A stretch of 64,000 bases of DNA from Syntrophales bacterium. GTDB lineage: Bacteria > Desulfobacterota > Syntrophia > Syntrophales > PHBD01. Made by a program: the position numbers and the translations under genes. The notes beneath the pieces are model-generated. The model was given only the letters and a program-made list of their open reading frames with translations, was not told the origin of the DNA and searched no databases. Shown here in pieces: positions 1 through 64,000 of the stretch (the first letter of the stretch is position 1; each line of letters opens with the position of its first letter). The stretch is from assembly GCA_963668175.1 (NCBI GenBank), contig OY764159.1:2016001-2080000 (forward strand), given 5' to 3'.

Positions 1-1
1 C

Positions 2-1024
2 CTTGTCACCGGCAACACGGGGACGGGCAAGGAGCTGCTCGCGCTCGCCATCCACAAGAACAGCGCCCGGGCGAACGGCAATTTCGTCGTCGTGGACTGC
101 GCGGCCCTCTCCGAGACGCTCGTCGAGAGCATGCTCTTCGGATACGAGAAAGGGGCCTATACGAGCGCCGACAAGGCCAGGGAAGGGCTGATCAAACAGG
201 CCGACGGCGGCACGCTCTTCCTCGACGAGATAGGCGAGCTGCCCTTTTCCATCCAGAAGGCCTTCCTCCGGGTCCTCCAGGAGCGGCGGTTCCGGCCCCT
301 GGGGAGCAAGCAGGAGATCGAGAGCAACTTCCGCCTCATCTCCGCGACGAACCGCCGCCTCGACGAGATGGCCGCCAAGGGGGTCTTCCGCAACGACCTG
401 CTTTTCCGCCTGAAGGCCTTCACGATCGAAATTCCCGTCCTGTCGGAGCGTCTGGACGATATCCCCGCCCTCGTGCAGCACCATCTGGCGAAGATATGCC
501 AGCGCTACGGCATGCCCATGAAGGAACCCTCCCAGGATTTCCTGGACGCCCTCAAGCAGTACGACTGGCCGGGGAACGTGCGGGAGCTGATGAACACGCT
601 GGAATGGGCGCTCACGGTGGCCCACGACGACCTGACCCTGTTTCCGAAGCACCTGCCCAGCCATGTCCGCATCAAGGCCGCCCGGGCGAAGATCAAGAAA
701 GGGGGCGCCGGCAGAGCCAAACCGGCTGCGCCGGAGTTGGAGGAAGCGCAGGCCCCTCCGTTCGTGCACGAGGAGGCCCTGCCGGCGGCCGGAACGACCC
801 TGGTGACGATAACGCCGGCCGGGGGCGAGATGGCTTCCCTTCAGGAAATACGCGATGCGGCCATCGAAAGCGTGGAAAAGCAATATCTGGTAGATCTTCT
901 GGCGGTGACGGGGGCGGATATCCGTGAAGCCTGCCGGATCTCCGGGCTCTCCCGGTCCCGCCTCTACGAGTTGATGAAAAAGTACGGGATTTCCAAGACC
1001 GCCAACTATACCGTGACGTCCTGA
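2..1024 (+). CDS. Sigma54-dependent transcriptional activator (NtrC family AAA+ with C-terminal HTH), 5' truncated by window edge
   Basis: Frame open from nt 2: Walker A GNTGTGKE, ESMLFG..KGAYTSA (GAFTGA variant), Walker B LFLDEIGE, WPGNVREL, C-terminal Fis-type HTH (ACRISGLSRSRLYELMKKYGI). Confidence 0.92.
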   Translation, partial: LVTGNTGTGKELLALAIHKNSARANGNFVVVDCAALSETLVESMLFGYEKGAYTSADKAREGLIKQADGGTLFLDEIGELPFSIQKAFLRVLQERRFRPLGSKQEIESNFRLISATNRRLDEMAAKGVFRNDLLFRLKAFTIEIPVLSERLDDIPALVQHHLAKICQRYGMPMKEPSQDFLDALKQYDWPGNVRELMNTLEWALTVAHDDLTLFPKHLPSHVRIKAARAKIKKGGAGRAKPAAPELEEAQAPPFVHEEALPAAGTTLVTITPAGGEMASLQEIRDAAIESVEKQYLVDLLAVTGADIREACRISGLSRSRLYELMKKYGISKTANYTVTS

Positions 1025-1199
1025 TCCGTCCGGCAGGGCGGGTTGCCGGGGGCGAAAAAAGGATATCCGGTCTTCCTTCCGGTCCCGCCGCGACGGCGCC
1101 GGTGGACTTCGCCGCTTTCGCTAGGGATGAAAGGGTTGAAAATATCGCGGAAGTAATGTAAAAAGCCTCCCGTATGCATACCCACTGAGGAGAAAATGT

Positions 1200-1661
1200 A
1201 TGGATGTCCGGTTTATCAATCCCTTCCTGGAGGGAACCATCAGCGTTCTTTCGACCATGGCCTTCGTCAATCCCAGACCCGGCAAGCCCCGTCTGAAAGC
1301 GGACAACAAGGCCGTCGGCGACGTTTCGGGCATCATCGGCCTCACGGGCGACGCCAAGGGTTCGCTGGCCTTGAGCTTCAGCGCGGGATGCATTATCAAG
1401 ATCGTCAACAACATGCTGGGGGAATCTTTCACGGAAATCAACAGCGATATCCAGGATGCCGTCGGCGAGATTACCAACATGATCTCGGGCGACGCCCGGA
1501 AGCGTCTGGAAGCGGACGGTTTTAAGATCACCGCCGCGATCCCCACCGTGGTTTCGGGCAAAAACCACGAGATCAAACACGTCCTCCAGGGGCCGAGCAT
1601 CGTCATTCCCTTCGACATCGACGAGGGCCCCTTCGTCGTCGACGTCTGTCTGGGCAAGTAG
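1200..1661 (+). CDS. cheX: Chemotaxis phosphatase CheX
   Basis: INPFLEG, DVSGIIGLTG, DAVGEITNMISG (E-x-x-N motif), IPTVVSGKNH; RBS GAGGAG upstream. Confidence 0.93.
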   Translation: MDVRFINPFLEGTISVLSTMAFVNPRPGKPRLKADNKAVGDVSGIIGLTGDAKGSLALSFSAGCIIKIVNNMLGESFTEINSDIQDAVGEITNMISGDARKRLEADGFKITAAIPTVVSGKNHEIKHVLQGPSIVIPFDIDEGPFVVDVCLGK

Positions 1662-1794
1662 CCGAACCTTCCTTTGTAGCGGCCTTTTCGCCGCTTCTGC
1701 GCCTTTTTCTCAGGAAAATCGATCGATGTCGGCGGCATACCGCCTGCTGCCGGTGGCACAAATATTGCCTCCTGAAAAGGTGATATGAGGGGGA

Positions 1795-5772
<3,978 letters not shown>

Positions 5773-5795
5773 AGGACAGGGGAGAAGGTGTTTTC

Positions 5796-6914
5796 GTGAA
5801 CGAAGTTCCGACCGTTCTCATCGTCGACGATGCGCCGGTCAACGTCAAGATGCTCGATGCCATCTTCAGGAAGGAGGGTTTCCGGACCCTGCTTGCGGCG
5901 AGCGGTCCCGAGGGCCGCACCCTGGCCCGTTCGGCCAGACCGGACCTGATCCTCCTCGACATCATGATGCCCGAGGAAAGCGGCTTCGATACGTGCCTGA
6001 AACTGAAGCGCGACTCGGAGACGACGGATATCCCCGTGATTTTCCTCTCGGCCATGGACGACATGAAGAGCAAGGTCCACGGGCTTTCCATCGGAGCCGT
6101 GGATTACGTGACGAAGCCGTTCGAGAAGGCGGAAGTCCTGGCCCGCGCCAGGATCCATATCAAACTGAACATGGCGTACCGCGCCCTCGTCGCCGATCAG
6201 GGCGGGAAACTGAAGGAGATTCACGATGCCCAGCAGGCGATCCTCACGCGCCCGGAGGACGTCCCGGACGCCCGGTGCGCGGTCTATTACAGGTCGTTTC
6301 AGGAGGCGGGGGGGGATTTTTACGATATTTGCCCCATCGCCGAAGGCATTTACGGCTATTTCGTCGCCGATGTCAGCGGCCACGACATCCAGGCCTCGTT
6401 CTTCACCTCGGCCCTGAAGGCGATGATCCGGCAGAACGCAACGCCGATCTACACACCGAAGGATACGATCAAGATGATGAACGCCGTCCTCCCGTCGCTC
6501 CTTCGCGACGGCCAACACGTCACCGCCTGTTACGCCCATCTGAACAGGCTCCGCAAGAGGCTGACGCTCATCAGCGCCGGGCATCCGGCGGTCGTGTTCG
6601 TTTCCCGGGACGGCCGGACGGAGCTCCTGAAACCGGCGGGAGACGTCCTGGGAGTCTTCGATGCCGTCTCGCTGGAGGCGGAGGAGAGGGACGTCGCGTC
6701 GGGGGACCGGTTCTTTCTTTACACGGACGGCCTGATCGAAGGCTTCGGCGATAGCCGGAAAATGAGGAACGCCGGCATCGACATCCTTGTTTCCGCCTGC
6801 AGCCGCGCCGCAGTACTTCCTCTCGAAGAAGCCCTGCCGGCCGTTGTCGGGACCGTCTTTCCTGACGGCGTCCCGCAACAGGACGACCTGGTGCTGCTCG
6901 GCGTGGAGGTCTGA
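5796..6914 (+). CDS. Response regulator fused to SpoIIE/PP2C phosphatase (RsbU/RsbY-like)
   Basis: REC (IVDD, LLDIMMP, KPF) followed by GGDFYD, VADVSGH, LYTDGLIE, DDLVLL; GTG start after GGAGAAGG. Confidence 0.92.
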   Translation: MNEVPTVLIVDDAPVNVKMLDAIFRKEGFRTLLAASGPEGRTLARSARPDLILLDIMMPEESGFDTCLKLKRDSETTDIPVIFLSAMDDMKSKVHGLSIGAVDYVTKPFEKAEVLARARIHIKLNMAYRALVADQGGKLKEIHDAQQAILTRPEDVPDARCAVYYRSFQEAGGDFYDICPIAEGIYGYFVADVSGHDIQASFFTSALKAMIRQNATPIYTPKDTIKMMNAVLPSLLRDGQHVTACYAHLNRLRKRLTLISAGHPAVVFVSRDGRTELLKPAGDVLGVFDAVSLEAEERDVASGDRFFLYTDGLIEGFGDSRKMRNAGIDILVSACSRAAVLPLEEALPAVVGTVFPDGVPQQDDLVLLGVEV

Positions 6915-6915
6915 C

Positions 6916-7344
6916 ATGATCCAGGAAGGCAGGGAGCCGGTGACATACAGCCAGGTCTTCGCGGCCACGGCGGAAGACGTCGAGACCCAGTGCCGCGTGG
7001 CCACGGATCTACTGACGGAACAGGGACTGGATATGTACCGCTTCTCCGTGCAGCTTCTCCTCCGGGAGGCGCTCAACAACGCTGTTCTGCACGGCAGCAG
7101 AGGAAATCCGGAGCGGGCGATCTCCTTCGTGTTCAGGATAACCCCCGATGCGATCGAGATAACCGTGGGCGACGAAGGGCCGGGTTTCGACTGGCGGGGC
7201 GTCCTGGCCAGGCGGATGGACGACACCGCCGTGTCGGGCCGGGGATTGGCCATTATGACGATCTATGCCGACGATGTCAGGTTCAACGAGCGGGGCAACG
7301 CCCTGACGCTAAGGATGAACATCGCCGAAGGGAGGCAGACATGA
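6916..7344 (+). CDS. Anti-sigma factor Ser/Thr kinase (RsbW/SpoIIAB-like HATPase)
   Basis: EALNNAVLHG, DEGPGFD, SGRGLAIM, FNERGN motifs; stop overlaps next start. Confidence 0.88.
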   Translation: MIQEGREPVTYSQVFAATAEDVETQCRVATDLLTEQGLDMYRFSVQLLLREALNNAVLHGSRGNPERAISFVFRITPDAIEITVGDEGPGFDWRGVLARRMDDTAVSGRGLAIMTIYADDVRFNERGNALTLRMNIAEGRQT

Positions 7345-7643
7345 CGCAGATTGTGCAGGAGAACGGCCGTACGGTCGTCAAACCCCAGAGGGACATCGTG
7401 GTCCCGGCGACCGACGAACTGAGGCAGGAACTGAAGAACGTCATCGCCGCGGGAAGCGACCTGACCATCGATCTTACCGGGGTGGAGATCATCGACTCGA
7501 CGGGCCTGGGGCTTCTGATTTCCGCCCACAACACGCTGAAGAAGATCGGTAAGGCGCTGATCGTCACGAACGCCTCGGCCGATCTCCGCGAGCTTTTCAA
7601 AAGCATGCGGCTGGACAAGCATTTCACGGTCGCCGACGCTTAA
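7341..7643 (+). CDS. STAS-domain anti-sigma factor antagonist (RsbV/SpoIIAA-like)
   Basis: 100 aa, IDLTGVEIIDSTGLG with phosphorylatable Ser; RBS GGAGG; ATGA overlap with upstream gene. Confidence 0.9.
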   Translation: MTQIVQENGRTVVKPQRDIVVPATDELRQELKNVIAAGSDLTIDLTGVEIIDSTGLGLLISAHNTLKKIGKALIVTNASADLRELFKSMRLDKHFTVADA

Positions 7644-7655
7644 CGGGAGGACGGC

Positions 7656-10600
7656 ATGAGCTTGATGAATGACGAAACGGTGAGGATGTTCGTCGAGGAA
7701 TCGCGGGAGCACCTGTCGAGCATCGAAAACGACCTGCTCCTCATCGAGGAGGGCGGGGCGGACATCGACCTGGACCTGGTCAACAAGGTCTTCCGGGCCG
7801 CGCACTCCCTGAAGGGCGGCGCCGGTTTCCTCAATCTCGGCAAGATCAAGGAACTGGCCCACAAGACGGAGAACGTCCTCGATATGGTCCGCTCCCACGC
7901 CCTCGTTCCGAACCCGGAAGTCATCAATATCCTGCTCAACGCTTTCGACCGCCTGAAAGACCTGATCAACAACGTCGACGAGAGCGACCAGGCCGACATC
8001 TCCGATTTTATCGTTTCCCTTACAGGCCTTACGAAGGCGAACCTGCCCAAGGAGGAGAAGGAAAGCGTCAGCACGATGGTGGACATCAAACTGCCCGACG
8101 GACGCACGATCCTTTCGATCGCCGCCTTCGACCTGATGCAGGCCCGCAAGGGCGGGAACTTCATCTATCTCGTCGAATACGACCTGATCCACGACGTCCA
8201 GCGCCTGGGCAAGACCCCCTTTTCCGTCATCAAGAACATGATGGGCACGGGTATCCTCCTCGACTGCATCGTGGACGTCATGGCCGTGGGCACCCTCGAC
8301 GACGAGCCGTCCAACACGTTTCCCATGTATGTGCTCTTTGCGACGATCGTCGATCCGGACATCGTCGGAGGGCTGCTGGAACTGGACGGCGGCAAGATTC
8401 ATCCCATTTCCGAAGAACAGGGGCAACAGGGCCTGCAGACACCGGCGCCTCCCCGGGTCGTACCGCCGCCGGCGGCGGGTTACGATCCTCCCCCGGCGGA
8501 ACGCCGACCTGCAGAACCTGCCCCGGTTCCGGAACCGGGGCGTCGCGCACCCGAACCCGCGCCTGCACCCCAGCCCCCGGCAGCCCCGAGGGAACCTTCC
8601 GCTCCGGCGGCGAAGGAGCCCGCGGCCCGGGAACGGGAAGGGGGCGGGCAGGCCGATACGAGCCTCCGCGTAAACGTCCAGCTCCTCGAAACCCTCATGA
8701 ACCTGGCGGGCGAACTGGTTCTCTCCAGGAACCAGCTCCTCCAGGCCATCGCCCAGAATGAGACGCGGTCCATCAAGACCACGGGCCAGCGGATCAACAT
8801 GGTGACCTCGGAGCTCCAGGAAGCCATCATGCTGACGAGGATGCAGCCCATCGGCAACATCTTCAACAAGTTCCCCCGGGTCGTCCGCGACCTCGCCAAA
8901 ACCATGGGCAAGGAGGTGAATCTGAACCTCCTGGGGAAGGAAGTCGAGATGGACAAGACCATCATCGAGGGCCTGAGCGATCCCCTCACCCACCTGGTGA
9001 GAAACGCCGTGGACCACGGCGTCGAAATCCCCGACGAGCGGCGGCGGGCGGGTAAGACAGCCGCCGGGACGGTGACGCTTCGGGCATACCACGAGGCGGG
9101 CCAGGTGATCGTCGAGATCGGCGACGACGGGAAGGGCATCGATCCCCAGAAGATCGCGTCCGTCGGCATTTCCAAGGGCGTCGTCACGGCCGAGCAGGTG
9201 AAGACGATGTCGGATAGGGAAAAGATGGCCATGATTCTCCTGCCCGGCTTTTCCACCGCCGAGAAGGTGACGGAGATTTCCGGCCGCGGCGTCGGCATGG
9301 ACGTGGTCAAGACAAACCTCGACAAGCTGGGCGGCCAGGTGGAGATCGAATCGGAGATCAACCGCGGTTCGGTTTTCCGCATCAAGCTGCCGCTCACCCT
9401 CGCCATTATCCCCTGCCTCTTCGTGTCCGCCGGCGGCATCCGCTTTGCGGTGCCCCAGGCCAACGTGGAGGAACTGATCCGGATAACGGCGGCCCAGGTG
9501 AAGGAGAGGATCGAGAGGGTCGGCGACGCCGAGGTCCTGATCCTCCGGGGGAAGATGATCCCCATCGTGCGCCTCGACGACATCCTCGGCATCCCCCGGA
9601 CCTACGAAGATCCCTGCACCGGCGAGCGCCTGCAGGACCGCAGGCTTGCGATCGCCGAGCGCCGGTCGAAGAAACGCCCCCTCTTCGCCGACAAGCCGGA
9701 AGGCGAACCGGCGGAGCCCTGCGAAGAAGGCGAGGCGCTCCGGTCCGACGTCGAGCGGCGTTTCCGCGCCGTGAGCGATCTCAACATCGTCGTCGTCACC
9801 ATCGGGACCTTCTCTTACGGCCTCGTGGTCGAAGAACTCCACGACTCCATCGAAATCGTCATCAAGCCCCTGGGGAGGCATCTGAAGCAGCTCCGGGAGT
9901 ATGCCGGCGCCACGATCATGGGCGACGGGCGCGTGGCCCTGATCCTCGACATCAACGGGATCGCCCACCTGGCGTCGCTTACGTCCATGGCCGGAACGTC
10001 GAGGGCCAAGGAACTGGCCGACGAGGCCGACAGGGACCGCTTCGCCGACATCCAGTCGTTCCTCCTGTTCCAGAACAGCCCGGCGGAGCACTGCGCCGTC
10101 CCGCTGGACCTCGTGGAGCGGATCGAACAGATCGGGACCGCCGCCATTGAGATCGTCGGCGGCAAGAGGATACTGCAATACCGCGGGGAGAGCATGCCGC
10201 TCTTCACGCTCAACGAGCTGGCCGCCAACGTGAATCCGCTTCCCGAGCGGCACGAATACATCGTCATCGTTTTCGCCATGGCGGGACAGAGCATCGGGCT
10301 CCTGGGGGTTCCCCCCGTGGACGTCGTCGAATCCCGGATCAGCCTGAACCGTTCGACGCTGCGCCAGCCGGGCGTCATGGGATCGGCCATCATCAACGGC
10401 CATACGACGCTCATCATCGACATCCACGAATTCGTCGAAACGCTGAAGCCCGAGTGGTTCGTGGAGAGGAAGAAGACGATGACCGTCGATACCGAAGGGA
10501 CGTCGATCCTCCTCGCGGAGGATTCGGACTTCTTCCGCAACCAGGTGAAGAAATTCATGGAGGACGAGGGATTCGGTGTCCTCGCGGCGGAAGACGGCCT

Positions 10601-10892
10601 CAAGGCCTGGGAACTGCTCCAGGAGGAAGGGGAGGACGTCAAGCTCGTCGTGACGGACATCGAAATGCCCCGCATGGACGGCTACGGCCTGACGAGGCAG
10701 ATCAAGGGGGACAGCCGCTTCTCCCACCTGCCGATCATCGCCGTGACCTCCCTGGCCAGCGAGGAAGACATCGCCAGGGGCAAGGAAGCCGGCGTCGACG
10801 AATATCAGATCAAACTGGACAAAGAAAAGCTGTTGGCGGCCATACACGGCTACCTGCGCCGCAAACCGCCGAGGCAGGGAATACAACCTTAG
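7656..10892 (+). CDS. cheA: Hybrid chemotaxis kinase CheA (Hpt, Pro-rich linker, dimerisation, HATPase, two CheW domains, C-terminal REC)
   Basis: [46 protein letters not shown]-terminal LLAEDS..VTDIEMP. Confidence 0.96.
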
Positions 10893-10911
10893 AATCATCA
10901 AGGAGGAAGTC

Positions 10912-12582
10912 ATGACGTTCTTGACGAACATGAAAATCGGAAAGCGGCTGGGTGTCGCGTTCGGGACCATTCTGCTGCTCATGGTCCTGCTGATCGCCGT
11001 GGGGTTGTATAACCTCTGGCTGCTGTCCAGCAATCTCGATTACATCACTAAAGTGAACACCCAGAAGATGATACGCGCCAACAGCGCCGCCGACGCCGTC
11101 AACGGGATCTACCTTGCGATGACAAACGCGATCATCGCGAAGGATCCTTCGGTCCAGAAGCAGGAAGTGGCCAATGTCGAGAAGGCGCGCGAGCGCTACA
11201 AGAAGGATTACGAAGAGCTGGAAAAACTGGAGACGAATGAGGAGGGCAGGAAGCTGATCGCCAAGTCCCGGGAAGTCACCGCCGCCAACCGGGACATCAA
11301 CAACAAGGTGATTGAACTCGTGCTTGCCGGGCAGCAGGCGGACACCAATGCGTTCTACACGAGCAAGGTGAAGCCCGTATCCCACAACATCCAGGATTCC
11401 GTGAACGAGATCGTGAAGTACAACGAAGAACAGATCAAGACCCGCTCCGCGGAGGCGATGAAAAGCGCGGGCACGGCCCGGATCGTCTTCATCGTCCTGG
11501 GTATCGTCCAGATCGTCCTGGCGGTCTTCCTGGGGCTGATCATCACCAAGAGCATCAAGGGGCCCGTGACCCAAGGCGTCGGCTTCGCGGAGAAGATGGC
11601 CGACGGCGACCTGACCCAGCGCCTGGACATCGTCCAGAAGGACGAGGTCGGCGACCTGGCGGCCGCCCTCAATGCGATGTCCAACCATCTCAACACGATG
11701 TTCAAGGAGATCGCCCAGGGCGTGCACACCCTCACGGCGTCGTCGACGGAACTGTCGGCCATCTCCAAGCAGATGTCTGAAGGGGCCGAGCAGACCTCGA
11801 ACAAGGCCAACCTGGTCTCCGTCGCTTCCGAGGAGATGAACTCCAACATGACGTCCGTCGCCGCCGCCATGGAGGAGGCCTCCACGAACATCAACGTCGT
11901 CGCTTCCGCGACGGAGGAGATGACGGCCACCATCAGCGAGATCGCGAAGAACACGGAAAAGGCGCGGAACATCACGACGACGGCGGTGGGCCAGTCGTCG
12001 GAGATCAACCGCAAGATCAACGACCTGGGGTCGGCCGCGAGCGAGATCGGGAAGATCACCGAGACGATCACGACCATCTCGGCCCAGACGAACCTCCTGG
12101 CCCTCAACGCGACGATCGAAGCGGCGCGCGCCGGGGCGGCCGGAAAAGGTTTCGCCGTCGTGGCCAACGAGATCAAGGAGCTGGCCCAGCAGACCGCCAC
12201 GGCCACGGACGACATCAAGAACAAGATCGAGGGCATCCAGACCTCCACGTCGGGAACCATCGGGGACATCGGCTCCATCTCGAAAACGATCCAGGAGGTG
12301 AACGAGATCGTCACGGCCATCGCGGCGGCCATCGAGGAGCAGACCGTCGTGACGAAAGACATCGCCGGGAACGTGGCCCAGGCGGCCCAGGGCATCGAGG
12401 AGGTCAACCGCAACGTCGCCCAGAGCTCGAACGTGTCCGCGAACATCGCCCAGGATATCTCCGAAGTGAACCAGGCGGCGGGCGAAATGTCGTCGTCGAG
12501 CGCCCAGGTCCAGATCAGCGCCGAGGAACTGTCCAAGGTATCGGAGCAGATCCAGGCCCTGGTGGCGAAATTCAGGGTCTGA
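10912..12582 (+). CDS. Methyl-accepting chemotaxis protein (TM-4HB sensor-TM-HAMP-MA)
   Basis: Two TM helices, HAMP (GDLT...[11 protein letters not shown]), signalling hairpin [32 protein letters not shown]. Confidence 0.96.
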
Positions 12583-12604
12583 CCGGCGGACGAAAGGGAA
12601 AGCC

Positions 12605-13063
12605 ATGATTGCAGCACAGAAGAAGGACGCACAGCAGACGTTCCTCGTTGCGACGTTCTACCTCGGCAGCACGTTCATGGGCATCGAGACGCTGCGGGTG
12701 CAGGAGATCATTCGAATTGTCGACGTCACCCGCGTTCATCACGCCCAGGACCATATCCTCGGCATCGTCAACCTCCGGGGCAAGATCGTCACCATCGTGG
12801 ACCTGTCGAAGAAGCTGGACCTTCCCGAGTCGGACCTCACGGACGACAGCCGGATCGTAATCGTCGACTGGAAGGACGAATACATCGGCCTTCTGGTGGA
12901 CCGTATCCTCGATGTCCGGTCCGTCGACCGGAGGGACTTCGAGCCCCCGCCGACCAACATCCAGGACCTTCAGGGGAAATACCTCCAAGGGGTCTTCCGC
13001 GGCGCAGACCACCTGATCGCCATCGTGGACGTGGACAAAGTCCTGGAAGAGGCGGAGAAATGA
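12605..13063 (+). CDS. cheW: CheW coupling protein
   Basis: VQEII, ILGIVNLRGKIVTIVDL, IGLLVDRI. Confidence 0.94.
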   Translation: MIAAQKKDAQQTFLVATFYLGSTFMGIETLRVQEIIRIVDVTRVHHAQDHILGIVNLRGKIVTIVDLSKKLDLPESDLTDDSRIVIVDWKDEYIGLLVDRILDVRSVDRRDFEPPPTNIQDLQGKYLQGVFRGADHLIAIVDVDKVLEEAEK

Positions 13064-13088
13064 CCGGGGAAGGGACGGAAAACAACGC

Positions 13089-14213
13089 ATGGCCCTGAAA
13101 GTGCTCGTGGTCGACGATACGATCGTCTACCGGAAAATTGTGACGGACATCCTGACCGAGATTCCCGAGGTGGCGGTCGTCGGCGCCGCCGGCAACGGCA
13201 AGGTCGCCCTGTCGCGCATCAAGTCGCTGAAGCCGGACCTCCTCACCCTCGACATCGAAATGCCGGAGATGAACGGCCTGGAGGTCCTTCAGGCCATCCG
13301 GAACGAACGCCTGGGAGTGGGCGCCATCGTCCTGTCGAGCCTGACGGTGAAGGGCGGCGAAATGACGATCAAGGCCCTGGAACTGGGGGCCTTCGATTTC
13401 ATCACGAAACCGGAGGGAACTACCCAGGACGCGAACCGGGCCGAGATCCGCCGGGCCCTGGAACCCCTGATCCGGGCCTACGCCCATCGCCGGGAGATAT
13501 CGACGATCCTGCAGGGAAAGGGAGCGGGACCAGCGCCGGTGACGGCGGGCTTCAAGGCGATCCCGGCCGCAACGAAACCGCCCGCCGGGGCGGAGTCGGT
13601 GGCCGCACGGATGGGCAAGATCGCGGCGCAGGCAAAGGCGGAGGTCGTGGGCATCGGAATCTCCACGGGCGGGCCGAACGCCCTGGCGGAAGTCCTGCCG
13701 AAACTGCCGGCGAATATCGACGTGCCGGTCTTTCTCGTCCAGCACATGCCGCCGAATTTCACCCACTCCCTCGCGCAAAGCCTGAACGCCAAGTGCGCCC
13801 TGACGGTCAAGGAGGCCGTGGACGGGGAATTCGTCCAGAACAACGTCGTCTACATCGCGCCGGGGGGTAAGCAGATGAAAGTGACCCTCGGCGTCGACGC
13901 CACGAAGAAAATCGTCCGCATCACCGACGATCCGCCGGAGAACAACTGCAAACCGTCGGTGGATTACCTCTTCCGGTCGATTGCCCACCACTACCTGGGG
14001 CGTGCCACGGGGGTCATCATGACGGGGATGGGGAACGACGGGACCCTGGGGCTCAAGCTGATGAAGCGCAACGGCGCCCTGGTCATCGCCCAGGACGAGG
14101 CCACGAGCGTCGTCTTCGGCATGCCGAAGGAGGCCATCGAAGCCGGCGTCGTCGACGTCGTCGTCCCCCTCGGCGGCATTCCGGACGCAATCGTCAGGAC
14201 CATAAAGAGATAG
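13089..14213 (+). CDS. cheB: Protein-glutamate methylesterase CheB (REC + esterase)
   Basis: VVDD, TLDIEMP, GISTGGP, VQHMP, MTGMGNDG, QDEATSVVFGMP. Confidence 0.97.
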   Translation: MALKVLVVDDTIVYRKIVTDILTEIPEVAVVGAAGNGKVALSRIKSLKPDLLTLDIEMPEMNGLEVLQAIRNERLGVGAIVLSSLTVKGGEMTIKALELGAFDFITKPEGTTQDANRAEIRRALEPLIRAYAHRREISTILQGKGAGPAPVTAGFKAIPAATKPPAGAESVAARMGKIAAQAKAEVVGIGISTGGPNALAEVLPKLPANIDVPVFLVQHMPPNFTHSLAQSLNAKCALTVKEAVDGEFVQNNVVYIAPGGKQMKVTLGVDATKKIVRITDDPPENNCKPSVDYLFRSIAHHYLGRATGVIMTGMGNDGTLGLKLMKRNGALVIAQDEATSVVFGMPKEAIEAGVVDVVVPLGGIPDAIVRTIKR

Positions 14214-14223
14214 ACGGGAATCC

Positions 14224-15069
14224 ATGATCAAGATTCAGCCGGAAGAATTCAAGGTCTTCTCGCGGTACGTATACAACGTCACGGGAATCCACCTGGACGA
14301 ATCGAAGACCTACCTCGTCGAGACGCGCCTGGTCAACCTGTTCAAGGACCTGGGCGCGACGTCGTTCAGCGAGCTTTACTACAAGGCCACGTCCGACGCC
14401 ACCAAGGTTATCCAGCGCAAGATCGTCGACGCCATCACCACGCAGGAGACCCTTTTCTTCCGGGACGCCTCGCCCTTCGAACTGCTCCAGTTCAAGATCC
14501 TGCCCGACCTGATCGACAGCCGGACCCGCGGCAAGACCGGCATCATGCCGACGTCGATCCGGATATGGAGCGCCGCCTGCTCGACGGGCCAGGAAATTTA
14601 CAGCATCGCCATCACCCTCAAGGAACTCCTGGGCGACATCGGCAAGTACCGGATCAGCCTGCTGGGGACCGATATCTCCGATTCGGCGGTCGCCAGGGCC
14701 AGCAAGGGCGCCTACAACAAGTTCGAGATCGAGCGCGGCCTGGCGCGGGAGAAGCTCGTCAAGTACTTCACGCCGGACAAGGACGAATGGAAGATCCGCG
14801 ACGAGGTCCGGGCGATGGCGACCTTCCGGAAGGTGAACCTCATGGAGAATTTCGTTACGCTGGGCCGCTTCGACATAATCTTCTGCCGGAATGTGGCGAT
14901 CTACTTCACCGAGCCGGACAAGGTGAAGCTCTTTACACGCTTCAAGGATGTCCTGGAGCCCGACGGCTATCTCGTCATCGGCTCCACCGAATCCCTGACG
15001 GGCCTGAACGTCCCCTTCGAGCCGAAACGCTATCTGCGGTCGGTCTTCTATCAGATCAAGGCGACCTGA
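14224..15069 (+). CDS. cheR: Chemotaxis methyltransferase CheR
   Basis: TTQETLFFRD, IWSAACSTGQEIYS, GTDIS, FDIIFCRNVAIYF, GSTESL. Confidence 0.97.
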   Translation: MIKIQPEEFKVFSRYVYNVTGIHLDESKTYLVETRLVNLFKDLGATSFSELYYKATSDATKVIQRKIVDAITTQETLFFRDASPFELLQFKILPDLIDSRTRGKTGIMPTSIRIWSAACSTGQEIYSIAITLKELLGDIGKYRISLLGTDISDSAVARASKGAYNKFEIERGLAREKLVKYFTPDKDEWKIRDEVRAMATFRKVNLMENFVTLGRFDIIFCRNVAIYFTEPDKVKLFTRFKDVLEPDGYLVIGSTESLTGLNVPFEPKRYLRSVFYQIKAT

Positions 15070-15528
15070 GCATCCCGGGCGTCTGCCTAACCGCGCGGCG
15101 CCGTCCGCTCGCACCGGACAATTTCGTAGAAATTCGCCTGGCCCCTTTATGGGTGAAACCTCCCGCCCCCGGCGACTTTATTGTCCGGTATTTCCGGACA
15201 AATCCGGAAGATCGCACGCACGGCGCTCCGGAGGCATTTCCGGTCGGTCTTTAACGTGCCCGTCGGTCATCGGGCCGGACTTCTCGGGCATTATCCTCCT
15301 ATTCCCACTTCAAATCCGCCACGTATGCCCGGAATAATAAAATTGTCGATGTAGATTTTGCTTTCTCTGTGGTATATATTAACAAAGTAGGCTTCGCCTC
15401 GTCAGAAAAAGCAAAACGTCATTCTTTACCTGATTTTAGAACTTCTTTTCAAAACACAACGCCACAGCAATAATAGATTCACCTGCGTCGCTTGGATTCC
15501 GGCATTAAGTATCGTTTTATTTGTCGAT

Positions 15529-18500
15529 TTGGAGCATAAGGTGACGGACAAGCAGCTTTCCACAGACGATAAGTCCAATCGGCGGAAGAACTTGCTTGTT
15601 TCCGTCGTCTTGAGCTTTATCGTCTTCTCGTTGTCGGCATCCTATCTCTCCTACGAACATTTTCAGACGTCCGTAAAAAGGGCCGTGACGGACGACCGGG
15701 AAAAAGTCCAGTTGTTCTCCCTGATCCTGAAGGAATACATCCAGAGAATCGTGAATACCATGGAGTCCTACGGCAGGCGTCAGTCCTTGATCAAGGCGGT
15801 CGGGGAGAAAAACGCCGCGGCCGCCCGGGGGCACATGATAGACCTGTCCGAAAGCGACCCCGATATCAATCTCCTGTTCATCGCCGACAAGAAGGGGACG
15901 TTGTGGTTTTCGTATCCGTACTATCCGGAGCTGGTGGGAAAAAATTTCGACCAAAAAGAAGAGTATAAAATAGTGAGCAAAGACTGGAAGGTATATGTAT
16001 CCGACCTGTCGGCGAGATTAGTCGGAGAAAAGGACCCCGCCATCCGGATTTTCGTTCCGGTTTTCGATTCGTCCGGCGAAGTGTTGGGCATTATCATCAA
16101 CACGCAACAGACGACGCAGTTATCGAAGATATTCCAGCAGGTAACGCTGGGCCGCGGCGTGCATGTCAGCGTCACAGACAGAAAAGGCAGGCTGATCTAC
16201 AGCAGCAGATCCTCATACATGGAGGGAGGAAGGGCCTATCCGTTCTTCCATGTAACCGGCGACTCGAAGGACAGGACGGCGACCGTGGCCGATCCTTCTG
16301 AAGGAGGCGCCGGCCGATACATTGCGTTCGCGACCTTGAAGGATATCGGCTGGAGCGTTTTCGTAGGAAGGAGCGGGTATTCCATCTTCGCGGCGGAGCT
16401 TTCGTTTTACATCCAGGTCACCGTCATAGCCGCCCTGCTGTTTGCCGTTTTCAACATCGCCGTTGTCCTGCTGCAAAAAAATGCGGAAACACAGCAGCTG
16501 CGGTCGAGGCTGGAGGCGGAGGAAAAACTGCGGGAGAGCGAGGACCGGTTCCGAGCCATGTTCATGACGGGGGCTGTCGCCTGTTTCATCGGCAGGGAGG
16601 ACGACGGGACGATCGTGGAAGTCAACGACCGCTTCCTCGAGATGTACGGCTTAGCGCGGGACGAGGTGACCGGCAGGACGTCCCTCGAACTGGGAATGTG
16701 GGCGATTCCCGAAGCCAGGGCGGAACTGATGGCGGAGGTCAGGGCGCGCGACCGCGTGGACAACTTCGAGGTCCTGGCGCGCCGCAGGGACGGGGAAACC
16801 TTCAACGCGCTTTACTCCATCGGCCGGCTGACCCACGCAGGCTCGGCGCTAATCGTAGGAAATATCAGCGACATCAGCGAACTGAAGCGGGGGGAAGACG
16901 CGCTGCGGAAAACCGCCGAACAATTGACGATGGCACAAACGGCCGCCAATATGGGCGTGTGGGACTGGAACGTTGCATCGGGCCGTATCGAATGGTCGCC
17001 GCAGATGTTTACCCTGTTCGGCATCGACCCGCTAAAGGCGGAAGCTTCGTTCGAGGCATGGAGAAAGGTTCTTCACCCCGAGGATGCCGAAATCGCGGGG
17101 CGGAGAATTGAAAAGGCCTTACAGGAAAAAACGACGCTGAACAGCGATTACAGGATCGTCATTCCGGACGGCCGGATTCGCTGGATCAACGCCGTCGGCG
17201 AAGGCCGATACGACGAACGGGGGCAGCCGGTCAGAATGATCGGCATCTGCAGCGATATTACGGAAAGGAAGAGGACGGACAGGGCCTTGCGGGAAAGCGA
17301 GGCGCGCTTCAGGGGCTATTTTGAGCTGCCGACGCACGGCCTGGCCATTACCTCTCCGGAAAAGGGATGGATTGAAGTCAATACCAGGATCTGTACACTT
17401 TTGGGCTACAGCAAGGACGAGATCAGGAAGTTGACATGGTCGGACATGACGCACCCCGACGATCTCGACGCGGACGTTGCGCAATTCAACCGCGTTCTTT
17501 CCGGAGAGATCGATCAATACAACATGGACAAGCGATTTATTCGCAAGGACGGATCGATAATCTGGACGAACCTGTCCGTCGGATGCGTTCGGAACCCCGA
17601 TCGTACCGTGGATTATTTCATCGCCCTCCTCGAAGACGTCACCGGGCGCAAGCAAGAGGAGCAGACGCGCCGGGAACTGGAGGAGAGGCTGCTGCGCTCC
17701 GAAAAGATGGAGGCCCTGGGGCTCCTGGCGGGAGGCGTCGCCCACGATTTGAACAACACGCTGGGCATCCTCGTCGGCTATTCGGAGCTGCTTCACGACG
17801 ACCTGGATGAAGACGACCCGCGCCGGCAGGACGCCCTGAATATCGTCAAAGGGGGCGAGCAGGCGGCGGCGATCGTCCAGGACCTTCTCGCGCTGGCCCG
17901 CCGCGGCATTCAAACCAGGACGGCCGTCGATCTCAACAGGATCGTGAGGGAATATCTCGAATCCCCGGAGCATCTGAAGATAGCCGCCCTGTATCCGAAT
18001 GTCCGTGTCGAAGCGGAACTGGAGGACGGCCTGCTGAAGATAACGGGCTCGAAGGTTCACCTGTCGAAAACCCTGACGAACCTCGTTTACAATGCGGCCG
18101 AAGCAATGGCTTCGGGAGGCGAAATCGTCATACGGACGGAAAACCGCTATCTGGACAAGCCCGTATCCGGTTACGAAGAACTCAGGGAAGGGGATTACGT
18201 CGTCCTGACCGTGTCGGACGAAGGGGGAGGCATGACCGACGAGGAAAGGAAGCACGTATTCGAACCTTTCTATACGAAGAAGATCATGGGACGAAGCGGG
18301 ACCGGCCTCGGTCTTTCCGTCGTCTGGGGAACCGTGAAGGACCACGACGGCTATATCGACGTCGAAAGCGAAGCGGGCAGGGGAACGTCGTTTCATCTCT
18401 ACTTCCCGATGACGCAGGACCGGGAAACGGAAGAAGATGCCGCTCCAACGGCCGAGGCATACGCGGGCCGCGGGGAAAAGATCCTCGTGGTGGACGATAT

Positions 18501-18837
18501 CGCGGAGCAAAGGAACATGGCGCGCCGTATTCTGGAAAAGCTCGGCTATGAAGTCCATACAGAGGCAAGCGGCGAGGACGCCGTCGACTATCTTAAGACT
18601 CATGAGGCCGACCTGGCGGTCCTGGACATGATCATGGACCCGGGGATCGACGGTCTCGATACCTTCCGGCGAATGCGGGAAATCAATCCCTGCCAGAAGG
18701 CCGTCATCGTCAGCGGATTTGCCGAAACGGATCGCGTAAGGGCTGCCCATTCCCTGGGGGCGGGCGCCTTTGTCAGGAAGCCTTACATCAAGGCGCGGAT
18801 CGGTCTGGCCATCCGGAAGGAGTTGGACGGAAAGTAG
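15529..18837 (+). CDS. Membrane hybrid sensor kinase (Cache-like periplasmic domain, three PAS, HisKA, HATPase, REC)
   Basis: Two TM segments, PAS repeats, AGGVAHDLNN, FEPFYTKK..GTGLGL, REC VVDD..VLDMIM; TTG start uncertain. Confidence 0.92.
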   Translation: MEHKVTDKQLSTDDKSNRRKNLLVSVVLSFIVFSLSASYLSYEHFQTSVKRAVTDDREKVQLFSLILKEYIQRIVNTMESYGRRQSLIKAVGEKNAAAARGHMIDLSESDPDINLLFIADKKGTLWFSYPYYPELVGKNFDQKEEYKIVSKDWKVYVSDLSARLVGEKDPAIRIFVPVFDSSGEVLGIIINTQQTTQLSKIFQQVTLGRGVHVSVTDRKGRLIYSSRSSYMEGGRAYPFFHVTGDSKDRTATVADPSEGGAGRYIAFATLKDIGWSVFVGRSGYSIFAAELSFYIQVTVIAALLFAVFNIAVVLLQKNAETQQLRSRLEAEEKLRESEDRFRAMFMTGAVACFIGREDDGTIVEVNDRFLEMYGLARDEVTGRTSLELGMWAIPEARAELMAEVRARDRVDNFEVLARRRDGETFNALYSIGRLTHAGSALIVGNISDISELKRGEDALRKTAEQLTMAQTAANMGVWDWNVASGRIEWSPQMFTLFGIDPLKAEASFEAWRKVLHPEDAEIAGRRIEKALQEKTTLNSDYRIVIPDGRIRWINAVGEGRYDERGQPVRMIGICSDITERKRTDRALRESEARFRGYFELPTHGLAITSPEKGWIEVNTRICTLLGYSKDEIRKLTWSDMTHPDDLDADVAQFNRVLSGEIDQYNMDKRFIRKDGSIIWTNLSVGCVRNPDRTVDYFIALLEDVTGRKQEEQTRRELEERLLRSEKMEALGLLAGGVAHDLNNTLGILVGYSELLHDDLDEDDPRRQDALNIVKGGEQAAAIVQDLLALARRGIQTRTAVDLNRIVREYLESPEHLKIAALYPNVRVEAELEDGLLKITGSKVHLSKTLTNLVYNAAEAMASGGEIVIRTENRYLDKPVSGYEELREGDYVVLTVSDEGGGMTDEERKHVFEPFYTKKIMGRSGTGLGLSVVWGTVKDHDGYIDVESEAGRGTSFHLYFPMTQDRETEEDAAPTAEAYAGRGEKILVVDDIAEQRNMARRILEKLGYEVHTEASGEDAVDYLKTHEADLAVLDMIMDPGIDGLDTFRRMREINPCQKAVIVSGFAETDRVRAAHSLGAGAFVRKPYIKARIGLAIRKELDGK

Positions 18838-19048
18838 ATCGATCGGCCCGCGGGCGATGACGCAGCCGCTGTTTTTCGGGACGCGTGTTTTCATCGATGC
18901 GCCGGGGAAGCCTTCGCAGCGGACAGTTGTTTGGGCGGCAGGTCATGCGCCGGGCGGCATCCGGCATATCGAAATCGAAGATCGCGGCATGCGGACGAGC
19001 CGTAAACCGACGGAGACGCCGGACGATTTTCGGAAAGGGAGACGCGTA

Positions 19049-19963
19049 ATGAAAATCTTCATCACGGGCGGAACCGGGTTCGTCGGCGGCAGCCTGACGA
19101 GGGCATTCGCCGGCCGGGGCCATCGGGTCACGGTTCTCGACAGGACGGTCAAGGGCGGCCGGGATTTTCCCGCCGATGTATCCTTCATCGAAACGGACAG
19201 CACGGTCCCGGGGCCGTGGCAGGATGAAGCCGCGCGGCACGACGTCCTGATCAATCTCGCCGGGGCCTCGATCTTCAGCCGCTGGAACCAAAAGACGAAA
19301 GAGGCCATCTACCGGAGCCGCATCCTGACGACGGAAAACCTAGCGGAGGCCGTTTCCCGCAGTCCATCAGCCGCGGCTATGCGCCTCTTCAGCACGTCGG
19401 CGGTGGGTTATTACGGATTCCGAGAAGACGAGGACATCACGGAGGAAGCGCCGCCGGGCGTCGACTTTCTCGCCTCCGTGGCGAAAGACTGGGAGGCCGC
19501 CGCCAACGGTGCCGCACGGTACGGCGCCAGGGTTGCCGTCTGCCGATTCGGCATCGTCCTCGGCCGGCGGGGGGGCGCCCTGCAGCAGATGCTGCCTATC
19601 TACCGGGCCTGGCTCGGCGCTCCGCTGGGAAGCGGCGGGCAATGGTTTTCCTGGGTGCACGAGCAGGACCTCGTCGACATCTTCCTTTTCCTGATCGACC
19701 GGCAGGACGCCGCGGGGCCGTTCAACTGCTCCGCCCCGCTTCCCGTGCGCAACAGCGAGATGACCAAGGCCATAGGCCGGGCGCTCGGCGTGCCCACGCT
19801 GCCCATCGGCGTTCCGGGTTTCGTGTTGAGAATCGTCCTCGGCGAATTCGGCAACGTCCTCCTGAAAGGGCAGAAGGTCCTGCCCAAAAGGCTCGGCGAA
19901 CTCGGCTACCGTTTCCGTTTTCCGGCGATCGACGAAGCCCTGGCGGACCTCTTGAAAAAATAG
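19049..19963 (+). CDS. TIGR01777-type NAD-dependent epimerase/oxidoreductase
   Basis: MKIFITGGTGFVG, INLAGASI, SAVGYYG, LGSGGQWFSWVH, GQKVLPKRL. Confidence 0.9.
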   Translation: MKIFITGGTGFVGGSLTRAFAGRGHRVTVLDRTVKGGRDFPADVSFIETDSTVPGPWQDEAARHDVLINLAGASIFSRWNQKTKEAIYRSRILTTENLAEAVSRSPSAAAMRLFSTSAVGYYGFREDEDITEEAPPGVDFLASVAKDWEAAANGAARYGARVAVCRFGIVLGRRGGALQQMLPIYRAWLGAPLGSGGQWFSWVHEQDLVDIFLFLIDRQDAAGPFNCSAPLPVRNSEMTKAIGRALGVPTLPIGVPGFVLRIVLGEFGNVLLKGQKVLPKRLGELGYRFRFPAIDEALADLLKK

Positions 19964-20044
19964 CCGCGGCGCAGCCGGGATTTTCCGCGGGCGAAAGAAG
20001 CCGCGTCCGATAGCGCGCCGGAAGAAAGACAGGGAGAAGGACCC

Positions 20045-20992
20045 ATGGAAAAGATCCGCATAGGCATCAGCACTTGCCTTCTCGGCGAGAACGTCCGCTA
20101 CAACGGCGGGCATGCGCTGGACCGGTTTCTGCGCGACACCCTGGGCCGGTACATCGACTACGTGCCCGTGTGCCCGGAGGTGGAATGCGGCTTCGGCGTC
20201 CCGCGGGAGACCTTCCGGCTGACGGGCGATCCGAAGCGCCCCCGCCTGGTCACGACCAAAACGGGCGTCGATCACACGGAGAGGATGGAGGCCTGGGCGC
20301 GGAAGCGGGCGGACGAACTCGCGGCCGAGAACCTCTCCGGGTTCATTTTCAAGAGCGACTCCCCGTCGAGCGGCATGGAGCGGGTGAAGGTATACGACGC
20401 CAGGGGCGTGCCGCGCAGGGCGGGCGTCGGCGTCTTCGCGCGCATCTTCATGGAGCGCTTTCCCCTCACGCCGGCCGAGGACGACGGCAGGCTCCACGAT
20501 CCCGTCCTGCGGGAGAACTTCATCGACCGCATCCTCATCTACGGGGACTACCGCAGGATCATGGGGGAGAGAAAACCCGTCCGCGCCCTCGTCGAATTTC
20601 ACACGAGAAACAAGCTGATGCTCATGGCGCACGGCCCCAAGAACCTCGAAGGCATGGGCCGCCTCGTGGCGCAGTCGGGCGTGCTGCCCCGGGAGGAGAT
20701 CGTCCGCCGGTACGAGGGGCTCCTGATGGAGGCGATGGCCCTCAAACCCACGGCGGCGAAACACACGAACGTCCTCATGCACGCCATGGGCTACTTCAAG
20801 AAGGTCCTCTCCGCCGACGAAAAGCAGGAACTGCTTTCCGTCATCGAACAGTACCGCCGGGAAACCATACCCCTCGTCGTTCCCGTGACGCTCTTGAATC
20901 ATTACGTCAGGAAATACGATCAGCCGTACTTGAAGGAACAGACCTACCTCAATCCGCACCCCCCGGAGCTTCAGCTTCGCAACCACGTGTAG
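20045..20992 (+). CDS. YbgA family protein (DUF523 + DUF1722)
   Basis: IGISTCLLGENVRYNGGH, VCPEVECG.GVPRE, KSDSPSSG, EDDGRLHD, HAMGYFK, YLNPHP. Confidence 0.9.
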   Translation: MEKIRIGISTCLLGENVRYNGGHALDRFLRDTLGRYIDYVPVCPEVECGFGVPRETFRLTGDPKRPRLVTTKTGVDHTERMEAWARKRADELAAENLSGFIFKSDSPSSGMERVKVYDARGVPRRAGVGVFARIFMERFPLTPAEDDGRLHDPVLRENFIDRILIYGDYRRIMGERKPVRALVEFHTRNKLMLMAHGPKNLEGMGRLVAQSGVLPREEIVRRYEGLLMEAMALKPTAAKHTNVLMHAMGYFKKVLSADEKQELLSVIEQYRRETIPLVVPVTLLNHYVRKYDQPYLKEQTYLNPHPPELQLRNHV

Positions 20993-21203
20993 CGGGGAAA
21001 CGGGGCGGAGTCTGCCGTATCTGCATCCGGAGCTTTTAGCGCAGGCGGGCAGGCGATATTCGCGTCCGGACGGATATACCCGGAAAATGCGGAATGAAGC
21101 GCCCGTGCGGCCGAACGGTCACGCGATATCCCCTTGGAACGATTAACTTCCGAGCCTTTCGCAAAATACCCGTTTCGGATTGAAGAAAAAATGGGGGCAC
21201 GAC

Positions 21204-21232
21204 TTGACAAAACGTCCGCCGTGCATTATATT
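21204..21232 (+). promoter_or_regulatory. Sigma70-type promoter of the hgcC-arsM-hgcAB operon
   Basis: TTGACA (21204-21209), 17 nt, TATATT (21227-21232), ~60 nt upstream of hgcC. Confidence 0.7.
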
Positions 21233-21280
21233 CTGATTAAACTGATTATTCAGAAAAAACATAAATACCTGATAATTCAA
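21231..21280. promoter_or_regulatory. Candidate operator repeats downstream of the hgc promoter
   Basis: CTGATTATTCAG (21242-21253) and CTGATAATTCAA (21269-21280) near-palindromic repeats; TTCTGATTA...TATTCAGAA inverted repeat 21231-21255. Confidence 0.5.
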
Positions 21281-21294
21281 CAGGAGGCGGGAAG

Positions 21295-21594
21295 ATGGCG
21301 AAAACGAGCACGAAGAAAGCCGCATGCTGCGGAAGCGGCCCCGGGACGGCAAGCTGCTGCCGCGTCGAGTCCCTTGTCAGCATCGACGAACGGGGACAGA
21401 TGGTCCTGCCCAAGGAGCTGCGGGACAGGGCGAACATCAAGCCCGGCGACAAGATGGCGCTCATCAGCTGGGAAAAGGACGGGGACGTCTGCTGCCTGTC
21501 CCTCATCAAGGCGGATTACCTGGCCGAGCGCGTCGGCGAATTTCTCGGTCCCATCATGGGGGGCTTAAGCAACCTGGGAGACAGGAAAAAATAA
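21295..21594 (+). CDS. hgcC: HgcAB-associated AbrB/MazE-like protein HgcC
   Basis: AbrB-like core VSIDERGQMVLPKELR..I.PGDK, three CC pairs, first gene of the hgcAB operon. Confidence 0.8.
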   Translation: MAKTSTKKAACCGSGPGTASCCRVESLVSIDERGQMVLPKELRDRANIKPGDKMALISWEKDGDVCCLSLIKADYLAERVGEFLGPIMGGLSNLGDRKK

Positions 21595-21607
21595 GGAGGT
21601 GTCGGCA

Positions 21608-22441
21608 ATGCTTCAGGAGAACATCAAGAAGGCGGTCCGGGACCGCTACGGCGATATTGCGGCGAATGCGGGATCGTGCTGCGGTCCCAAGGCAGGTTGC
21701 TGCGGGGGCGGCAATACGGTTGAATCCATCAGCAGGGCGGTCGGCTACCGGGACGAAGACATCCGGGCTGTGCCCGAAGGGGCGAACCTGGGGCTGGGCT
21801 GCGGCAACCCCGTCGCCCTGGCGTCCCTGAAAGAAGGCGAGACGGTCGTCGACCTCGGCTCCGGCGCGGGGTTCGACTGTTTCCTCGCGGCGAGGGAAGT
21901 CGGGGAGAAGGGCCGCGTCATCGGAGTGGACATGACCCACGAGATGCTCGACAAGGCACGGGAAAACGCCCGGAAGGGAGACTTCCCGAACGTGGAGTTC
22001 CGCCTCGGGGAGATCGAGAACCTGCCCGTTGCCGACAACACGGCCGACATCGTCATCTCGAACTGCGTCGTCAACCTCTCGCCGGACAAGGGGCGCGTGT
22101 TCCGGGAGGCCTTCCGCGTCCTCAAGCCGGGCGGCCGCCTGATGGTGTCCGATATCGTCCTGCTCAGGGAACTGCCGAAGGAAATCGGCGAATCGGTTGC
22201 CGCCTATACGGGCTGCGTCGCCGGGGCGCTGATGAAAAACGACTATCTCGCGAAGATAAGCGAGGCAGGTTTTCAGGCGGTCAAGATCGATTCCGAAGCC
22301 CTCTTCCCGATGAAAGCGGTGATCGAGCATACCGCCGCCAAAGATGTTGCCTTGGGCGAAGGCACCCTGGAAGACGCGGCCGAAGCGCTTTCAACGTCCA
22401 TCGCGAGCATCAAGGTGTCGGCTGTCAGGCCGATGCCGTGA
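21608..22441 (+). CDS. arsM: Arsenite S-adenosylmethionine methyltransferase
   Basis: N-terminal SCC/GCC, LGLGCGNP, VDLGSGAGFD, ISNCVVNL, YTGCVAGA (conserved ArsM cysteines); RBS AAGGAGGT. Confidence 0.93.
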   Translation: MLQENIKKAVRDRYGDIAANAGSCCGPKAGCCGGGNTVESISRAVGYRDEDIRAVPEGANLGLGCGNPVALASLKEGETVVDLGSGAGFDCFLAAREVGEKGRVIGVDMTHEMLDKARENARKGDFPNVEFRLGEIENLPVADNTADIVISNCVVNLSPDKGRVFREAFRVLKPGGRLMVSDIVLLRELPKEIGESVAAYTGCVAGALMKNDYLAKISEAGFQAVKIDSEALFPMKAVIEHTAAKDVALGEGTLEDAAEALSTSIASIKVSAVRPMP

Positions 22442-22474
22442 AACCCGATCGTAATAACAGGAAAGGCTGTTCAT

Positions 22475-23635
22475 ATGGATACCGACAAAGTTCCCTCGTG
22501 CGGTGGGAACAAAAACCGAATACTGCCTTCGCTGGCCGGCGCTCCCTGCGGCTGTTCGCTGCAAGAGTATTTCCATGCGAAAGGACCTGCTTTAAATCAG
22601 CGCTTTGTCGCCGGTTCCGTTTCCACGCCGGCGGGCCCGGTTCCGCGGGTGTCGTCGCAGCTGCACCGGGACGATTACATAGGGTCTTTCAAGGCCCGCT
22701 GGGGCGTGGGCAGGATGAACTATGCCGTCGATCCGGGGCTGTATGCCCTTGGCAATCCCGGCAGCGGTTCGCCCGTCCTGGCTTCGGCGAACTACAAGAT
22801 GAGCTTCGACCGGCTGCGGGAGTCTCTGCCGGGGACGGACGCCTGGATTCTGGTTCTGGACACTAAGGGCATCAACGTCTGGTGCGCTGCGGGCAAGGGC
22901 ACGTTCGGCACGGACGAACTGGTGGAAAGGATCGAATCGAGCGGCCTGAAAGAGATCGTCGGCCACCGGTTCCTGATCCTGCCGCAGCTCGCGGGGCCGG
23001 GTGTGGCTGCGCACGAGGTGAAGAAGCGCACGGGGTTCACCGTCCGTTACGGGCCCGTCAGGGCGCGGGACATCAAGGCCTATATGGATGCCGGTTTCAA
23101 GGCCGGCAGGGAAATGCGGCGGAAAGACTTCCCGCTCCGTGAGCGCATCGTCCTCATCCCCATCGAGCTTGTGGCCGCGCTGAAGCCCGCCATGTTCATC
23201 GTTCCCGTTTTATTGATCGTCGGCGGTTTCGGCGGCGGGAGCGGATTCGTCGGCAACATGCTTCATGACGGCATTTTTGCAGTGACCGCCTTTCTCCTGG
23301 CTATTCTGTCCGGCGCCGTCCTCACGCCCGTATTGCTGCCGTACCTGCCCGGCCGGGCCTTTGCATTGAAGGGGCTCGTCACGGGGCTTGCCGTCTACGC
23401 CGCGCTCCTCTATGCTTGGGGCGGCGATTTAAGGGGCTTGAGGGACGTCCTCTTCGGAGGGGCCTGGTTCCTTTTGCTGCCGGCCTTTTCCGCGTTTCTC
23501 GCGATGAACTTCACCGGAGCCTCAACGTACACGTCCCTCTCCGGCGTGAAGAAGGAGATGCGGTGGGCGCTTCCCCTGGAAATCGGTGCGGGCGTTTCGG
23601 GAGTTGCCTTGCTGATCGTATCCCGCGTTCTCTAA
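22475..23635 (+). CDS. hgcA: Mercury methylation corrinoid protein HgcA
   Basis: Cap helix NVWCAAGK, PGLYALG, ANYKMSFD, LPQLAGPGV, C-terminal TM helices with MNFTGASTYTSLSGVKKEM; directly followed by hgcB. Confidence 0.97.
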   Translation: MDTDKVPSCGGNKNRILPSLAGAPCGCSLQEYFHAKGPALNQRFVAGSVSTPAGPVPRVSSQLHRDDYIGSFKARWGVGRMNYAVDPGLYALGNPGSGSPVLASANYKMSFDRLRESLPGTDAWILVLDTKGINVWCAAGKGTFGTDELVERIESSGLKEIVGHRFLILPQLAGPGVAAHEVKKRTGFTVRYGPVRARDIKAYMDAGFKAGREMRRKDFPLRERIVLIPIELVAALKPAMFIVPVLLIVGGFGGGSGFVGNMLHDGIFAVTAFLLAILSGAVLTPVLLPYLPGRAFALKGLVTGLAVYAALLYAWGGDLRGLRDVLFGGAWFLLLPAFSAFLAMNFTGASTYTSLSGVKKEMRWALPLEIGAGVSGVALLIVSRVL

Positions 23636-23644
23636 GGAGACGAA

Positions 23645-23968
23645 ATGAAAGACTTCGAATATCTGAAGAATGTGGCGAGCCTCCGTCTCGATTCCGATAA
23701 ATGCACAGGCTGCGGCCAGTGCCTGGATGTCTGCCCGCATGACGTATTGGCGATGAACGAAAGGCACGTGCAAATCCGGAACCGCGACGCCTGCATGGAA
23801 TGCGGGGCGTGCAGCCGCAATTGCCCCGTGGGCGCAGTATCCGTCGAGGCGGGCGTCGGCTGTGCCGCGGCGGTCCTCAACGGCATGCTGGGCAGGCAGG
23901 GCGGCGCATGCTGCTGCAGCGTCGATCCCAAAAATCCTTCCGGGCCGGTCGGCGGCTGCTGTTCGTGA
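23645..23968 (+). CDS. hgcB: Mercury methylation 2[4Fe-4S] ferredoxin HgcB
   Basis: CTGCGQCLDVCP and CMECGACSRNCP, GVGCA, Cys-rich C-terminus; 9 nt after hgcA. Confidence 0.96.
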   Translation: MKDFEYLKNVASLRLDSDKCTGCGQCLDVCPHDVLAMNERHVQIRNRDACMECGACSRNCPVGAVSVEAGVGCAAAVLNGMLGRQGGACCCSVDPKNPSGPVGGCCS

Positions 23969-24011
23969 TAATGGGTATAGGCCACATGTCTTAATACGAA
24001 AGGAGGCGTCC

Positions 24012-24461
24012 ATGCCGGAGGAGATGAAAAAGAGGACGATGGAGCTGATGGCGGAGCAGCATTTCCATTGCAGCCAGGCCGTTCTTGCGGCCGGGCAGGA
24101 AAAGCTGGGGAAGGGCGGCGAAGACCTGGTCCGGGCCATGGGGGCCTTCGGCGGGGGCCTGGCGGCGAGCGGCGACGTCTGCGGGGCCGTGGCCGGGGCG
24201 CTTGCGGCCATCGGCCTGAAGTACGGGCGCGGCACGTCGGAAGAACGGGAAGACCCGCGCATGTGGACGGAAGGCAGGGCGTTCCTGCGGCGCTTCCGTG
24301 AGGAATGCGGCAAAGGCTCCATCTATTGCCGGGACATCGCCGGCGTGGACTGGACGGATGCGGAGGCCGCGAAGGCATTCTACAAAAGCGACAGGCTCAA
24401 GGACTGCATCGGCATGTGCGGCGACGCGGCGCGCCTTCTCGGGGAGTTTCTCGAAAAATGA
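24012..24461 (+). CDS. C_GCAxxG_C_C family putative redox protein
   Basis: FHCSQAV, AFGGG, GDVCGAVAG, SIYCRDI, C-terminal Cys; RBS AGGAGG. Confidence 0.85.
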   Translation: MPEEMKKRTMELMAEQHFHCSQAVLAAGQEKLGKGGEDLVRAMGAFGGGLAASGDVCGAVAGALAAIGLKYGRGTSEEREDPRMWTEGRAFLRRFREECGKGSIYCRDIAGVDWTDAEAAKAFYKSDRLKDCIGMCGDAARLLGEFLEK

Positions 24462-24501
24462 TTGTCCCGCGTCCGTGCGGCGGAAGGATAGAGGAACGAA
24501 A

Positions 24502-24951
24502 ATGACGGATATCGAATACGGCTTTACGGAAGAGGGCGACCTCGACGCGATCCGGACGTTATTGGCCGATTGCGGCCTTCCTATGGACGGCGTCGATGCG
24601 CTCGCCGGCAACGGCCTGGCGGCCCGGTCCGGCGGAGGGATCGCCGGGACGGTTGCCCTGGAGCCTTGCGGGCGGGCGGCCCTGTTGCGGTCGCTTGCCG
24701 TGGCGAAGGATTATCGGGGCCGGTCGCTCGGGGAAGGCCTGATCGGCAGGATAACCGACCATGCGCGCCGGCTCGGCATCGAGAAGTTTTATCTCCTGAC
24801 GACCGGTGCGGAGCGCTATTTCGCCGCCCTGGGCTTCCGGCGCATCGACCGGAACGACGCCCCGCCGGAAATCCGGGCAACGTCCCAGTTCCTTTCCGTC
24901 TGCCCCGTAAGCGCCGTCTGCATGGCGAAAGACATCGAGGCGGAACCGTGA
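24502..24951 (+). CDS. arsN2: Arsenic-resistance GNAT N-acetyltransferase ArsN2
   Basis: LLRSLAV..YRGRSLG, YLLTTGAERYF, TSQFLSVCPVSAVCM. Confidence 0.82.
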   Translation: MTDIEYGFTEEGDLDAIRTLLADCGLPMDGVDALAGNGLAARSGGGIAGTVALEPCGRAALLRSLAVAKDYRGRSLGEGLIGRITDHARRLGIEKFYLLTTGAERYFAALGFRRIDRNDAPPEIRATSQFLSVCPVSAVCMAKDIEAEP

Positions 24952-25237
24952 AGCGCCGCTCCGCGCGACCAGGGAGGATATCCCCATAGCGGCCCGAAAT
25001 AGTCAAAAATAACCCCCCTTTTTTTCATTGTTTTTCCCGGAGCCCGTTCAAGCAACCTCTCAACAGGTCCCACTGTTTTCGTCAAAATATTATATTGAAA
25101 ATATGCCTATGTGATGGCATAGTGTACCTACATTATCTACAAGTATACATCGCATGGCTCTTCGGTGCATTGCCTGTGTTTCCAAACCTCACGGACTGCT
25201 GCGCGGGATATTCGCGTCATATGGAGGACAAGACTTT

Positions 25238-26191
25238 ATGGATGGAGAGACGAAGTCGCCTTTTTTTGAACGAGCCCAATCCGGAGGCGCAATCCTCGTG
25301 CACGCGTTCAAAGTTCTCGACACATATCCCGTTCTGTTCATGCCGATTTTCATATGCTGGATATTTGTGGCGGCAGGAATCCTTTATTTCAACTATGTCT
25401 TCGATTGGGACGCCTGCTCCGCATCCGAGACATTTCTTACGGCGTTTCTCATCATCATGGGGTTTACACTCATTTACTCCATGGCCGCGCTTATGCTGCT
25501 CGAACTTCTGGAGCAGTTGGAAAGGGGCCGTAAATTCAGCATTATCGCCGCCGTCCGTGAAACATTTATGAAAGACCTGCCGAAAGCCCTGCCCGTCATC
25601 GTAACTTGGGCTTTCATCGATTTCTGCCTGACGGTCCTGGATGTCTTTTCAAGGGACTCAAAGAAAGGCGGCAATCTCGGTGACGAGTTTACTGCGGAAA
25701 ACGCGGCAAAAACACTGGCCGGTTACGAAAACACATCCATATTCGACCTGGGCATCGAGGCGCTGGAAAAAGGCATCAGAATGATATCCTTTCTCATATT
25801 CCCGGCGATCGCCTGGGAGGACCTGTCGACGGTCGCCGCCGTCAAAAAAGCCTTTGTGATTCTCCGGGTCCATACGACCGAGTTCGTCTCCGGATATCTG
25901 ACGACCTGGGCGGCGTCGGCCATCATTTTTCTTCCGCCCGGATTGCTGTTTTACATCACCGATAAAATGGGCGCGACATTGCCCGATAGGGTATGGGTTG
26001 CCACGATCATTTATTGCGGCGTCGGATGGAGTTTCTACCTATACCTGGAGCAGATGTTCGCCGGGCTTCTCTACCTCTGGAATAAGAAATGGGAGCAGGA
26101 GCTCGGTTACGCGGAAGAAAGCGGGGCGTCTTTGAGCCTGCGCGATGTCAGGCAGCCTTCGTTCCTCGATGGCATCGCCGACTTGAATTAA
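25238..26191 (+). CDS. Multi-pass membrane protein of unknown function
   Basis: Several hydrophobic helices; RBS GGAGG before ATG 25238; lower GC than flanks. Confidence 0.7.
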   Translation: MDGETKSPFFERAQSGGAILVHAFKVLDTYPVLFMPIFICWIFVAAGILYFNYVFDWDACSASETFLTAFLIIMGFTLIYSMAALMLLELLEQLERGRKFSIIAAVRETFMKDLPKALPVIVTWAFIDFCLTVLDVFSRDSKKGGNLGDEFTAENAAKTLAGYENTSIFDLGIEALEKGIRMISFLIFPAIAWEDLSTVAAVKKAFVILRVHTTEFVSGYLTTWAASAIIFLPPGLLFYITDKMGATLPDRVWVATIIYCGVGWSFYLYLEQMFAGLLYLWNKKWEQELGYAEESGASLSLRDVRQPSFLDGIADLN

Positions 26192-26449
26192 GGAATTCGG
26201 TCAAGGCGGGCCTGGCGCTCGCCGGTGACGGCAGAGGATTTCCGGGGCCGGTCGTAAGGGGGGATAAATTGATTCCGCATCCCCGGCCGGGGCGTTATCG
26301 GCCGCAAAACCGGCGCCGCAAATAAACAATTGACTCCGGGACGGGAATCGTGATTAATCGCCCCTGTATTCGCAATGGAATATCCCGGCGAGAACACGAT
26401 TCCATCTATCTATGGTTTGCGTTGCTTCGCATCCCGGGAAGCAGGTGAA

Positions 26450-27133
26450 ATGAAACGCCTTGTCCTGGTCGCCCTCATCCCTGTCGCCGCCCTGTGGGTT
26501 GGAGCTACGATGGCTTTCGCGCAGGCTGTGCAGCCTATCGACGTCAAGTTCAAGATGCTGGATATGTCGGACCCCTATGCCTTTTCCGAAACGCCCCTGC
26601 CCGGCGCGAAGGTGCGGCTGGTGCTGGGGAAAAGTCCGAACTGGCAGGATGCCGGCGCCGGATGCACGTTCGGCACCGATGCCAGGGGCGAGGCCCGTTT
26701 TGTCATGGAGGGCCTCATCGACAAACAATGGCAGTCCCGGAATATCGGATTCACGCCGTTCAGCTGGCCGTCCCGCGCGGAACACGTGTTCGTCGCCGTG
26801 GAGCTGGACCATGAATTTTCCTTCGTCAAAGGGCGCAAGCCCGAGGTCCTGCGCTGGCTCCTCACCATGGATGTCTATTGCTTCGCCGACGGGCAGTGCA
26901 GCACGGTCGGATTCATGACCATATTCGCGCGCGATGCCGCCGGCCGCTTCACCAGGGCCCTGGAACGGCAGGGCGGCGAGGATGCCTGGAAGGTCCCCGA
27001 GCTGAACAACCGGGTGATCTGGGGGATGAGCTACAAAGTCGCAAATTTCGGGTTCGAGGCGGCAGAGGGCAATCCCCGGAAACGCACCTTCGTCCTGACG
27101 CTGAAACGGTTTCTGCGGCGGCCTCTGGAGTAG
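26450..27133 (+). CDS. Secreted hypothetical protein
   Basis: MKR + hydrophobic stretch + AFA signal peptide; RBS AGGTG. Confidence 0.65.
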   Translation: MKRLVLVALIPVAALWVGATMAFAQAVQPIDVKFKMLDMSDPYAFSETPLPGAKVRLVLGKSPNWQDAGAGCTFGTDARGEARFVMEGLIDKQWQSRNIGFTPFSWPSRAEHVFVAVELDHEFSFVKGRKPEVLRWLLTMDVYCFADGQCSTVGFMTIFARDAAGRFTRALERQGGEDAWKVPELNNRVIWGMSYKVANFGFEAAEGNPRKRTFVLTLKRFLRRPLE

Positions 27134-27194
27134 CGTTCCCCGCTGCATCGGGGCTCCGCCTTCCGGGATCGCCGGGCCTGCTGCGCGCGCCATC

Positions 27195-27629
27195 TCACTT
27201 CCGGCTTTTCACTTCCACGTTTTCCGCCGATTCGACGCACACGAACCTCATGACCCCGGGCCTGTCGTCCGTGAACGGGCAGACGGTGAAGTCGGCGAAG
27301 ACCGCGTTTTCCCAGGTGAGCAGTCCGGCCAGATCGTCCGGGATATTCCGGTAGTCTTTCAGAAAGAACCGGCCTTCCGATACGCCGAGGATGCGCCTGG
27401 TTCCGACGGGCCATATCCTGATGCTGGGGGTGCCGTTTGCGAGGGTCATCCTGCCCCTTACGGCGTAGCACGATCCGGAAAGCATCGGGTGATCCTTGCA
27501 GGGCTTCCTTGTTTCCCGCGTTTCGCCGCCCGCGCCGTGCGCGCCGAAGACGAGGACGACGGCCGCCGCCGCAAAGACTGCGAGCTTCCCCAGGCTTTTA
27601 TGTTTATCGTCCTTTTCCATTGCGGTCAT
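27195..27629 (-). CDS. Exported/membrane-anchored hypothetical protein with four Cys
   Basis: N-terminal hydrophobic segment followed by a soluble domain; start uncertain (27629 or 27620). Confidence 0.6.
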   Translation of the reverse strand: MTAMEKDDKHKSLGKLAVFAAAAVVLVFGAHGAGGETRETRKPCKDHPMLSGSCYAVRGRMTLANGTPSIRIWPVGTRRILGVSEGRFFLKDYRNIPDDLAGLLTWENAVFADFTVCPFTDDRPGVMRFVCVESAENVEVKSRK

Positions 27630-27827
27630 TCCTGACGCCCGTTGCGTTCGATACATGTTACCAGGCAACAGGGGGCCGTTCAAGGGCATAATGACAAGGC
27701 CGGATGATTCACGACGCCCGCCTTTTTCTTTCGAGCATCGCCGCCGATCGTCGCGCTGCTTCCCAGCGGGCATGGCGCGGATTGGGGTTGCCCGGTGTTC
27801 CTGCACGCTCCCGCGCCTTCCCGGCGG

Positions 27828-28565
27828 TCAGTTCCGGCCGCCGTTCACCTTGATGACCTGCCCGTTGATCCAGCCGCTATCAGGGCCGGCCAGGAAGGAG
27901 ACGACGCGGGCGATGTCGTCGGGCTCGCCGAGACGGCCGAGGGGAATGTCGTCCGTCAGGCGCCGGATGAGTTCTTCGGACCTTCCGGCCAAAAACAGTT
28001 CCGTCGCGACCGGCCCCGGCGCAACGGCATTGACGGTGACGCCGCGCGCGCCCAGTTCCTTGGCGAGGACGTGCGTCATCGCTTCCACCGCCGCCTTGGC
28101 CGCCGCGTAGACGCCGTGGGCGGGAAGGTAGTGGCCGATGATGCTCGTCGAGAGGTTGACGATGCGGCCGCCGTTGCGCACCCGCCGCGCGCCTTCGCGC
28201 ATGCCGTTGAAAGCGCCCGTGAGGTTGACCGCGATCAGGCTCCGGTAGTCCTCGTCGGAGACGTCCTTCAGAGGCGATACCTTGATGATCCCGGCATTGT
28301 TCACCAGGGCGTCGACGGGTCCGAATTCGGCTTCGGCGCGGTCGAAGAGCGTTCGCACGGCTGCGGCGTCGGCGACGTCGGCGCATACCGCCATCGCGCA
28401 TCCGCCTGCTTTTTCAATCGCCGCGACGACCTCCCGCGCTTCCGCCTCGCTCGTATTGTAGTTGACGACCGTCCGGAATCCGTCCGCCGCGAGCCGCCTG
28501 GTCAGCGCCGCGCCGATGCCTTTCGAGGCCCCCGTTACGATGGCCGTTCGTGTTTCTTTGGACAT
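27828..28565 (-). CDS. Short-chain dehydrogenase/reductase
   Basis: TGASKGIG, VNNAG, YAAAK, NAVAPGPVAT. Confidence 0.95.
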   Translation of the reverse strand: MSKETRTAIVTGASKGIGAALTRRLAADGFRTVVNYNTSEAEAREVVAAIEKAGGCAMAVCADVADAAAVRTLFDRAEAEFGPVDALVNNAGIIKVSPLKDVSDEDYRSLIAVNLTGAFNGMREGARRVRNGGRIVNLSTSIIGHYLPAHGVYAAAKAAVEAMTHVLAKELGARGVTVNAVAPGPVATELFLAGRSEELIRRLTDDIPLGRLGEPDDIARVVSFLAGPDSGWINGQVIKVNGGRN

Positions 28566-28708
28566 GGTTTGCCCTCCTTGTTGTTCCGCCTCGCCGCGCC
28601 GCGGCGGCTTCCCGCCCGCGACGGCGGCCTGCGTATGGTCGGTGAATATATCCGGCCCCGCCGGTCTTATGCGCGAAGACGGGGCCGCCTTTGTCCGGGC
28701 CGCCTCGG

Positions 28709-29368
28709 TCAGAGCCGCATGGACAGTTCGACGTCCGCCGTGAACGGCACGGACATGTAGCCGTTTGCGGGCGAGCGCACGCGCGCCAGGTAGTCCGGGT
28801 TTTGATCGGCGTCGTCGGCGACGATGAACGCGCTCGGCCGGAGACGGCCCTCCGCGAGGTCCAGGATGTCGGAGTAGAGCGCCTTGGCGCCGTCGAGGAG
28901 GAGCAGGTCGATACTCTCCGGAAGATCGGAGCCGAGGGTCGCCAGCGCGTCCCCCTCCCGGATCTCCACCAGGTCGATGAGGCCGCCGTCCGTCAGGTTC
29001 TTTCTCGCCCGCGCCGCCTTCGAGGCCTCGAACTCCGTTGTGATAAGCCTGCCGCCGCCGTTGTCCCGCAGGGCCGCGGCGAGGTGCAGGGTCGAGACGC
29101 CGAACGAGGTCCCGAACTCGACGATGGTCCGCGCGCGGCAGTTCCGCGCGAGCATGTAGAGGAGCGCGCCCGTCTCCCGCGAGACGGCGAGGGGAAAGTC
29201 TTTCAATCGCCCGTAGAAGTCGAGGTAGCCTGTCTTGCTCCGCATGAGCGTATCCTGCGCCTCAAAAAGATCGGCCACGGCGCGGCTCGTCGCCGGCGAC
29301 GCGGCGGCATCCTCTTCGAACAGGCGATCCAGCAGGGGCGCGAGGGGTGTGTCGGTCAAGGTTGTCAT
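28709..29368 (-). CDS. SAM-dependent O-methyltransferase
   Basis: IVEFGTSFGVST, REGDALATL, LLLDGAKALY. Confidence 0.92.
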   Translation of the reverse strand: MTTLTDTPLAPLLDRLFEEDAAASPATSRAVADLFEAQDTLMRSKTGYLDFYGRLKDFPLAVSRETGALLYMLARNCRARTIVEFGTSFGVSTLHLAAALRDNGGGRLITTEFEASKAARARKNLTDGGLIDLVEIREGDALATLGSDLPESIDLLLLDGAKALYSDILDLAEGRLRPSAFIVADDADQNPDYLARVRSPANGYMSVPFTADVELSMRL

Positions 29369-29461
29369 CTAAGCCTCCAATTTCGGGTTGACGTTATCTT
29401 CATGCGGGGTTAAAATACGACGAATTATTCATGTTTGCAATTCGCATTGGGGGAGATGCCT

Positions 29462-30094
29462 ATGACCAATCGCCGAAGTATCGATATATCCTTAAGAAAG
29501 CAGCCGAAGCAGGCCCGCTCGACGGACCTCGTCGCCGTCATTCTGGAGGCGGCTGTTCAGGTTTTGACTAGGGAGGGGGCGCAGCGTTTCACCACGGCGC
29601 GGGTGGCGGAGAAGGCCGGGGTCAGCGTCGGGTCGCTCTATCAGTATTTTCCGAACAAAGCGGCGATCCTGTTCCGGCTTCAGAGCGACGAATGGCGGCG
29701 GACGACGGAGTTGCTGCGCGGCATCCTGGAAGACGCCCGGAGGCCGCCGCTGGCGCGGCTGCGCACCCTGGTCCGCGCCTTCGTCCGCTCGGAATGCGAG
29801 GAGGCCGGGATGCGCGTGGCCCTCAACGACGCTGCGCCGCTCTATCGCGACGCGCCCGAGGCGCAGGAGGCGAGGGCGGCGGGGGACCGCACGGTCCGGC
29901 TGTTCATGCGGGAGGTGCTGCCCCATGCCCCGGAGGCGACGCGGGTGCTGGCGGCCGACCTGATCACGACGACCCTCGGCACGGTGGGGAAGCAATTCTC
30001 GGCCAGCCCCCGGACCAGCGCGGAGATCGACACGTATGCCGACGCCATGGCCGACATGTTCTCTGCCTATCTGGAAAGCCTCGAACGCGGCTGA
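29462..30094 (+). CDS. TetR/AcrR family regulator, divergent from the O-methyltransferase
   Basis: RKQPKQARS, TTARVAEKAGVSVGSLYQYFPNK. Confidence 0.93.
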   Translation: MTNRRSIDISLRKQPKQARSTDLVAVILEAAVQVLTREGAQRFTTARVAEKAGVSVGSLYQYFPNKAAILFRLQSDEWRRTTELLRGILEDARRPPLARLRTLVRAFVRSECEEAGMRVALNDAAPLYRDAPEAQEARAAGDRTVRLFMREVLPHAPEATRVLAADLITTTLGTVGKQFSASPRTSAEIDTYADAMADMFSAYLESLERG

Positions 30095-30294
30095 GACGGC
30101 CGCCGGGGCGGGTTGGGAATATCGTGTTTCGGGGAGTGATGTGCGGCGAGGCCGTGCGGATTCCGGGGGAGCTTCTGGAAAGATGACGGCCTCCCTAAAA
30201 AAGGGGAATGAATAGGTTCCTGTTCCGCGCATTCACCACTGGTATTTTACGGCATGTCAAACGGCAACATTCGCCAATCAATTATTAAAAACAC

Positions 30295-30323
30295 TTGACT
30301 GAACTAATCCATTGGATTACAGT
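30295..30323 (+). promoter_or_regulatory. TA operon promoter with palindromic operator
   Basis: TTGACT, 17 nt, TACAGT; palindrome TAATCCA-T-TGGATTA (30305-30319) lying in the spacer and touching the -10. Confidence 0.7.
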
Positions 30324-30329
30324 ATCTCC

Positions 30330-30671
30330 GTGATAACCGTTGCGGAAACGACCGAATTTGCGAGGCGGGCCGGAAAACTCTTATCCGAGGATGAGCGAAA
30401 CGAACTGATTTATTTCCTTGCCTTGCACCCCAAATCCGGCACCGTCATGGAAGGCACGGGCGGCATCCGCAAGCTGCGCTGGGCCAGGGAAGGCAAGGGA
30501 AAGAGCGGCGGCGTCCGTGTCATTTACTTTTTTTACAGCGAGAAAATGCCGCTTTACCTTCTCACCGTCTATGGGAAAAACGAGAAGGACGACCTTTCCG
30601 CGAGCGAGCGCAGGGAATTGGCGAGACTGGCCCGAATGCTCGTCCGGTCCGCGACGAAAGATAGAACATGA
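30330..30671 (+). CDS. higB: RelE/HigB-family toxin
   Basis: GTGGIRKLRW..GKGKSGGVRVIYF, LLTVYGKNEKDDLS; toxin-first gene order. Confidence 0.88.
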   Translation: MITVAETTEFARRAGKLLSEDERNELIYFLALHPKSGTVMEGTGGIRKLRWAREGKGKSGGVRVIYFFYSEKMPLYLLTVYGKNEKDDLSASERRELARLARMLVRSATKDRT

Positions 30672-30681
30672 GGAAAACGAC

Positions 30682-30984
30682 ATGAGCGATATCTTCGAGA
30701 GTATTAAAAAAGGGATGGCCGAAGCCATCGACCACCGGAAAGGAAAAAAGACGGGGATCAAGGTTTACCGGCCTGCCCCGGTCGATGTCAAGAAGGTGCG
30801 GGAAAAAACGGGGTTGACGCAGGAGAAATTCGCCGCGACATTCGGCATCAGCGTTGCCACCTTGCGCCACTGGGAACGGGGCGACCGCGTACCGCAAGGC
30901 CCGGCGCTCGTCCTGCTGAACGCCATCGGGAAAGAACCGGCCACCGTCCTGCGGATATTGGGAAGCAGGAAAAAAGCGGCGTGA
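30682..30984 (+). CDS. higA: HigA-like HTH (Xre) antitoxin
   Basis: DVKKVREKTGLTQEKFAATFGISVATLRHWERGDRVPQGPA. Confidence 0.88.
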   Translation: MSDIFESIKKGMAEAIDHRKGKKTGIKVYRPAPVDVKKVREKTGLTQEKFAATFGISVATLRHWERGDRVPQGPALVLLNAIGKEPATVLRILGSRKKAA

Positions 30985-31090
30985 AAATTTAAAAGCAGGA
31001 AAACAGGCAATCTGAATCTGGTCTGTCAGGATTGCCTCAAATGAATGCCGTTGCTGTACACTCTAATTAAGTATGCTGTCCCCCGAACTC

Positions 31091-31508
31091 TATCAAGGTC
31101 GAAAACATCCTCACGGACAACGGCCGGGAGTATTGCGGCCGGGCCATGATCCATCCTTATGAGATATTCCTGGAATTGAATGACGTCGAGCACCGCCGGA
31201 CGAAAGTGGCAAGACCAAGGACCAACGGATTCGTGGAGAGATTCAACAAGACCGTTCTCGATGAGTTCTTTTGCGAGACCTTCCGGGAAAGGCTGTATAC
31301 CTCCGTTGATGAGCTCCAAGAGGATCTCGATCAGTGGCTCCATCATTACAATTATGAAAGACCCCATCGGGGTTACCGCAACATGGGCAGGCGCCCCATT
31401 GAAACATTAGAAGCAGGGAAAACTGTCAAAAAGCAGATGTTGAAAACAGCAGCTTAAATATCGTTACCGGAGAGAAGAAAACTGTCCGGGAAGTGCTTGC
31501 GCTTTGCA
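31091..31508 (+). mobile_element. IS481-family remnant: truncated transposase (integrase core C-terminus, stop at 31457) with degenerate right end
   Basis: In-frame ILTDNGREYCG..PRTNGFVERFNKT..YNYERPHRG; in-frame TAA at 31068 and no N-terminal half; AACTGTC..TGCA terminal-like sequence. Confidence 0.85.
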
Positions 31509-31522
31509 GATCAATTAATAAA

Positions 31523-32185
31523 TCATTCATCATCAATGTAATGGCAAAAGTTATCAATATCTTCAATGATTGATAGAGTGACTGTCTCAATACCCCTGAT
31601 AGTATTGTTTATAGCGATATCACTACTCGGCTTTCCATAAAGCCCACCCAACAAACGTAATGATGCAAGTATGAACGTCAATGGACTTTTGTTTTTTCTT
31701 GAATGAGCAATAAAATAACTCCGATTGTCGCAAATGAATTTCTTGTAACTATCGGGGAAATACTTTCTATATAGGTTTGGATCTTTCTGCAATTCTTTCG
31801 AAATTCTTATGTCATTCCAAATAATAACGTTTATATCTTGGCAGCTATCCTTGATAGAATTAAGAGTCTTTTCTAGATTAACGCTCAAACGAGCGTTCGT
31901 AAATAAGAAGTATCCATTTGCTTTTTGAGATCTAACCCGGTCAGTAACATTGAAAATATCCTTTTCAGTTATTGTCCTGCCGGATTTAGTAAATTTTACT
32001 TCTACCATCCAGATTTTTCTTTGATCGGAGAGAGAGCCTACAACAGATTCTTCAACCAGAATATCTTTACCCAACTGCCCTGGCCCGCGACCCAGTCTAC
32101 GTACCTGTAAACCTTTACTGGAAAGCAATTCTTCGCACAGATCTTCGAACTTTTCATAGTCGGCGAGTTCGGAAAAATTAATCAT
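31523..32185 (-). CDS. Mrr-like PD-(D/E)xK restriction endonuclease domain with helical C-terminal extension
   Basis: FEDLCEELL..KG, GRGPGQLGKDI, WMVEVK, ANGYFLFTN, IIWND; AT-rich. Confidence 0.78.
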   Translation of the reverse strand: MINFSELADYEKFEDLCEELLSSKGLQVRRLGRGPGQLGKDILVEESVVGSLSDQRKIWMVEVKFTKSGRTITEKDIFNVTDRVRSQKANGYFLFTNARLSVNLEKTLNSIKDSCQDINVIIWNDIRISKELQKDPNLYRKYFPDSYKKFICDNRSYFIAHSRKNKSPLTFILASLRLLGGLYGKPSSDIAINNTIRGIETVTLSIIEDIDNFCHYIDDE

Positions 32186-32586
32186 AATTTCTTTCTTCTT
32201 TTAACATCCGACATTTTATCGACTAGTTGCCAAGGGTTCACATCCTTTTTTTCATATATAAAATGATTAGCGTGGCTGATTTCAGGAAGTGAACGAGTAT
32301 CGGTATTCGTAAGACATATAACGGGGATTCTCTCATCTAAACCTCTCATTTTTTCTAAAAAACGCAGTCCTGTGCGCAATCCTTCTTTCGTATCCTGGTC
32401 TTCAAACAGTCGTCCTGGAGGCATCATGATATCGAGGATCACAGCATCCACATCTTCAAGGTTTTCAACAATAGTCGCCCATGCTGCGTCGACGTTCGAA
32501 ATTACATTGACTTGAAACCCAGAAAAACGAAATGCCTCAGTGAAAGGAGTAATATATTCCGGTTCATCGTCTATGAAAATTATCAT
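32182..32586 (-). CDS. Stand-alone response regulator receiver
   Basis: IFIDDE, VILDIMMP, PVICLTN, conserved K; RBS GGAGG; stop overlaps the nuclease start (ATGA). Confidence 0.88.
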   Translation of the reverse strand: MIIFIDDEPEYITPFTEAFRFSGFQVNVISNVDAAWATIVENLEDVDAVILDIMMPPGRLFEDQDTKEGLRTGLRFLEKMRGLDERIPVICLTNTDTRSLPEISHANHFIYEKKDVNPWQLVDKMSDVKRRKKL

Positions 32587-33838
32587 ATTGCTGCCTCCGG
32601 ATGACTTGACTTTTTCCAATAGTTATTGCGAATTCAGTCGGATTAACCAGACTTGTGATTTCAATTTTCGCATCATGGACGGAAAGAAGATTTCTGACTG
32701 TTGTTAGACCAATACCGGTTCCTGCTGTGACCTTCAGTTTGGCTTGCTTACCTCTGAATGTTGGTTCAAAAATACGTTCCATCTCTTCTTTCTCAATACC
32801 TATTCCATAGTCTTGTATTAAAATACCAATATCTCCGGAAGGCAAGAATTCGACTTCAATATTGATTTGAAAAGCATCAGGATCATCATGGGCATACTTG
32901 ATGGAATTGCCTAACATGTTGTTAAATATTTGACGGAATATTTTTCTGTCGATATTTAAGAGAGGCCAAGAGCCCCTATTTATGCATCTAATATTTGCTT
33001 GTTCAAATTTCCTTGAAGCAAGAAACGGCATCAGGCTGCCACGACATTTCGCAATCACATCTTTATAAAGATGACTTGGTTGTAAAACGAGATCCCTTTT
33101 AACCATCCGCCCAGATTTCGTATACATCGTCAATCCTTGAATAAGCGAAATAGCTTGCTCGCCGAATTTGATAACGTCATCGACACTACCAATCAAAGAT
33201 TCCCTAATGTCACGATCTGCAATAAAAGTTCCTTTTTGTACTATTCGTTGCATGAAGAATCCCGAATTCTTCATGCCCGATACAGGCGCGAGTAGTTCGT
33301 GCGTTACACTGTCTAAAAATGCTTCAAATCTTGTACGAAGCGTTGCTATAGTTATCAAAGATCCGATAGCATTACTAATAGATTCTGCTACTTGCACATC
33401 ATCATTATTGAATTCTATTATTTTGCCCAGTTTATTAAGTTTGTTTATTAGTCGTAATACGGCAATTTTATTATTTTTATCATCTAATATTGGATTTGCG
33501 ATAATTGATTTTGGTCGTTCAATATCTTCGAAAAATGTATCAGATGTCAATAATACTGACTTAAGGTTTTTTTCAGTTAGTAGTGTGGGAGTATCTGAAT
33601 TGAACATTTGCCAAATTGCTACTTCCTGGCCTAAGGGGGGAATCTCAATAGCGTTCTTAATGTTGGTACCTTGCAGATATTTGAGATTGCCTGCATACTC
33701 ATCATATAAGAAGACAGAGCATGCTTGGCATGGCAGGATAGATTTGAGGTGGTTTAGTGTAAACCTTATCTTGTCTTTTAAAGAATAGTCTTTCTTATAA
33801 AGTTCTAAGACAATCTTATTTTGGACATCTCCTATCAC
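32564..33838 (-). CDS. Cytoplasmic GAF-domain histidine kinase
   Basis: GAF (CSVFLYD, VLRLINK..FNNDD), H-box THELLAP, N-box NMLGNSIKY, DYGIGI, GTGIGL; no TM; GTG start after AGGAG (ORF open to 33874). Confidence 0.9.
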   Translation of the reverse strand: MIGDVQNKIVLELYKKDYSLKDKIRFTLNHLKSILPCQACSVFLYDEYAGNLKYLQGTNIKNAIEIPPLGQEVAIWQMFNSDTPTLLTEKNLKSVLLTSDTFFEDIERPKSIIANPILDDKNNKIAVLRLINKLNKLGKIIEFNNDDVQVAESISNAIGSLITIATLRTRFEAFLDSVTHELLAPVSGMKNSGFFMQRIVQKGTFIADRDIRESLIGSVDDVIKFGEQAISLIQGLTMYTKSGRMVKRDLVLQPSHLYKDVIAKCRGSLMPFLASRKFEQANIRCINRGSWPLLNIDRKIFRQIFNNMLGNSIKYAHDDPDAFQINIEVEFLPSGDIGILIQDYGIGIEKEEMERIFEPTFRGKQAKLKVTAGTGIGLTTVRNLLSVHDAKIEITSLVNPTEFAITIGKSQVIRRQQYDNFHRR

Positions 33839-34008
33839 GCAACTTCTCCTAATAATCATTAAGATCGGATGCATCTAACAGATATCATAAAATATGCTAT
33901 AAATTATCAGATTTTATATAATAAATCAACTATTAATTTCATCAATTTCGGTAGATCGGGTTCTTCTTATTGCATTCACCTTCAGAAGAAATCCGGTTCA
34001 TTTTCACC

Positions 34009-34045
34009 TTGACATCCCCGCCTAATCATTGGTACAAATACCAAT
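34009..34045 (+). promoter_or_regulatory. arsR promoter with inverted-repeat operator
   Basis: TTGACA at 34009-34014; perfect IR ATTGGTA-caaa-TACCAAT (34028-34045) over the -10 region. Confidence 0.65.
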
Positions 34046-34067
34046 AAGCCAACAGAAGGAGTACAGT

Positions 34068-34385
34068 TTGATCACTTTTGCCGAGGCGGAGATCAGGACG
34101 AAGATCATCAAGGCGCTGGCGCATCCGGCGCGGCTTATGATCGTCGAACTGCTGAAAGAAGGGGAGGCCCCCTTCGGGAAGATCCACGGCCTGTTTACGT
34201 CCGACAAGTCCACCGTATCGAAGCATCTCCTCGTGCTAAAGGAGGCGGGCATCGTCTCGTCGCGCAAAAGCGGCCTCGACATGTTCTACAAGCTCGAAGT
34301 CCCCTGCATCACGGAATTCTTCGGCTGCGTCACCGCCGTCATCGAAAACAACGTGGAAAAGCAGCAGTGCTGCCTGCGCAAATAG
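34068..34385 (+). CDS. arsR: ArsR/SmtB family metalloregulator
   Basis: KALAHPARLMIVELL, STVSKHLLVLKEAGIV, C-terminal PC..FFGC..CC; TTG start after AAGGAG. Confidence 0.9.
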   Translation: MITFAEAEIRTKIIKALAHPARLMIVELLKEGEAPFGKIHGLFTSDKSTVSKHLLVLKEAGIVSSRKSGLDMFYKLEVPCITEFFGCVTAVIENNVEKQQCCLRK

Positions 34386-34414
34386 CTGTATGCGCATATA
34401 TTTTTTACGTAACA

Positions 34415-34432
34415 GTTGGCCGGTTTGCCAAC
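34415..34432. promoter_or_regulatory. Second candidate ArsR operator upstream of the permease
   Basis: GTTGGC-N6-GCCAAC, same geometry as 34028-34045; both followed by ARGCCA. Confidence 0.55.
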
Positions 34433-34459
34433 AGGCCATTTCAGTGAGGTGAATTTTCA

Positions 34460-35407
34460 ATGTTAAAGAGTGCCGCCGATTATCTCGTCTTCAACCTGAT
34501 GGGTTTCCAGCCGGGGACCCACAGCGGGGAAGCCGTCAACTTCTTCGTCTACGACACGGCCAAGGTCTTTCTCCTGCTCATCGTCATTATTTTTGCCGTG
34601 GCGGTCATCCGCAGCTTCTTCCCGCCGGAGCGGGCGAGGAAGCTCCTGAGCCATAAGCGGGAGTATGTGGGCAACACCCTTGCGGCGCTCCTCGGCATCG
34701 TCACGCCCTTCTGCTCGTGCTCCGCCGTGCCGATGTTCATCGGCTTCATCGAAGCCGGCCTGCCGCTCGGCGTCACCTTCTCCTTCCTCATCTCGTCGCC
34801 CGCCGTGAACGAGGTCGCCCTGATCATGCTCTGGGGGCTCTTCGGCTGGAAGGTCGCCCTCATCTACACGGCCACGGGCGTCATCATCGCCATCATCGCG
34901 GGGATCGTGATCGGGAAGCTGAACCTGGAAAACCAGGTGGAGGACTACGTCTACGAGATCAGGATGGGCGAGGCCGTCGTCATCGTGCCGACGTGGAAGG
35001 AGCGGCTGACCTATGCGCGGGACTACACGAAGGACATCCTGAAGCGCGTGTGGCTCTTCGTGCTCCTCGGCATCGGCCTGGGCGGCCTGATCCACGGCTA
35101 CGTGCCGATTGATTTCGTCGTCAAGTACGCCGGGCCGGACAACCCCTTCGCCGTCATCGTCGCGGTCATCCTCGGGGTGCCGCTTTACTCCAACGCCGCC
35201 GGGACCATTCCCATCGTCCAGGCGCTCGTCGGCAAGGGACTGCCCATGGGCACGGCGCTGGCCTTCATGATGGCGATCGTCGCCATCTCGCCGCCTGAGA
35301 TGATCATCCTGCGCAAGGTGATCAAGCCCAAGCTCATCGCCATTTTTGCCGGGGTCGTGTCGGCGGCCATCGTCGTCGTCGGCTACCTCTTCAACGCCAT
35401 TTTATAG
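34460..35407 (+). CDS. ArsP/DUF318-family permease
   Basis: TPFCSCSAVP, FSFLISSP, GVPLYSN, ISPPEMIIL; multiple TMs. Confidence 0.88.
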   Translation: MLKSAADYLVFNLMGFQPGTHSGEAVNFFVYDTAKVFLLLIVIIFAVAVIRSFFPPERARKLLSHKREYVGNTLAALLGIVTPFCSCSAVPMFIGFIEAGLPLGVTFSFLISSPAVNEVALIMLWGLFGWKVALIYTATGVIIAIIAGIVIGKLNLENQVEDYVYEIRMGEAVVIVPTWKERLTYARDYTKDILKRVWLFVLLGIGLGGLIHGYVPIDFVVKYAGPDNPFAVIVAVILGVPLYSNAAGTIPIVQALVGKGLPMGTALAFMMAIVAISPPEMIILRKVIKPKLIAIFAGVVSAAIVVVGYLFNAIL

Positions 35408-35416
35408 AAGGGAGTT

Positions 35417-35650
35417 ATGAAAATGAAGATTCAGATCCTGGGGCCGGGCTGCGCCAACTGCGAGAAGCTCGCCAAGAACGCCGCCGAGGCCTGCAAGGCC
35501 AGGGGGCTCGAGTGCGAGATCGTGAAAGTCACGGACATGAAGGATATCCTGAGTATGGGCGTCATGCAGACGCCGGGCCTCGCCGTGGACGGGAAGGTGA
35601 AGAGCGTGGGCAGGGTGCTGTCGGCGGCGGACATCGAGAAACTCCTCTAA
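35417..35650 (+). CDS. Small redox-active disulfide protein (MTH895-like thioredoxin)
   Basis: IQILGPGCANC, GVMQTPGLAVDG. Confidence 0.9.
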   Translation: MKMKIQILGPGCANCEKLAKNAAEACKARGLECEIVKVTDMKDILSMGVMQTPGLAVDGKVKSVGRVLSAADIEKLL

Positions 35651-35846
35651 GAGGCAGTTGAAAAACGCCCATCTGCCGTGTTGTTTATCACCTTCAGGTG
35701 ACGCTTCGTCCCTCGGATGCTCACGTACCCTTATGTACGCTCCGCTCCTCGGCCCTCGCGCGCCTTGCAGCTGGACGTTTTTGAGCACCCCCTATACAGG
35801 GGGCATGGCCTGCGCAACATCGCGTTTTTTGACAAGCGGACATTAA
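35648..35846. repeat. MITE/REP-like element, copy 1
   Basis: Shares 46/48 and 40/43 nt blocks with 48639-48874; ends GTTGAAAAA...TTTTTGAC; internal hairpins. Confidence 0.8.
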
Positions 35847-35928
35847 ACAACCATTCGGCAGCGGACGGATGAATGCCCGGCCGCAGGCCGAGAGTCGAAC
35901 CATCTTCTTTTAAAGGGGGAAAAGGATT

Positions 35929-36303
35929 ATGTCGGAACAAAAAGCAACATGCTGCAGCGGAGAAGTCAAGACGCTGGTCCTGGCCTGTTCGGGCGGATCG
36001 AACGTGGGGCAGGTATCGAACAACGTCATGGTGGAACTGGACAAGAAGGGGCTGGGGAGCGGCTTCTGCCTGATCGGCCTGGGGGCGGACCTTTCGGGCT
36101 TCGTCGAAAGCTCGAAGGCGGCAAGGACGATCCTGATCGACGGCTGCACGGTGGCCTGCGGCAAGAAGGTCTTTGCCAAGCACGGCATCGAACCGTCGCA
36201 CTATTTTGTCGTGACCGATTTCGGCATCGAGAAGAAGCACGCCTTCGACACCCTCGCCGAAGAGACGGACCGGGCGCTGGGCAGAATCGTCCCGCAAATC
36301 TGA
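35929..36303 (+). CDS. DGC-domain putative zinc-binding protein
   Basis: [23 protein letters not shown]-terminal CC. Confidence 0.88.
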
Positions 36304-36401
36304 CGGCAGACAGGGACGCGGTCTTATTACCCGACGGCGCGACGTATCCATGCGGACGACGCCATCGTACAGTCGCATCCTGCACAGGAGAATCAATCAT
36401 T

Positions 36402-37493
36402 ATGGTACAGACAACGGTAAAACGCCTCGGTTTTCTCGATCGCTTTCTCACGCTCTGGATTTTTGCCGCGATGCTGATCGGCGTCCTCTGGGGTTACTTC
36501 TATCCAGGCATCCGGGAGACGATCAACGCCTTCCAGGCGGGCACCACCAACATCCCCATCGCCATCGGCCTGATCCTCATGATGTATCCGCCGCTCGCGC
36601 GCGTCCGTTACGAAGAGCTGGGCAAGGTCTTCCGCAATATCCGGATTCTCGGCCTTTCGCTGGTCCTCAACTGGATCGTGGGGCCGGTGCTGATGTTCGT
36701 GCTCGCCGTCGTCTTCCTGTCCGCGCACCAGGAATACATGGTGGGATTGATCCTGGTCGGCCTCGCCCGGTGCATCGCCATGGTCATCGTCTGGAACGAA
36801 CTGGCCGAAGGGAACAGGGAATACTGCGCGGGGCTCGTCGCCTTCAACGCCATCTTCCAGATGCTCCTCTATGCGGTCTACGCCTATTTCTTCATTACCG
36901 TACTGCCGGGATGGCTGGGCCTCAAGGGCATGACGGTGAATGTCGCCATGACCGATGTCGTGAAGACGGTCCTCGTCTATCTCGGCATCCCTTTCTTCGC
37001 CGGCATGCTGTCCCGGTATTTCCTGATCCGTTCCAAAGGAAGGGAATGGTACGAGGAGAAGTTCATCCCCCGGATCAGCCCGATTACGCTCGTGGCGCTG
37101 CTCTTCACGATCCTCGTCATGTTTTCGCTGAAGGGCGAGTACATCGTCCAGCTTCCGCTGGACGTCGTCCGGATTGCCATCCCGCTCACGATTTATTTTC
37201 TCCTGATGTTCTTCGCGACCTTTTATTTTTCCCGGAAAATCGGGGCCGACTATGCCACCGCCTCGACACTCTCCTTCACGTCGGCGTCGAACGATTTCGA
37301 ATTGGCCATCGCCGTGGCCGTCGCCGTCTTCGGCATCGATTCCAGCCAGGCCTTCGCCACGGTCATCGGCCCCCTGATGGAGGTTCCGGTGCTCATCGCC
37401 CTAGTGAATGCGGCCCTCTATTTCCGGAAAAAGTATTTTCCCTATGCCGTGGAAACCCCGGCAGGGGTCTGTTACATGAGCTGTAAGGAATGA
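36402..37493 (+). CDS. acr3: Acr3-family arsenite efflux permease
   Basis: [60 protein letters not shown]. Confidence 0.95.
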
Positions 37494-37513
37494 CGTATTA
37501 AAGGAGAGAAACC

Positions 37514-37957
37514 ATGGGTGCCGTCGAGCGGGTCCTTTTCGTCTGCGTCCACAACAGCGCCCGCAGCCAGATGGCGGAGGCCTGGATGAACCGCCTGTGC
37601 GGGGACCGGTTCCGGGCGTCGAGTGCGGGCCTTGAGCCGGGGAAGCTGAATCCCCTGGTCGTGGCTGTTATGAAGGAAACGGGGATCGACCTGTCGGGCA
37701 AGGCCACGCGGGGAATCGACGACGTCGTCGCAGCGGGCGAGACGTTCGACTATGTCGTCACCGTCTGCGACGAGGCCTCGGCGGAGCGCTGCCCCTATTT
37801 TCCGGGGCAGGGCAGGCGGCTGCACATGGGCTTCGCCGATCCGGGCGCCGTGGAAGGAACGGACGAGGAGAAGCTGCGCACGATCCGGGCGATCCGGGAT
37901 TCCATCAGGGAGGCCGTGGATGCCTTCTGCCGCTACCGCGCCCGAAGGGACGTTTGA
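37514..37957 (+). CDS. arsC: Thioredoxin-coupled (LMW-PTP type) arsenate reductase
   Basis: FVCVHNSARSQMAEA, VTVCD..ERCPYFPG, DP. Confidence 0.93.
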   Translation: MGAVERVLFVCVHNSARSQMAEAWMNRLCGDRFRASSAGLEPGKLNPLVVAVMKETGIDLSGKATRGIDDVVAAGETFDYVVTVCDEASAERCPYFPGQGRRLHMGFADPGAVEGTDEEKLRTIRAIRDSIREAVDAFCRYRARRDV

Positions 37958-38059
37958 TCGAAAAAGCGTCCCCGGCAGCGCCGCCGGTCATGCCATGACG
38001 GCCTCATAACGCAGCATGGGGGGCGTAAGGGCTTTGTCCCCTTTCCTTAACATTGGCGG

Positions 38060-39130
38060 GTGAAGATGTTGAAACAGCCGATGTCCATAGCCGCCGTGCG
38101 GTCGCACCTGGCTTCCCGCCTCAGGACATGGTGGGAGCTGGAATGGATGCCCTGGCTCGACTGGGTGCAGGTCGAGGTCACCTCGCGCTGCAACGCCGCC
38201 TGCATCTATTGCCCGAGAACGGTCTACGGCCCCCGGTGGAAGAACCGGGACCTCTCCCCCGACACCTTTGAGAAGCTGCTGCCCGTTCTCTCCAAGACGA
38301 AGATGGTGCATCTGCAGGGATGGGGCGAACCGCTGCTGCACGGGCACTTTTACGACCTGGTTGCCCGCATCAAAAAAGCGGGATGCAGGGTGGGCACGAC
38401 GACCAACGGCATGCTCCTCGACCGCCGGGAGATAGGGAAGCTGGTGGCCTGCGGCATCGACCACGTCGCGTTTTCCCTGACGGGTATCGGCGAAAAAAAC
38501 GACGCCGTGCGGAGAGGCACAAGCTTCGAAAAGGTCGTCGAGACCATTGCCGGTATCGCCGCCGGGAAAAAGGCCCTCGGGGTCGAAACGCCCGCCGTCA
38601 ATGTGGCTTATCTGCTTCTCCGCTCCGACCTGCCGAACATCTGCAATATCGTTCCGGCGCTCGCGGGGCTTGGAATCCGGCAGGTCGTCGTCAGCACGCT
38701 CGACTTTGTCCCAGGTGGGGAGCTTCGGGAGGAACAGCTCATCCCCCGGGACGAGGCGGAAAACCGGGAACTGAAATCCGTCCTGGGCAGGCTGGCGGCC
38801 GCGGGCAAACGATCGGGGCTCAACGTCTCCTGCCGCCTGGCTTCGCCGGATGCGGGAGGGAGCGTCTGCACGGAGAATCCCGGCGCGAGCCTCTTCGTGT
38901 CGGCGGACGGGAACGTGTCGCCTTGCGTCTTCACGAATATCCCCGTCTCTGAAGCCTCGCACATCGCCGGGGGCAGGGAGCAGGAGTATCTGCCGCTCAC
39001 GTTCGGCACGGTCGCCGAAAAATCCGTGCCGGTCATCTGGCTGGGGAGCCGCTACAGGGCATTCCGGGACTCCTTCGGTTCGGAGCCCCGTCCCGGCTGC
39101 CTCGCATGTCCGAAACTCCGTGAAATCTGA
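38060..39130 (+). CDS. Radical SAM/SPASM domain protein
   Basis: CNAACIYC, LQGWGEPLL, C-terminal CTENP..VSPC..CLAC; start uncertain. Confidence 0.88.
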   Translation: MKMLKQPMSIAAVRSHLASRLRTWWELEWMPWLDWVQVEVTSRCNAACIYCPRTVYGPRWKNRDLSPDTFEKLLPVLSKTKMVHLQGWGEPLLHGHFYDLVARIKKAGCRVGTTTNGMLLDRREIGKLVACGIDHVAFSLTGIGEKNDAVRRGTSFEKVVETIAGIAAGKKALGVETPAVNVAYLLLRSDLPNICNIVPALAGLGIRQVVVSTLDFVPGGELREEQLIPRDEAENRELKSVLGRLAAAGKRSGLNVSCRLASPDAGGSVCTENPGASLFVSADGNVSPCVFTNIPVSEASHIAGGREQEYLPLTFGTVAEKSVPVIWLGSRYRAFRDSFGSEPRPGCLACPKLREI

Positions 39131-39268
39131 AATGCCTCAAGCATGGGACGATCCGGGGAAAGGCCGGCGCAGGCCCGGCCGATTCGCGTTTCCTATGGGA
39201 GAACGGCGGGGGTGTTCCGCCGTGTGTGCGCGTACGAGCGATTGAACGCCGGAGCGGTTCCGAAGCCG

Positions 39269-41026
39269 TTATGCCGGATTGCGCCCGGCGTCGCCGCCGT
39301 GCTCGTCGAGGATCGACTGCTGCGCCCGCAGCAGGTCGTGAAGCGTGACGATGCCCGCGATCTCTCCCGTCTTCTCGTCGAGCAGAATAATGAAATCGTG
39401 GGGCGCCTCGGTGATCCTGGCGCTCACATCGCGGACGCTCTGGTCCGGCGAACAGACTACCGCGGGGGAAACGGCCGGGCTCTTCCCGCCCGCAAGGAGC
39501 GACGCCATCTGCTCGCGGGTGATGAGGCCCAGACGTTCGCCGTCGGCCTGAAACGGAAAACATCGATAGGGATGGCTGTCGAGGATCTCCCTGAGATGGC
39601 CCGCCTCCGTGCTCCGGACGATCACCGGCTTCCTGTTGGCGATCGACGAGATGGGCAGTTTCTGCCAGCTCTTGATATCCAGGGGAGGGCGGATCTTGAT
39701 CAGTTCGTGGCCGTCCTGCAATAGTATGGCGTCGTAGAAATTCTGCCTGCCGAAGGCGTGCGAGACGACGATGCTGACGACCGCGCCGATCATGAGCCCG
39801 GGGACGAAGGCGAACTGGTGGGTCATCTCGAAGACGATCAGGACCGAAGTCAGGGGGGCCCTGACGACGGCCCCGAGACAGGTGCTCATGCCGACGGCGG
39901 AAAGGATGATGCGGTCGGAAGGCGTCAGGGGGATATGGAAGTTGACGAGGGCGCCGATGAAATAGCCGCACATGCCGCCGAGGAAGAGCGTCGGCGAAAA
40001 GACGCCGCCGCAGGCGCCGAACCCGTAGGACAGAATCGTCGCGGCCAGTTTTGCGGCGACCATGATCCCCGCCACCCACCAGATATAGTCGTTTTCCAGG
40101 GCGCTGGAGAGGTCGTGATATCCCAGGCCGAAGACGCCGAATTTCCCCGTGAAATAATACACGGAAGCGCCGATGATCCAGACAAGGAAACCGCCGCAGC
40201 ACGGGAGAAGCCAGGGGGGCACGGTCTTCTGCCGCATAAGGCGACCCCGGAGAAACAGGGTGGCCTTCTGAAAAAGCGAGCCCGTCACGGCCGCCACCGC
40301 GGCGACGAGAGGCGCGACGGCGTAATGGACCCACGATATCTCTTCGACGGACGGCAGCTTGAAGGCGGGCTGCCTTCCGAGAAGGGCATAGACGACAAAG
40401 GCCCCGATCAGGGCGGCAAGGACGACCCGGCCGATAAAACGGCTGTTGAGGTCCCCCACGAACTCTTCCAGGATGAACGTGACCGCCGCCAGCGGCGCGT
40501 TGAAGGCCGCCGCCAAACCTGCGGCCGCGCCGGTAACGACGGCGAATCTTCTCTGCCTCACGGGGATGCCGAGGGCGCCCGCCACGTTCGACGCAATGCC
40601 GCCGCCGATATAGACCGTCGGTCCTTCCCGTCCCAGGCTGGCCCCGCCTCCGATGCTCAATATTCCTGCCGCGAATTTAACAAGGACGGGCAGAAACGGG
40701 ACATAACCGATCTCCTTCCAGTAGGCGGCCTTGAGCTGCGGTATGCCGCTGCCCGCCGACTCCGGGCTGAAGCGGTAGAGCAGGAGCCCCACGGCGAGGG
40801 ACGACCCCATGATCGTGAGAAAGCTCGCCGCCAGGAAGTATGGGACGGAGCGTCCCGCGAATCCGACGAATGTCCGGTCGAAAAGGTAATTGATGCCGAC
40901 CATGAAGGCGACGGCCGCCGCACCGGCGAACGCGCCGCAAACGATCGTATAGACGAGGACGCGGCTGTTATAGGGCAGGCGCCTGAGGGAAGAGAGCAGC
41001 CGGTCCGATGCTGTTCCGTAATTCAA
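39269..41026 (-). CDS. ClC chloride channel/antiporter with CBS domains
   Basis: GSGIP, GREGP, GGVFSP signatures; C-terminal CBS pair. Confidence 0.93.
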   Translation of the reverse strand: MNYGTASDRLLSSLRRLPYNSRVLVYTIVCGAFAGAAAVAFMVGINYLFDRTFVGFAGRSVPYFLAASFLTIMGSSLAVGLLLYRFSPESAGSGIPQLKAAYWKEIGYVPFLPVLVKFAAGILSIGGGASLGREGPTVYIGGGIASNVAGALGIPVRQRRFAVVTGAAAGLAAAFNAPLAAVTFILEEFVGDLNSRFIGRVVLAALIGAFVVYALLGRQPAFKLPSVEEISWVHYAVAPLVAAVAAVTGSLFQKATLFLRGRLMRQKTVPPWLLPCCGGFLVWIIGASVYYFTGKFGVFGLGYHDLSSALENDYIWWVAGIMVAAKLAATILSYGFGACGGVFSPTLFLGGMCGYFIGALVNFHIPLTPSDRIILSAVGMSTCLGAVVRAPLTSVLIVFEMTHQFAFVPGLMIGAVVSIVVSHAFGRQNFYDAILLQDGHELIKIRPPLDIKSWQKLPISSIANRKPVIVRSTEAGHLREILDSHPYRCFPFQADGERLGLITREQMASLLAGGKSPAVSPAVVCSPDQSVRDVSARITEAPHDFIILLDEKTGEIAGIVTLHDLLRAQQSILDEHGGDAGRNPA

Positions 41027-41207
41027 GAAACGACTCCGGTCGGACAGGTCCGTTCGCTGGAACCATATCCGGTTCTTTAATCTTCAAACAATATATCATA
41101 TTTTTTTATCATGTATATCGATAATTTATCCCTGCCGGACGAAAAGGCCGCCGCGCCGCACACCCGATAAGTCTTTAAGACTGAGGGGCTTAAAAAAACT
41201 TGATTTC

Positions 41208-41233
41208 TATGCTAATCATCTGTATGCTAATCA
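41208..41233 (+). promoter_or_regulatory. 11-bp direct repeat upstream of MarR (candidate operator)
   Basis: TATGCTAATCA at 41208-41218 and 41223-41233. Confidence 0.5.
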
Positions 41234-41276
41234 AATAAAACCGTATCCGGGTGGAAGCCTTCGTTGAAAGGAGCAT

Positions 41277-41816
41277 ATGAAGGATACTGCAAAGCAGGTT
41301 GCAGAAATCGTGGACAACATACGGCGGGTCTTTCAGGTCGTCAACGAGCAATCGCAGAAAGTGAAGCGCGAAACCGGCCTCACGGGTCCGCAGATCTGGA
41401 CCGTCAAGACCATTCTCGACGAGGCCCCCCTGAGCATCAAGGAGCTTGCGCGCCGTGTGTATCTGCATCCTGCAACGGTGGTGGGGATCGTCGACCGCCT
41501 GGAGGAAAACGGCTATGTGACGAGAACGCGGTCCCTGGAAGACCGAAGGGTCGTTCTGGTCGCATTGACGGCGAAGGGAAGGAAACTGGTGGCGAACGCG
41601 CCCGCAGTCATCCAGGGCATCCTTATAACCGGCCTGGAAAAACTGCCGGCGAAAAAACGCAAGATTATCGACGACGGTCTCATCGAACTCGTGAAGATGC
41701 TGGGGATCGAGACCATGCCGCCGCAGCTCATTCTGTCGCAGGATTTGAATGTGCGGAGCCGCACAAAGAGCGGCGCGGGACGCGGGGCAAAGGGAATGAA
41801 GACGAAGAGGGTTTAG
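41277..41816 (+). CDS. MarR family regulator
   Basis: GLTGPQ, ATVVGIVDRLEENGYV.R.RS.EDRR..LTAKG. Confidence 0.92.
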   Translation: MKDTAKQVAEIVDNIRRVFQVVNEQSQKVKRETGLTGPQIWTVKTILDEAPLSIKELARRVYLHPATVVGIVDRLEENGYVTRTRSLEDRRVVLVALTAKGRKLVANAPAVIQGILITGLEKLPAKKRKIIDDGLIELVKMLGIETMPPQLILSQDLNVRSRTKSGAGRGAKGMKTKRV

Positions 41817-41821
41817 CGGTC

Positions 41822-42367
41822 ATGAAGAGAGGGACTTATCGCAGCGTATCCGGATGGTCGATCGGGGTGTGCCTGCTGTCGCTTCTGCTGACCGCCGTTC
41901 CGGCGGGAGCGGATTACAAGACGGGCATGACGGACCAGGTCAAGGGCACATTCAACAGGTTCGCCGAGATGTACGGCAAAAAGGACATCAAGGGGATCAT
42001 GTCCATGTTCGCCGACGATCCGGACATTGTCGCCATCGGGCTCTGCGAAAGGCAGGCGGCGGTCGGACCTGCGGCCGTCAGGAAAATGTTCGAAAGGGAC
42101 ATGTCCTTATCCAAAGCGGCGATCAAGCTCCCATTCGACGTCGTCTCCGTGGACAGCCTGGGGCTTACGGCCTGGATGGCCGCAAGCGTTTACCCCTATG
42201 CCGTCTTGAGTAACGAAAAAATCGTAAAAGGAGTCCAGGGGAGTCTGACCATGGTCTTGAGAAAAATCAAGGGCCAGTGGCGCATTCTTCAGTTGCATTT
42301 TTCCGTCCCCACCGACGGCGGAAGCCTTGTTGGGGGCGATCGGCTGGCAGGGAAAAAGACGCCGTAG
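41822..42367 (+). CDS. Exported NTF2/SnoaL-like protein
   Basis: Signal peptide; KDIKGIMSMFADD, TMVLRK..GQWRILQLHFS. Confidence 0.8.
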   Translation: MKRGTYRSVSGWSIGVCLLSLLLTAVPAGADYKTGMTDQVKGTFNRFAEMYGKKDIKGIMSMFADDPDIVAIGLCERQAAVGPAAVRKMFERDMSLSKAAIKLPFDVVSVDSLGLTAWMAASVYPYAVLSNEKIVKGVQGSLTMVLRKIKGQWRILQLHFSVPTDGGSLVGGDRLAGKKTP

Positions 42368-42501
42368 CCCGGGATGCGCATAAAGCATCTGCGGCGCCGT
42401 TTTTCCAATTCGGCTGCAACAGGGCGGGGCCTCATGCGCATGGAATACCTCCTTTCAGTTTCCAGGCACGCCCCGCTCTGATATGCAGATAAGGATAAGG
42501 C

Positions 42502-42831
42502 ATGAAGGTCGGTTTTGCATCGGTTCCGATGGTCATAAGCAGCCTGCTTCTTGCAGCCTGCACGGGCGACGTTCCTTACGGACCGCCGGGCCCGGGTGGC
42601 CCAGATGGATGGGCGGGCATGATGCGTTACGGATTTCATAGCAGTATCGGCGGCATCGCCGTATGGATCATGTACCTGATCGTCGTCGTTCTACTGATCT
42701 ATATCGTCCTGCATGTCGGGAGTTCCAAACCGCACGACGACACCCCCGTGGACATTTTAAAAAAGCGCTACGCCCGGGGCGAAATTGCGAAAGAGGAATA
42801 CGATAGGATGAGAAAGGACCTGGAAACGTAA
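42502..42831 (+). CDS. SHOCT-domain membrane (lipo)protein
   Basis: LLLAAC lipobox-like, TM helix, ILKKRYARGEIAKEEYDRM. Confidence 0.8.
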   Translation: MKVGFASVPMVISSLLLAACTGDVPYGPPGPGGPDGWAGMMRYGFHSSIGGIAVWIMYLIVVVLLIYIVLHVGSSKPHDDTPVDILKKRYARGEIAKEEYDRMRKDLET

Positions 42832-42997
42832 TTCACGGAGCGGGGCAGCGGAAGCCGGAGCGCCGTGCGCGCAGCTCCTTCGTAAAGGCTTGCCCGCCCT
42901 GTCTGTACGATATGCGAAAATGGAGACAGCAGCCATGGATGAGCAGGAAAACCGCCTGCATCATTCATGTCAATAAATTAATGAAAGGAATGGAGTT

Positions 42998-43525
42998 ATG
43001 GGAAAGATTTTAAGGGTTGTCGTCGTTGCAGGGATTTGTTTATCGTTTATTGCCTTCCTGGGATGCGCGCAGAAAGCGGCGGTCAAGGACGAGAGCGCCG
43101 GAGAGCAGAAAGCCGTGGCGCAGGCTCCGGCGGCCAAACCGCCTGAGGCCAAGGTCGAGGAGCAGAAGAAGCCGGCGGAAGCAGCCGCCGCCTACGAACT
43201 GTCCAACGTTTATTTCGATTTCGACAAGGCCGTTATCAAGAAGGACGCGAAGGACGTTCTCAAGAAGCATGCCGACTGGCTGAAAGCGAACAATGCCGTG
43301 AACGTCACCGTCGCCGGCAACTGCGACGAGAGGGGGACGGCCGAGTATAACCTCGCCCTGGGCCAGAGAAGGGCGAATGCCGCCGCGAAGTTCCTCGTCG
43401 ATTCCGGCGTGGCCAAGAAGAGAGTCAAGACGGTGAGCTACGGCAAGGAAAAACCGCTCGATCCGGGCCATAACGAGGAAGCCTGGGCCAAGAACAGAAG
43501 AGACGAGTTCGTTATCAACAAATAG
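42998..43525 (+). CDS. pal: Peptidoglycan-associated lipoprotein (OmpA family)
   Basis: Lipobox FLGC, VYFDFDK, GNCDERGTAEYNLALGQRRA, SYGKEKP, AKNRR. Confidence 0.93.
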   Translation: MGKILRVVVVAGICLSFIAFLGCAQKAAVKDESAGEQKAVAQAPAAKPPEAKVEEQKKPAEAAAAYELSNVYFDFDKAVIKKDAKDVLKKHADWLKANNAVNVTVAGNCDERGTAEYNLALGQRRANAAAKFLVDSGVAKKRVKTVSYGKEKPLDPGHNEEAWAKNRRDEFVINK

Positions 43526-43748
43526 AAGCGAAGCAGCGTCAGCTTCTAAAATATATCGATGATGCCGCGTACATCCGTCCTGCCGTCCGGAATGCCGGAG
43601 AGCGGGACGGATGACGGCGTTCCTTTTATCCCGTCCGGCCTGACCGGGCGGTGCGATGGCATCCCTTGCTCCGCCCCGCGCCGTTAACGTATATGCAACG
43701 TGCCATCCACCATGCTCTCGCAAAGTATGGTTCTCGGAATCCCCGCGA

Positions 43749-44465
43749 TCACGCCCGTAAAGCAGTCAGCATTTCATGCAGATTGTGTGTCATCAGGCTC
43801 AAATAGACGATCAGCCCCAGATAGAAAGTTGCGTACATGATTTTGCGGGCCGAATCTATATTGCGATGTGAAGGTTCTTCTTCATCGGCAGGTTTATGCT
43901 TCCATGCTTTGATGGCGCCTGGAACAGCGAGAATTGCCATCAATACGAGGATCGGGCTTGGCCTTACGAAGAAGAGGCCGACAAGAATAACGGCCCCCAG
44001 CAGCCATATCTTCGGGCTGACGATTGCCGTGATTCGGCCGCCGTCGAAAGGATACAGAGGGATCAGATTGAACAGGTTCAGGAAAAACCCCGCATAGGCC
44101 AGCGCCAGCAGAAGCGTGCTGTCCGTGTTCCTCGCCAGCACATAGCAGCCTAATGCACCTAGCGTTCCGAGAAATGGTCCCGCAAAGGCAACGTACGCTT
44201 CTATTTCGGGATCAAGGAGAATCTCTTTGAGTTCGATCCACGCGCCCACAAACGGGATGAACACCGGCAATCCCACGTTCAGGCCCTTCTGGCGGGCAGC
44301 GATGTAATGACCGGTCTCATGAAGGAAAAGAAGGGCGACGAAACCGACGGCATACTTCCACCCCAGGACCAGGGAGTATGCGAAGACGGATAAAATCATG
44401 GAACCGCAACTGAGAAGGATTTTACCCAACTTCCCCGCTGTGAGAAGCAGAAACAGTGTCTTCAT
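43749..44465 (-). CDS. Site-2 protease (peptidase M50)
   Basis: HETGH, AFAGP, NLIPLYPFDGG. Confidence 0.92.
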   Translation of the reverse strand: MKTLFLLLTAGKLGKILLSCGSMILSVFAYSLVLGWKYAVGFVALLFLHETGHYIAARQKGLNVGLPVFIPFVGAWIELKEILLDPEIEAYVAFAGPFLGTLGALGCYVLARNTDSTLLLALAYAGFFLNLFNLIPLYPFDGGRITAIVSPKIWLLGAVILVGLFFVRPSPILVLMAILAVPGAIKAWKHKPADEEEPSHRNIDSARKIMYATFYLGLIVYLSLMTHNLHEMLTALRA

Positions 44466-45364
44466 GCCGATGTCTTATTCTTATCGGATTTCTTTTTCCT
44501 GAAATAAACCAGGATGCCGGCAAGAGCCCCGCCGGCTCCGAGGATATATTTCGCAAGAATGGAAAACAACCCTATCTTCTTTGCCGCCGCGCCTGCGACG
44601 ACTGCCATAAGGCCGTACTCCGCCAGTTTGTCCGTGTCCTTGTTGAAGTCGGCGTATCTCTTTCCTTCCTTAAAAGTCGTCGACAACGCAATAGCGTTGA
44701 TTCCCGCTCGCAGGACGTCCAAGTCTCCCATCGGGGAATACGTTTCTATGCCGAGGCAGCCTTCCCTTCCGAGGATAACGGCATTGAAGGAGTGGTTCTT
44801 TTGCGGATTTCCTTTGATGCCGCGCGTATAGGCGAATGTGAACCGATGACTTGGTTCGTCATAGGCCGGCTTTTCGATCCAGCCGGTTTCCATGTCGGGC
44901 AGCCCCTTTTTCCGATTTTCCTCATTCGATTTATCGAAGCTTTGCTGGAGGAGCTCCTGGATCTTGTCGGCGGGATACTGTTTTAACTTATCGTCATTGA
45001 CATGCCCGGTTTTATCGAAACTGAGAGCCATACACCAGGACGCGTTCTGGTCCGTCATGGGAAATACGAGACCTGCAAAACTAGCGTCAAAATCCGCTTC
45101 CGAACGTCCAGCCGAGATGAGGAGTTTTTTGGCGGGCAGGGCAGGCATGTATCCGTAACCTTCGGGGAGATTTATCTCTGCCTGATCGAAAATGGGTATG
45201 ATCGCCGGGCCTTTTACAAGAGAGGCTTCGGCTTCTTTTGCCGCGGCGGTTGCCGCATCCGAGGATGTCCGGCTGCCGTCGGCCTCAGCAAAGGCGGATG
45301 CCGACATCAGGATGACCAGCAAAAGGGCGATCCAGATTATTGGTCTCGTGCTTGCAGGGTTCAT
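44462..45364 (-). CDS. DUF2167-family membrane-anchored protein
   Basis: Signal peptide, GP..I...QA.INLPEG, LGREG, FKEGKRYADF..DKLAEYGL..AAKKIGLF; stop overlaps M50 start. Confidence 0.82.
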   Translation of the reverse strand: MNPASTRPIIWIALLLVILMSASAFAEADGSRTSSDAATAAAKEAEASLVKGPAIIPIFDQAEINLPEGYGYMPALPAKKLLISAGRSEADFDASFAGLVFPMTDQNASWCMALSFDKTGHVNDDKLKQYPADKIQELLQQSFDKSNEENRKKGLPDMETGWIEKPAYDEPSHRFTFAYTRGIKGNPQKNHSFNAVILGREGCLGIETYSPMGDLDVLRAGINAIALSTTFKEGKRYADFNKDTDKLAEYGLMAVVAGAAAKKIGLFSILAKYILGAGGALAGILVYFRKKKSDKNKTSA

Positions 45365-45905
45365 GTTCTTCTCATCTCCTTTCCGTGGTTTCATTGGTCG
45401 ATGCGGCATGTCTTTCCTTGGTTCGACGCCGTCGTTCATCTTCCGCTTTGCAGTTCGGGCATAGGAAACGTATCGCTGTCTGCGATATCCCGCTTGGTTG
45501 GAATATAATAGTCTTTTACTAATAAACAGATGTGATTTCAATCACAAATAATATCAATAATATCCACACGGTATGGTTTTGGACCGGACCGAATAGATGA
45601 TGGGCGAAACGGACGGCTATTGAAGAGTACGGCTTGAAAGGCGGCATGCCGGTGACGAGACCGTTCTTGAGGATTACGGGAAGCAATCGTGCGCCATTTT
45701 AAAACAAGACCGGCGCGACCGGGACGAATTATTCCTTGTGCCTCTCGGTGCGGACCGGAGGGTCTTTTTTGATCTTGGCGGGCTCTGTCTCGGCCTCCCG
45801 CCTGTTGACGTTTTGTTCGGTCATGCGGATTCCTGTTGGATGGCATGATTTATACTGCACATGTTACCTGAGCGACGGCATCAAGAATAACGTACCCCCC
45901 CCTTT

Positions 45906-46595
45906 CTATCGTTTCTCCATCCTGCGGTAAAAATTTGAGTCAAAGTCTATCTCTTTCGCACAGTTTTTATTCAAGCCGGCTAGAAAGTCCACGCTGAAGC
46001 CCATACCCATGGAATAATAGTTATAATATTTTCTATAGCTGTCCTTATATGTTACGATCCTGTCCTCTTTTCCGAAAATGTCCCTTAACAATTCCGGCGT
46101 GATACAAAATTTGTCGTAATCGAGAGAGAGATGGCGTATGCCTGTCTGAGATCTTTCTCCAGACACCCATCGATAGTTCGGATTCCGATTTTCTTTCTTA
46201 ACGTAGAGCACCCCATTGATTTCTTCGTATCTTTGTTCGATCGCCAAGCCCCGCGCCACATCCTCTACAAACGTCTGGAATGTGAATTTTTCACTTGCCC
46301 GTTCTCTCACTTTTTTATACTTTTTCAGAAACTCCTCGGGAGACTTTTCCGGTGTCATGCTTTTGCTTCTTAGCACTTTCACGTCTTCGCCCTTGGCCCT
46401 TAATTGTCGGACATGTTCCTGCCACTTTTCACTCGTTGTTTGTTCAGTCTTTCCTTCTCCCACTCCCAAAATCATAAACATCGCGACCATCAGCAGCGCC
46501 AGTAACATTCTCCCGGCTTTCGCTGCCGAAAACGGCGCGGACGATCCGGCCGCGTTCGCCTGAGAAAAAGGTTTTGTGCAATGGGATTTCGACAT
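45906..46595 (-). CDS. AT-rich exported hypothetical protein
   Basis: 229-aa ORF with hydrophobic N-terminal segment and RBS GGGGG; AT-rich body. Confidence 0.6.
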   Translation of the reverse strand: MSKSHCTKPFSQANAAGSSAPFSAAKAGRMLLALLMVAMFMILGVGEGKTEQTTSEKWQEHVRQLRAKGEDVKVLRSKSMTPEKSPEEFLKKYKKVRERASEKFTFQTFVEDVARGLAIEQRYEEINGVLYVKKENRNPNYRWVSGERSQTGIRHLSLDYDKFCITPELLRDIFGKEDRIVTYKDSYRKYYNYYSMGMGFSVDFLAGLNKNCAKEIDFDSNFYRRMEKR

Positions 46596-46700
46596 CTTCG
46601 TTCCCCCCTTTCCGAACGACGTCTTGAAGAAAACTTCTGTGATGGTTGAACCGGCAGCGTCTGCCGGGACCGCCGCAATTAAAGGATGCTCAAGTATTCG

Positions 46701-48611
46701 TCACTTCCGGTCGCCGCGGAGGTCGAGGACGAGCTTGCGGAGGCCTTCGGCCGTGACGTCTTCGGCTGCTACGGGCGGTCCCGCGACGATCTCCACCTTC
46801 GACCAGAACCGCCTGGGCGCGTGGGTCATAGCATAGCCGCCCTTGTGGCTGAAGTAGCTCCCCCACAGTCCCTTGAGGGCCATGGGGATGACGGGGACGG
46901 GCGTCCGCTCGATAATCATTTCGATCCCCGGCCGGAAGACGTCCATCTCGCCGTCCTTCGTGATGGAGCCCTCGGGGAAGATGCCGACGATCTCCCCCTC
47001 GGCCAGGGCCGCCGCCACGTCGTCGAAGGCCTTCTTGAACGCCTCGGGGTTTTTCTTCTTCGAGTCGATGGGGATGGCCTTGCCGGTCCGGAAGATGAAG
47101 TTGAGGACGGGCAGGCGGTAGATCGGCTCGTACATGACGAAGCGTATCGGGCGGCGGCAGGAGCCGGCGATCAGCAGGCCGTCCACGTAGCTCACATGGT
47201 TGCAGACGATCACCGCCGGGCCCTCGTCGGGGATGTGGTGGAAGTTGCGGTGGGTCACCCGGTACATCGTGTGCGTGAGGATCCAGATGAGGAAGCGCAT
47301 CGCGAACTCGGGGATGGTCGTGTAGATGAAGGCGGCCACGCAGATGTTCATGACGACGAGGACGACGAAGAACTGCGGGATCGTGACGCCGGCGACGCCC
47401 AGGAGCAAGGCCCCGGCGATGCTCGCCACGACCATGAAGAGGGCGTTCATGATGTTGTTGGCGGCGATGACGCGCGCCCGGTGTTCCACGGCCGTGCGCT
47501 TCTGCACGAGGGTGTAGAGCGGGACGATGTAGATGCCGCCGAAGACTCCGACGAGGACGAAGTCCGCAAGGACCCGCCAGCTTCCCGGCACGGCGAGGAA
47601 CTGCGAAAGCGTGAGCAGCCCGGAGACGGCGGGCGTGGTGTAGGCGAAGACGAGGTCGAAGCCGAAGATGCTGAGGCCGATGGAGCCGAGCGGCACGAGG
47701 CCGAGCTCGAGCTTGCGGTCCGAGAGCCGTTCGCACAGGAGCGACCCGATGCCGACGCCGACGGAGAACATCGTAAGGAGGACCGTCACGACGCCCTCGC
47801 CGCCGCGGAGAACGTCCTTCGCGTAGTCGGGAAGCTGCGTGAGGTACGAGGCCCCGAGGAACCAGAACCACGAGATGCCCATGATGGAGAGGAAGACCGA
47901 TTCGGGCTCCCGGGCGAATTTGATATTATGCCACGTCTCGGCGAAGGGGTTCCAGCCGATCTTCAGACCGGCGGCCACGGGCGGCGCCTTCGGGATGAAG
48001 AGGCTCGCGAGATACCCGCCGACGGCGACGAGGCAGACGCACACGGAAAGCCACAGGGCGGAGCCGGACGTCTGGGTGAGGAGGGCGCCGACGATCGTCC
48101 CGATGAGGATGGCGACGAAGGTGCCCATCTCCACCATGGCGTTGCCGCCTACCAGCTCGTCTTCCGCCAGGTGCTGGGGGATGATGCTGTATTTGACCGG
48201 GCCGAAGAGGGTCGCCTGGAGGCCGAGGAAGAAGAGGAGGACCATGAGGAAGACCGTGTTGTGGAGGAAGAACCCCGCGGCGGCGACCGCCATGATCGCG
48301 ACTTCCAGGAGCTTGATGTAGCGGATGAGCCTTGCCTTGTCGTACTTGTCGGCGATCTGCCCGGCCAGGGCCGAGAAGAGAAAGAAGGGCAGGATGAAGA
48401 GCCCCGCGGCGACGTTCACCCACGTGTGGGAATGGCCGCTGATCTCTTTGCCCGCGTGAAACGCGATGATGAGGATCAGGGCGTTCTTGAAGACGTTGTC
48501 GTTGAAAGCCCCCAGGAACTGGGTGCAGAAGAACGGAGCGAAACGGCGGGACAGGAGGAGCGAAAACTGGCTCTTCTCCCGGCCCGCCGCCGTATCGTTG
48601 ATGTTGGACAC
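46701..48611 (-). CDS. MFS (LplT-like) transporter fused to PlsC acyltransferase
   Basis: TQFLGAFNDNVFKN, FGPVKYSI; C-terminal NHVSYVD and FPEG. Confidence 0.92.
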   Translation of the reverse strand: MSNINDTAAGREKSQFSLLLSRRFAPFFCTQFLGAFNDNVFKNALILIIAFHAGKEISGHSHTWVNVAAGLFILPFFLFSALAGQIADKYDKARLIRYIKLLEVAIMAVAAAGFFLHNTVFLMVLLFFLGLQATLFGPVKYSIIPQHLAEDELVGGNAMVEMGTFVAILIGTIVGALLTQTSGSALWLSVCVCLVAVGGYLASLFIPKAPPVAAGLKIGWNPFAETWHNIKFAREPESVFLSIMGISWFWFLGASYLTQLPDYAKDVLRGGEGVVTVLLTMFSVGVGIGSLLCERLSDRKLELGLVPLGSIGLSIFGFDLVFAYTTPAVSGLLTLSQFLAVPGSWRVLADFVLVGVFGGIYIVPLYTLVQKRTAVEHRARVIAANNIMNALFMVVASIAGALLLGVAGVTIPQFFVVLVVMNICVAAFIYTTIPEFAMRFLIWILTHTMYRVTHRNFHHIPDEGPAVIVCNHVSYVDGLLIAGSCRRPIRFVMYEPIYRLPVLNFIFRTGKAIPIDSKKKNPEAFKKAFDDVAAALAEGEIVGIFPEGSITKDGEMDVFRPGIEMIIERTPVPVIPMALKGLWGSYFSHKGGYAMTHAPRRFWSKVEIVAGPPVAAEDVTAEGLRKLVLDLRGDRK

Positions 48612-48638
48612 CTCTTGTCCCCCCCTTGTGTCCCGCTG

Positions 48639-48874
48639 TTAACCGGCTGTTGAAAAACGCCCATCTGTCGCGTTGTTTATCACCTTCAGGTGACGCCGCA
48701 AGCCTCGTCATTCGACATACTTTTATGTATGCCTCATTCCTCGCTGCGCCCCCCGCATGGGGGGGCTTTTGCGCGTCCCCTAAAGGGGATCAACCTTACA
48801 TCTGGACATTTTTGAACACCCCCTATGCAGGGGGCATGGCCTGCCCGAAATCGAGTTTTTCAACAAGCGTTTAA
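48639..48874. repeat. MITE/REP-like element, copy 2
   Basis: Terminal inverted repeats TTAACCGGCTGTTGAAAAA / TTTTTCAACAAGCGTTTAA; multiple internal hairpins; homologous to 35648-35846. Confidence 0.82.
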
Positions 48875-51800
48875 CCGGCGGCGGCCGTGCCGGGCATGTC
48901 GCCGTCCTCTTCTCCGCCCTTCATCTTCTCGTCCAGGCGCTCGGCCTGGAGGAGGAAGGCCTCCAGCTTGGCCGTGATGATCGGCGGGAAGAGGTTGCCG
49001 TCGCTTTCGATGGCGAGGAAGGGCAGGTCCTGGATGCCCTGTTCCGCGAGGCGGCGGTGGATCTCCTTCGCGCCGATGCTCATTTTCCCTTCCATGTTCA
49101 TTTCTTTCGTCAGGATCGCCTCGGCCAGGCGGTTCGGCATGCAGCCGAAGGGGCCGATGGCGATCGCGCCGCAGTAGTGGTCCACGACCTCGTTCAGGAC
49201 GGCCCCCACCGTGAGGATGGCCTCGCCGGTAAGCTCGGGGTTGACCAGGTGGGTCGAGTGCCTCATGATGTGGTCCACGTCCTCCATCTTGTCCGAGCAG
49301 AGGCCGGACGGCAGGAGGGCCTTGCGGAACGACCGCTCGTACTTCCTCATGACCGCGCCGCGGAAGGCCAGCGCCAGCCGGTCCGCGACGGAGGTCCGGA
49401 GGGCCGCCACCCTGTTCTGGACGCACCAGTCCGTATAGTAGATCCATTCCATGACCGACGAGACCTTGGCCGCGAATCCCCGTTCGGCAAGCTCTTCGAG
49501 CAGGTATTGCCGCGATATGCCGTCGTGGCGGACGAAGATCTCCCCGGCGAGAAGCACGACCGGCGTCTCCGCAAGGGTGCGCCTGACGGGGATGGCCGCC
49601 AGCACTTCCGCCGCTTCGGAGAGGGCGCGGGAGACGTTCTTGAGATTCGGCGATGTTTCCATCGCGGAGATGGCCTTCCGCCACTGCGTTTCGAAGATCT
49701 CCACCGCCTTCGCGCGGTCCACGGCGTTTGTGAGGAGCGTCGAGTAGATCTCCTCGAAGATCGAGGCCATGGTGACCGCGCCCCAGATGCCCATGGCAAG
49801 CCGCTGGCCGCCGAAGCCGCTGTAGCTGTTTTCCGCCGTGAACGAAAGCATGGCGACATGCTCGAGCTTCCGGTGGCGGATCAGGTCGGCAAGGAAGGTC
49901 GTGTACTGGCCGTAGCGGCAAGGCCCCGAGGCCGTGGGCATGAAGTAGATCAGCCTCTCCTCCGGCTTCTGCCGGTGCTTCGTATAGTCGAGGAGGCTCC
50001 CCGCGGTGATGATGAGGGGGAGGCATTCCTTGCAGGAGGAGCAGCCCCGGCCCGCCTTCAGGACCTCGTCGTCCGCCGGGGGCAGGGCGGAGGCCCGGTA
50101 GCCCAGGCCGCGGAAGGCCGCGGCGCCCGCCTCGGCGATGAACCGCCCCATGGACGGGATGATGATGTGGACGTTCGGGTCCGAGAGGTTGTAGCCCTTG
50201 CCGTGTGAATCGACATAGACCGCCCGGTCCTTGCTCGCATGGATGCGGGCCGGGAGGAACGTGTCCTCCTGGTCGGGAATCTTGTCGAGGCCGAGCTTGC
50301 GGTAGCGCTTCACGATGTCGATGAAGGCCTCGATCCTCGTTTCCAGACCGGCGTCGGCCACGTGGCTGTCGAGCTCCAGCGTCAGGGAGGGCTTCGTACC
50401 CATGACGTCGCGGAAGTAGCCGACGAGGAACGAATCGGGCCCGCAGGAGAAGTTCGTGACGTAGCAGCCGAAGAGTTGCGGGTGGTTCTTGACGAAGTCG
50501 CTCACCTGGAGGATGCGCTGCCCGGCGGACCAGTACATGTGGTCCTTGACGATCCTGCCCGACAGGGGCAGGGCGTTCAGCGGGACGACGCGGATGCCCC
50601 GGGAGGCGATCTTGTTGGGGATGCCCATGTGGGCCTCCGACACGAGGGCGTTGTACGAGCGGCCGAAGATGACGACGGCGAAGGCGTCCGGATCGGCCTC
50701 CAGTTCCGCGAGGACTTCCGCGCCGACCGCCTTGATCTCGTCCGCTGCTTTCTTCTGCGCGTCGAGGGCCTTGCGGAAGGCGGCGACGGCGGTGCTCCGC
50801 CCGATCCCCAGGCGGGCGGCCGTGGCGACGAAGGCGTCACGGGACTCGGGCAGGCCCTTGGAGAAGTCGAGGACGGGATCGAGGATCCGGCCTTCGGCCT
50901 TCAGGCGCCGGTATGTCGGGTGCTCCTTGAAAGCGGGGGCGAGATAGAAAGGTTCGCCCTGGGAGAGCGGGCAGGTGACGCCCTGGTGTTTTCCCGTGTC
51001 GACGAAGTCCCCCTTCAACTGCGGGAGGAAAAGGTAATCGGGCTTTTGATTGAGGAGGTCGAGGAAGTAGCCGTGGGCGATCTCCGCCGGGTAGCAGAAC
51101 GGCGCGCTCTTTTTGTCGATGCCCTCCTGGTCGATGCGTCCGGCCAGGACGACCTTGACGCCCAGGGCCTCGAAGAAGGTCCGGTAGAGGGGGTAATACG
51201 TATTGACCATGAACGACTTGTTGATGCCCACGACGGGCGCGCCCGCGGGTTTCGCTTCCGCTTCCTGCGCCGGCGGAAAGACGATGCGCTCGAAGCTTGC
51301 CACGCGGTTGAGCTTCCCCACGTCGAACTTCGCGTTCGACCGCATGTTGTACCAGCGGTTGCAGGCGCCGCCGAAGGGGTAGACCTTGCCGTCGATCCTG
51401 ATCCGGGCGATCTCGCAGCGGCGGTCGCAGTTCTCCTTGCCGCCGTTGCAGACGAAGGACGGCCCGTATTCCAGCTCGCGGTCGCGGAGCACCTCCAGCG
51501 AGTAGTTCTCCTCCTTGATGAAGCCGAGGTTCAGCCGGTCGATGATCTCCAGGGCGACGCCGAAAGCGCCCGTGAGCCCCGGATCGGGCGGGACGATGAT
51601 CGGCTTGCCGATGAGCGTCGCCATGGCGAGGGGGATGGCCTTGTTGTAGCAGACCCCGCCCTGCATGAAGACCTTCTGCCCCACCTTGCGGCTTCCCTTG
51701 ACGCGGTTCGCGTAGTTCATGCAGATGGAGTAGACGAGGCCCGCCACGATGTCCTCCATGGAGAGGCCCTCGTGGAAGGCGTTCTTGATGTCGCTCGATA

Positions 51801-53253
51801 TGAAGGCGGCGCACTGGTCGTTGAAGTTGGGCGGGTTCGTTCCCCTGACGGCGATTCCGGCGATCTCCTCCGTGGCGATGTTCAGGGCCTCCCGGGCCGC
51901 CTCCTCCAGGAAGGAGCCCGTGCCCGCGCTGCACGCCTCGTTCATGGCGTAGTCGGAGGGCACGCCGTTCGTGAGGTGCGTGTACTTGGCGTCCTGGCCG
52001 CCGATTTCGAAGATCGTGTCCACGTCGCCGTCGAAGTAGACGGCCCCGGCGGCGTGGGCGATGATCTCGTTGATGACGCCGTCCGTCATGGCGTGGAGGC
52101 CGGCGATCTGGCGACCCGAGCCCGTGACGCCGAGGCCGGCGATGGCGATCCTGCCGTTTAAATTCCCGATCTGGGCGGCGAGGCTCCGGTAGCAGGCCCG
52201 CGACGCCCCGACGGGATCGCCGTTCGTCCGGAGATAGTCGGAGGCGAGGATGAGCTGGTCGGACATCCTGACGAGCACGGCCTTCGTCGTCGTCGAGCCC
52301 ACATCGAGCCCGAGGACGCACCTGTCGCCCTCCTTGATCGTCCCCCGCGGGGCGGATTTGAAGGTGACCATGTCCTCCGCGTTTTTGAGGGGCGGCAGGT
52401 GGGGGAAGGCGTGTTTGCGCGGCTTGAAGAGATCGGAGGCCGCAGGCACCGGCAGGGTGTCGTTCGCAAGCGCCCAGAGCGCGCAGCCGAAGGCCTCGAA
52501 ATAGGGGGCCTCCTCGGGGATGACGATGCCGGGGACGTCCTTCTTCAGGTGGTCGATCATGACCTGGTTTAAGGCGCAGCCGCCGATGACCATGACGTGG
52601 CTGCGGGAGACCTTCTTGATCAGTTCCAGGATCTTCCCCGCCATCATCTGGCAGAGGCCCGACGTGACCCGCTCCTTGGGGATGCCCTTGTTCGTGGCGT
52701 GGGTGCAGTCGCTCTTGCAGAAGACGCTGCAGCGCCCCGAAACCTTGTACGGTTCCGCCGTGCGCGCTATCCGCACGGCCTCTTCGAGGCCCACGTCCAT
52801 CCTCCTGATCTGCTGGAGGAAGAATTCGCCGGTCCCGGAGGCGCATTTATTGCCGGCATGGACGGACGAGATGCGGCCGTCGGAACCTAATAGATAAAGG
52901 ATAAAGGCCTCGCTGCCGGCGCTGACGATGGCCTCGACGCCGTTGCCGCCGCCGCTCAGATGGAGGAAGGCCTGTTCGATGGCCTTCGGTTCCGGGATGG
53001 ACGACAGGTTGACGGAATGCCTGAATTTACGGCCCGTAACGGCGACCTTGAGGCCGGGGGCTCCCGGCAGGGATTTCATGACTTCTTCAAAGATGTGCTG
53101 GGGATTGCCTGCGTGGGCCTTCACGAACTGGTTCGTGACGGCGATGTGTCCGTTGGCGCTGCGCTCGACGGTAACGGTCTTGATGGTGGCTGTGCCGACG
53201 CAAATGCCCACGGCCTGTTGTATGGTGGTGTCGCAAGCGGTGCTGTGCTTCAT
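48871..53253 (-). CDS. Large CoA-substrate-specific enzyme activase fusion (two BadF/HgdC ATPase modules + DUF2229-type dehydratase-like domains)
   Basis: NKCASGTGEF, RCSVFCKSD, LDVGSTTTK, EIGGQDAK, MNEACSAGTGSF, FSCGPDS, GPCRYGQY, PFGCMP; RBS GAGGAG before ATG 53253. Confidence 0.9.
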   Translation of the reverse strand: MKHSTACDTTIQQAVGICVGTATIKTVTVERSANGHIAVTNQFVKAHAGNPQHIFEEVMKSLPGAPGLKVAVTGRKFRHSVNLSSIPEPKAIEQAFLHLSGGGNGVEAIVSAGSEAFILYLLGSDGRISSVHAGNKCASGTGEFFLQQIRRMDVGLEEAVRIARTAEPYKVSGRCSVFCKSDCTHATNKGIPKERVTSGLCQMMAGKILELIKKVSRSHVMVIGGCALNQVMIDHLKKDVPGIVIPEEAPYFEAFGCALWALANDTLPVPAASDLFKPRKHAFPHLPPLKNAEDMVTFKSAPRGTIKEGDRCVLGLDVGSTTTKAVLVRMSDQLILASDYLRTNGDPVGASRACYRSLAAQIGNLNGRIAIAGLGVTGSGRQIAGLHAMTDGVINEIIAHAAGAVYFDGDVDTIFEIGGQDAKYTHLTNGVPSDYAMNEACSAGTGSFLEEAAREALNIATEEIAGIAVRGTNPPNFNDQCAAFISSDIKNAFHEGLSMEDIVAGLVYSICMNYANRVKGSRKVGQKVFMQGGVCYNKAIPLAMATLIGKPIIVPPDPGLTGAFGVALEIIDRLNLGFIKEENYSLEVLRDRELEYGPSFVCNGGKENCDRRCEIARIRIDGKVYPFGGACNRWYNMRSNAKFDVGKLNRVASFERIVFPPAQEAEAKPAGAPVVGINKSFMVNTYYPLYRTFFEALGVKVVLAGRIDQEGIDKKSAPFCYPAEIAHGYFLDLLNQKPDYLFLPQLKGDFVDTGKHQGVTCPLSQGEPFYLAPAFKEHPTYRRLKAEGRILDPVLDFSKGLPESRDAFVATAARLGIGRSTAVAAFRKALDAQKKAADEIKAVGAEVLAELEADPDAFAVVIFGRSYNALVSEAHMGIPNKIASRGIRVVPLNALPLSGRIVKDHMYWSAGQRILQVSDFVKNHPQLFGCYVTNFSCGPDSFLVGYFRDVMGTKPSLTLELDSHVADAGLETRIEAFIDIVKRYRKLGLDKIPDQEDTFLPARIHASKDRAVYVDSHGKGYNLSDPNVHIIIPSMGRFIAEAGAAAFRGLGYRASALPPADDEVLKAGRGCSSCKECLPLIITAGSLLDYTKHRQKPEERLIYFMPTASGPCRYGQYTTFLADLIRHRKLEHVAMLSFTAENSYSGFGGQRLAMGIWGAVTMASIFEEIYSTLLTNAVDRAKAVEIFETQWRKAISAMETSPNLKNVSRALSEAAEVLAAIPVRRTLAETPVVLLAGEIFVRHDGISRQYLLEELAERGFAAKVSSVMEWIYYTDWCVQNRVAALRTSVADRLALAFRGAVMRKYERSFRKALLPSGLCSDKMEDVDHIMRHSTHLVNPELTGEAILTVGAVLNEVVDHYCGAIAIGPFGCMPNRLAEAILTKEMNMEGKMSIGAKEIHRRLAEQGIQDLPFLAIESDGNLFPPIITAKLEAFLLQAERLDEKMKGGEEDGDMPGTAAAG

Positions 53254-53393
53254 GATCGAACTCCTCTTTTCAACATAACAGAAAAAGATATATAGCAGTA
53301 TAAAGACAATATCAATCAAAATCGTAATACACCTGATGACCGAATGGCCCCGCAGATGCCCGGGGCGTTTATGTATGCCTTGCCATCAATGAA

Positions 53394-53408
53394 TCAATAG
53401 TCGTGCCA
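53394..53408 (-). promoter_or_regulatory. Sigma54 -24/-12 promoter for the CoA activase gene (imperfect -12)
   Basis: TGGCACGACTATTGA on the minus strand vs consensus TGGCAC-N5-TTGC. Confidence 0.55.
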
Positions 53409-53514
53409 CCTCCTTTGTTGTGTGCAATTAATGAATATCGTTAATGAATATTTCTGTCAACGGGCCGTCTCGGGTTGTTGCCGCCATTTTGCTTGACATT
53501 ATTTGAACATCAAA

Positions 53515-53531
53515 TGTACAATAAATGTACA
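53515..53531. promoter_or_regulatory. Candidate enhancer (UAS) of the divergent sigma54 activator
   Basis: TGTACA-ataaa-TGTACA (TGT-N11-ACA), ~110 nt upstream of the -24 element, overlapping the activator's own TTGACA..TACAAT promoter. Confidence 0.5.
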
Positions 53532-53549
53532 AAGAGGCTCGTCAAACGC

Positions 53550-55025
53550 ATGGGACAAGAAAAACTATCCAATGAAGACCGGCCGTTTTTTGCCCAGATC
53601 GCCAGGGCCGCCTTCAGCAACCCTTTCAGCGAGGAGCGCGACGCCGTCGATGCCGCCATAGCCGCGGCCTACGGCGCCGGAAGCTACGACAACGTCCTGG
53701 ACCCCGTCATCGACGCGCTGGCTGCGCGCCTCGAAAAACTGGCCGGAAGGCGAAGGGCCGATGTCCGCCTCTACGAGGGGGAGGATCGTTATCTCTTCAA
53801 AATGGCTGCGCTCTTTCATCTTTTTCACCGTTTTGCGGACCGGTTCGATGCCCTCATCATGAAACAGAATGCCATCGGAGACGTCTCATGTCCAGTCCCT
53901 TTTGCGGAAGAAGTTCTGACGCTTCTCGCCCGCTTCGGATTTTCCGCGCCCGACGCCGCCAGGTATTTGGCCGGAATGTACCAGATGCGGAGGGCCTTCT
54001 ACTTCATCCGCGAGGGCCTCGTCGGCCGGTGCCCGTCCATGCGCCGCCTGCGCCAGAGGCTCTGGAACACGGTCTTCACCCACGACACGCGCCTCTACGA
54101 CGAATTCCTCTGGATGCGGATGGAGGATTTTTCCACGCTGCTCCTGGGCGAGACGGGGACGGGGAAGGGCGCCGCGGCCTCCGCGGTCGGCCGCTCCGGG
54201 TTCATCCCCTACGATCCGGGGGCGGGCATGTTTAAGGAGAGCTTCACCCGGACGTTCACCGCCATCAACCTCTCCCAGTTTCCCGAAAGCCTGATCGAGT
54301 CGGAGCTCTTCGGCCACCGCAAGGGCGCATTCACCGGGGCCATCGACTCCTACGACGGCGTCTTTTCCCGGTGCAGCCCCTTTGGGTCCATCTTCCTCGA
54401 CGAGATCGGCGACGTCTCCATCCCCGTCCAGACGAAGCTCCTCCAGATTCTCCAGGAGCGGACGTACAGCCCCGTCGGCAGCCACGAGAAGAGGCGCTTC
54501 GAGGGACGGGTCGTCGCGGCGACCAACCGTTCCATCCAGGCATTGCGCAAGGAGGGGCTCTTCCGGGACGACTTCTATTACCGCGTCAGCTCCGACGTCA
54601 TCGTCGCGCCGCCGCTGCGGGAACGGCTGGCGGAGGACCCGGGGGAACTGGATATTCTGGTCGCCCACGTCGTCCGCCGGATGGCCGCCGCCGATGCGCC
54701 GGCGATCGTCCGCTTCGTGAAGGAGAAGATCGCCCGGTGCCTGCCTGCCGACTACCACTGGCCCGGCAACGTCCGGGAGCTTGAACAGTGCATCCGCCGC
54801 GTGCTTCTGACCGGTTCGTACGAAGGCGAAACCGCCCTGGAGGAAGCGGACGCCGAGGCAACCCTCGCCCGGAACATCGCGAAGCACGCCTACGACGCCG
54901 ACGGGCTTCTCGCCGACTACTGCGCCCTCCTCTACCGCCGCCTGGGGACATATGAGGAGGTCGCCCGCCGGGTGAGTCTGGACCGCCGGACCGTCAAGAA
55001 ATACCTGGAGAACCGCCGCCGGTGA
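53550..55025 (+). CDS. Sigma54-dependent transcriptional activator with uncharacterised N-terminal domain
   Basis: GETGTGKG, ESELFGHRKGAFTGA, FLDEIGD, WPGNVREL, C-terminal HTH. Confidence 0.92.
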   Translation: MGQEKLSNEDRPFFAQIARAAFSNPFSEERDAVDAAIAAAYGAGSYDNVLDPVIDALAARLEKLAGRRRADVRLYEGEDRYLFKMAALFHLFHRFADRFDALIMKQNAIGDVSCPVPFAEEVLTLLARFGFSAPDAARYLAGMYQMRRAFYFIREGLVGRCPSMRRLRQRLWNTVFTHDTRLYDEFLWMRMEDFSTLLLGETGTGKGAAASAVGRSGFIPYDPGAGMFKESFTRTFTAINLSQFPESLIESELFGHRKGAFTGAIDSYDGVFSRCSPFGSIFLDEIGDVSIPVQTKLLQILQERTYSPVGSHEKRRFEGRVVAATNRSIQALRKEGLFRDDFYYRVSSDVIVAPPLRERLAEDPGELDILVAHVVRRMAAADAPAIVRFVKEKIARCLPADYHWPGNVRELEQCIRRVLLTGSYEGETALEEADAEATLARNIAKHAYDADGLLADYCALLYRRLGTYEEVARRVSLDRRTVKKYLENRRR

Positions 55026-55118
55026 ACGGGGCCGCGCCGGTCCGCCGACCGTCATGCGCCGCGGCCGCCGGCGTGACCGTCCGCAATGAAACAGGGCCTC
55101 TTCCGGCTTTCGGCGCAT

Positions 55119-55147
55119 AAAAAAAGGGCCCTCTGCAAAGGCCCTTT
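55119..55147 (-). terminator. Intrinsic terminator between convergent genes
   Basis: AAAGGGCC-loop-GGCCCTTT stem with a T-run on the minus strand. Confidence 0.7.
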
Positions 55148-55191
55148 CCTGAACGTCCGTGAAACACGGCTGTGACCGCCCCGTCGATGTT

Positions 55192-55467
55192 TCAGGGTTT
55201 CTTCCCCTCTCCCATCGTGAAGTACTCCTCGATCTTCTTGAAATTATCGTCGGTAGCGGCCTTGAACATATCCCTCTTCTCCTTGTAAGCCTTGATCCAC
55301 TCCACGATCATCTGGTTCCCGTCCTGGGGGAACCAGGGGTACTGCTGGAATAGCGCCGTGAGCGTCTTTTCCGCCTGGTCCTGCAGGGCGCACATCGTTT
55401 TGTAGGAGTTGTCGAACGTGGTTTTGTAGAAGTTCATCATCTGTTTGCCGATTTGGTTTGAATCCAT
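55192..55467 (-). CDS. Small helical protein, possibly phasin-like
   Basis: 91 aa amphipathic, KQMMNFYKTTFDNS..QDQAEK..W; RBS AGGGGAG. Confidence 0.65.
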   Translation of the reverse strand: MDSNQIGKQMMNFYKTTFDNSYKTMCALQDQAEKTLTALFQQYPWFPQDGNQMIVEWIKAYKEKRDMFKAATDDNFKKIEEYFTMGEGKKP

Positions 55468-55860
55468 GCTTAGCTCCCCTTTCCTGGAATAGTTGCTGCT
55501 TCGGATGCACCACTCACCAATGGTATTATCGGCGTTTTTAAGAATAAATCAAGCTTCAATACTGAAAATCGTGTATTACAGGCGCCCGTGCGGCGGGCGG
55601 AGATGCAAGACTGTCAAACCTTTGCCGGCAAAGAAACGTGCAAACCGATACTGTGAGGGAGAAGCGACCGCCCGTTCAGGCGAGTGCCGATACCCGTTCC
55701 GCATTGGGGCGGACTGACGGGAGGAGGGAGGGGAGGCGCCCCCGGCGGGCCATGCCCGTCTGACGGTGCATCGTCCTGAGCTTGATCTGCCGGTGCCTCC
55801 GCCGCGGCGCGGCCGGAAAGGGGCCGCGCCGTCGGCGGCAGGCGGTTGGAGTGTGCCGTC

Positions 55861-56706
55861 TCAGCCTGTCGTGTCGATGGTCGTCGACAGAAGGGCGGTG
55901 AGCAGGTTCTGTATCCTGCTGTAGGAGTTGCTGGCCGTGCTCGCGGTCAGCGAGTTGTTCTCCAGGTACGCGTTCAGCTCGTCTTCGCTGATGGTGCCGT
56001 CGCCGTTCGTGTCGATGGCGCTGAAGACCGACGTGGAACCGGAAGAGTTCTCGGCGCCGATGCCTCCGGCTCCGCCCGGCGGGGGCGGAGGCGGGGGGGG
56101 ACCCATGGCCTCGGTCGAATTGCCCATGGCCGTCTTCAGCTCGTCGAGGGTGACCGATCCGTCGCTGTCCGTATCGGCCGCGGCGAACTTGGAAGCGCCG
56201 TCCGTCGACCCGAAGACGGAGATCATCTCCTCTTCCGAGATGCTGCCGTCGCTGTTCGTGTCGAGCTTGGCGAAGAGCTCCTTGCTCATCTGCGTCTGCC
56301 GGCCGCTTTCCATGGCCGTTTTCAGCTCGGTGGCGGTGACCGACCCGTCGCCGTCCGTATCGGCTTCGGCGAACTTCGCGGCGCCGTCGGTCGAGCCGAA
56401 GGCCGCGATCATCTCTTCCTCGCTGATGGCATTGTCGCTGTTCGAATCCAGCTTGGCGAAGACGTCTTCGCTCGACTCCATCTTGTGCTGCCTTCCCATT
56501 TGCGAAAGGCCGGAATTGGATTCAAGCAGGCCGGACAGCGCGTCGCTGTTGTCGCCAAGGCTGCTCAAAAGCTCGCTGATGCTGCTGTCGCTCGAATCGG
56601 TGGTGCTCGTCGTAAACGCGCTGCTTTCCGACCCCTTGAGCAATGTCTGCCACAACTGAAGCAATGCAGACGAACTGCCGATGCCGCTTATTCCCGTTGT
56701 TGACAT
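55861..56706 (-). CDS. Multi-EF-hand Ca2+-binding protein
   Basis: Five DxN/DxDGxxS/TxxE loops (DSNSDNAISEEE, DTDGDGSVTATE, DTNSDGSISEEE, DTDSDGSVTLDE, DTNGDGTISEDE), poly-Pro linker, Ser-rich N-terminus; RBS AAGGAG. Confidence 0.88.
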   Translation of the reverse strand: MSTTGISGIGSSSALLQLWQTLLKGSESSAFTTSTTDSSDSSISELLSSLGDNSDALSGLLESNSGLSQMGRQHKMESSEDVFAKLDSNSDNAISEEEMIAAFGSTDGAAKFAEADTDGDGSVTATELKTAMESGRQTQMSKELFAKLDTNSDGSISEEEMISVFGSTDGASKFAAADTDSDGSVTLDELKTAMGNSTEAMGPPPPPPPPGGAGGIGAENSSGSTSVFSAIDTNGDGTISEDELNAYLENNSLTASTASNSYSRIQNLLTALLSTTIDTTG

Positions 56707-56781
56707 GGTCTAGCTCCTTTCTTTAATGAATTTGTCGGCTACCTTCACTTTGCTTATCGGCATTCTCCCACTCTATCTTCT

Positions 56782-57089
56782 GTAAACAATTGTTAATAAA
56801 ATGTTTTGCCCGACGACCGGGGGCAGGGAAACCTTAACAATTGTTTACCGGCTGTAACGGAACGGAAGGACTATGCCGGCAACCGGGTATCCTGAGGGCG
56901 ACGCAGCAAGGGACGTACCGGCGGAAAGGCCGGTTCGGCGGCTCCGAACGGTTTTACAATTGTTCACGGGCGGGCAGGTAGCGGCGATTGTCCGGCAACG
57001 GTATGCCGCAAAGGGGAAGGGGCTGCGGTACGGGCCTGACTGCTGCGGCGGCGCGGCCGGGCCAAGGGCGAAAATTAACAAATATTAAC
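56782..57089. promoter_or_regulatory. Four related 15-bp boxes, candidate OmpR/CpxR-family binding sites
   Basis: GTAAACAATTGTTAA (56782), its exact reverse complement TTAACAATTGTTTAC (56834), TTTACAATTGTTCAC (56953), TTAACAAATATTAAC (57075). Confidence 0.6.
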
Positions 57090-57378
57090 AAATGGGAGGC
57101 TTCGGGGACGGTCTTTCCCGGGCTGCCGAGGGCCGTTGCGCGTGCCGGTCCGGCAACGGCTGCAGATCCTCCGGCAAAATTTGCCCGCCGGTTTCCGGGC
57201 GGGTCCGGTTACTGCCGGCGGGATATTTTTCCGGGAGATCAGGAAAAGCGAACCGGCGAATCGGGGAATACCTGATAGTAAAAACCTACCAATGGCCTAT
57301 CATAATCTCCGGATGGAACGGACCCGATAAGACGTGTATCATGCGCACGAAACTCATTTTATTAGGAGGCGGAAACGA

Positions 57379-57864
57379 ATGCGGAAAACTCCCACGATTA
57401 TTATGATAGCGGCGATGGTCATTCTGACGGCGGCAGCCGTGTATGCGGACGGTTCGTCCGGTAACGGCAAACCGGGCGTCATGATGCTGGCGGCGAAAGC
57501 CGATATGCAGAAGGCCCCCGACTTTCCTCCCATGGCGGGTCCGGGCAAGAAGGTCGCCATCGGGGGCGGCAGCTACCTCATCTATGATTTCGACAAGAAA
57601 CCGAAGATGGGAACGGTCATCATGAAGGTCGATATCTATAAGGCGGACGGCGGCAAAGAGACGTCGCTCACCGTCAAGGCCGACGCGGGGATGCCCTCCA
57701 TGCGGGGCGCCCACGACACGGGCGAGAAGCCCTTCCAGCTCAACAAGAAGGGGACCTACCTCATCCCGATATCCCTGGTGATGCCGGGCGACTGGGAAAT
57801 CAAGCTCTCCGTCTGGAAGGAGGGTAAAGCCATCTTCAGGGGCCGGTACAATTTTGATATTTAA
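57379..57864 (+). CDS. Periplasmic FixH/YtkA-like protein
   Basis: Signal peptide; AGMPSMRGAH, GTY...LVMPGDWEIKL. Confidence 0.72.
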   Translation: MRKTPTIIMIAAMVILTAAAVYADGSSGNGKPGVMMLAAKADMQKAPDFPPMAGPGKKVAIGGGSYLIYDFDKKPKMGTVIMKVDIYKADGGKETSLTVKADAGMPSMRGAHDTGEKPFQLNKKGTYLIPISLVMPGDWEIKLSVWKEGKAIFRGRYNFDI

Positions 57865-58858
57865 GACGCTCGCCATCGTTCTATCGCTTTTCTGCTTCGC
57901 CTTCGCGGCGCAGGCGGCGGACCACCTCCTCTACTTCGAGGCCCAGGGGGTCGGCATGTGGTCGAGCGAAAAGAAGAAGACCGTCTTCTATTCCCAGAAC
58001 CCCGACGCGGAGATGCAAAAACCGGGCGTCGGTTTCGATTATCTGCAAAAACTCTCGGGCGAGTCGGGGGACTGGGGGAGCATCGCCCTCCAGGGGCGCC
58101 TCGCGCTCTCCGAGGACCTGGACAGCAACGAAAACGGCAACGCTTACAAGGTGGAACCCCAGATCTACAACGCCTACCTGAAGGTGAAGACGCCCGTCAC
58201 CTACGTCTGGGTCGGGCACAACCGCCCGGCCTTCGGCCTGTCGTCCTATTTCGACAGCCACGCCCTGATCCTCCGGACCCTGGCCATCCAGGGGTTCGGC
58301 TACGACCGCGACTGGGGGGCGGGGCTCTACCGGGACTTCTCCTGGGGAGATGTCGCCGCGACGGCCACGACCGGCTCGGGGATGCCGATCCTTTTTAAAG
58401 GCGGCAACTACATGACGGCGGCCCGCGTCTCCTACGGGGTATTGAGCCGCGACAATTACAACCTCGGCGTCTCCGGGGGATACGGCTATACCCTGGATAC
58501 GATGGGCTACAAGCTCATGGACCCGGAGCCGCAGCTCATGAGGATGGGGGCCGTCGATTTCACGTACCTCCGGAACAGCTTCGAGCACCGGTTCGACGTC
58601 TATGCCGGGACGTGGCTGGGCAAGGACATGCACGCCCTCTTTTACCGGCTCGGCTGGAACATCGACCGGGAGGCGCGCTTCAAGCTGGAGGGCCAGCCCG
58701 TGTTCTGGAAATTGGGGGACGACCGCAACTACCAGCTCTCGGTTTGCCTGTCCGTGGCGGTCACGTCGACCTTCACGGTCCGCCTGGGTTACACTTACGA
58801 CCATGCGGCGGACGACAACCAGGTCGTCCTGCAGCTCTACTTCTACCGGCCCATTTGA
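57854..58858 (+). CDS. Exported protein, probable outer-membrane beta-barrel
   Basis: AQA signal peptide, alternating aromatic beta-strand pattern, YNAY..WVGHNRPAFGL, C-terminal LQLYFY. Confidence 0.65.
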   Translation: MIFKTLAIVLSLFCFAFAAQAADHLLYFEAQGVGMWSSEKKKTVFYSQNPDAEMQKPGVGFDYLQKLSGESGDWGSIALQGRLALSEDLDSNENGNAYKVEPQIYNAYLKVKTPVTYVWVGHNRPAFGLSSYFDSHALILRTLAIQGFGYDRDWGAGLYRDFSWGDVAATATTGSGMPILFKGGNYMTAARVSYGVLSRDNYNLGVSGGYGYTLDTMGYKLMDPEPQLMRMGAVDFTYLRNSFEHRFDVYAGTWLGKDMHALFYRLGWNIDREARFKLEGQPVFWKLGDDRNYQLSVCLSVAVTSTFTVRLGYTYDHAADDNQVVLQLYFYRPI

Positions 58859-58882
58859 GGCCGAGAAAAGGACTGAAACGAT

Positions 58883-59569
58883 ATGAGCGGAAAAATATTC
58901 CCGGGAATTCGGGGAGCATCGCCCTTGCTCCGCGCCGTGTGCCTGCTTGCGGCTTGCCTCCTGGTCCTGGCGTGGCACACGGCCCTCTGGGCCGCCGTCG
59001 GCTGCGACCTGAACGACCCGGATCGGGACGTGGCGCGGCTCTTCCCCGAATCGACAGGATACAAGACGGTCTATACCTCCATCCTGAAGGCGGGCGGCGA
59101 GAATCTCCTGACGAAGGTGGAGGCGCGGCTGGGGGATAAATTCAAGGGCATCTTCGAGACGGCGGACGTCCCCTACACGATCTACGAGATATACAAAGGC
59201 AAGCAACTGATCGGCTACATCCACGGCGTGAACCAGAAGGGCCAGTACGGCGGCATCCAGGTCTTTCTCTGTCTCGACATGGAGGGGAAGATCAAAGGCT
59301 TTTACATCCAGAAAATGACGAGCCAGTATGCCGCGAAGCTCCGCGACGCGAAGTTCGGCCGGCAGTTCACGGGTCTTTCCCTTGCGGACTTCATGCGGTA
59401 CGACGTCGCGTCCGGCAAGGGAACGGGGAAGGTCGAGGCGGTCAGGAACCCCGCCCCGGAGGCCGAAGAGGACTTCCGGGCGTCGCTCCGCGCGACGAAG
59501 AAAAACCTCATCCTCATGGACGAATTCGTCTATGCGGCGAAGGCGGTAAAGGGAGGACAGAAGAAATGA
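58883..59569 (+). CDS. Exported FMN_bind/RnfG-like protein
   Basis: Signal/TM segment; KGQYGGIQVFLCLDMEGKI...F.RQFTG. Confidence 0.6.
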   Translation: MSGKIFPGIRGASPLLRAVCLLAACLLVLAWHTALWAAVGCDLNDPDRDVARLFPESTGYKTVYTSILKAGGENLLTKVEARLGDKFKGIFETADVPYTIYEIYKGKQLIGYIHGVNQKGQYGGIQVFLCLDMEGKIKGFYIQKMTSQYAAKLRDAKFGRQFTGLSLADFMRYDVASGKGTGKVEAVRNPAPEAEEDFRASLRATKKNLILMDEFVYAAKAVKGGQKK

Positions 59570-60759
59570 TATCCAAGTTCCAGGTGGCCTATAAGAACCT
59601 GTTGCGGAAAAAGGTCCGTACGCTCCTCACCCTCGTCGGCATCTCGCTTTCGTCGTGGGTGCTCGTGAGCCTCCTCGGCTTCAACCAGGGCTACGAGGCG
59701 TCGCTCAACAGGGACATCGACAACATGGGCTTCCAGATCATGATCATGGCGAAGGGCTGCCCCTACGAGGCGGCCACCCTCATGCTCAAGGGCGGGACGG
59801 GCCTGCGCTACATGAAGGAAGACGTCATGAAGGACATCGCGAAGGAGCCGGACGTGGAGAAGCTGACGCCGATCCTCATGACGGCCCTCTTCGACCCCAA
59901 CAAGGGCGAGTCGGGCGGCATCGCGGCCTACTTCGGCATCGACTCGAAGACCTTCGCCGAACTGAAGCCCTTCCTGAAATTCAAGCAGGGCGGCTGGTTC
60001 TCGGGCGACGACGTCCGCGAGGTCGTCATGGGCTACGAGGCGGCGGAGCTGGAGCAGCGCGAGGTGGGCGACAAGATCCTCATGCCCGAAAAGAACATCG
60101 AGTTCAAGGTCGTGGGCATCCTGGAGCGGACGGGAACGCAGGACGACGGGACGATCTTCGCGCCCATCAAGACCCTCCAGAAGATCTTCGACCGGCCCGA
60201 CGAGATCACCACCATCGGCATCCGGCTGAAGAAGGGCGTGGACAGCACGCGCCTGGAGGACAAGCTCTACAAGCTCCCGGACGTCCAGGTGGTGAGCCTC
60301 GCGCAGGTGAAGGACACGATCATGAAGCTGATCTCGACGGCCAAGGTGATGGTCCTGTCGATCGCGGCCATCGCGATCCTCATCGCCATGGTGGGCGTGA
60401 TCAACACGATCCTGACGTCCGTGTGGGAGCGCTTTCAGGAGATCGGCATTTTGAAGACCGTGGGCGCCATGCCGTGGGACGTCTTCAAGCTCATCTGGAT
60501 CGAGACGCTCATCCTCTGCACGGCGGGCGGCATCGTCGGGATCGTGCTGGCGGTGTTGCTGGCCCGCATGACGGACGTGCTCATGCGGCGGCTCTTGCCT
60601 TACGCGCCGGGCGGGGGCCTCGTTATCATCGACTTTAAGCTCGTCGTGATCACGCTCTTCGGCATCCTCGCCATCGGGCTCGTCAGCGGCATCTATCCCG
60701 CCTGGCGGGCGGGGCGGATCAGGCCCCTGGAGGCGATCAGAGGGGAGGGCGGGCGATGA
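59566..60759 (+). CDS. MacB/FtsX-type ABC transporter permease
   Basis: KNLLRKKVRTLLTLVGI, SVWERFQEIGILKTVGA, YPAWRAGRIRPLEAIR. Confidence 0.93.
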   Translation: MISKFQVAYKNLLRKKVRTLLTLVGISLSSWVLVSLLGFNQGYEASLNRDIDNMGFQIMIMAKGCPYEAATLMLKGGTGLRYMKEDVMKDIAKEPDVEKLTPILMTALFDPNKGESGGIAAYFGIDSKTFAELKPFLKFKQGGWFSGDDVREVVMGYEAAELEQREVGDKILMPEKNIEFKVVGILERTGTQDDGTIFAPIKTLQKIFDRPDEITTIGIRLKKGVDSTRLEDKLYKLPDVQVVSLAQVKDTIMKLISTAKVMVLSIAAIAILIAMVGVINTILTSVWERFQEIGILKTVGAMPWDVFKLIWIETLILCTAGGIVGIVLAVLLARMTDVLMRRLLPYAPGGGLVIIDFKLVVITLFGILAIGLVSGIYPAWRAGRIRPLEAIRGEGGR

Positions 60760-61460
60760 ACCAAAACAATGGAGCCATCGAGGCGGCCGGCCTCACCAAG
60801 GTCTATTCCCGCGGCATCGAGAAGGTCGTTTCGGTGAACGAGGTTTCCTTCCGGATCGAAAAGGGAGACTTCGTCTCCGTCATCGGCCCGTCGGGGTCGG
60901 GCAAGACCACTCTCATCAACCTCCTGGGCTGCCTCGACAACCCCACGTCGGGCATCCTGAAACTGGGCGGCCGGCCGATCTTCGGCGACGGCAAGCCCCT
61001 GTCGGAGAAGGAGCTGACGCGGATCAGGCGGGAGACCTACGGCTACATCTTCCAGAACTTCTACCTCATCCCGACGCTCACCGTCCGGGAAAACGTCATG
61101 CTGCCCTGGACGTTCTATAAAAAAGCCGACGCGGAGAAGGACGTAGACCGCCTGCTCAAACTCTTCGGGATCGACCACCGCCAGGATCACCTGCCCGACC
61201 AGATCTCCGGCGGCGAGATGCAGCGCGTGGTGATCGCCCGGGCCATGGTGAACCGGCCGGAAATCCTTCTTGCCGACGAGCCGACGGGGAACCTCGACAC
61301 GAAGCGGTCCGTGGAGATCGTGACCGTCCTCAAGGAGCTGAATGTCGCGACGGGCCTGACCGTCGTCATGGTCACGCACAACCCGGAACTGGCGCGCTAC
61401 GCCGGCCGCATCTTCGAGATGCGCGACGGCCGGATCGACCGGATCGAGAAGGTCGCGTAG
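60756..61460 (+). CDS. ABC transporter ATP-binding protein (LolD/MacB type)
   Basis: [31 protein letters not shown]. Confidence 0.95.
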
Positions 61461-61541
61461 GCGGCGGCTACGGCGGCCGGAGGCGCGAATGCTCCGCGCC
61501 TCAATCCCGATAGCGGCGTTTGCGCCCACTGCGGGCCGCAA

Positions 61542-62447
61542 TCAGTACGGCGCCGTGGGCGGCGTGAAATTGGAAGTCCAGAGGGCCTTGCCCTTGGTGA
61601 TGTGGATTTCGTCAATATATCCGACAAAATTATAAGACCCGTCAAAGCGCCTCCCGATTTTCAATTCATTTGAACTTGGCCCCACTGTTCCACTGAAAGA
61701 ACAAGAGGCAACCGATGTTCCATCCATATATATGGTTATGGTGTTTGCGGACCTTACAAGTGCCAGATGGTACCATTGACCCGTATTCCATATTATCCCC
61801 GATGTTTCAACATGAAAATCATTCGTTTGTGAATTCCAGTTTTCAAAGCGGAGTTGATAGGATGGCGTGAAAGTAAATTCAAACCCCGAGTACCCTCTTG
61901 AGTCATGTGTGGCAAGGGGCACTTGCCACATTCCTTGATCCAATCGTTTGATCCAGAAATCGATCGTGAAATCGCCACTGCCGAAATTAAAATCATCGCT
62001 ATTCGGAATGGTCACATAACCGGACCCGTCCAGGTATAAAGATCCGGTGCCGAATTTTGGAGATGTTGTGGATATCTGCGCCGTGCCATGCACTATCGCA
62101 GTATGGGGTATGTATGACGAATCGGTAAATGTCGTCGAGCCGGAAGTTCCGTCGAAGTGCAGCAACAGTTTTTCATACGCACCGGGCATGAACGGCTGCC
62201 AGTTTGAACCGTTGCAAAATTCCATGATTTTATAAGTCGCGTTATAGCGAACAGCGCCTTCAATGGCTGAAGAGCAGGAAGCATTGCCATTGCCGACGCG
62301 GACGTCGCCGTTCACGTCCAGTTTCGATGCGGGGGAAGTCGTTCCGATACCGAGTTTCCCGTTGACGATCATATCCCCGTCCGCAGCAGACGCCGTTGTG
62401 CCGATGAGCAAAAACCCCAGGATGCATACCAACCGCATGGTCTTCAT
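61542..62447 (-). CDS. Secreted LamG/concanavalin-like domain protein with fibre-like GIGTTSP stalk
   Basis: Signal peptide; GKLGIGTTSPASKLDVNG; LLLHFDG, DFTIDFW, WYHLALVR, GYIDEIHITKG. Confidence 0.8.
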   Translation of the reverse strand: MKTMRLVCILGFLLIGTTASAADGDMIVNGKLGIGTTSPASKLDVNGDVRVGNGNASCSSAIEGAVRYNATYKIMEFCNGSNWQPFMPGAYEKLLLHFDGTSGSTTFTDSSYIPHTAIVHGTAQISTTSPKFGTGSLYLDGSGYVTIPNSDDFNFGSGDFTIDFWIKRLDQGMWQVPLATHDSRGYSGFEFTFTPSYQLRFENWNSQTNDFHVETSGIIWNTGQWYHLALVRSANTITIYMDGTSVASCSFSGTVGPSSNELKIGRRFDGSYNFVGYIDEIHITKGKALWTSNFTPPTAPY

Positions 62448-62462
62448 AAACCGCTTCCTTTC

Positions 62463-63482
62463 TTATTGCGTGTTCAAGATGAAATTCTTGATGGTTAGGG
62501 TCCCGCCGCCTGCATATGTACGGATCGACCCCGTGAGGGTGGTCGTTCCGGCGATACTCGAATAATCGGTGTTGTAGCCGCCTTCGATGGACACCGAGAT
62601 GTCGCGGTTTACGTTGAGGCTCTCGGTACGGCTCACGGCCTGCATCTGGATCGTTGCGCCGTTTGCCGCGGCGTCGTAGGCCGCCTGGAGCGTCGCGTAA
62701 TATGTGGGCGTCGCCCCCGCGATCCTGATCCAGGATGCGCCGATGAAGTAGGTCTCGGTCCTGATCGTTTCAAGGTTGCCCGCCAGGTCGGAGGCGAAGA
62801 ACTTCAGCGTCGTCGAGGCCGCGATGTTCAGGGCCGAGGCATATTGCGAAGACGCCGTCGTGGGCGTCGTGCCGTCGGTCGTGTAGTAGATCTTGTCGCA
62901 GCCCGAACCGGAGCCGTCGCCGCATGTCAACGCCACCGACTGGGCCGACGCAAACGACCCGCCCGCGGGCGAGGCGGACGTGGACGGCGCCACGGTGTCC
63001 AGGAGGACGGCATCGTTGAACGCCGCGGACCAGTTGCCTGCCGCGTCCTTGAACTTGGCATAGACGCCTTTGGTGCCGTCCCCCGACGCGAGGCTCCAGG
63101 ATTTGGTCGCGGCGAAGGCCTCGGGCGTGGAGTAGTTCGTGTCGTCGTTGGAGAACTTCATCTGCGCGCAGCCCGAAGGATCGCTGCACGTGAGCGTCAG
63201 GGCGACGACCGCGCTGTTCGTGGCGGATGCCCCGGCGTTGATCGAGACCGTTCCCGCGGGGGCGGTGACATCCGTGACGACTTTCTGGGTTCTGCTTCCC
63301 GTGTCGTCGTAGGTGTAAACGATCGTCGCGCCGTCGGGATAATCGACGCGCGTCAGGCGGTTTCCGTTGTCGTAGGTGTAAGAGACTGTTGCAGGGGAGG
63401 GGATTGCCGAAGCGAAAAACAACAGGACGGCTGCCAACGCTTCAGCGATCAAAATGTTTCTTCTCTTCTTTGTCATCGTCAT
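62463..63482 (-). CDS. Secreted protein: YD/RHS repeat, Ig-like, Fn3-associated/chitobiase-like and C-terminal beta domain
   Basis: Signal peptide; YTYDNGNRLTRVDYPDG..YTYDDTGSR; FKDAAGNWS; IYYTTDGTTP; YATLQAAYDAA..GGY. Confidence 0.8.
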   Translation of the reverse strand: MTMTKKRRNILIAEALAAVLLFFASAIPSPATVSYTYDNGNRLTRVDYPDGATIVYTYDDTGSRTQKVVTDVTAPAGTVSINAGASATNSAVVALTLTCSDPSGCAQMKFSNDDTNYSTPEAFAATKSWSLASGDGTKGVYAKFKDAAGNWSAAFNDAVLLDTVAPSTSASPAGGSFASAQSVALTCGDGSGSGCDKIYYTTDGTTPTTASSQYASALNIAASTTLKFFASDLAGNLETIRTETYFIGASWIRIAGATPTYYATLQAAYDAAANGATIQMQAVSRTESLNVNRDISVSIEGGYNTDYSSIAGTTTLTGSIRTYAGGGTLTIKNFILNTQ

Positions 63483-63771
63483 TTTATGTCCCTCCGGGGT
63501 TGAACTCAATCTGTTTCTTTGATTGTAAATATTTCTATTAGTGCTTTATTCATCGTTGGATGTTCTAAGAGGCGAGCCCGTCGGCATGGTAGTAATAGGG
63601 CGTAAAGCTTGCCCCGTTCTTTGCCTCCACCGCCAGCGGTTCGTCGATGTTATGTTGTCAAAGAACTAAAAATTCAAAGCAATAGTAACTTCAAATTCTT
63701 TTGTGAATACATTTATTTTCATAAATAGCAGAATAAGAATTAAAGTTAAATCGACGCCACTCCTGAATATC

Positions 63772-64000
63772 TCATTTGGGTTTTCCATAGGAACCGTTCT
63801 GCCAAGATTGCAGTTCGTCAATTAATTCCTCCACAGTAATGACATCATCTAACTGTGTTTCGGGAAAAGAATACACTTCCCCAACAGATTTTTCATTGCT
63901 ATTCGAATTTGCGGGCACTTCAATACCGGCACCGCTGTATGGACCATATTCCAAATAAGATTCAGCATCCTGGAAAAACCATGAAGTAACATCTTGTGTC
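63772..64000 (-). CDS. C-terminal part of an AT-rich acidic protein, 5' end beyond the window
   Basis: Frame open to the window edge (..TQDVTSWFFQDAESYLEYGP..ELQSWQNGSYGKPK*). Confidence 0.5.
   Translation of the reverse strand, partial: TQDVTSWFFQDAESYLEYGPYSGAGIEVPANSNSNEKSVGEVYSFPETQLDDVITVEELIDELQSWQNGSYGKPK

Follow-up and report, generated by a model that had tools for sequence, protein, structure and literature searches.

Can a histidine kinase and a receiver without an output domain control a DNA nuclease encoded beside them, and if so, through what contact? The question is raised by three minus-strand genes in a 64,000-nt stretch of a Syntrophales bacterium genome (contig OY764159.1), hereafter the window. 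An initial annotation of this DNA had proposed that the receiver switches the nuclease. Here, we analyzed the genes, their relatives, and the predicted structures and contacts of their products.

A translationally coupled, conserved three-gene operon

The three genes lie head to tail on the minus strand and are translationally coupled. The main features are as follows.

32564..33838, minus strand: cytoplasmic sensor histidine kinase, GAF-DHp-CA (ORF, AGGAG, HATPase_c, AF2)
32182..32586, minus strand: stand-alone receiver (REC), 134 aa, Asp52 codon at 32431-32433 (Response_reg, invariant residues)
31523..32185, minus strand: nuclease, 220 aa (ORF)
33918..33945, minus strand: promoter-like site upstream of the kinase gene, TTGATG, 16 nt, TATTAT (consensus scan only)

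The receiver gene, counted from its ATG, begins inside the end of the kinase gene, with 23 nt in common, and the letters ATGA hold both the receiver stop and the nuclease start; the tight coupling claimed earlier is thus borne out by the ORF coordinates. The kinase ORF (32564-33874) would give 436 aa if read from its first ATG. The probable start is GTG 33838, 8 nt downstream of AGGAG, for a product of 424 aa; this start, the same as in the initial annotation, was applied to the window's own kinase in the kinase family search. The receiver ORF spans 32182-32619, and its probable ATG at 32586 is preceded by GGAGG. The promoter-like site has 9 of 12 consensus matches in a region with 14 such sites where 8.3 are expected, and it is weak evidence.

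The arrangement recurs elsewhere, which was a check proposed for this locus. All seven related loci have the receiver gene immediately upstream of the nuclease gene, and the five with enough sequence all have the kinase gene ahead of the receiver gene. Gene order is constant in those five, with overlaps of 4-23 nt, and the GC content of the related loci is 0.31-0.41. All three families are small and comparable in size (26 nucleases, 15 receivers, and 24 kinases). The kinase family has a clear edge, as the score falls from 231 to 70 bits after the 24th protein, and the longest contig is equal in size for six nuclease/receiver family entries. Conservation is highest in the receiver, with a mean pairwise identity of 0.62 vs 0.49 and 0.45 for the other two. 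Members are few, about 25 among billions of proteins, and they come from uncultured lineages of low GC, among them a Nitrospiraceae MAG and a Thermodesulfobacteriota bacterium. No relatives were found on viral contigs, and plasmids gave only four weak matches, to the nuclease core at ~30% identity, with the family itself absent. Judging by gene order and overlap, the kinase, receiver, and nuclease genes are one conserved operon.

The operon sits on an AT-rich island

The operon and its immediate surroundings contain the following features.

31460..34020, no strand: AT-rich foreign island bearing the operon (GC, GC3, absence in relatives)
31146..31457, plus strand: IS transposase fragment, rve_3 integrase core, 103 aa, at the edge of the island (rve_3, 4.7e-18)
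30685-30984, plus strand: HTH_3 antitoxin (5.7e-10)
30312-30671, plus strand: RelE-family toxin, PF06296 (2.7e-8)

The island covers 2.5 kb at 34-42% GC vs about 60-68% for the genome. GC is 0.34-0.42 across 31500-33999, 0.49 and 0.52 in the flanking 500-nt bins, and 0.56-0.70 farther out. Likewise, GC3 of the three genes is 0.32-0.36 vs 0.57-0.95 for their neighbors. The triplet had no match among 30 related genomes. By composition and distribution, the island is foreign, and this copy, in a complete genome, is horizontally acquired. The earlier description of an AT-rich block next to an IS remnant and a toxin-antitoxin pair agrees with the GC profile and with the rve_3 and RelE/HTH_3 matches. 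DNA at 31097-31500 recurs at 74-79% identity in three other genomes of this order, and the IS fragment had no match among plasmids. The RelE/HTH_3 pair lies outside the conserved unit and was not seen adjoining the triplet at the other loci. No direct or inverted flanking repeats mark the island ends convincingly, and a search of 30000-36500 found no Rfam families at E up to 0.1. The wider neighborhood of the operon in the window consists of housekeeping and arsenic-resistance genes. One sequencing run (X5) contained short stretches identical to the island and its flanks alike, probably from the same organism.

A cytoplasmic GAF kinase and a receiver without an output domain

The kinase divides into three domains.

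33419..33838, minus strand: GAF sensor domain, kinase residues about 1-140 (fold match, sub-threshold Pfam)
33128..33406, minus strand: DHp hairpin, kinase residues 145-237, His180 codon at 33299-33301 (motif, helices, HK853 match)
32609..33091, minus strand: CA (ATP-binding) domain, kinase residues about 250-410 (HATPase_c, motifs, CA matches)

A Pfam search identified HATPase_c (1.9e-16) and, under its cut-off of 22.4 bits, GAF (6.8e-4, 20.6 bits). The GAF domain was confirmed by fold: VIA-align matched residues 1-169 of the AF2 model (pLDDT 81) to the PtsP GAF domain (3ci6) with a Z score of 17.8 and an rmsd of 2.4 over 151 aligned residues, followed by 3trc (Z 17.8) and the PDE5A GAF domain (Z 16.8). 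Conserved motifs in this domain are D-x-F-F-E, R-x-[LI]-N-K, and F-x3-D-L. The DHp helices span residues 145-201 and 209-237, and the phospho-acceptor His180 sits in an invariant FLDSVTHEL-APxxG motif in which columns F174-E181 do not vary. Residues 166-410 match the HK853 DHp-CA unit with Z 20, and the CA domain matches ThkA with Z 17.5. T179-H180-E181, N307/N311, D343-x-G-x-G, and G373-x-G-x-G-L are invariant in 23 kinase sequences; the H180 motif is the H-box, and the ATP-site motifs are N, G1, and G2. There is no transmembrane segment (top Kyte-Doolittle 19-residue mean of 1.1), and membrane sensing was rejected because a hydrophobic segment is absent. A soluble GAF-HisKA-HATPase kinase, as first described, is therefore what Pfam, the AF2 folds, and hydropathy support, and the structure modeling suggested at the time did find the GAF-DHp-CA fold.

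The receiver matched Response_reg at 7.7e-10 (39.4 bits vs a cut-off of 30.2). Residues D6, D7, E8, D52, T93, K113, K114, P118, and W119 are invariant in 15 receiver sequences, giving the protein the hallmarks of a REC domain: the acidic pocket, the acceptor Asp52, Thr93, and Lys113/K114. The domain search found no output domain, as had been claimed. The receiver has no DNA-binding domain, and therefore transcriptional control is unlikely.

The nuclease has an Mrr-type core and no reader domain

Two parts of the 220-aa nuclease could be distinguished.

31814..32185, minus strand: Mrr-type PD-(D/E)xK core, nuclease residues 1-124, with D41, E62, and K64 (Mrr_cat, folds)
31526..31726, minus strand: His-less DHp-like (pseudo-HisKA) hairpin, nuclease residues 154-220, predicted receiver dock (hhalign, model)

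The core matched Mrr_cat (PF04471) at 7e-7, 29.8 bits vs a gathering cut-off of 21, and the same family is precomputed in 24 of the 26 nuclease family members. D41 of the GKD motif is present in 25 of 25 covering sequences, and E62 and K64 in 26 of 26. The GKD..EVK motifs on which the PD-(D/E)xK assignment had been based are thus real, and the catalytic residues are invariant. The nuclease fold is also present: the AF2 model (pLDDT 86) has an alpha-beta-beta-beta-alpha-beta core, which Foldseek matched to MspJI (8.7e-5) and AspBHI (7.7e-4), and VIA-align to AspBHI (Z 12.0, rmsd 3.0, 136 aligned), AF1548 (Z 11.8), LlaBIII (Z 10.9), and Avs4 (Z 10.4). NCBIfam gave nothing near any curated cut-off.

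Neither Pfam nor the model revealed a DNA- or modification-reading domain in the nuclease; past residue 125, there are helices only. The joined reader domain that defines a type IV (Mrr/MspJI-kind) restriction enzyme is absent. The nearest sequence relatives of residues 1-150 are instead N-terminal domains of NACHT/nSTAND NTPases (11 of 25 scanned), and the relatives include one TIR fusion and one protein with a pPIWI-associated nuclease domain. On sequence comparison, the core most resembles the effector domains at the N-termini of Avs-like STAND NTPases.

The nuclease tail resembles a DHp domain without its histidine

The nuclease tail is modeled as an antiparallel two-helix hairpin (helices 155-179 and 189-218, pLDDT 86). 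We compared residues 145-220 with 89 generic DHp segments using hhalign and obtained a probability of 90.9, an E value of 1.2e-6, and a score of 32.3 over 48 columns. The reversed hairpin and the nuclease core scored 8.9 and 7.9 as controls, and 200 column shuffles had a mean of 9.0 (sd 2.0, maximum 15.9), with none reaching the hairpin score. The alignment is in H-box register, placing K166-S167-P168-L169 of the nuclease on R-T-P-L. The His-equivalent column, 163, is K, R, S, A, N, Q, L, T, or I, and His in 0 of 26 sequences. Because the acceptor His is absent, the hairpin is a pseudo-DHp and not a phosphotransfer domain. A phosphorelay of the Spo0F/Spo0B type through the hairpin was rejected for the same reason, as the tail has no conserved His.

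A natural protein, P0126, shows the same register. In P0126, this nuclease clade is fused directly to a real H-box and HATPase_c, its His falls on nuclease column 163, and the nuclease domain occupies the place of the sensor domains in kinases. Against the DHp of its cognate kinase, the hairpin kept this register, but the match was weak (E 0.0074, Prob 5.2). Comparison of the full-length nuclease and kinase family profiles was not significant (Prob 0.2-0.35); only the domain-cut comparison is informative. Pfam HisKA did not match the tail in single sequences, and four tails searched on their own at E up to 10 returned no relevant family. A generic DHp HMM, run at E 0.01 against the 148 nuclease representatives closest to this one (P0126 included), had no matches, and the hairpin HMM found only a family member (P0027).

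Structure searches with the tail returned common folds. VIA-align over 48,161 chains gave generic helical hairpins only, at Z about 9; the GacS and ERS1 DHp domains were among these (Z 8.6-9.0), with the GacS DHp of RetS-GacS (7n0e) at Z 9.0, rmsd 1.4, and 60 aligned. In the ESM Atlas, the best match to residues 125-220 scored 0.77 (CTD10 of ABC-3C systems), short of a usable lead. Based on the profile alignment, we conclude that the C-terminal hairpin of the nuclease is a histidine-less HisKA/DHp-like domain, which is new here.

The receiver is predicted to dock on the hairpin

We then modeled the receiver-nuclease complex, which scored 0.64 (runs of 0.64, 0.68, and 0.64), while the best of three controls scored 0.00. 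Contact agreement between runs was at least 93%, and partner pLDDT was at least 84. Of 157 solved complexes, 116 attain the mark used for this score, as do 2 of 215 mismatched pairs; the calibration is only rough here, since alignments made for this study were used. Pairs resembling solved complexes may pass because the modeling tool has memorized such complexes; kinase-receiver complexes have been solved, so the pass indicates likeness to DHp-REC docking and is not proof of binding.

The modeled interface joins nuclease residues 162-182 and 188-202 with receiver residues 8-21, 54, 94, and 113-119. The active-site face of the receiver is predicted to sit on the nuclease hairpin, and contact would be made by helix alpha1 and the beta5-alpha5 loop. 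Receivers dock on real kinases through this same surface, so kinase and nuclease would compete for it. The earlier proposal that the receiver switches the nuclease gains concrete footing from the DHp-like tail and this predicted docking.

How the operon may work

The reading that we favor, at a probability of roughly 0.55, is that a receiver coming from the GAF kinase docks on the nuclease hairpin, likely switching cleavage on, and that the operon probably serves defense. The cytoplasmic GAF kinase, perhaps on sensing an infection-linked small molecule or protein, is predicted to phosphorylate the stand-alone receiver, which would shuttle from the kinase to the decoy docking domain on the nuclease. 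Docking would likely turn DNA cleavage on. The hairpin may dimerize the nuclease into a DHp-like four-helix bundle, in which the phosphorylated receiver could re-set the two catalytic domains for double-strand cleavage. Since the nuclease has no DNA-recognition domain, cleavage would be non-specific. The outcome would probably be abortive or direct defense against phages or other invading DNA. Gene context from three neighborhoods suggests that the role of the operon is probably defense: at locus L003, a PARIS AriA-like ATPase (1.2e-64) and an MNT/HepT pair precede the triplet; at locus L005, a second Mrr_cat gene follows it; and in the window, it adjoins the RelE-family pair and the IS fragment. 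The kinship of the nuclease core with NACHT/nSTAND NTPase domains points the same way.

The sign of the switch could be the opposite. The unphosphorylated receiver may restrain the nuclease like an antitoxin, with phosphorylation, or loss of a labile receiver in infection, freeing it. The complex was modeled without phosphate and yet reached 0.64, the ATGA coupling implies that receiver and nuclease are co-translated as in toxin-antitoxin pairs, and the receiver is the best conserved of the three partners. The in silico results favor neither sign. However, 11 of 26 nuclease sequences have a basic residue (Lys or Arg) at the His-equivalent position, opposite D52, which would fit phosphoryl recognition, and we consider the reversed sign rather unlikely.

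It is improbable that the hairpin instead pairs with the kinase DHp, as in RetS-GacS, so that the kinase gates the nuclease directly and the receiver is a phosphate sink like DtcB of Detocs. DHp domains do dimerize, the hairpin matched the GacS DHp (7n0e), though at a generic score level, and P0126 is a fusion of this nuclease clade to a DHp-CA kinase. The lone Detocs receiver has also been proposed as a buffer (bioRxiv 10.1101/2023.01.24.525353). Nevertheless, the complex model seats the receiver on the hairpin in canonical geometry, and the similarity between the hairpin and the cognate kinase DHp is weak (the Prob of 5.2 above).

The operon may also not be immune at all, being a mobile two-component module that controls DNA degradation for stress-induced dormancy or death or for island addiction, or the nuclease-like domain may be a DNA-sensing input, for which the sensor position of the nuclease domain in P0126 would speak. 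The wider neighborhood in the window is not a defense island, and copies on phage contigs or plasmids are lacking. We find this quite improbable, as the catalytic triad never varies, the closest relatives are Avs-like NTPase effector domains, and defense genes flank two of the few available loci. Two-component and Mrr-like genes are both common, but chance adjacency of an ordinary two-component pair and an unrelated restriction-type gene is extremely unlikely given that order and overlapping stops and starts are kept in every locus with enough sequence, that the three families are small with matching sizes, and that the receiver has no output domain and the nuclease bears a receiver-docking-type domain.

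Relation to known systems

The initial annotation had recognized no named system, and that still holds: the nuclease has no model in PADLOC 2.0.0, which gave only generic domain matches for the kinase and receiver and none under the Detocs name, and the literature searched yielded no description of this operon or coupling device. Two-component systems that gate a defense effector are already known, namely, Detocs and Shedu type 1F. Detocs comprises the DtcA kinase, the DtcB stand-alone receiver proposed as a phosphate buffer, and the DtcC receiver-effector, with endonuclease effectors reported in some operons (bioRxiv 10.1101/2023.01.24.525353). Compared by architecture only, both systems have three genes, one for a kinase that senses, one for a receiver on its own, and one for an effector that damages the cell, and Detocs is the validated precedent for phosphotransfer gating an immune effector. 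However, the Detocs effector is described with its own N-terminal receiver and its sensor as TPR, whereas here there is a single receiver, an effector with a His-less DHp-like tail, and a GAF sensor. The nuclease has no Response_reg match and no receiver fold, and a receiver HMM found 0 of the 148 nearest nuclease representatives.

Shedu type 1F is similar in that a PD-(D/E)xK-superfamily nuclease is thought to be activated by a neighboring histidine kinase; in that system, the receiver is fused to a DUF4263 nuclease, whereas here they are separate proteins and the nuclease is Mrr_cat (bioRxiv 10.1101/2023.08.10.552793). The nuclease had no DUF4263 match in Pfam. The window receiver had a weak PADLOC match to an SduA model (6.6e-5), confined to the receiver protein.

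Avs/STAND N-terminal Mrr-like effectors and the MspJI and AspBHI catalytic domains share the D...ExK core of this nuclease. Those proteins carry a fused NTPase/sensor or a DNA-modification reader that controls the nuclease, whereas this one has neither. For the tail, DivL of Caulobacter is reportedly a kinase-like DHp protein without the acceptor His that senses the phosphorylation state of a single-domain receiver, reversing the usual flow of information. DivL is said to be a large cell-cycle pseudokinase with PAS and CA domains, with no nuclease, no mobility, and no immune role. DivL-DivK (PMC4211667) is the closest mechanistic analog for the nuclease tail.

Two-component-like genes are also joined to restriction-type nucleases in Ambrosia, listed as XRE, methylase, HATPase kinase, REC-wHTH, and HNH (bioRxiv 10.1101/2025.09.30.679545), and in HEF_HK/Response_reg_2 pairs, which reportedly adjoin R-M systems (bioRxiv 10.1101/2020.08.26.268516). 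No methylase, XRE, or HNH genes lie beside the triplet in the window or at loci L002-L005, and PF19191/PF19192 had no match at E up to 0.1.

A large fraction of response regulators are single-domain receivers, most of them with unknown targets. This operon is a compact three-protein case in which the target of the receiver is readable from sequence as a DHp-like decoy on the effector. Tentatively, and at somewhat less than even odds, we propose a new coupling principle for immunity and signaling in bacteria, in which an effector carries a decoy His-less DHp, and a free receiver phosphorylated by a cytoplasmic sensor kinase binds and switches the effector through its kinase-binding surface. If true, two-component signaling would be reversed onto a nuclease, with neither a fused receiver nor a transcription step. 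If confirmed, this would be a third way for phosphotransfer to reach an immune effector, the other two being a receiver fused to the effector (Detocs, Shedu 1F) and control of transcription (Ambrosia). It would also supply a small nuclease that phosphorylation can switch. His-less DHp tails on enzymes would then serve as a search image for the targets of orphan receivers.

Operon structure and genomic surroundings

The triplet is carried by an AT-rich island (31460-34020) and is followed on the right by an arsenic-resistance (ars) cluster.

Features of the triplet and its right flank
32564-33874, minus strand: kinase ORF (ORF scan)
32182-32619, minus strand: receiver ORF (ORF scan)
31523-32185, minus strand: nuclease ORF (ORF scan)
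34029-37957, right of the island: arsenic-resistance cluster (Pfam: ArsR, ArsP permease, thioredoxin-like, DGC-domain, ACR3-type SBF transporter, and LMWP ArsC)

The kinase most likely starts at GTG 33838, giving 424 aa. We placed the start here because AGGAG lies 8 nt 5' of it and because the window's own protein begins there in the family search. The receiver most likely starts at ATG 32586, with GGAGG ahead of it, giving 134 aa. On this basis, the kinase gene extends 23 nt into the receiver gene, and a single ATGA holds both the receiver stop and the nuclease start, reproducing the junctions described in the initial annotation.

GC content is 0.34-0.42 at 31500-34000 versus 0.56-0.70 farther away, and third-position GC is 0.32-0.36 in the three triplet genes versus 0.57-0.95 in neighboring genes. 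To the left of the triplet are a RelE-family toxin, an HTH_3 antitoxin, and a 103-aa rve_3 integrase fragment. Both the AT-rich block in a GC-richer host and the adjoining IS remnant and toxin-antitoxin pair, as first proposed, are therefore borne out. The wider window contains housekeeping genes and no large defense island. Matches from 30 related genomes were confined to the IS fragment, the ars genes, and one short repeat; the triplet was matched in none of the 30.

Two other lower-GC patches (0.45-0.52), at window 25154-26191 and 45538-46595, hold ORFs without a Pfam match and may be further foreign insertions. Within the ars operon, an intergenic stretch of ~190 nt (window 35650-35840) between the thioredoxin-like and DGC-domain genes recurs at no fewer than eight further sites of the same genome with 68-89% identity, and portions of it have matches in several genomes from the family or order. 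It has no Rfam match, and its folding energy is not unusual (z -0.96).

Conservation of the triplet

A word-indexed search of 5.8 billion proteins recovered 26 nucleases, 15 receivers, and 24 kinases, with the kinase score falling from 231 to 70 bits after the 24 family members. Seven related loci came from scans of genome and metagenome contigs, and their gene order was determined by tblastn. The receiver gene lies directly upstream of the nuclease gene in all seven, and the kinase gene lies upstream of the receiver gene in each of the five that extend far enough. Pfam confirmed the domains, and the gene overlaps are retained. The parts list of the triplet and its conservation elsewhere, for which a neighborhood search had been suggested, are established. 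The contigs have a GC content of 0.31-0.41, which fits a low-GC origin of the island in a high-GC genome.

Kinase and receiver

The kinase has a HATPase_c match at 1.9e-16, and its GAF domain falls under the Pfam cut-off. Modeled with AlphaFold from 23 family members (pLDDT 81), the kinase has an alpha/beta domain (residues 1-140), a long helix (145-201), a return helix (209-237), and a CA domain. Using VIA-align, residues 166-410 match the HK853 DHp-CA region with a Z score of 20, and residues 1-169 match the PtsP GAF domain with a Z score of 17.8 and an rmsd of 2.4 over 151 aligned residues. Neither H180 nor the ATP-binding motifs vary in the family alignment. The sequence has no hydrophobic segment, and the two fold matches agree with the soluble GAF-HisKA-HATPase kinase, free of transmembrane segments, that was initially described. 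The GAF domain (window 33419-33838) carries a conserved N-K-x9-F-x3-D pattern, which we take to resemble the NKFDE signature seen in GAF domains that bind cyclic nucleotides; its fold matches include PDE5/6 GAF domains.

The receiver has a Response_reg match at 7.7e-10 (Pfam), with D6, D7, E8, D52, T93, K113/K114, P118, and W119 invariant across 15 sequences. It is the most conserved partner, at a mean pairwise identity of 0.62 versus 0.49 for the nuclease and 0.45 for the kinase. True to the initial annotation, it has no output domain, and just a basic KRRKK tail lies beyond the REC domain. This C-terminal K-R-R-K-K (window 32182-32210) is conserved, with K129 and R130 invariant and outside the predicted nuclease interface. 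Possible partners of this tail are DNA and the acidic end of the hairpin in the nuclease (residues 154-220), where D211 is nearly invariant.

Nuclease core and its relatives

The nuclease has an Mrr_cat match of 29.8 bits (Pfam). Its model (pLDDT 86) has a restriction-endonuclease core (1-124), short helices (125-153), and a long hairpin (155-179/189-218). Foldseek matched it to MspJI (8.7e-5) and AspBHI (7.7e-4), and VIA-align gave Z scores of 12.0 for AspBHI, 11.8 for AF1548, 10.9 for LlaBIII, and 10.4 for both Avs4 and MspJI. These matches, along with D41, E62, and K64, which are invariant in the family alignment, establish the PD-(D/E)xK fold that had been assigned to the third gene.

We searched 1.84 billion representatives with the nuclease family profile (full hmmsearch, E up to 0.001), which matched 1132 proteins. 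Among the matches listed, only three representatives match the whole profile (P0008, P0026, which is a fragment, and P0027). Of the remaining 147 listed, most cover positions 1 to ~150 alone, and a few extend farther (e.g., P0036, P0043, and P0115). Mrr_cat was found in all 25 such representatives scanned with Pfam and is joined to a NACHT or nSTAND NTPase in 11 of them, often with HEAT or TPR repeats, to a TIR domain in one, and to a pPIWI-associated nuclease domain in one. The NACHT and nSTAND fusions indicate that the nuclease core comes from the set of domains that Avs-like immune NTPases carry as N-terminal effectors.

Two representatives among the matches listed carry a kinase ATPase domain. 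P0077 (795 aa) combines Mrr_cat, an nSTAND1 NTPase, and a C-terminal HATPase_c in one chain and is an Avs-like protein with a histidine-kinase ATPase at its end. P0126 (548 aa) has an N-terminal domain (1-160) with a YPSDYPYKPP motif that may resemble E2/UBC-like domains, followed by an Mrr_cat of this nuclease clade, an H-box-like LSHQLRTT, and HATPase_c. Its nuclease domain occupies the position of sensor domains in kinases.

A DHp-like nuclease tail lacking the histidine

The nuclease tail carries a K166-S167-P168-L169 motif that is nearly invariant in the family alignment. We take this motif to resemble the R-T-P-L downstream of the histidine in HisKA H-boxes, with the conserved Ser167 presumably taking the place of the phosphatase Thr/Asn of HisKA. 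Whole-protein comparisons of the nuclease with kinases showed no DHp likeness. We used hhalign to compare nuclease residues 145-220 of the family alignment with 89 DHp segments of generic kinases, spanning His-18 to His+52. The profile similarity is established, with Prob 90.9, E 1.2e-6, and a score of 32.3 over 48 columns; the alignment pairs KSPL with RTPL and includes the second helix. In control comparisons, scores were 8.9 for the reversed hairpin and 7.9 for the nuclease core, and 200 column shuffles gave a mean of 9.0 (sd 2.0, maximum 15.9), with 0/200 at the observed score. The DHp of the cognate kinase itself aligned in the same register, weakly (E 0.0074, Prob 5.2). A structure search alone would have missed this likeness, as numerous unrelated hairpins match that of the nuclease at Z ~9.

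The P0126 histidine aligns to nuclease column 163, with low per-column confidence. The residue at this column is K, R, S, A, N, Q, L, T, or I, and no sequence has His there; therefore, the tail is a DHp-like domain unable to take phosphate.

Predicted docking of the receiver on the nuclease

The receiver is predicted to dock on the nuclease hairpin. We modeled the complex with each partner's own family alignment, giving a score of 0.64 (runs of 0.64, 0.68, and 0.64); the best of three controls scored 0.00. Among 157 solved complexes, 116 attain the docking mark, as do 2 of 215 mismatched pairs. At least 93% of contacts are shared between runs, with partner pLDDT of at least 84. The predicted interface comprises hairpin residues 162-163, 166-168, 170-182, and 188-202 and receiver residues 8, 10-21 (helix alpha1), 54, 94, and 113-119 (beta5-alpha5 loop). 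This geometry corresponds to that of receivers on real kinases, as in HK853-RR468, which also heads the fold matches of the kinase. A pass can arise from likeness to solved complexes, so we take the result as support and not as proof. The model favors nuclease-receiver binding, short of showing it, and lends independent support to a DHp-like tail that would present a receiver-docking surface.

Defense context

In the related locus L003, an MNT/HepT toxin-antitoxin pair and a 622-aa AAA_15 ATPase lie directly upstream of the triplet (1032-4057); the ATPase matches PARIS AriA (1.2e-64) and also Old/GajA models. In locus L005, a second Mrr_cat protein, at 314 aa the longer of the two and with a weak PDC-S02 match, lies immediately 3' of the triplet nuclease (979-1923). 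PADLOC gave no match to the window's nuclease, weak PDC-M58A matches to three relatives (best 2e-7), a PDC-M43B match over the ATPase domain only of the kinase, and a weak SduA match to the receiver. Gene context, which also includes the RelE-family pair and IS fragment next to the window's own triplet and is drawn from few loci, is suggestive of defense.

Comparison with known systems and proposed mechanism

The triplet is real and conserved, and its initial interpretation is supported. In DivL-DivK, a His-less DHp reportedly reads a free receiver. This pair is the nearest mechanistic analog of a nuclease tail that would do the same. Detocs is a validated defensive two-component system that likewise has a stand-alone receiver (bioRxiv 10.1101/2023.01.24.525353). 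However, its effector bears its own receiver domain, there its defining feature, and the triplet nuclease has none. Shedu type 1F has a receiver fused to a DUF4263 nuclease with a kinase beside it (bioRxiv 10.1101/2023.08.10.552793), and Ambrosia links its methylase and HNH nuclease to a kinase and REC-wHTH regulator, apparently by transcription (bioRxiv 10.1101/2025.09.30.679545). Thus, defensive two-component systems are already known; coupling a kinase and free receiver to a nuclease through a DHp-like tail was not found in the literature searched, bioRxiv supplementary tables aside, and the Detocs effector-type table might list related operons.

We propose that the kinase-phosphorylated receiver docks on a decoy DHp and activates the nuclease on DNA, a scheme that we hold at a probability of roughly 0.55 as a whole. 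The signal, the dimerisation, the sign of control, and the defense role are steps that we infer. The GAF domain would sense an intracellular cue, and the kinase would autophosphorylate H180 and hand the phosphate to receiver D52. The receiver would then leave the kinase and dock on the nuclease decoy DHp, which could not take the phosphate back, and the nuclease, probably a dimer via its hairpin, would turn active on DNA.

The same predicted complex could operate with the opposite sign, the receiver being an inhibitor, which we consider unlikely. Less likely still is a kinase-nuclease DHp heterodimer, against which the weak alignment of the kinase DHp with the hairpin counts; the receiver would then be a phosphate sink, the role proposed for DtcB. 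A non-immune role, or a nuclease domain acting as a sensor as its placement in P0126 might suggest, is slightly more doubtful again. Chance adjacency of three genes that recur in this order is very improbable. If the docked receiver does activate the nuclease, cleavage would be non-specific, since the nuclease has no DNA-reading domain, and this would fit abortive infection.
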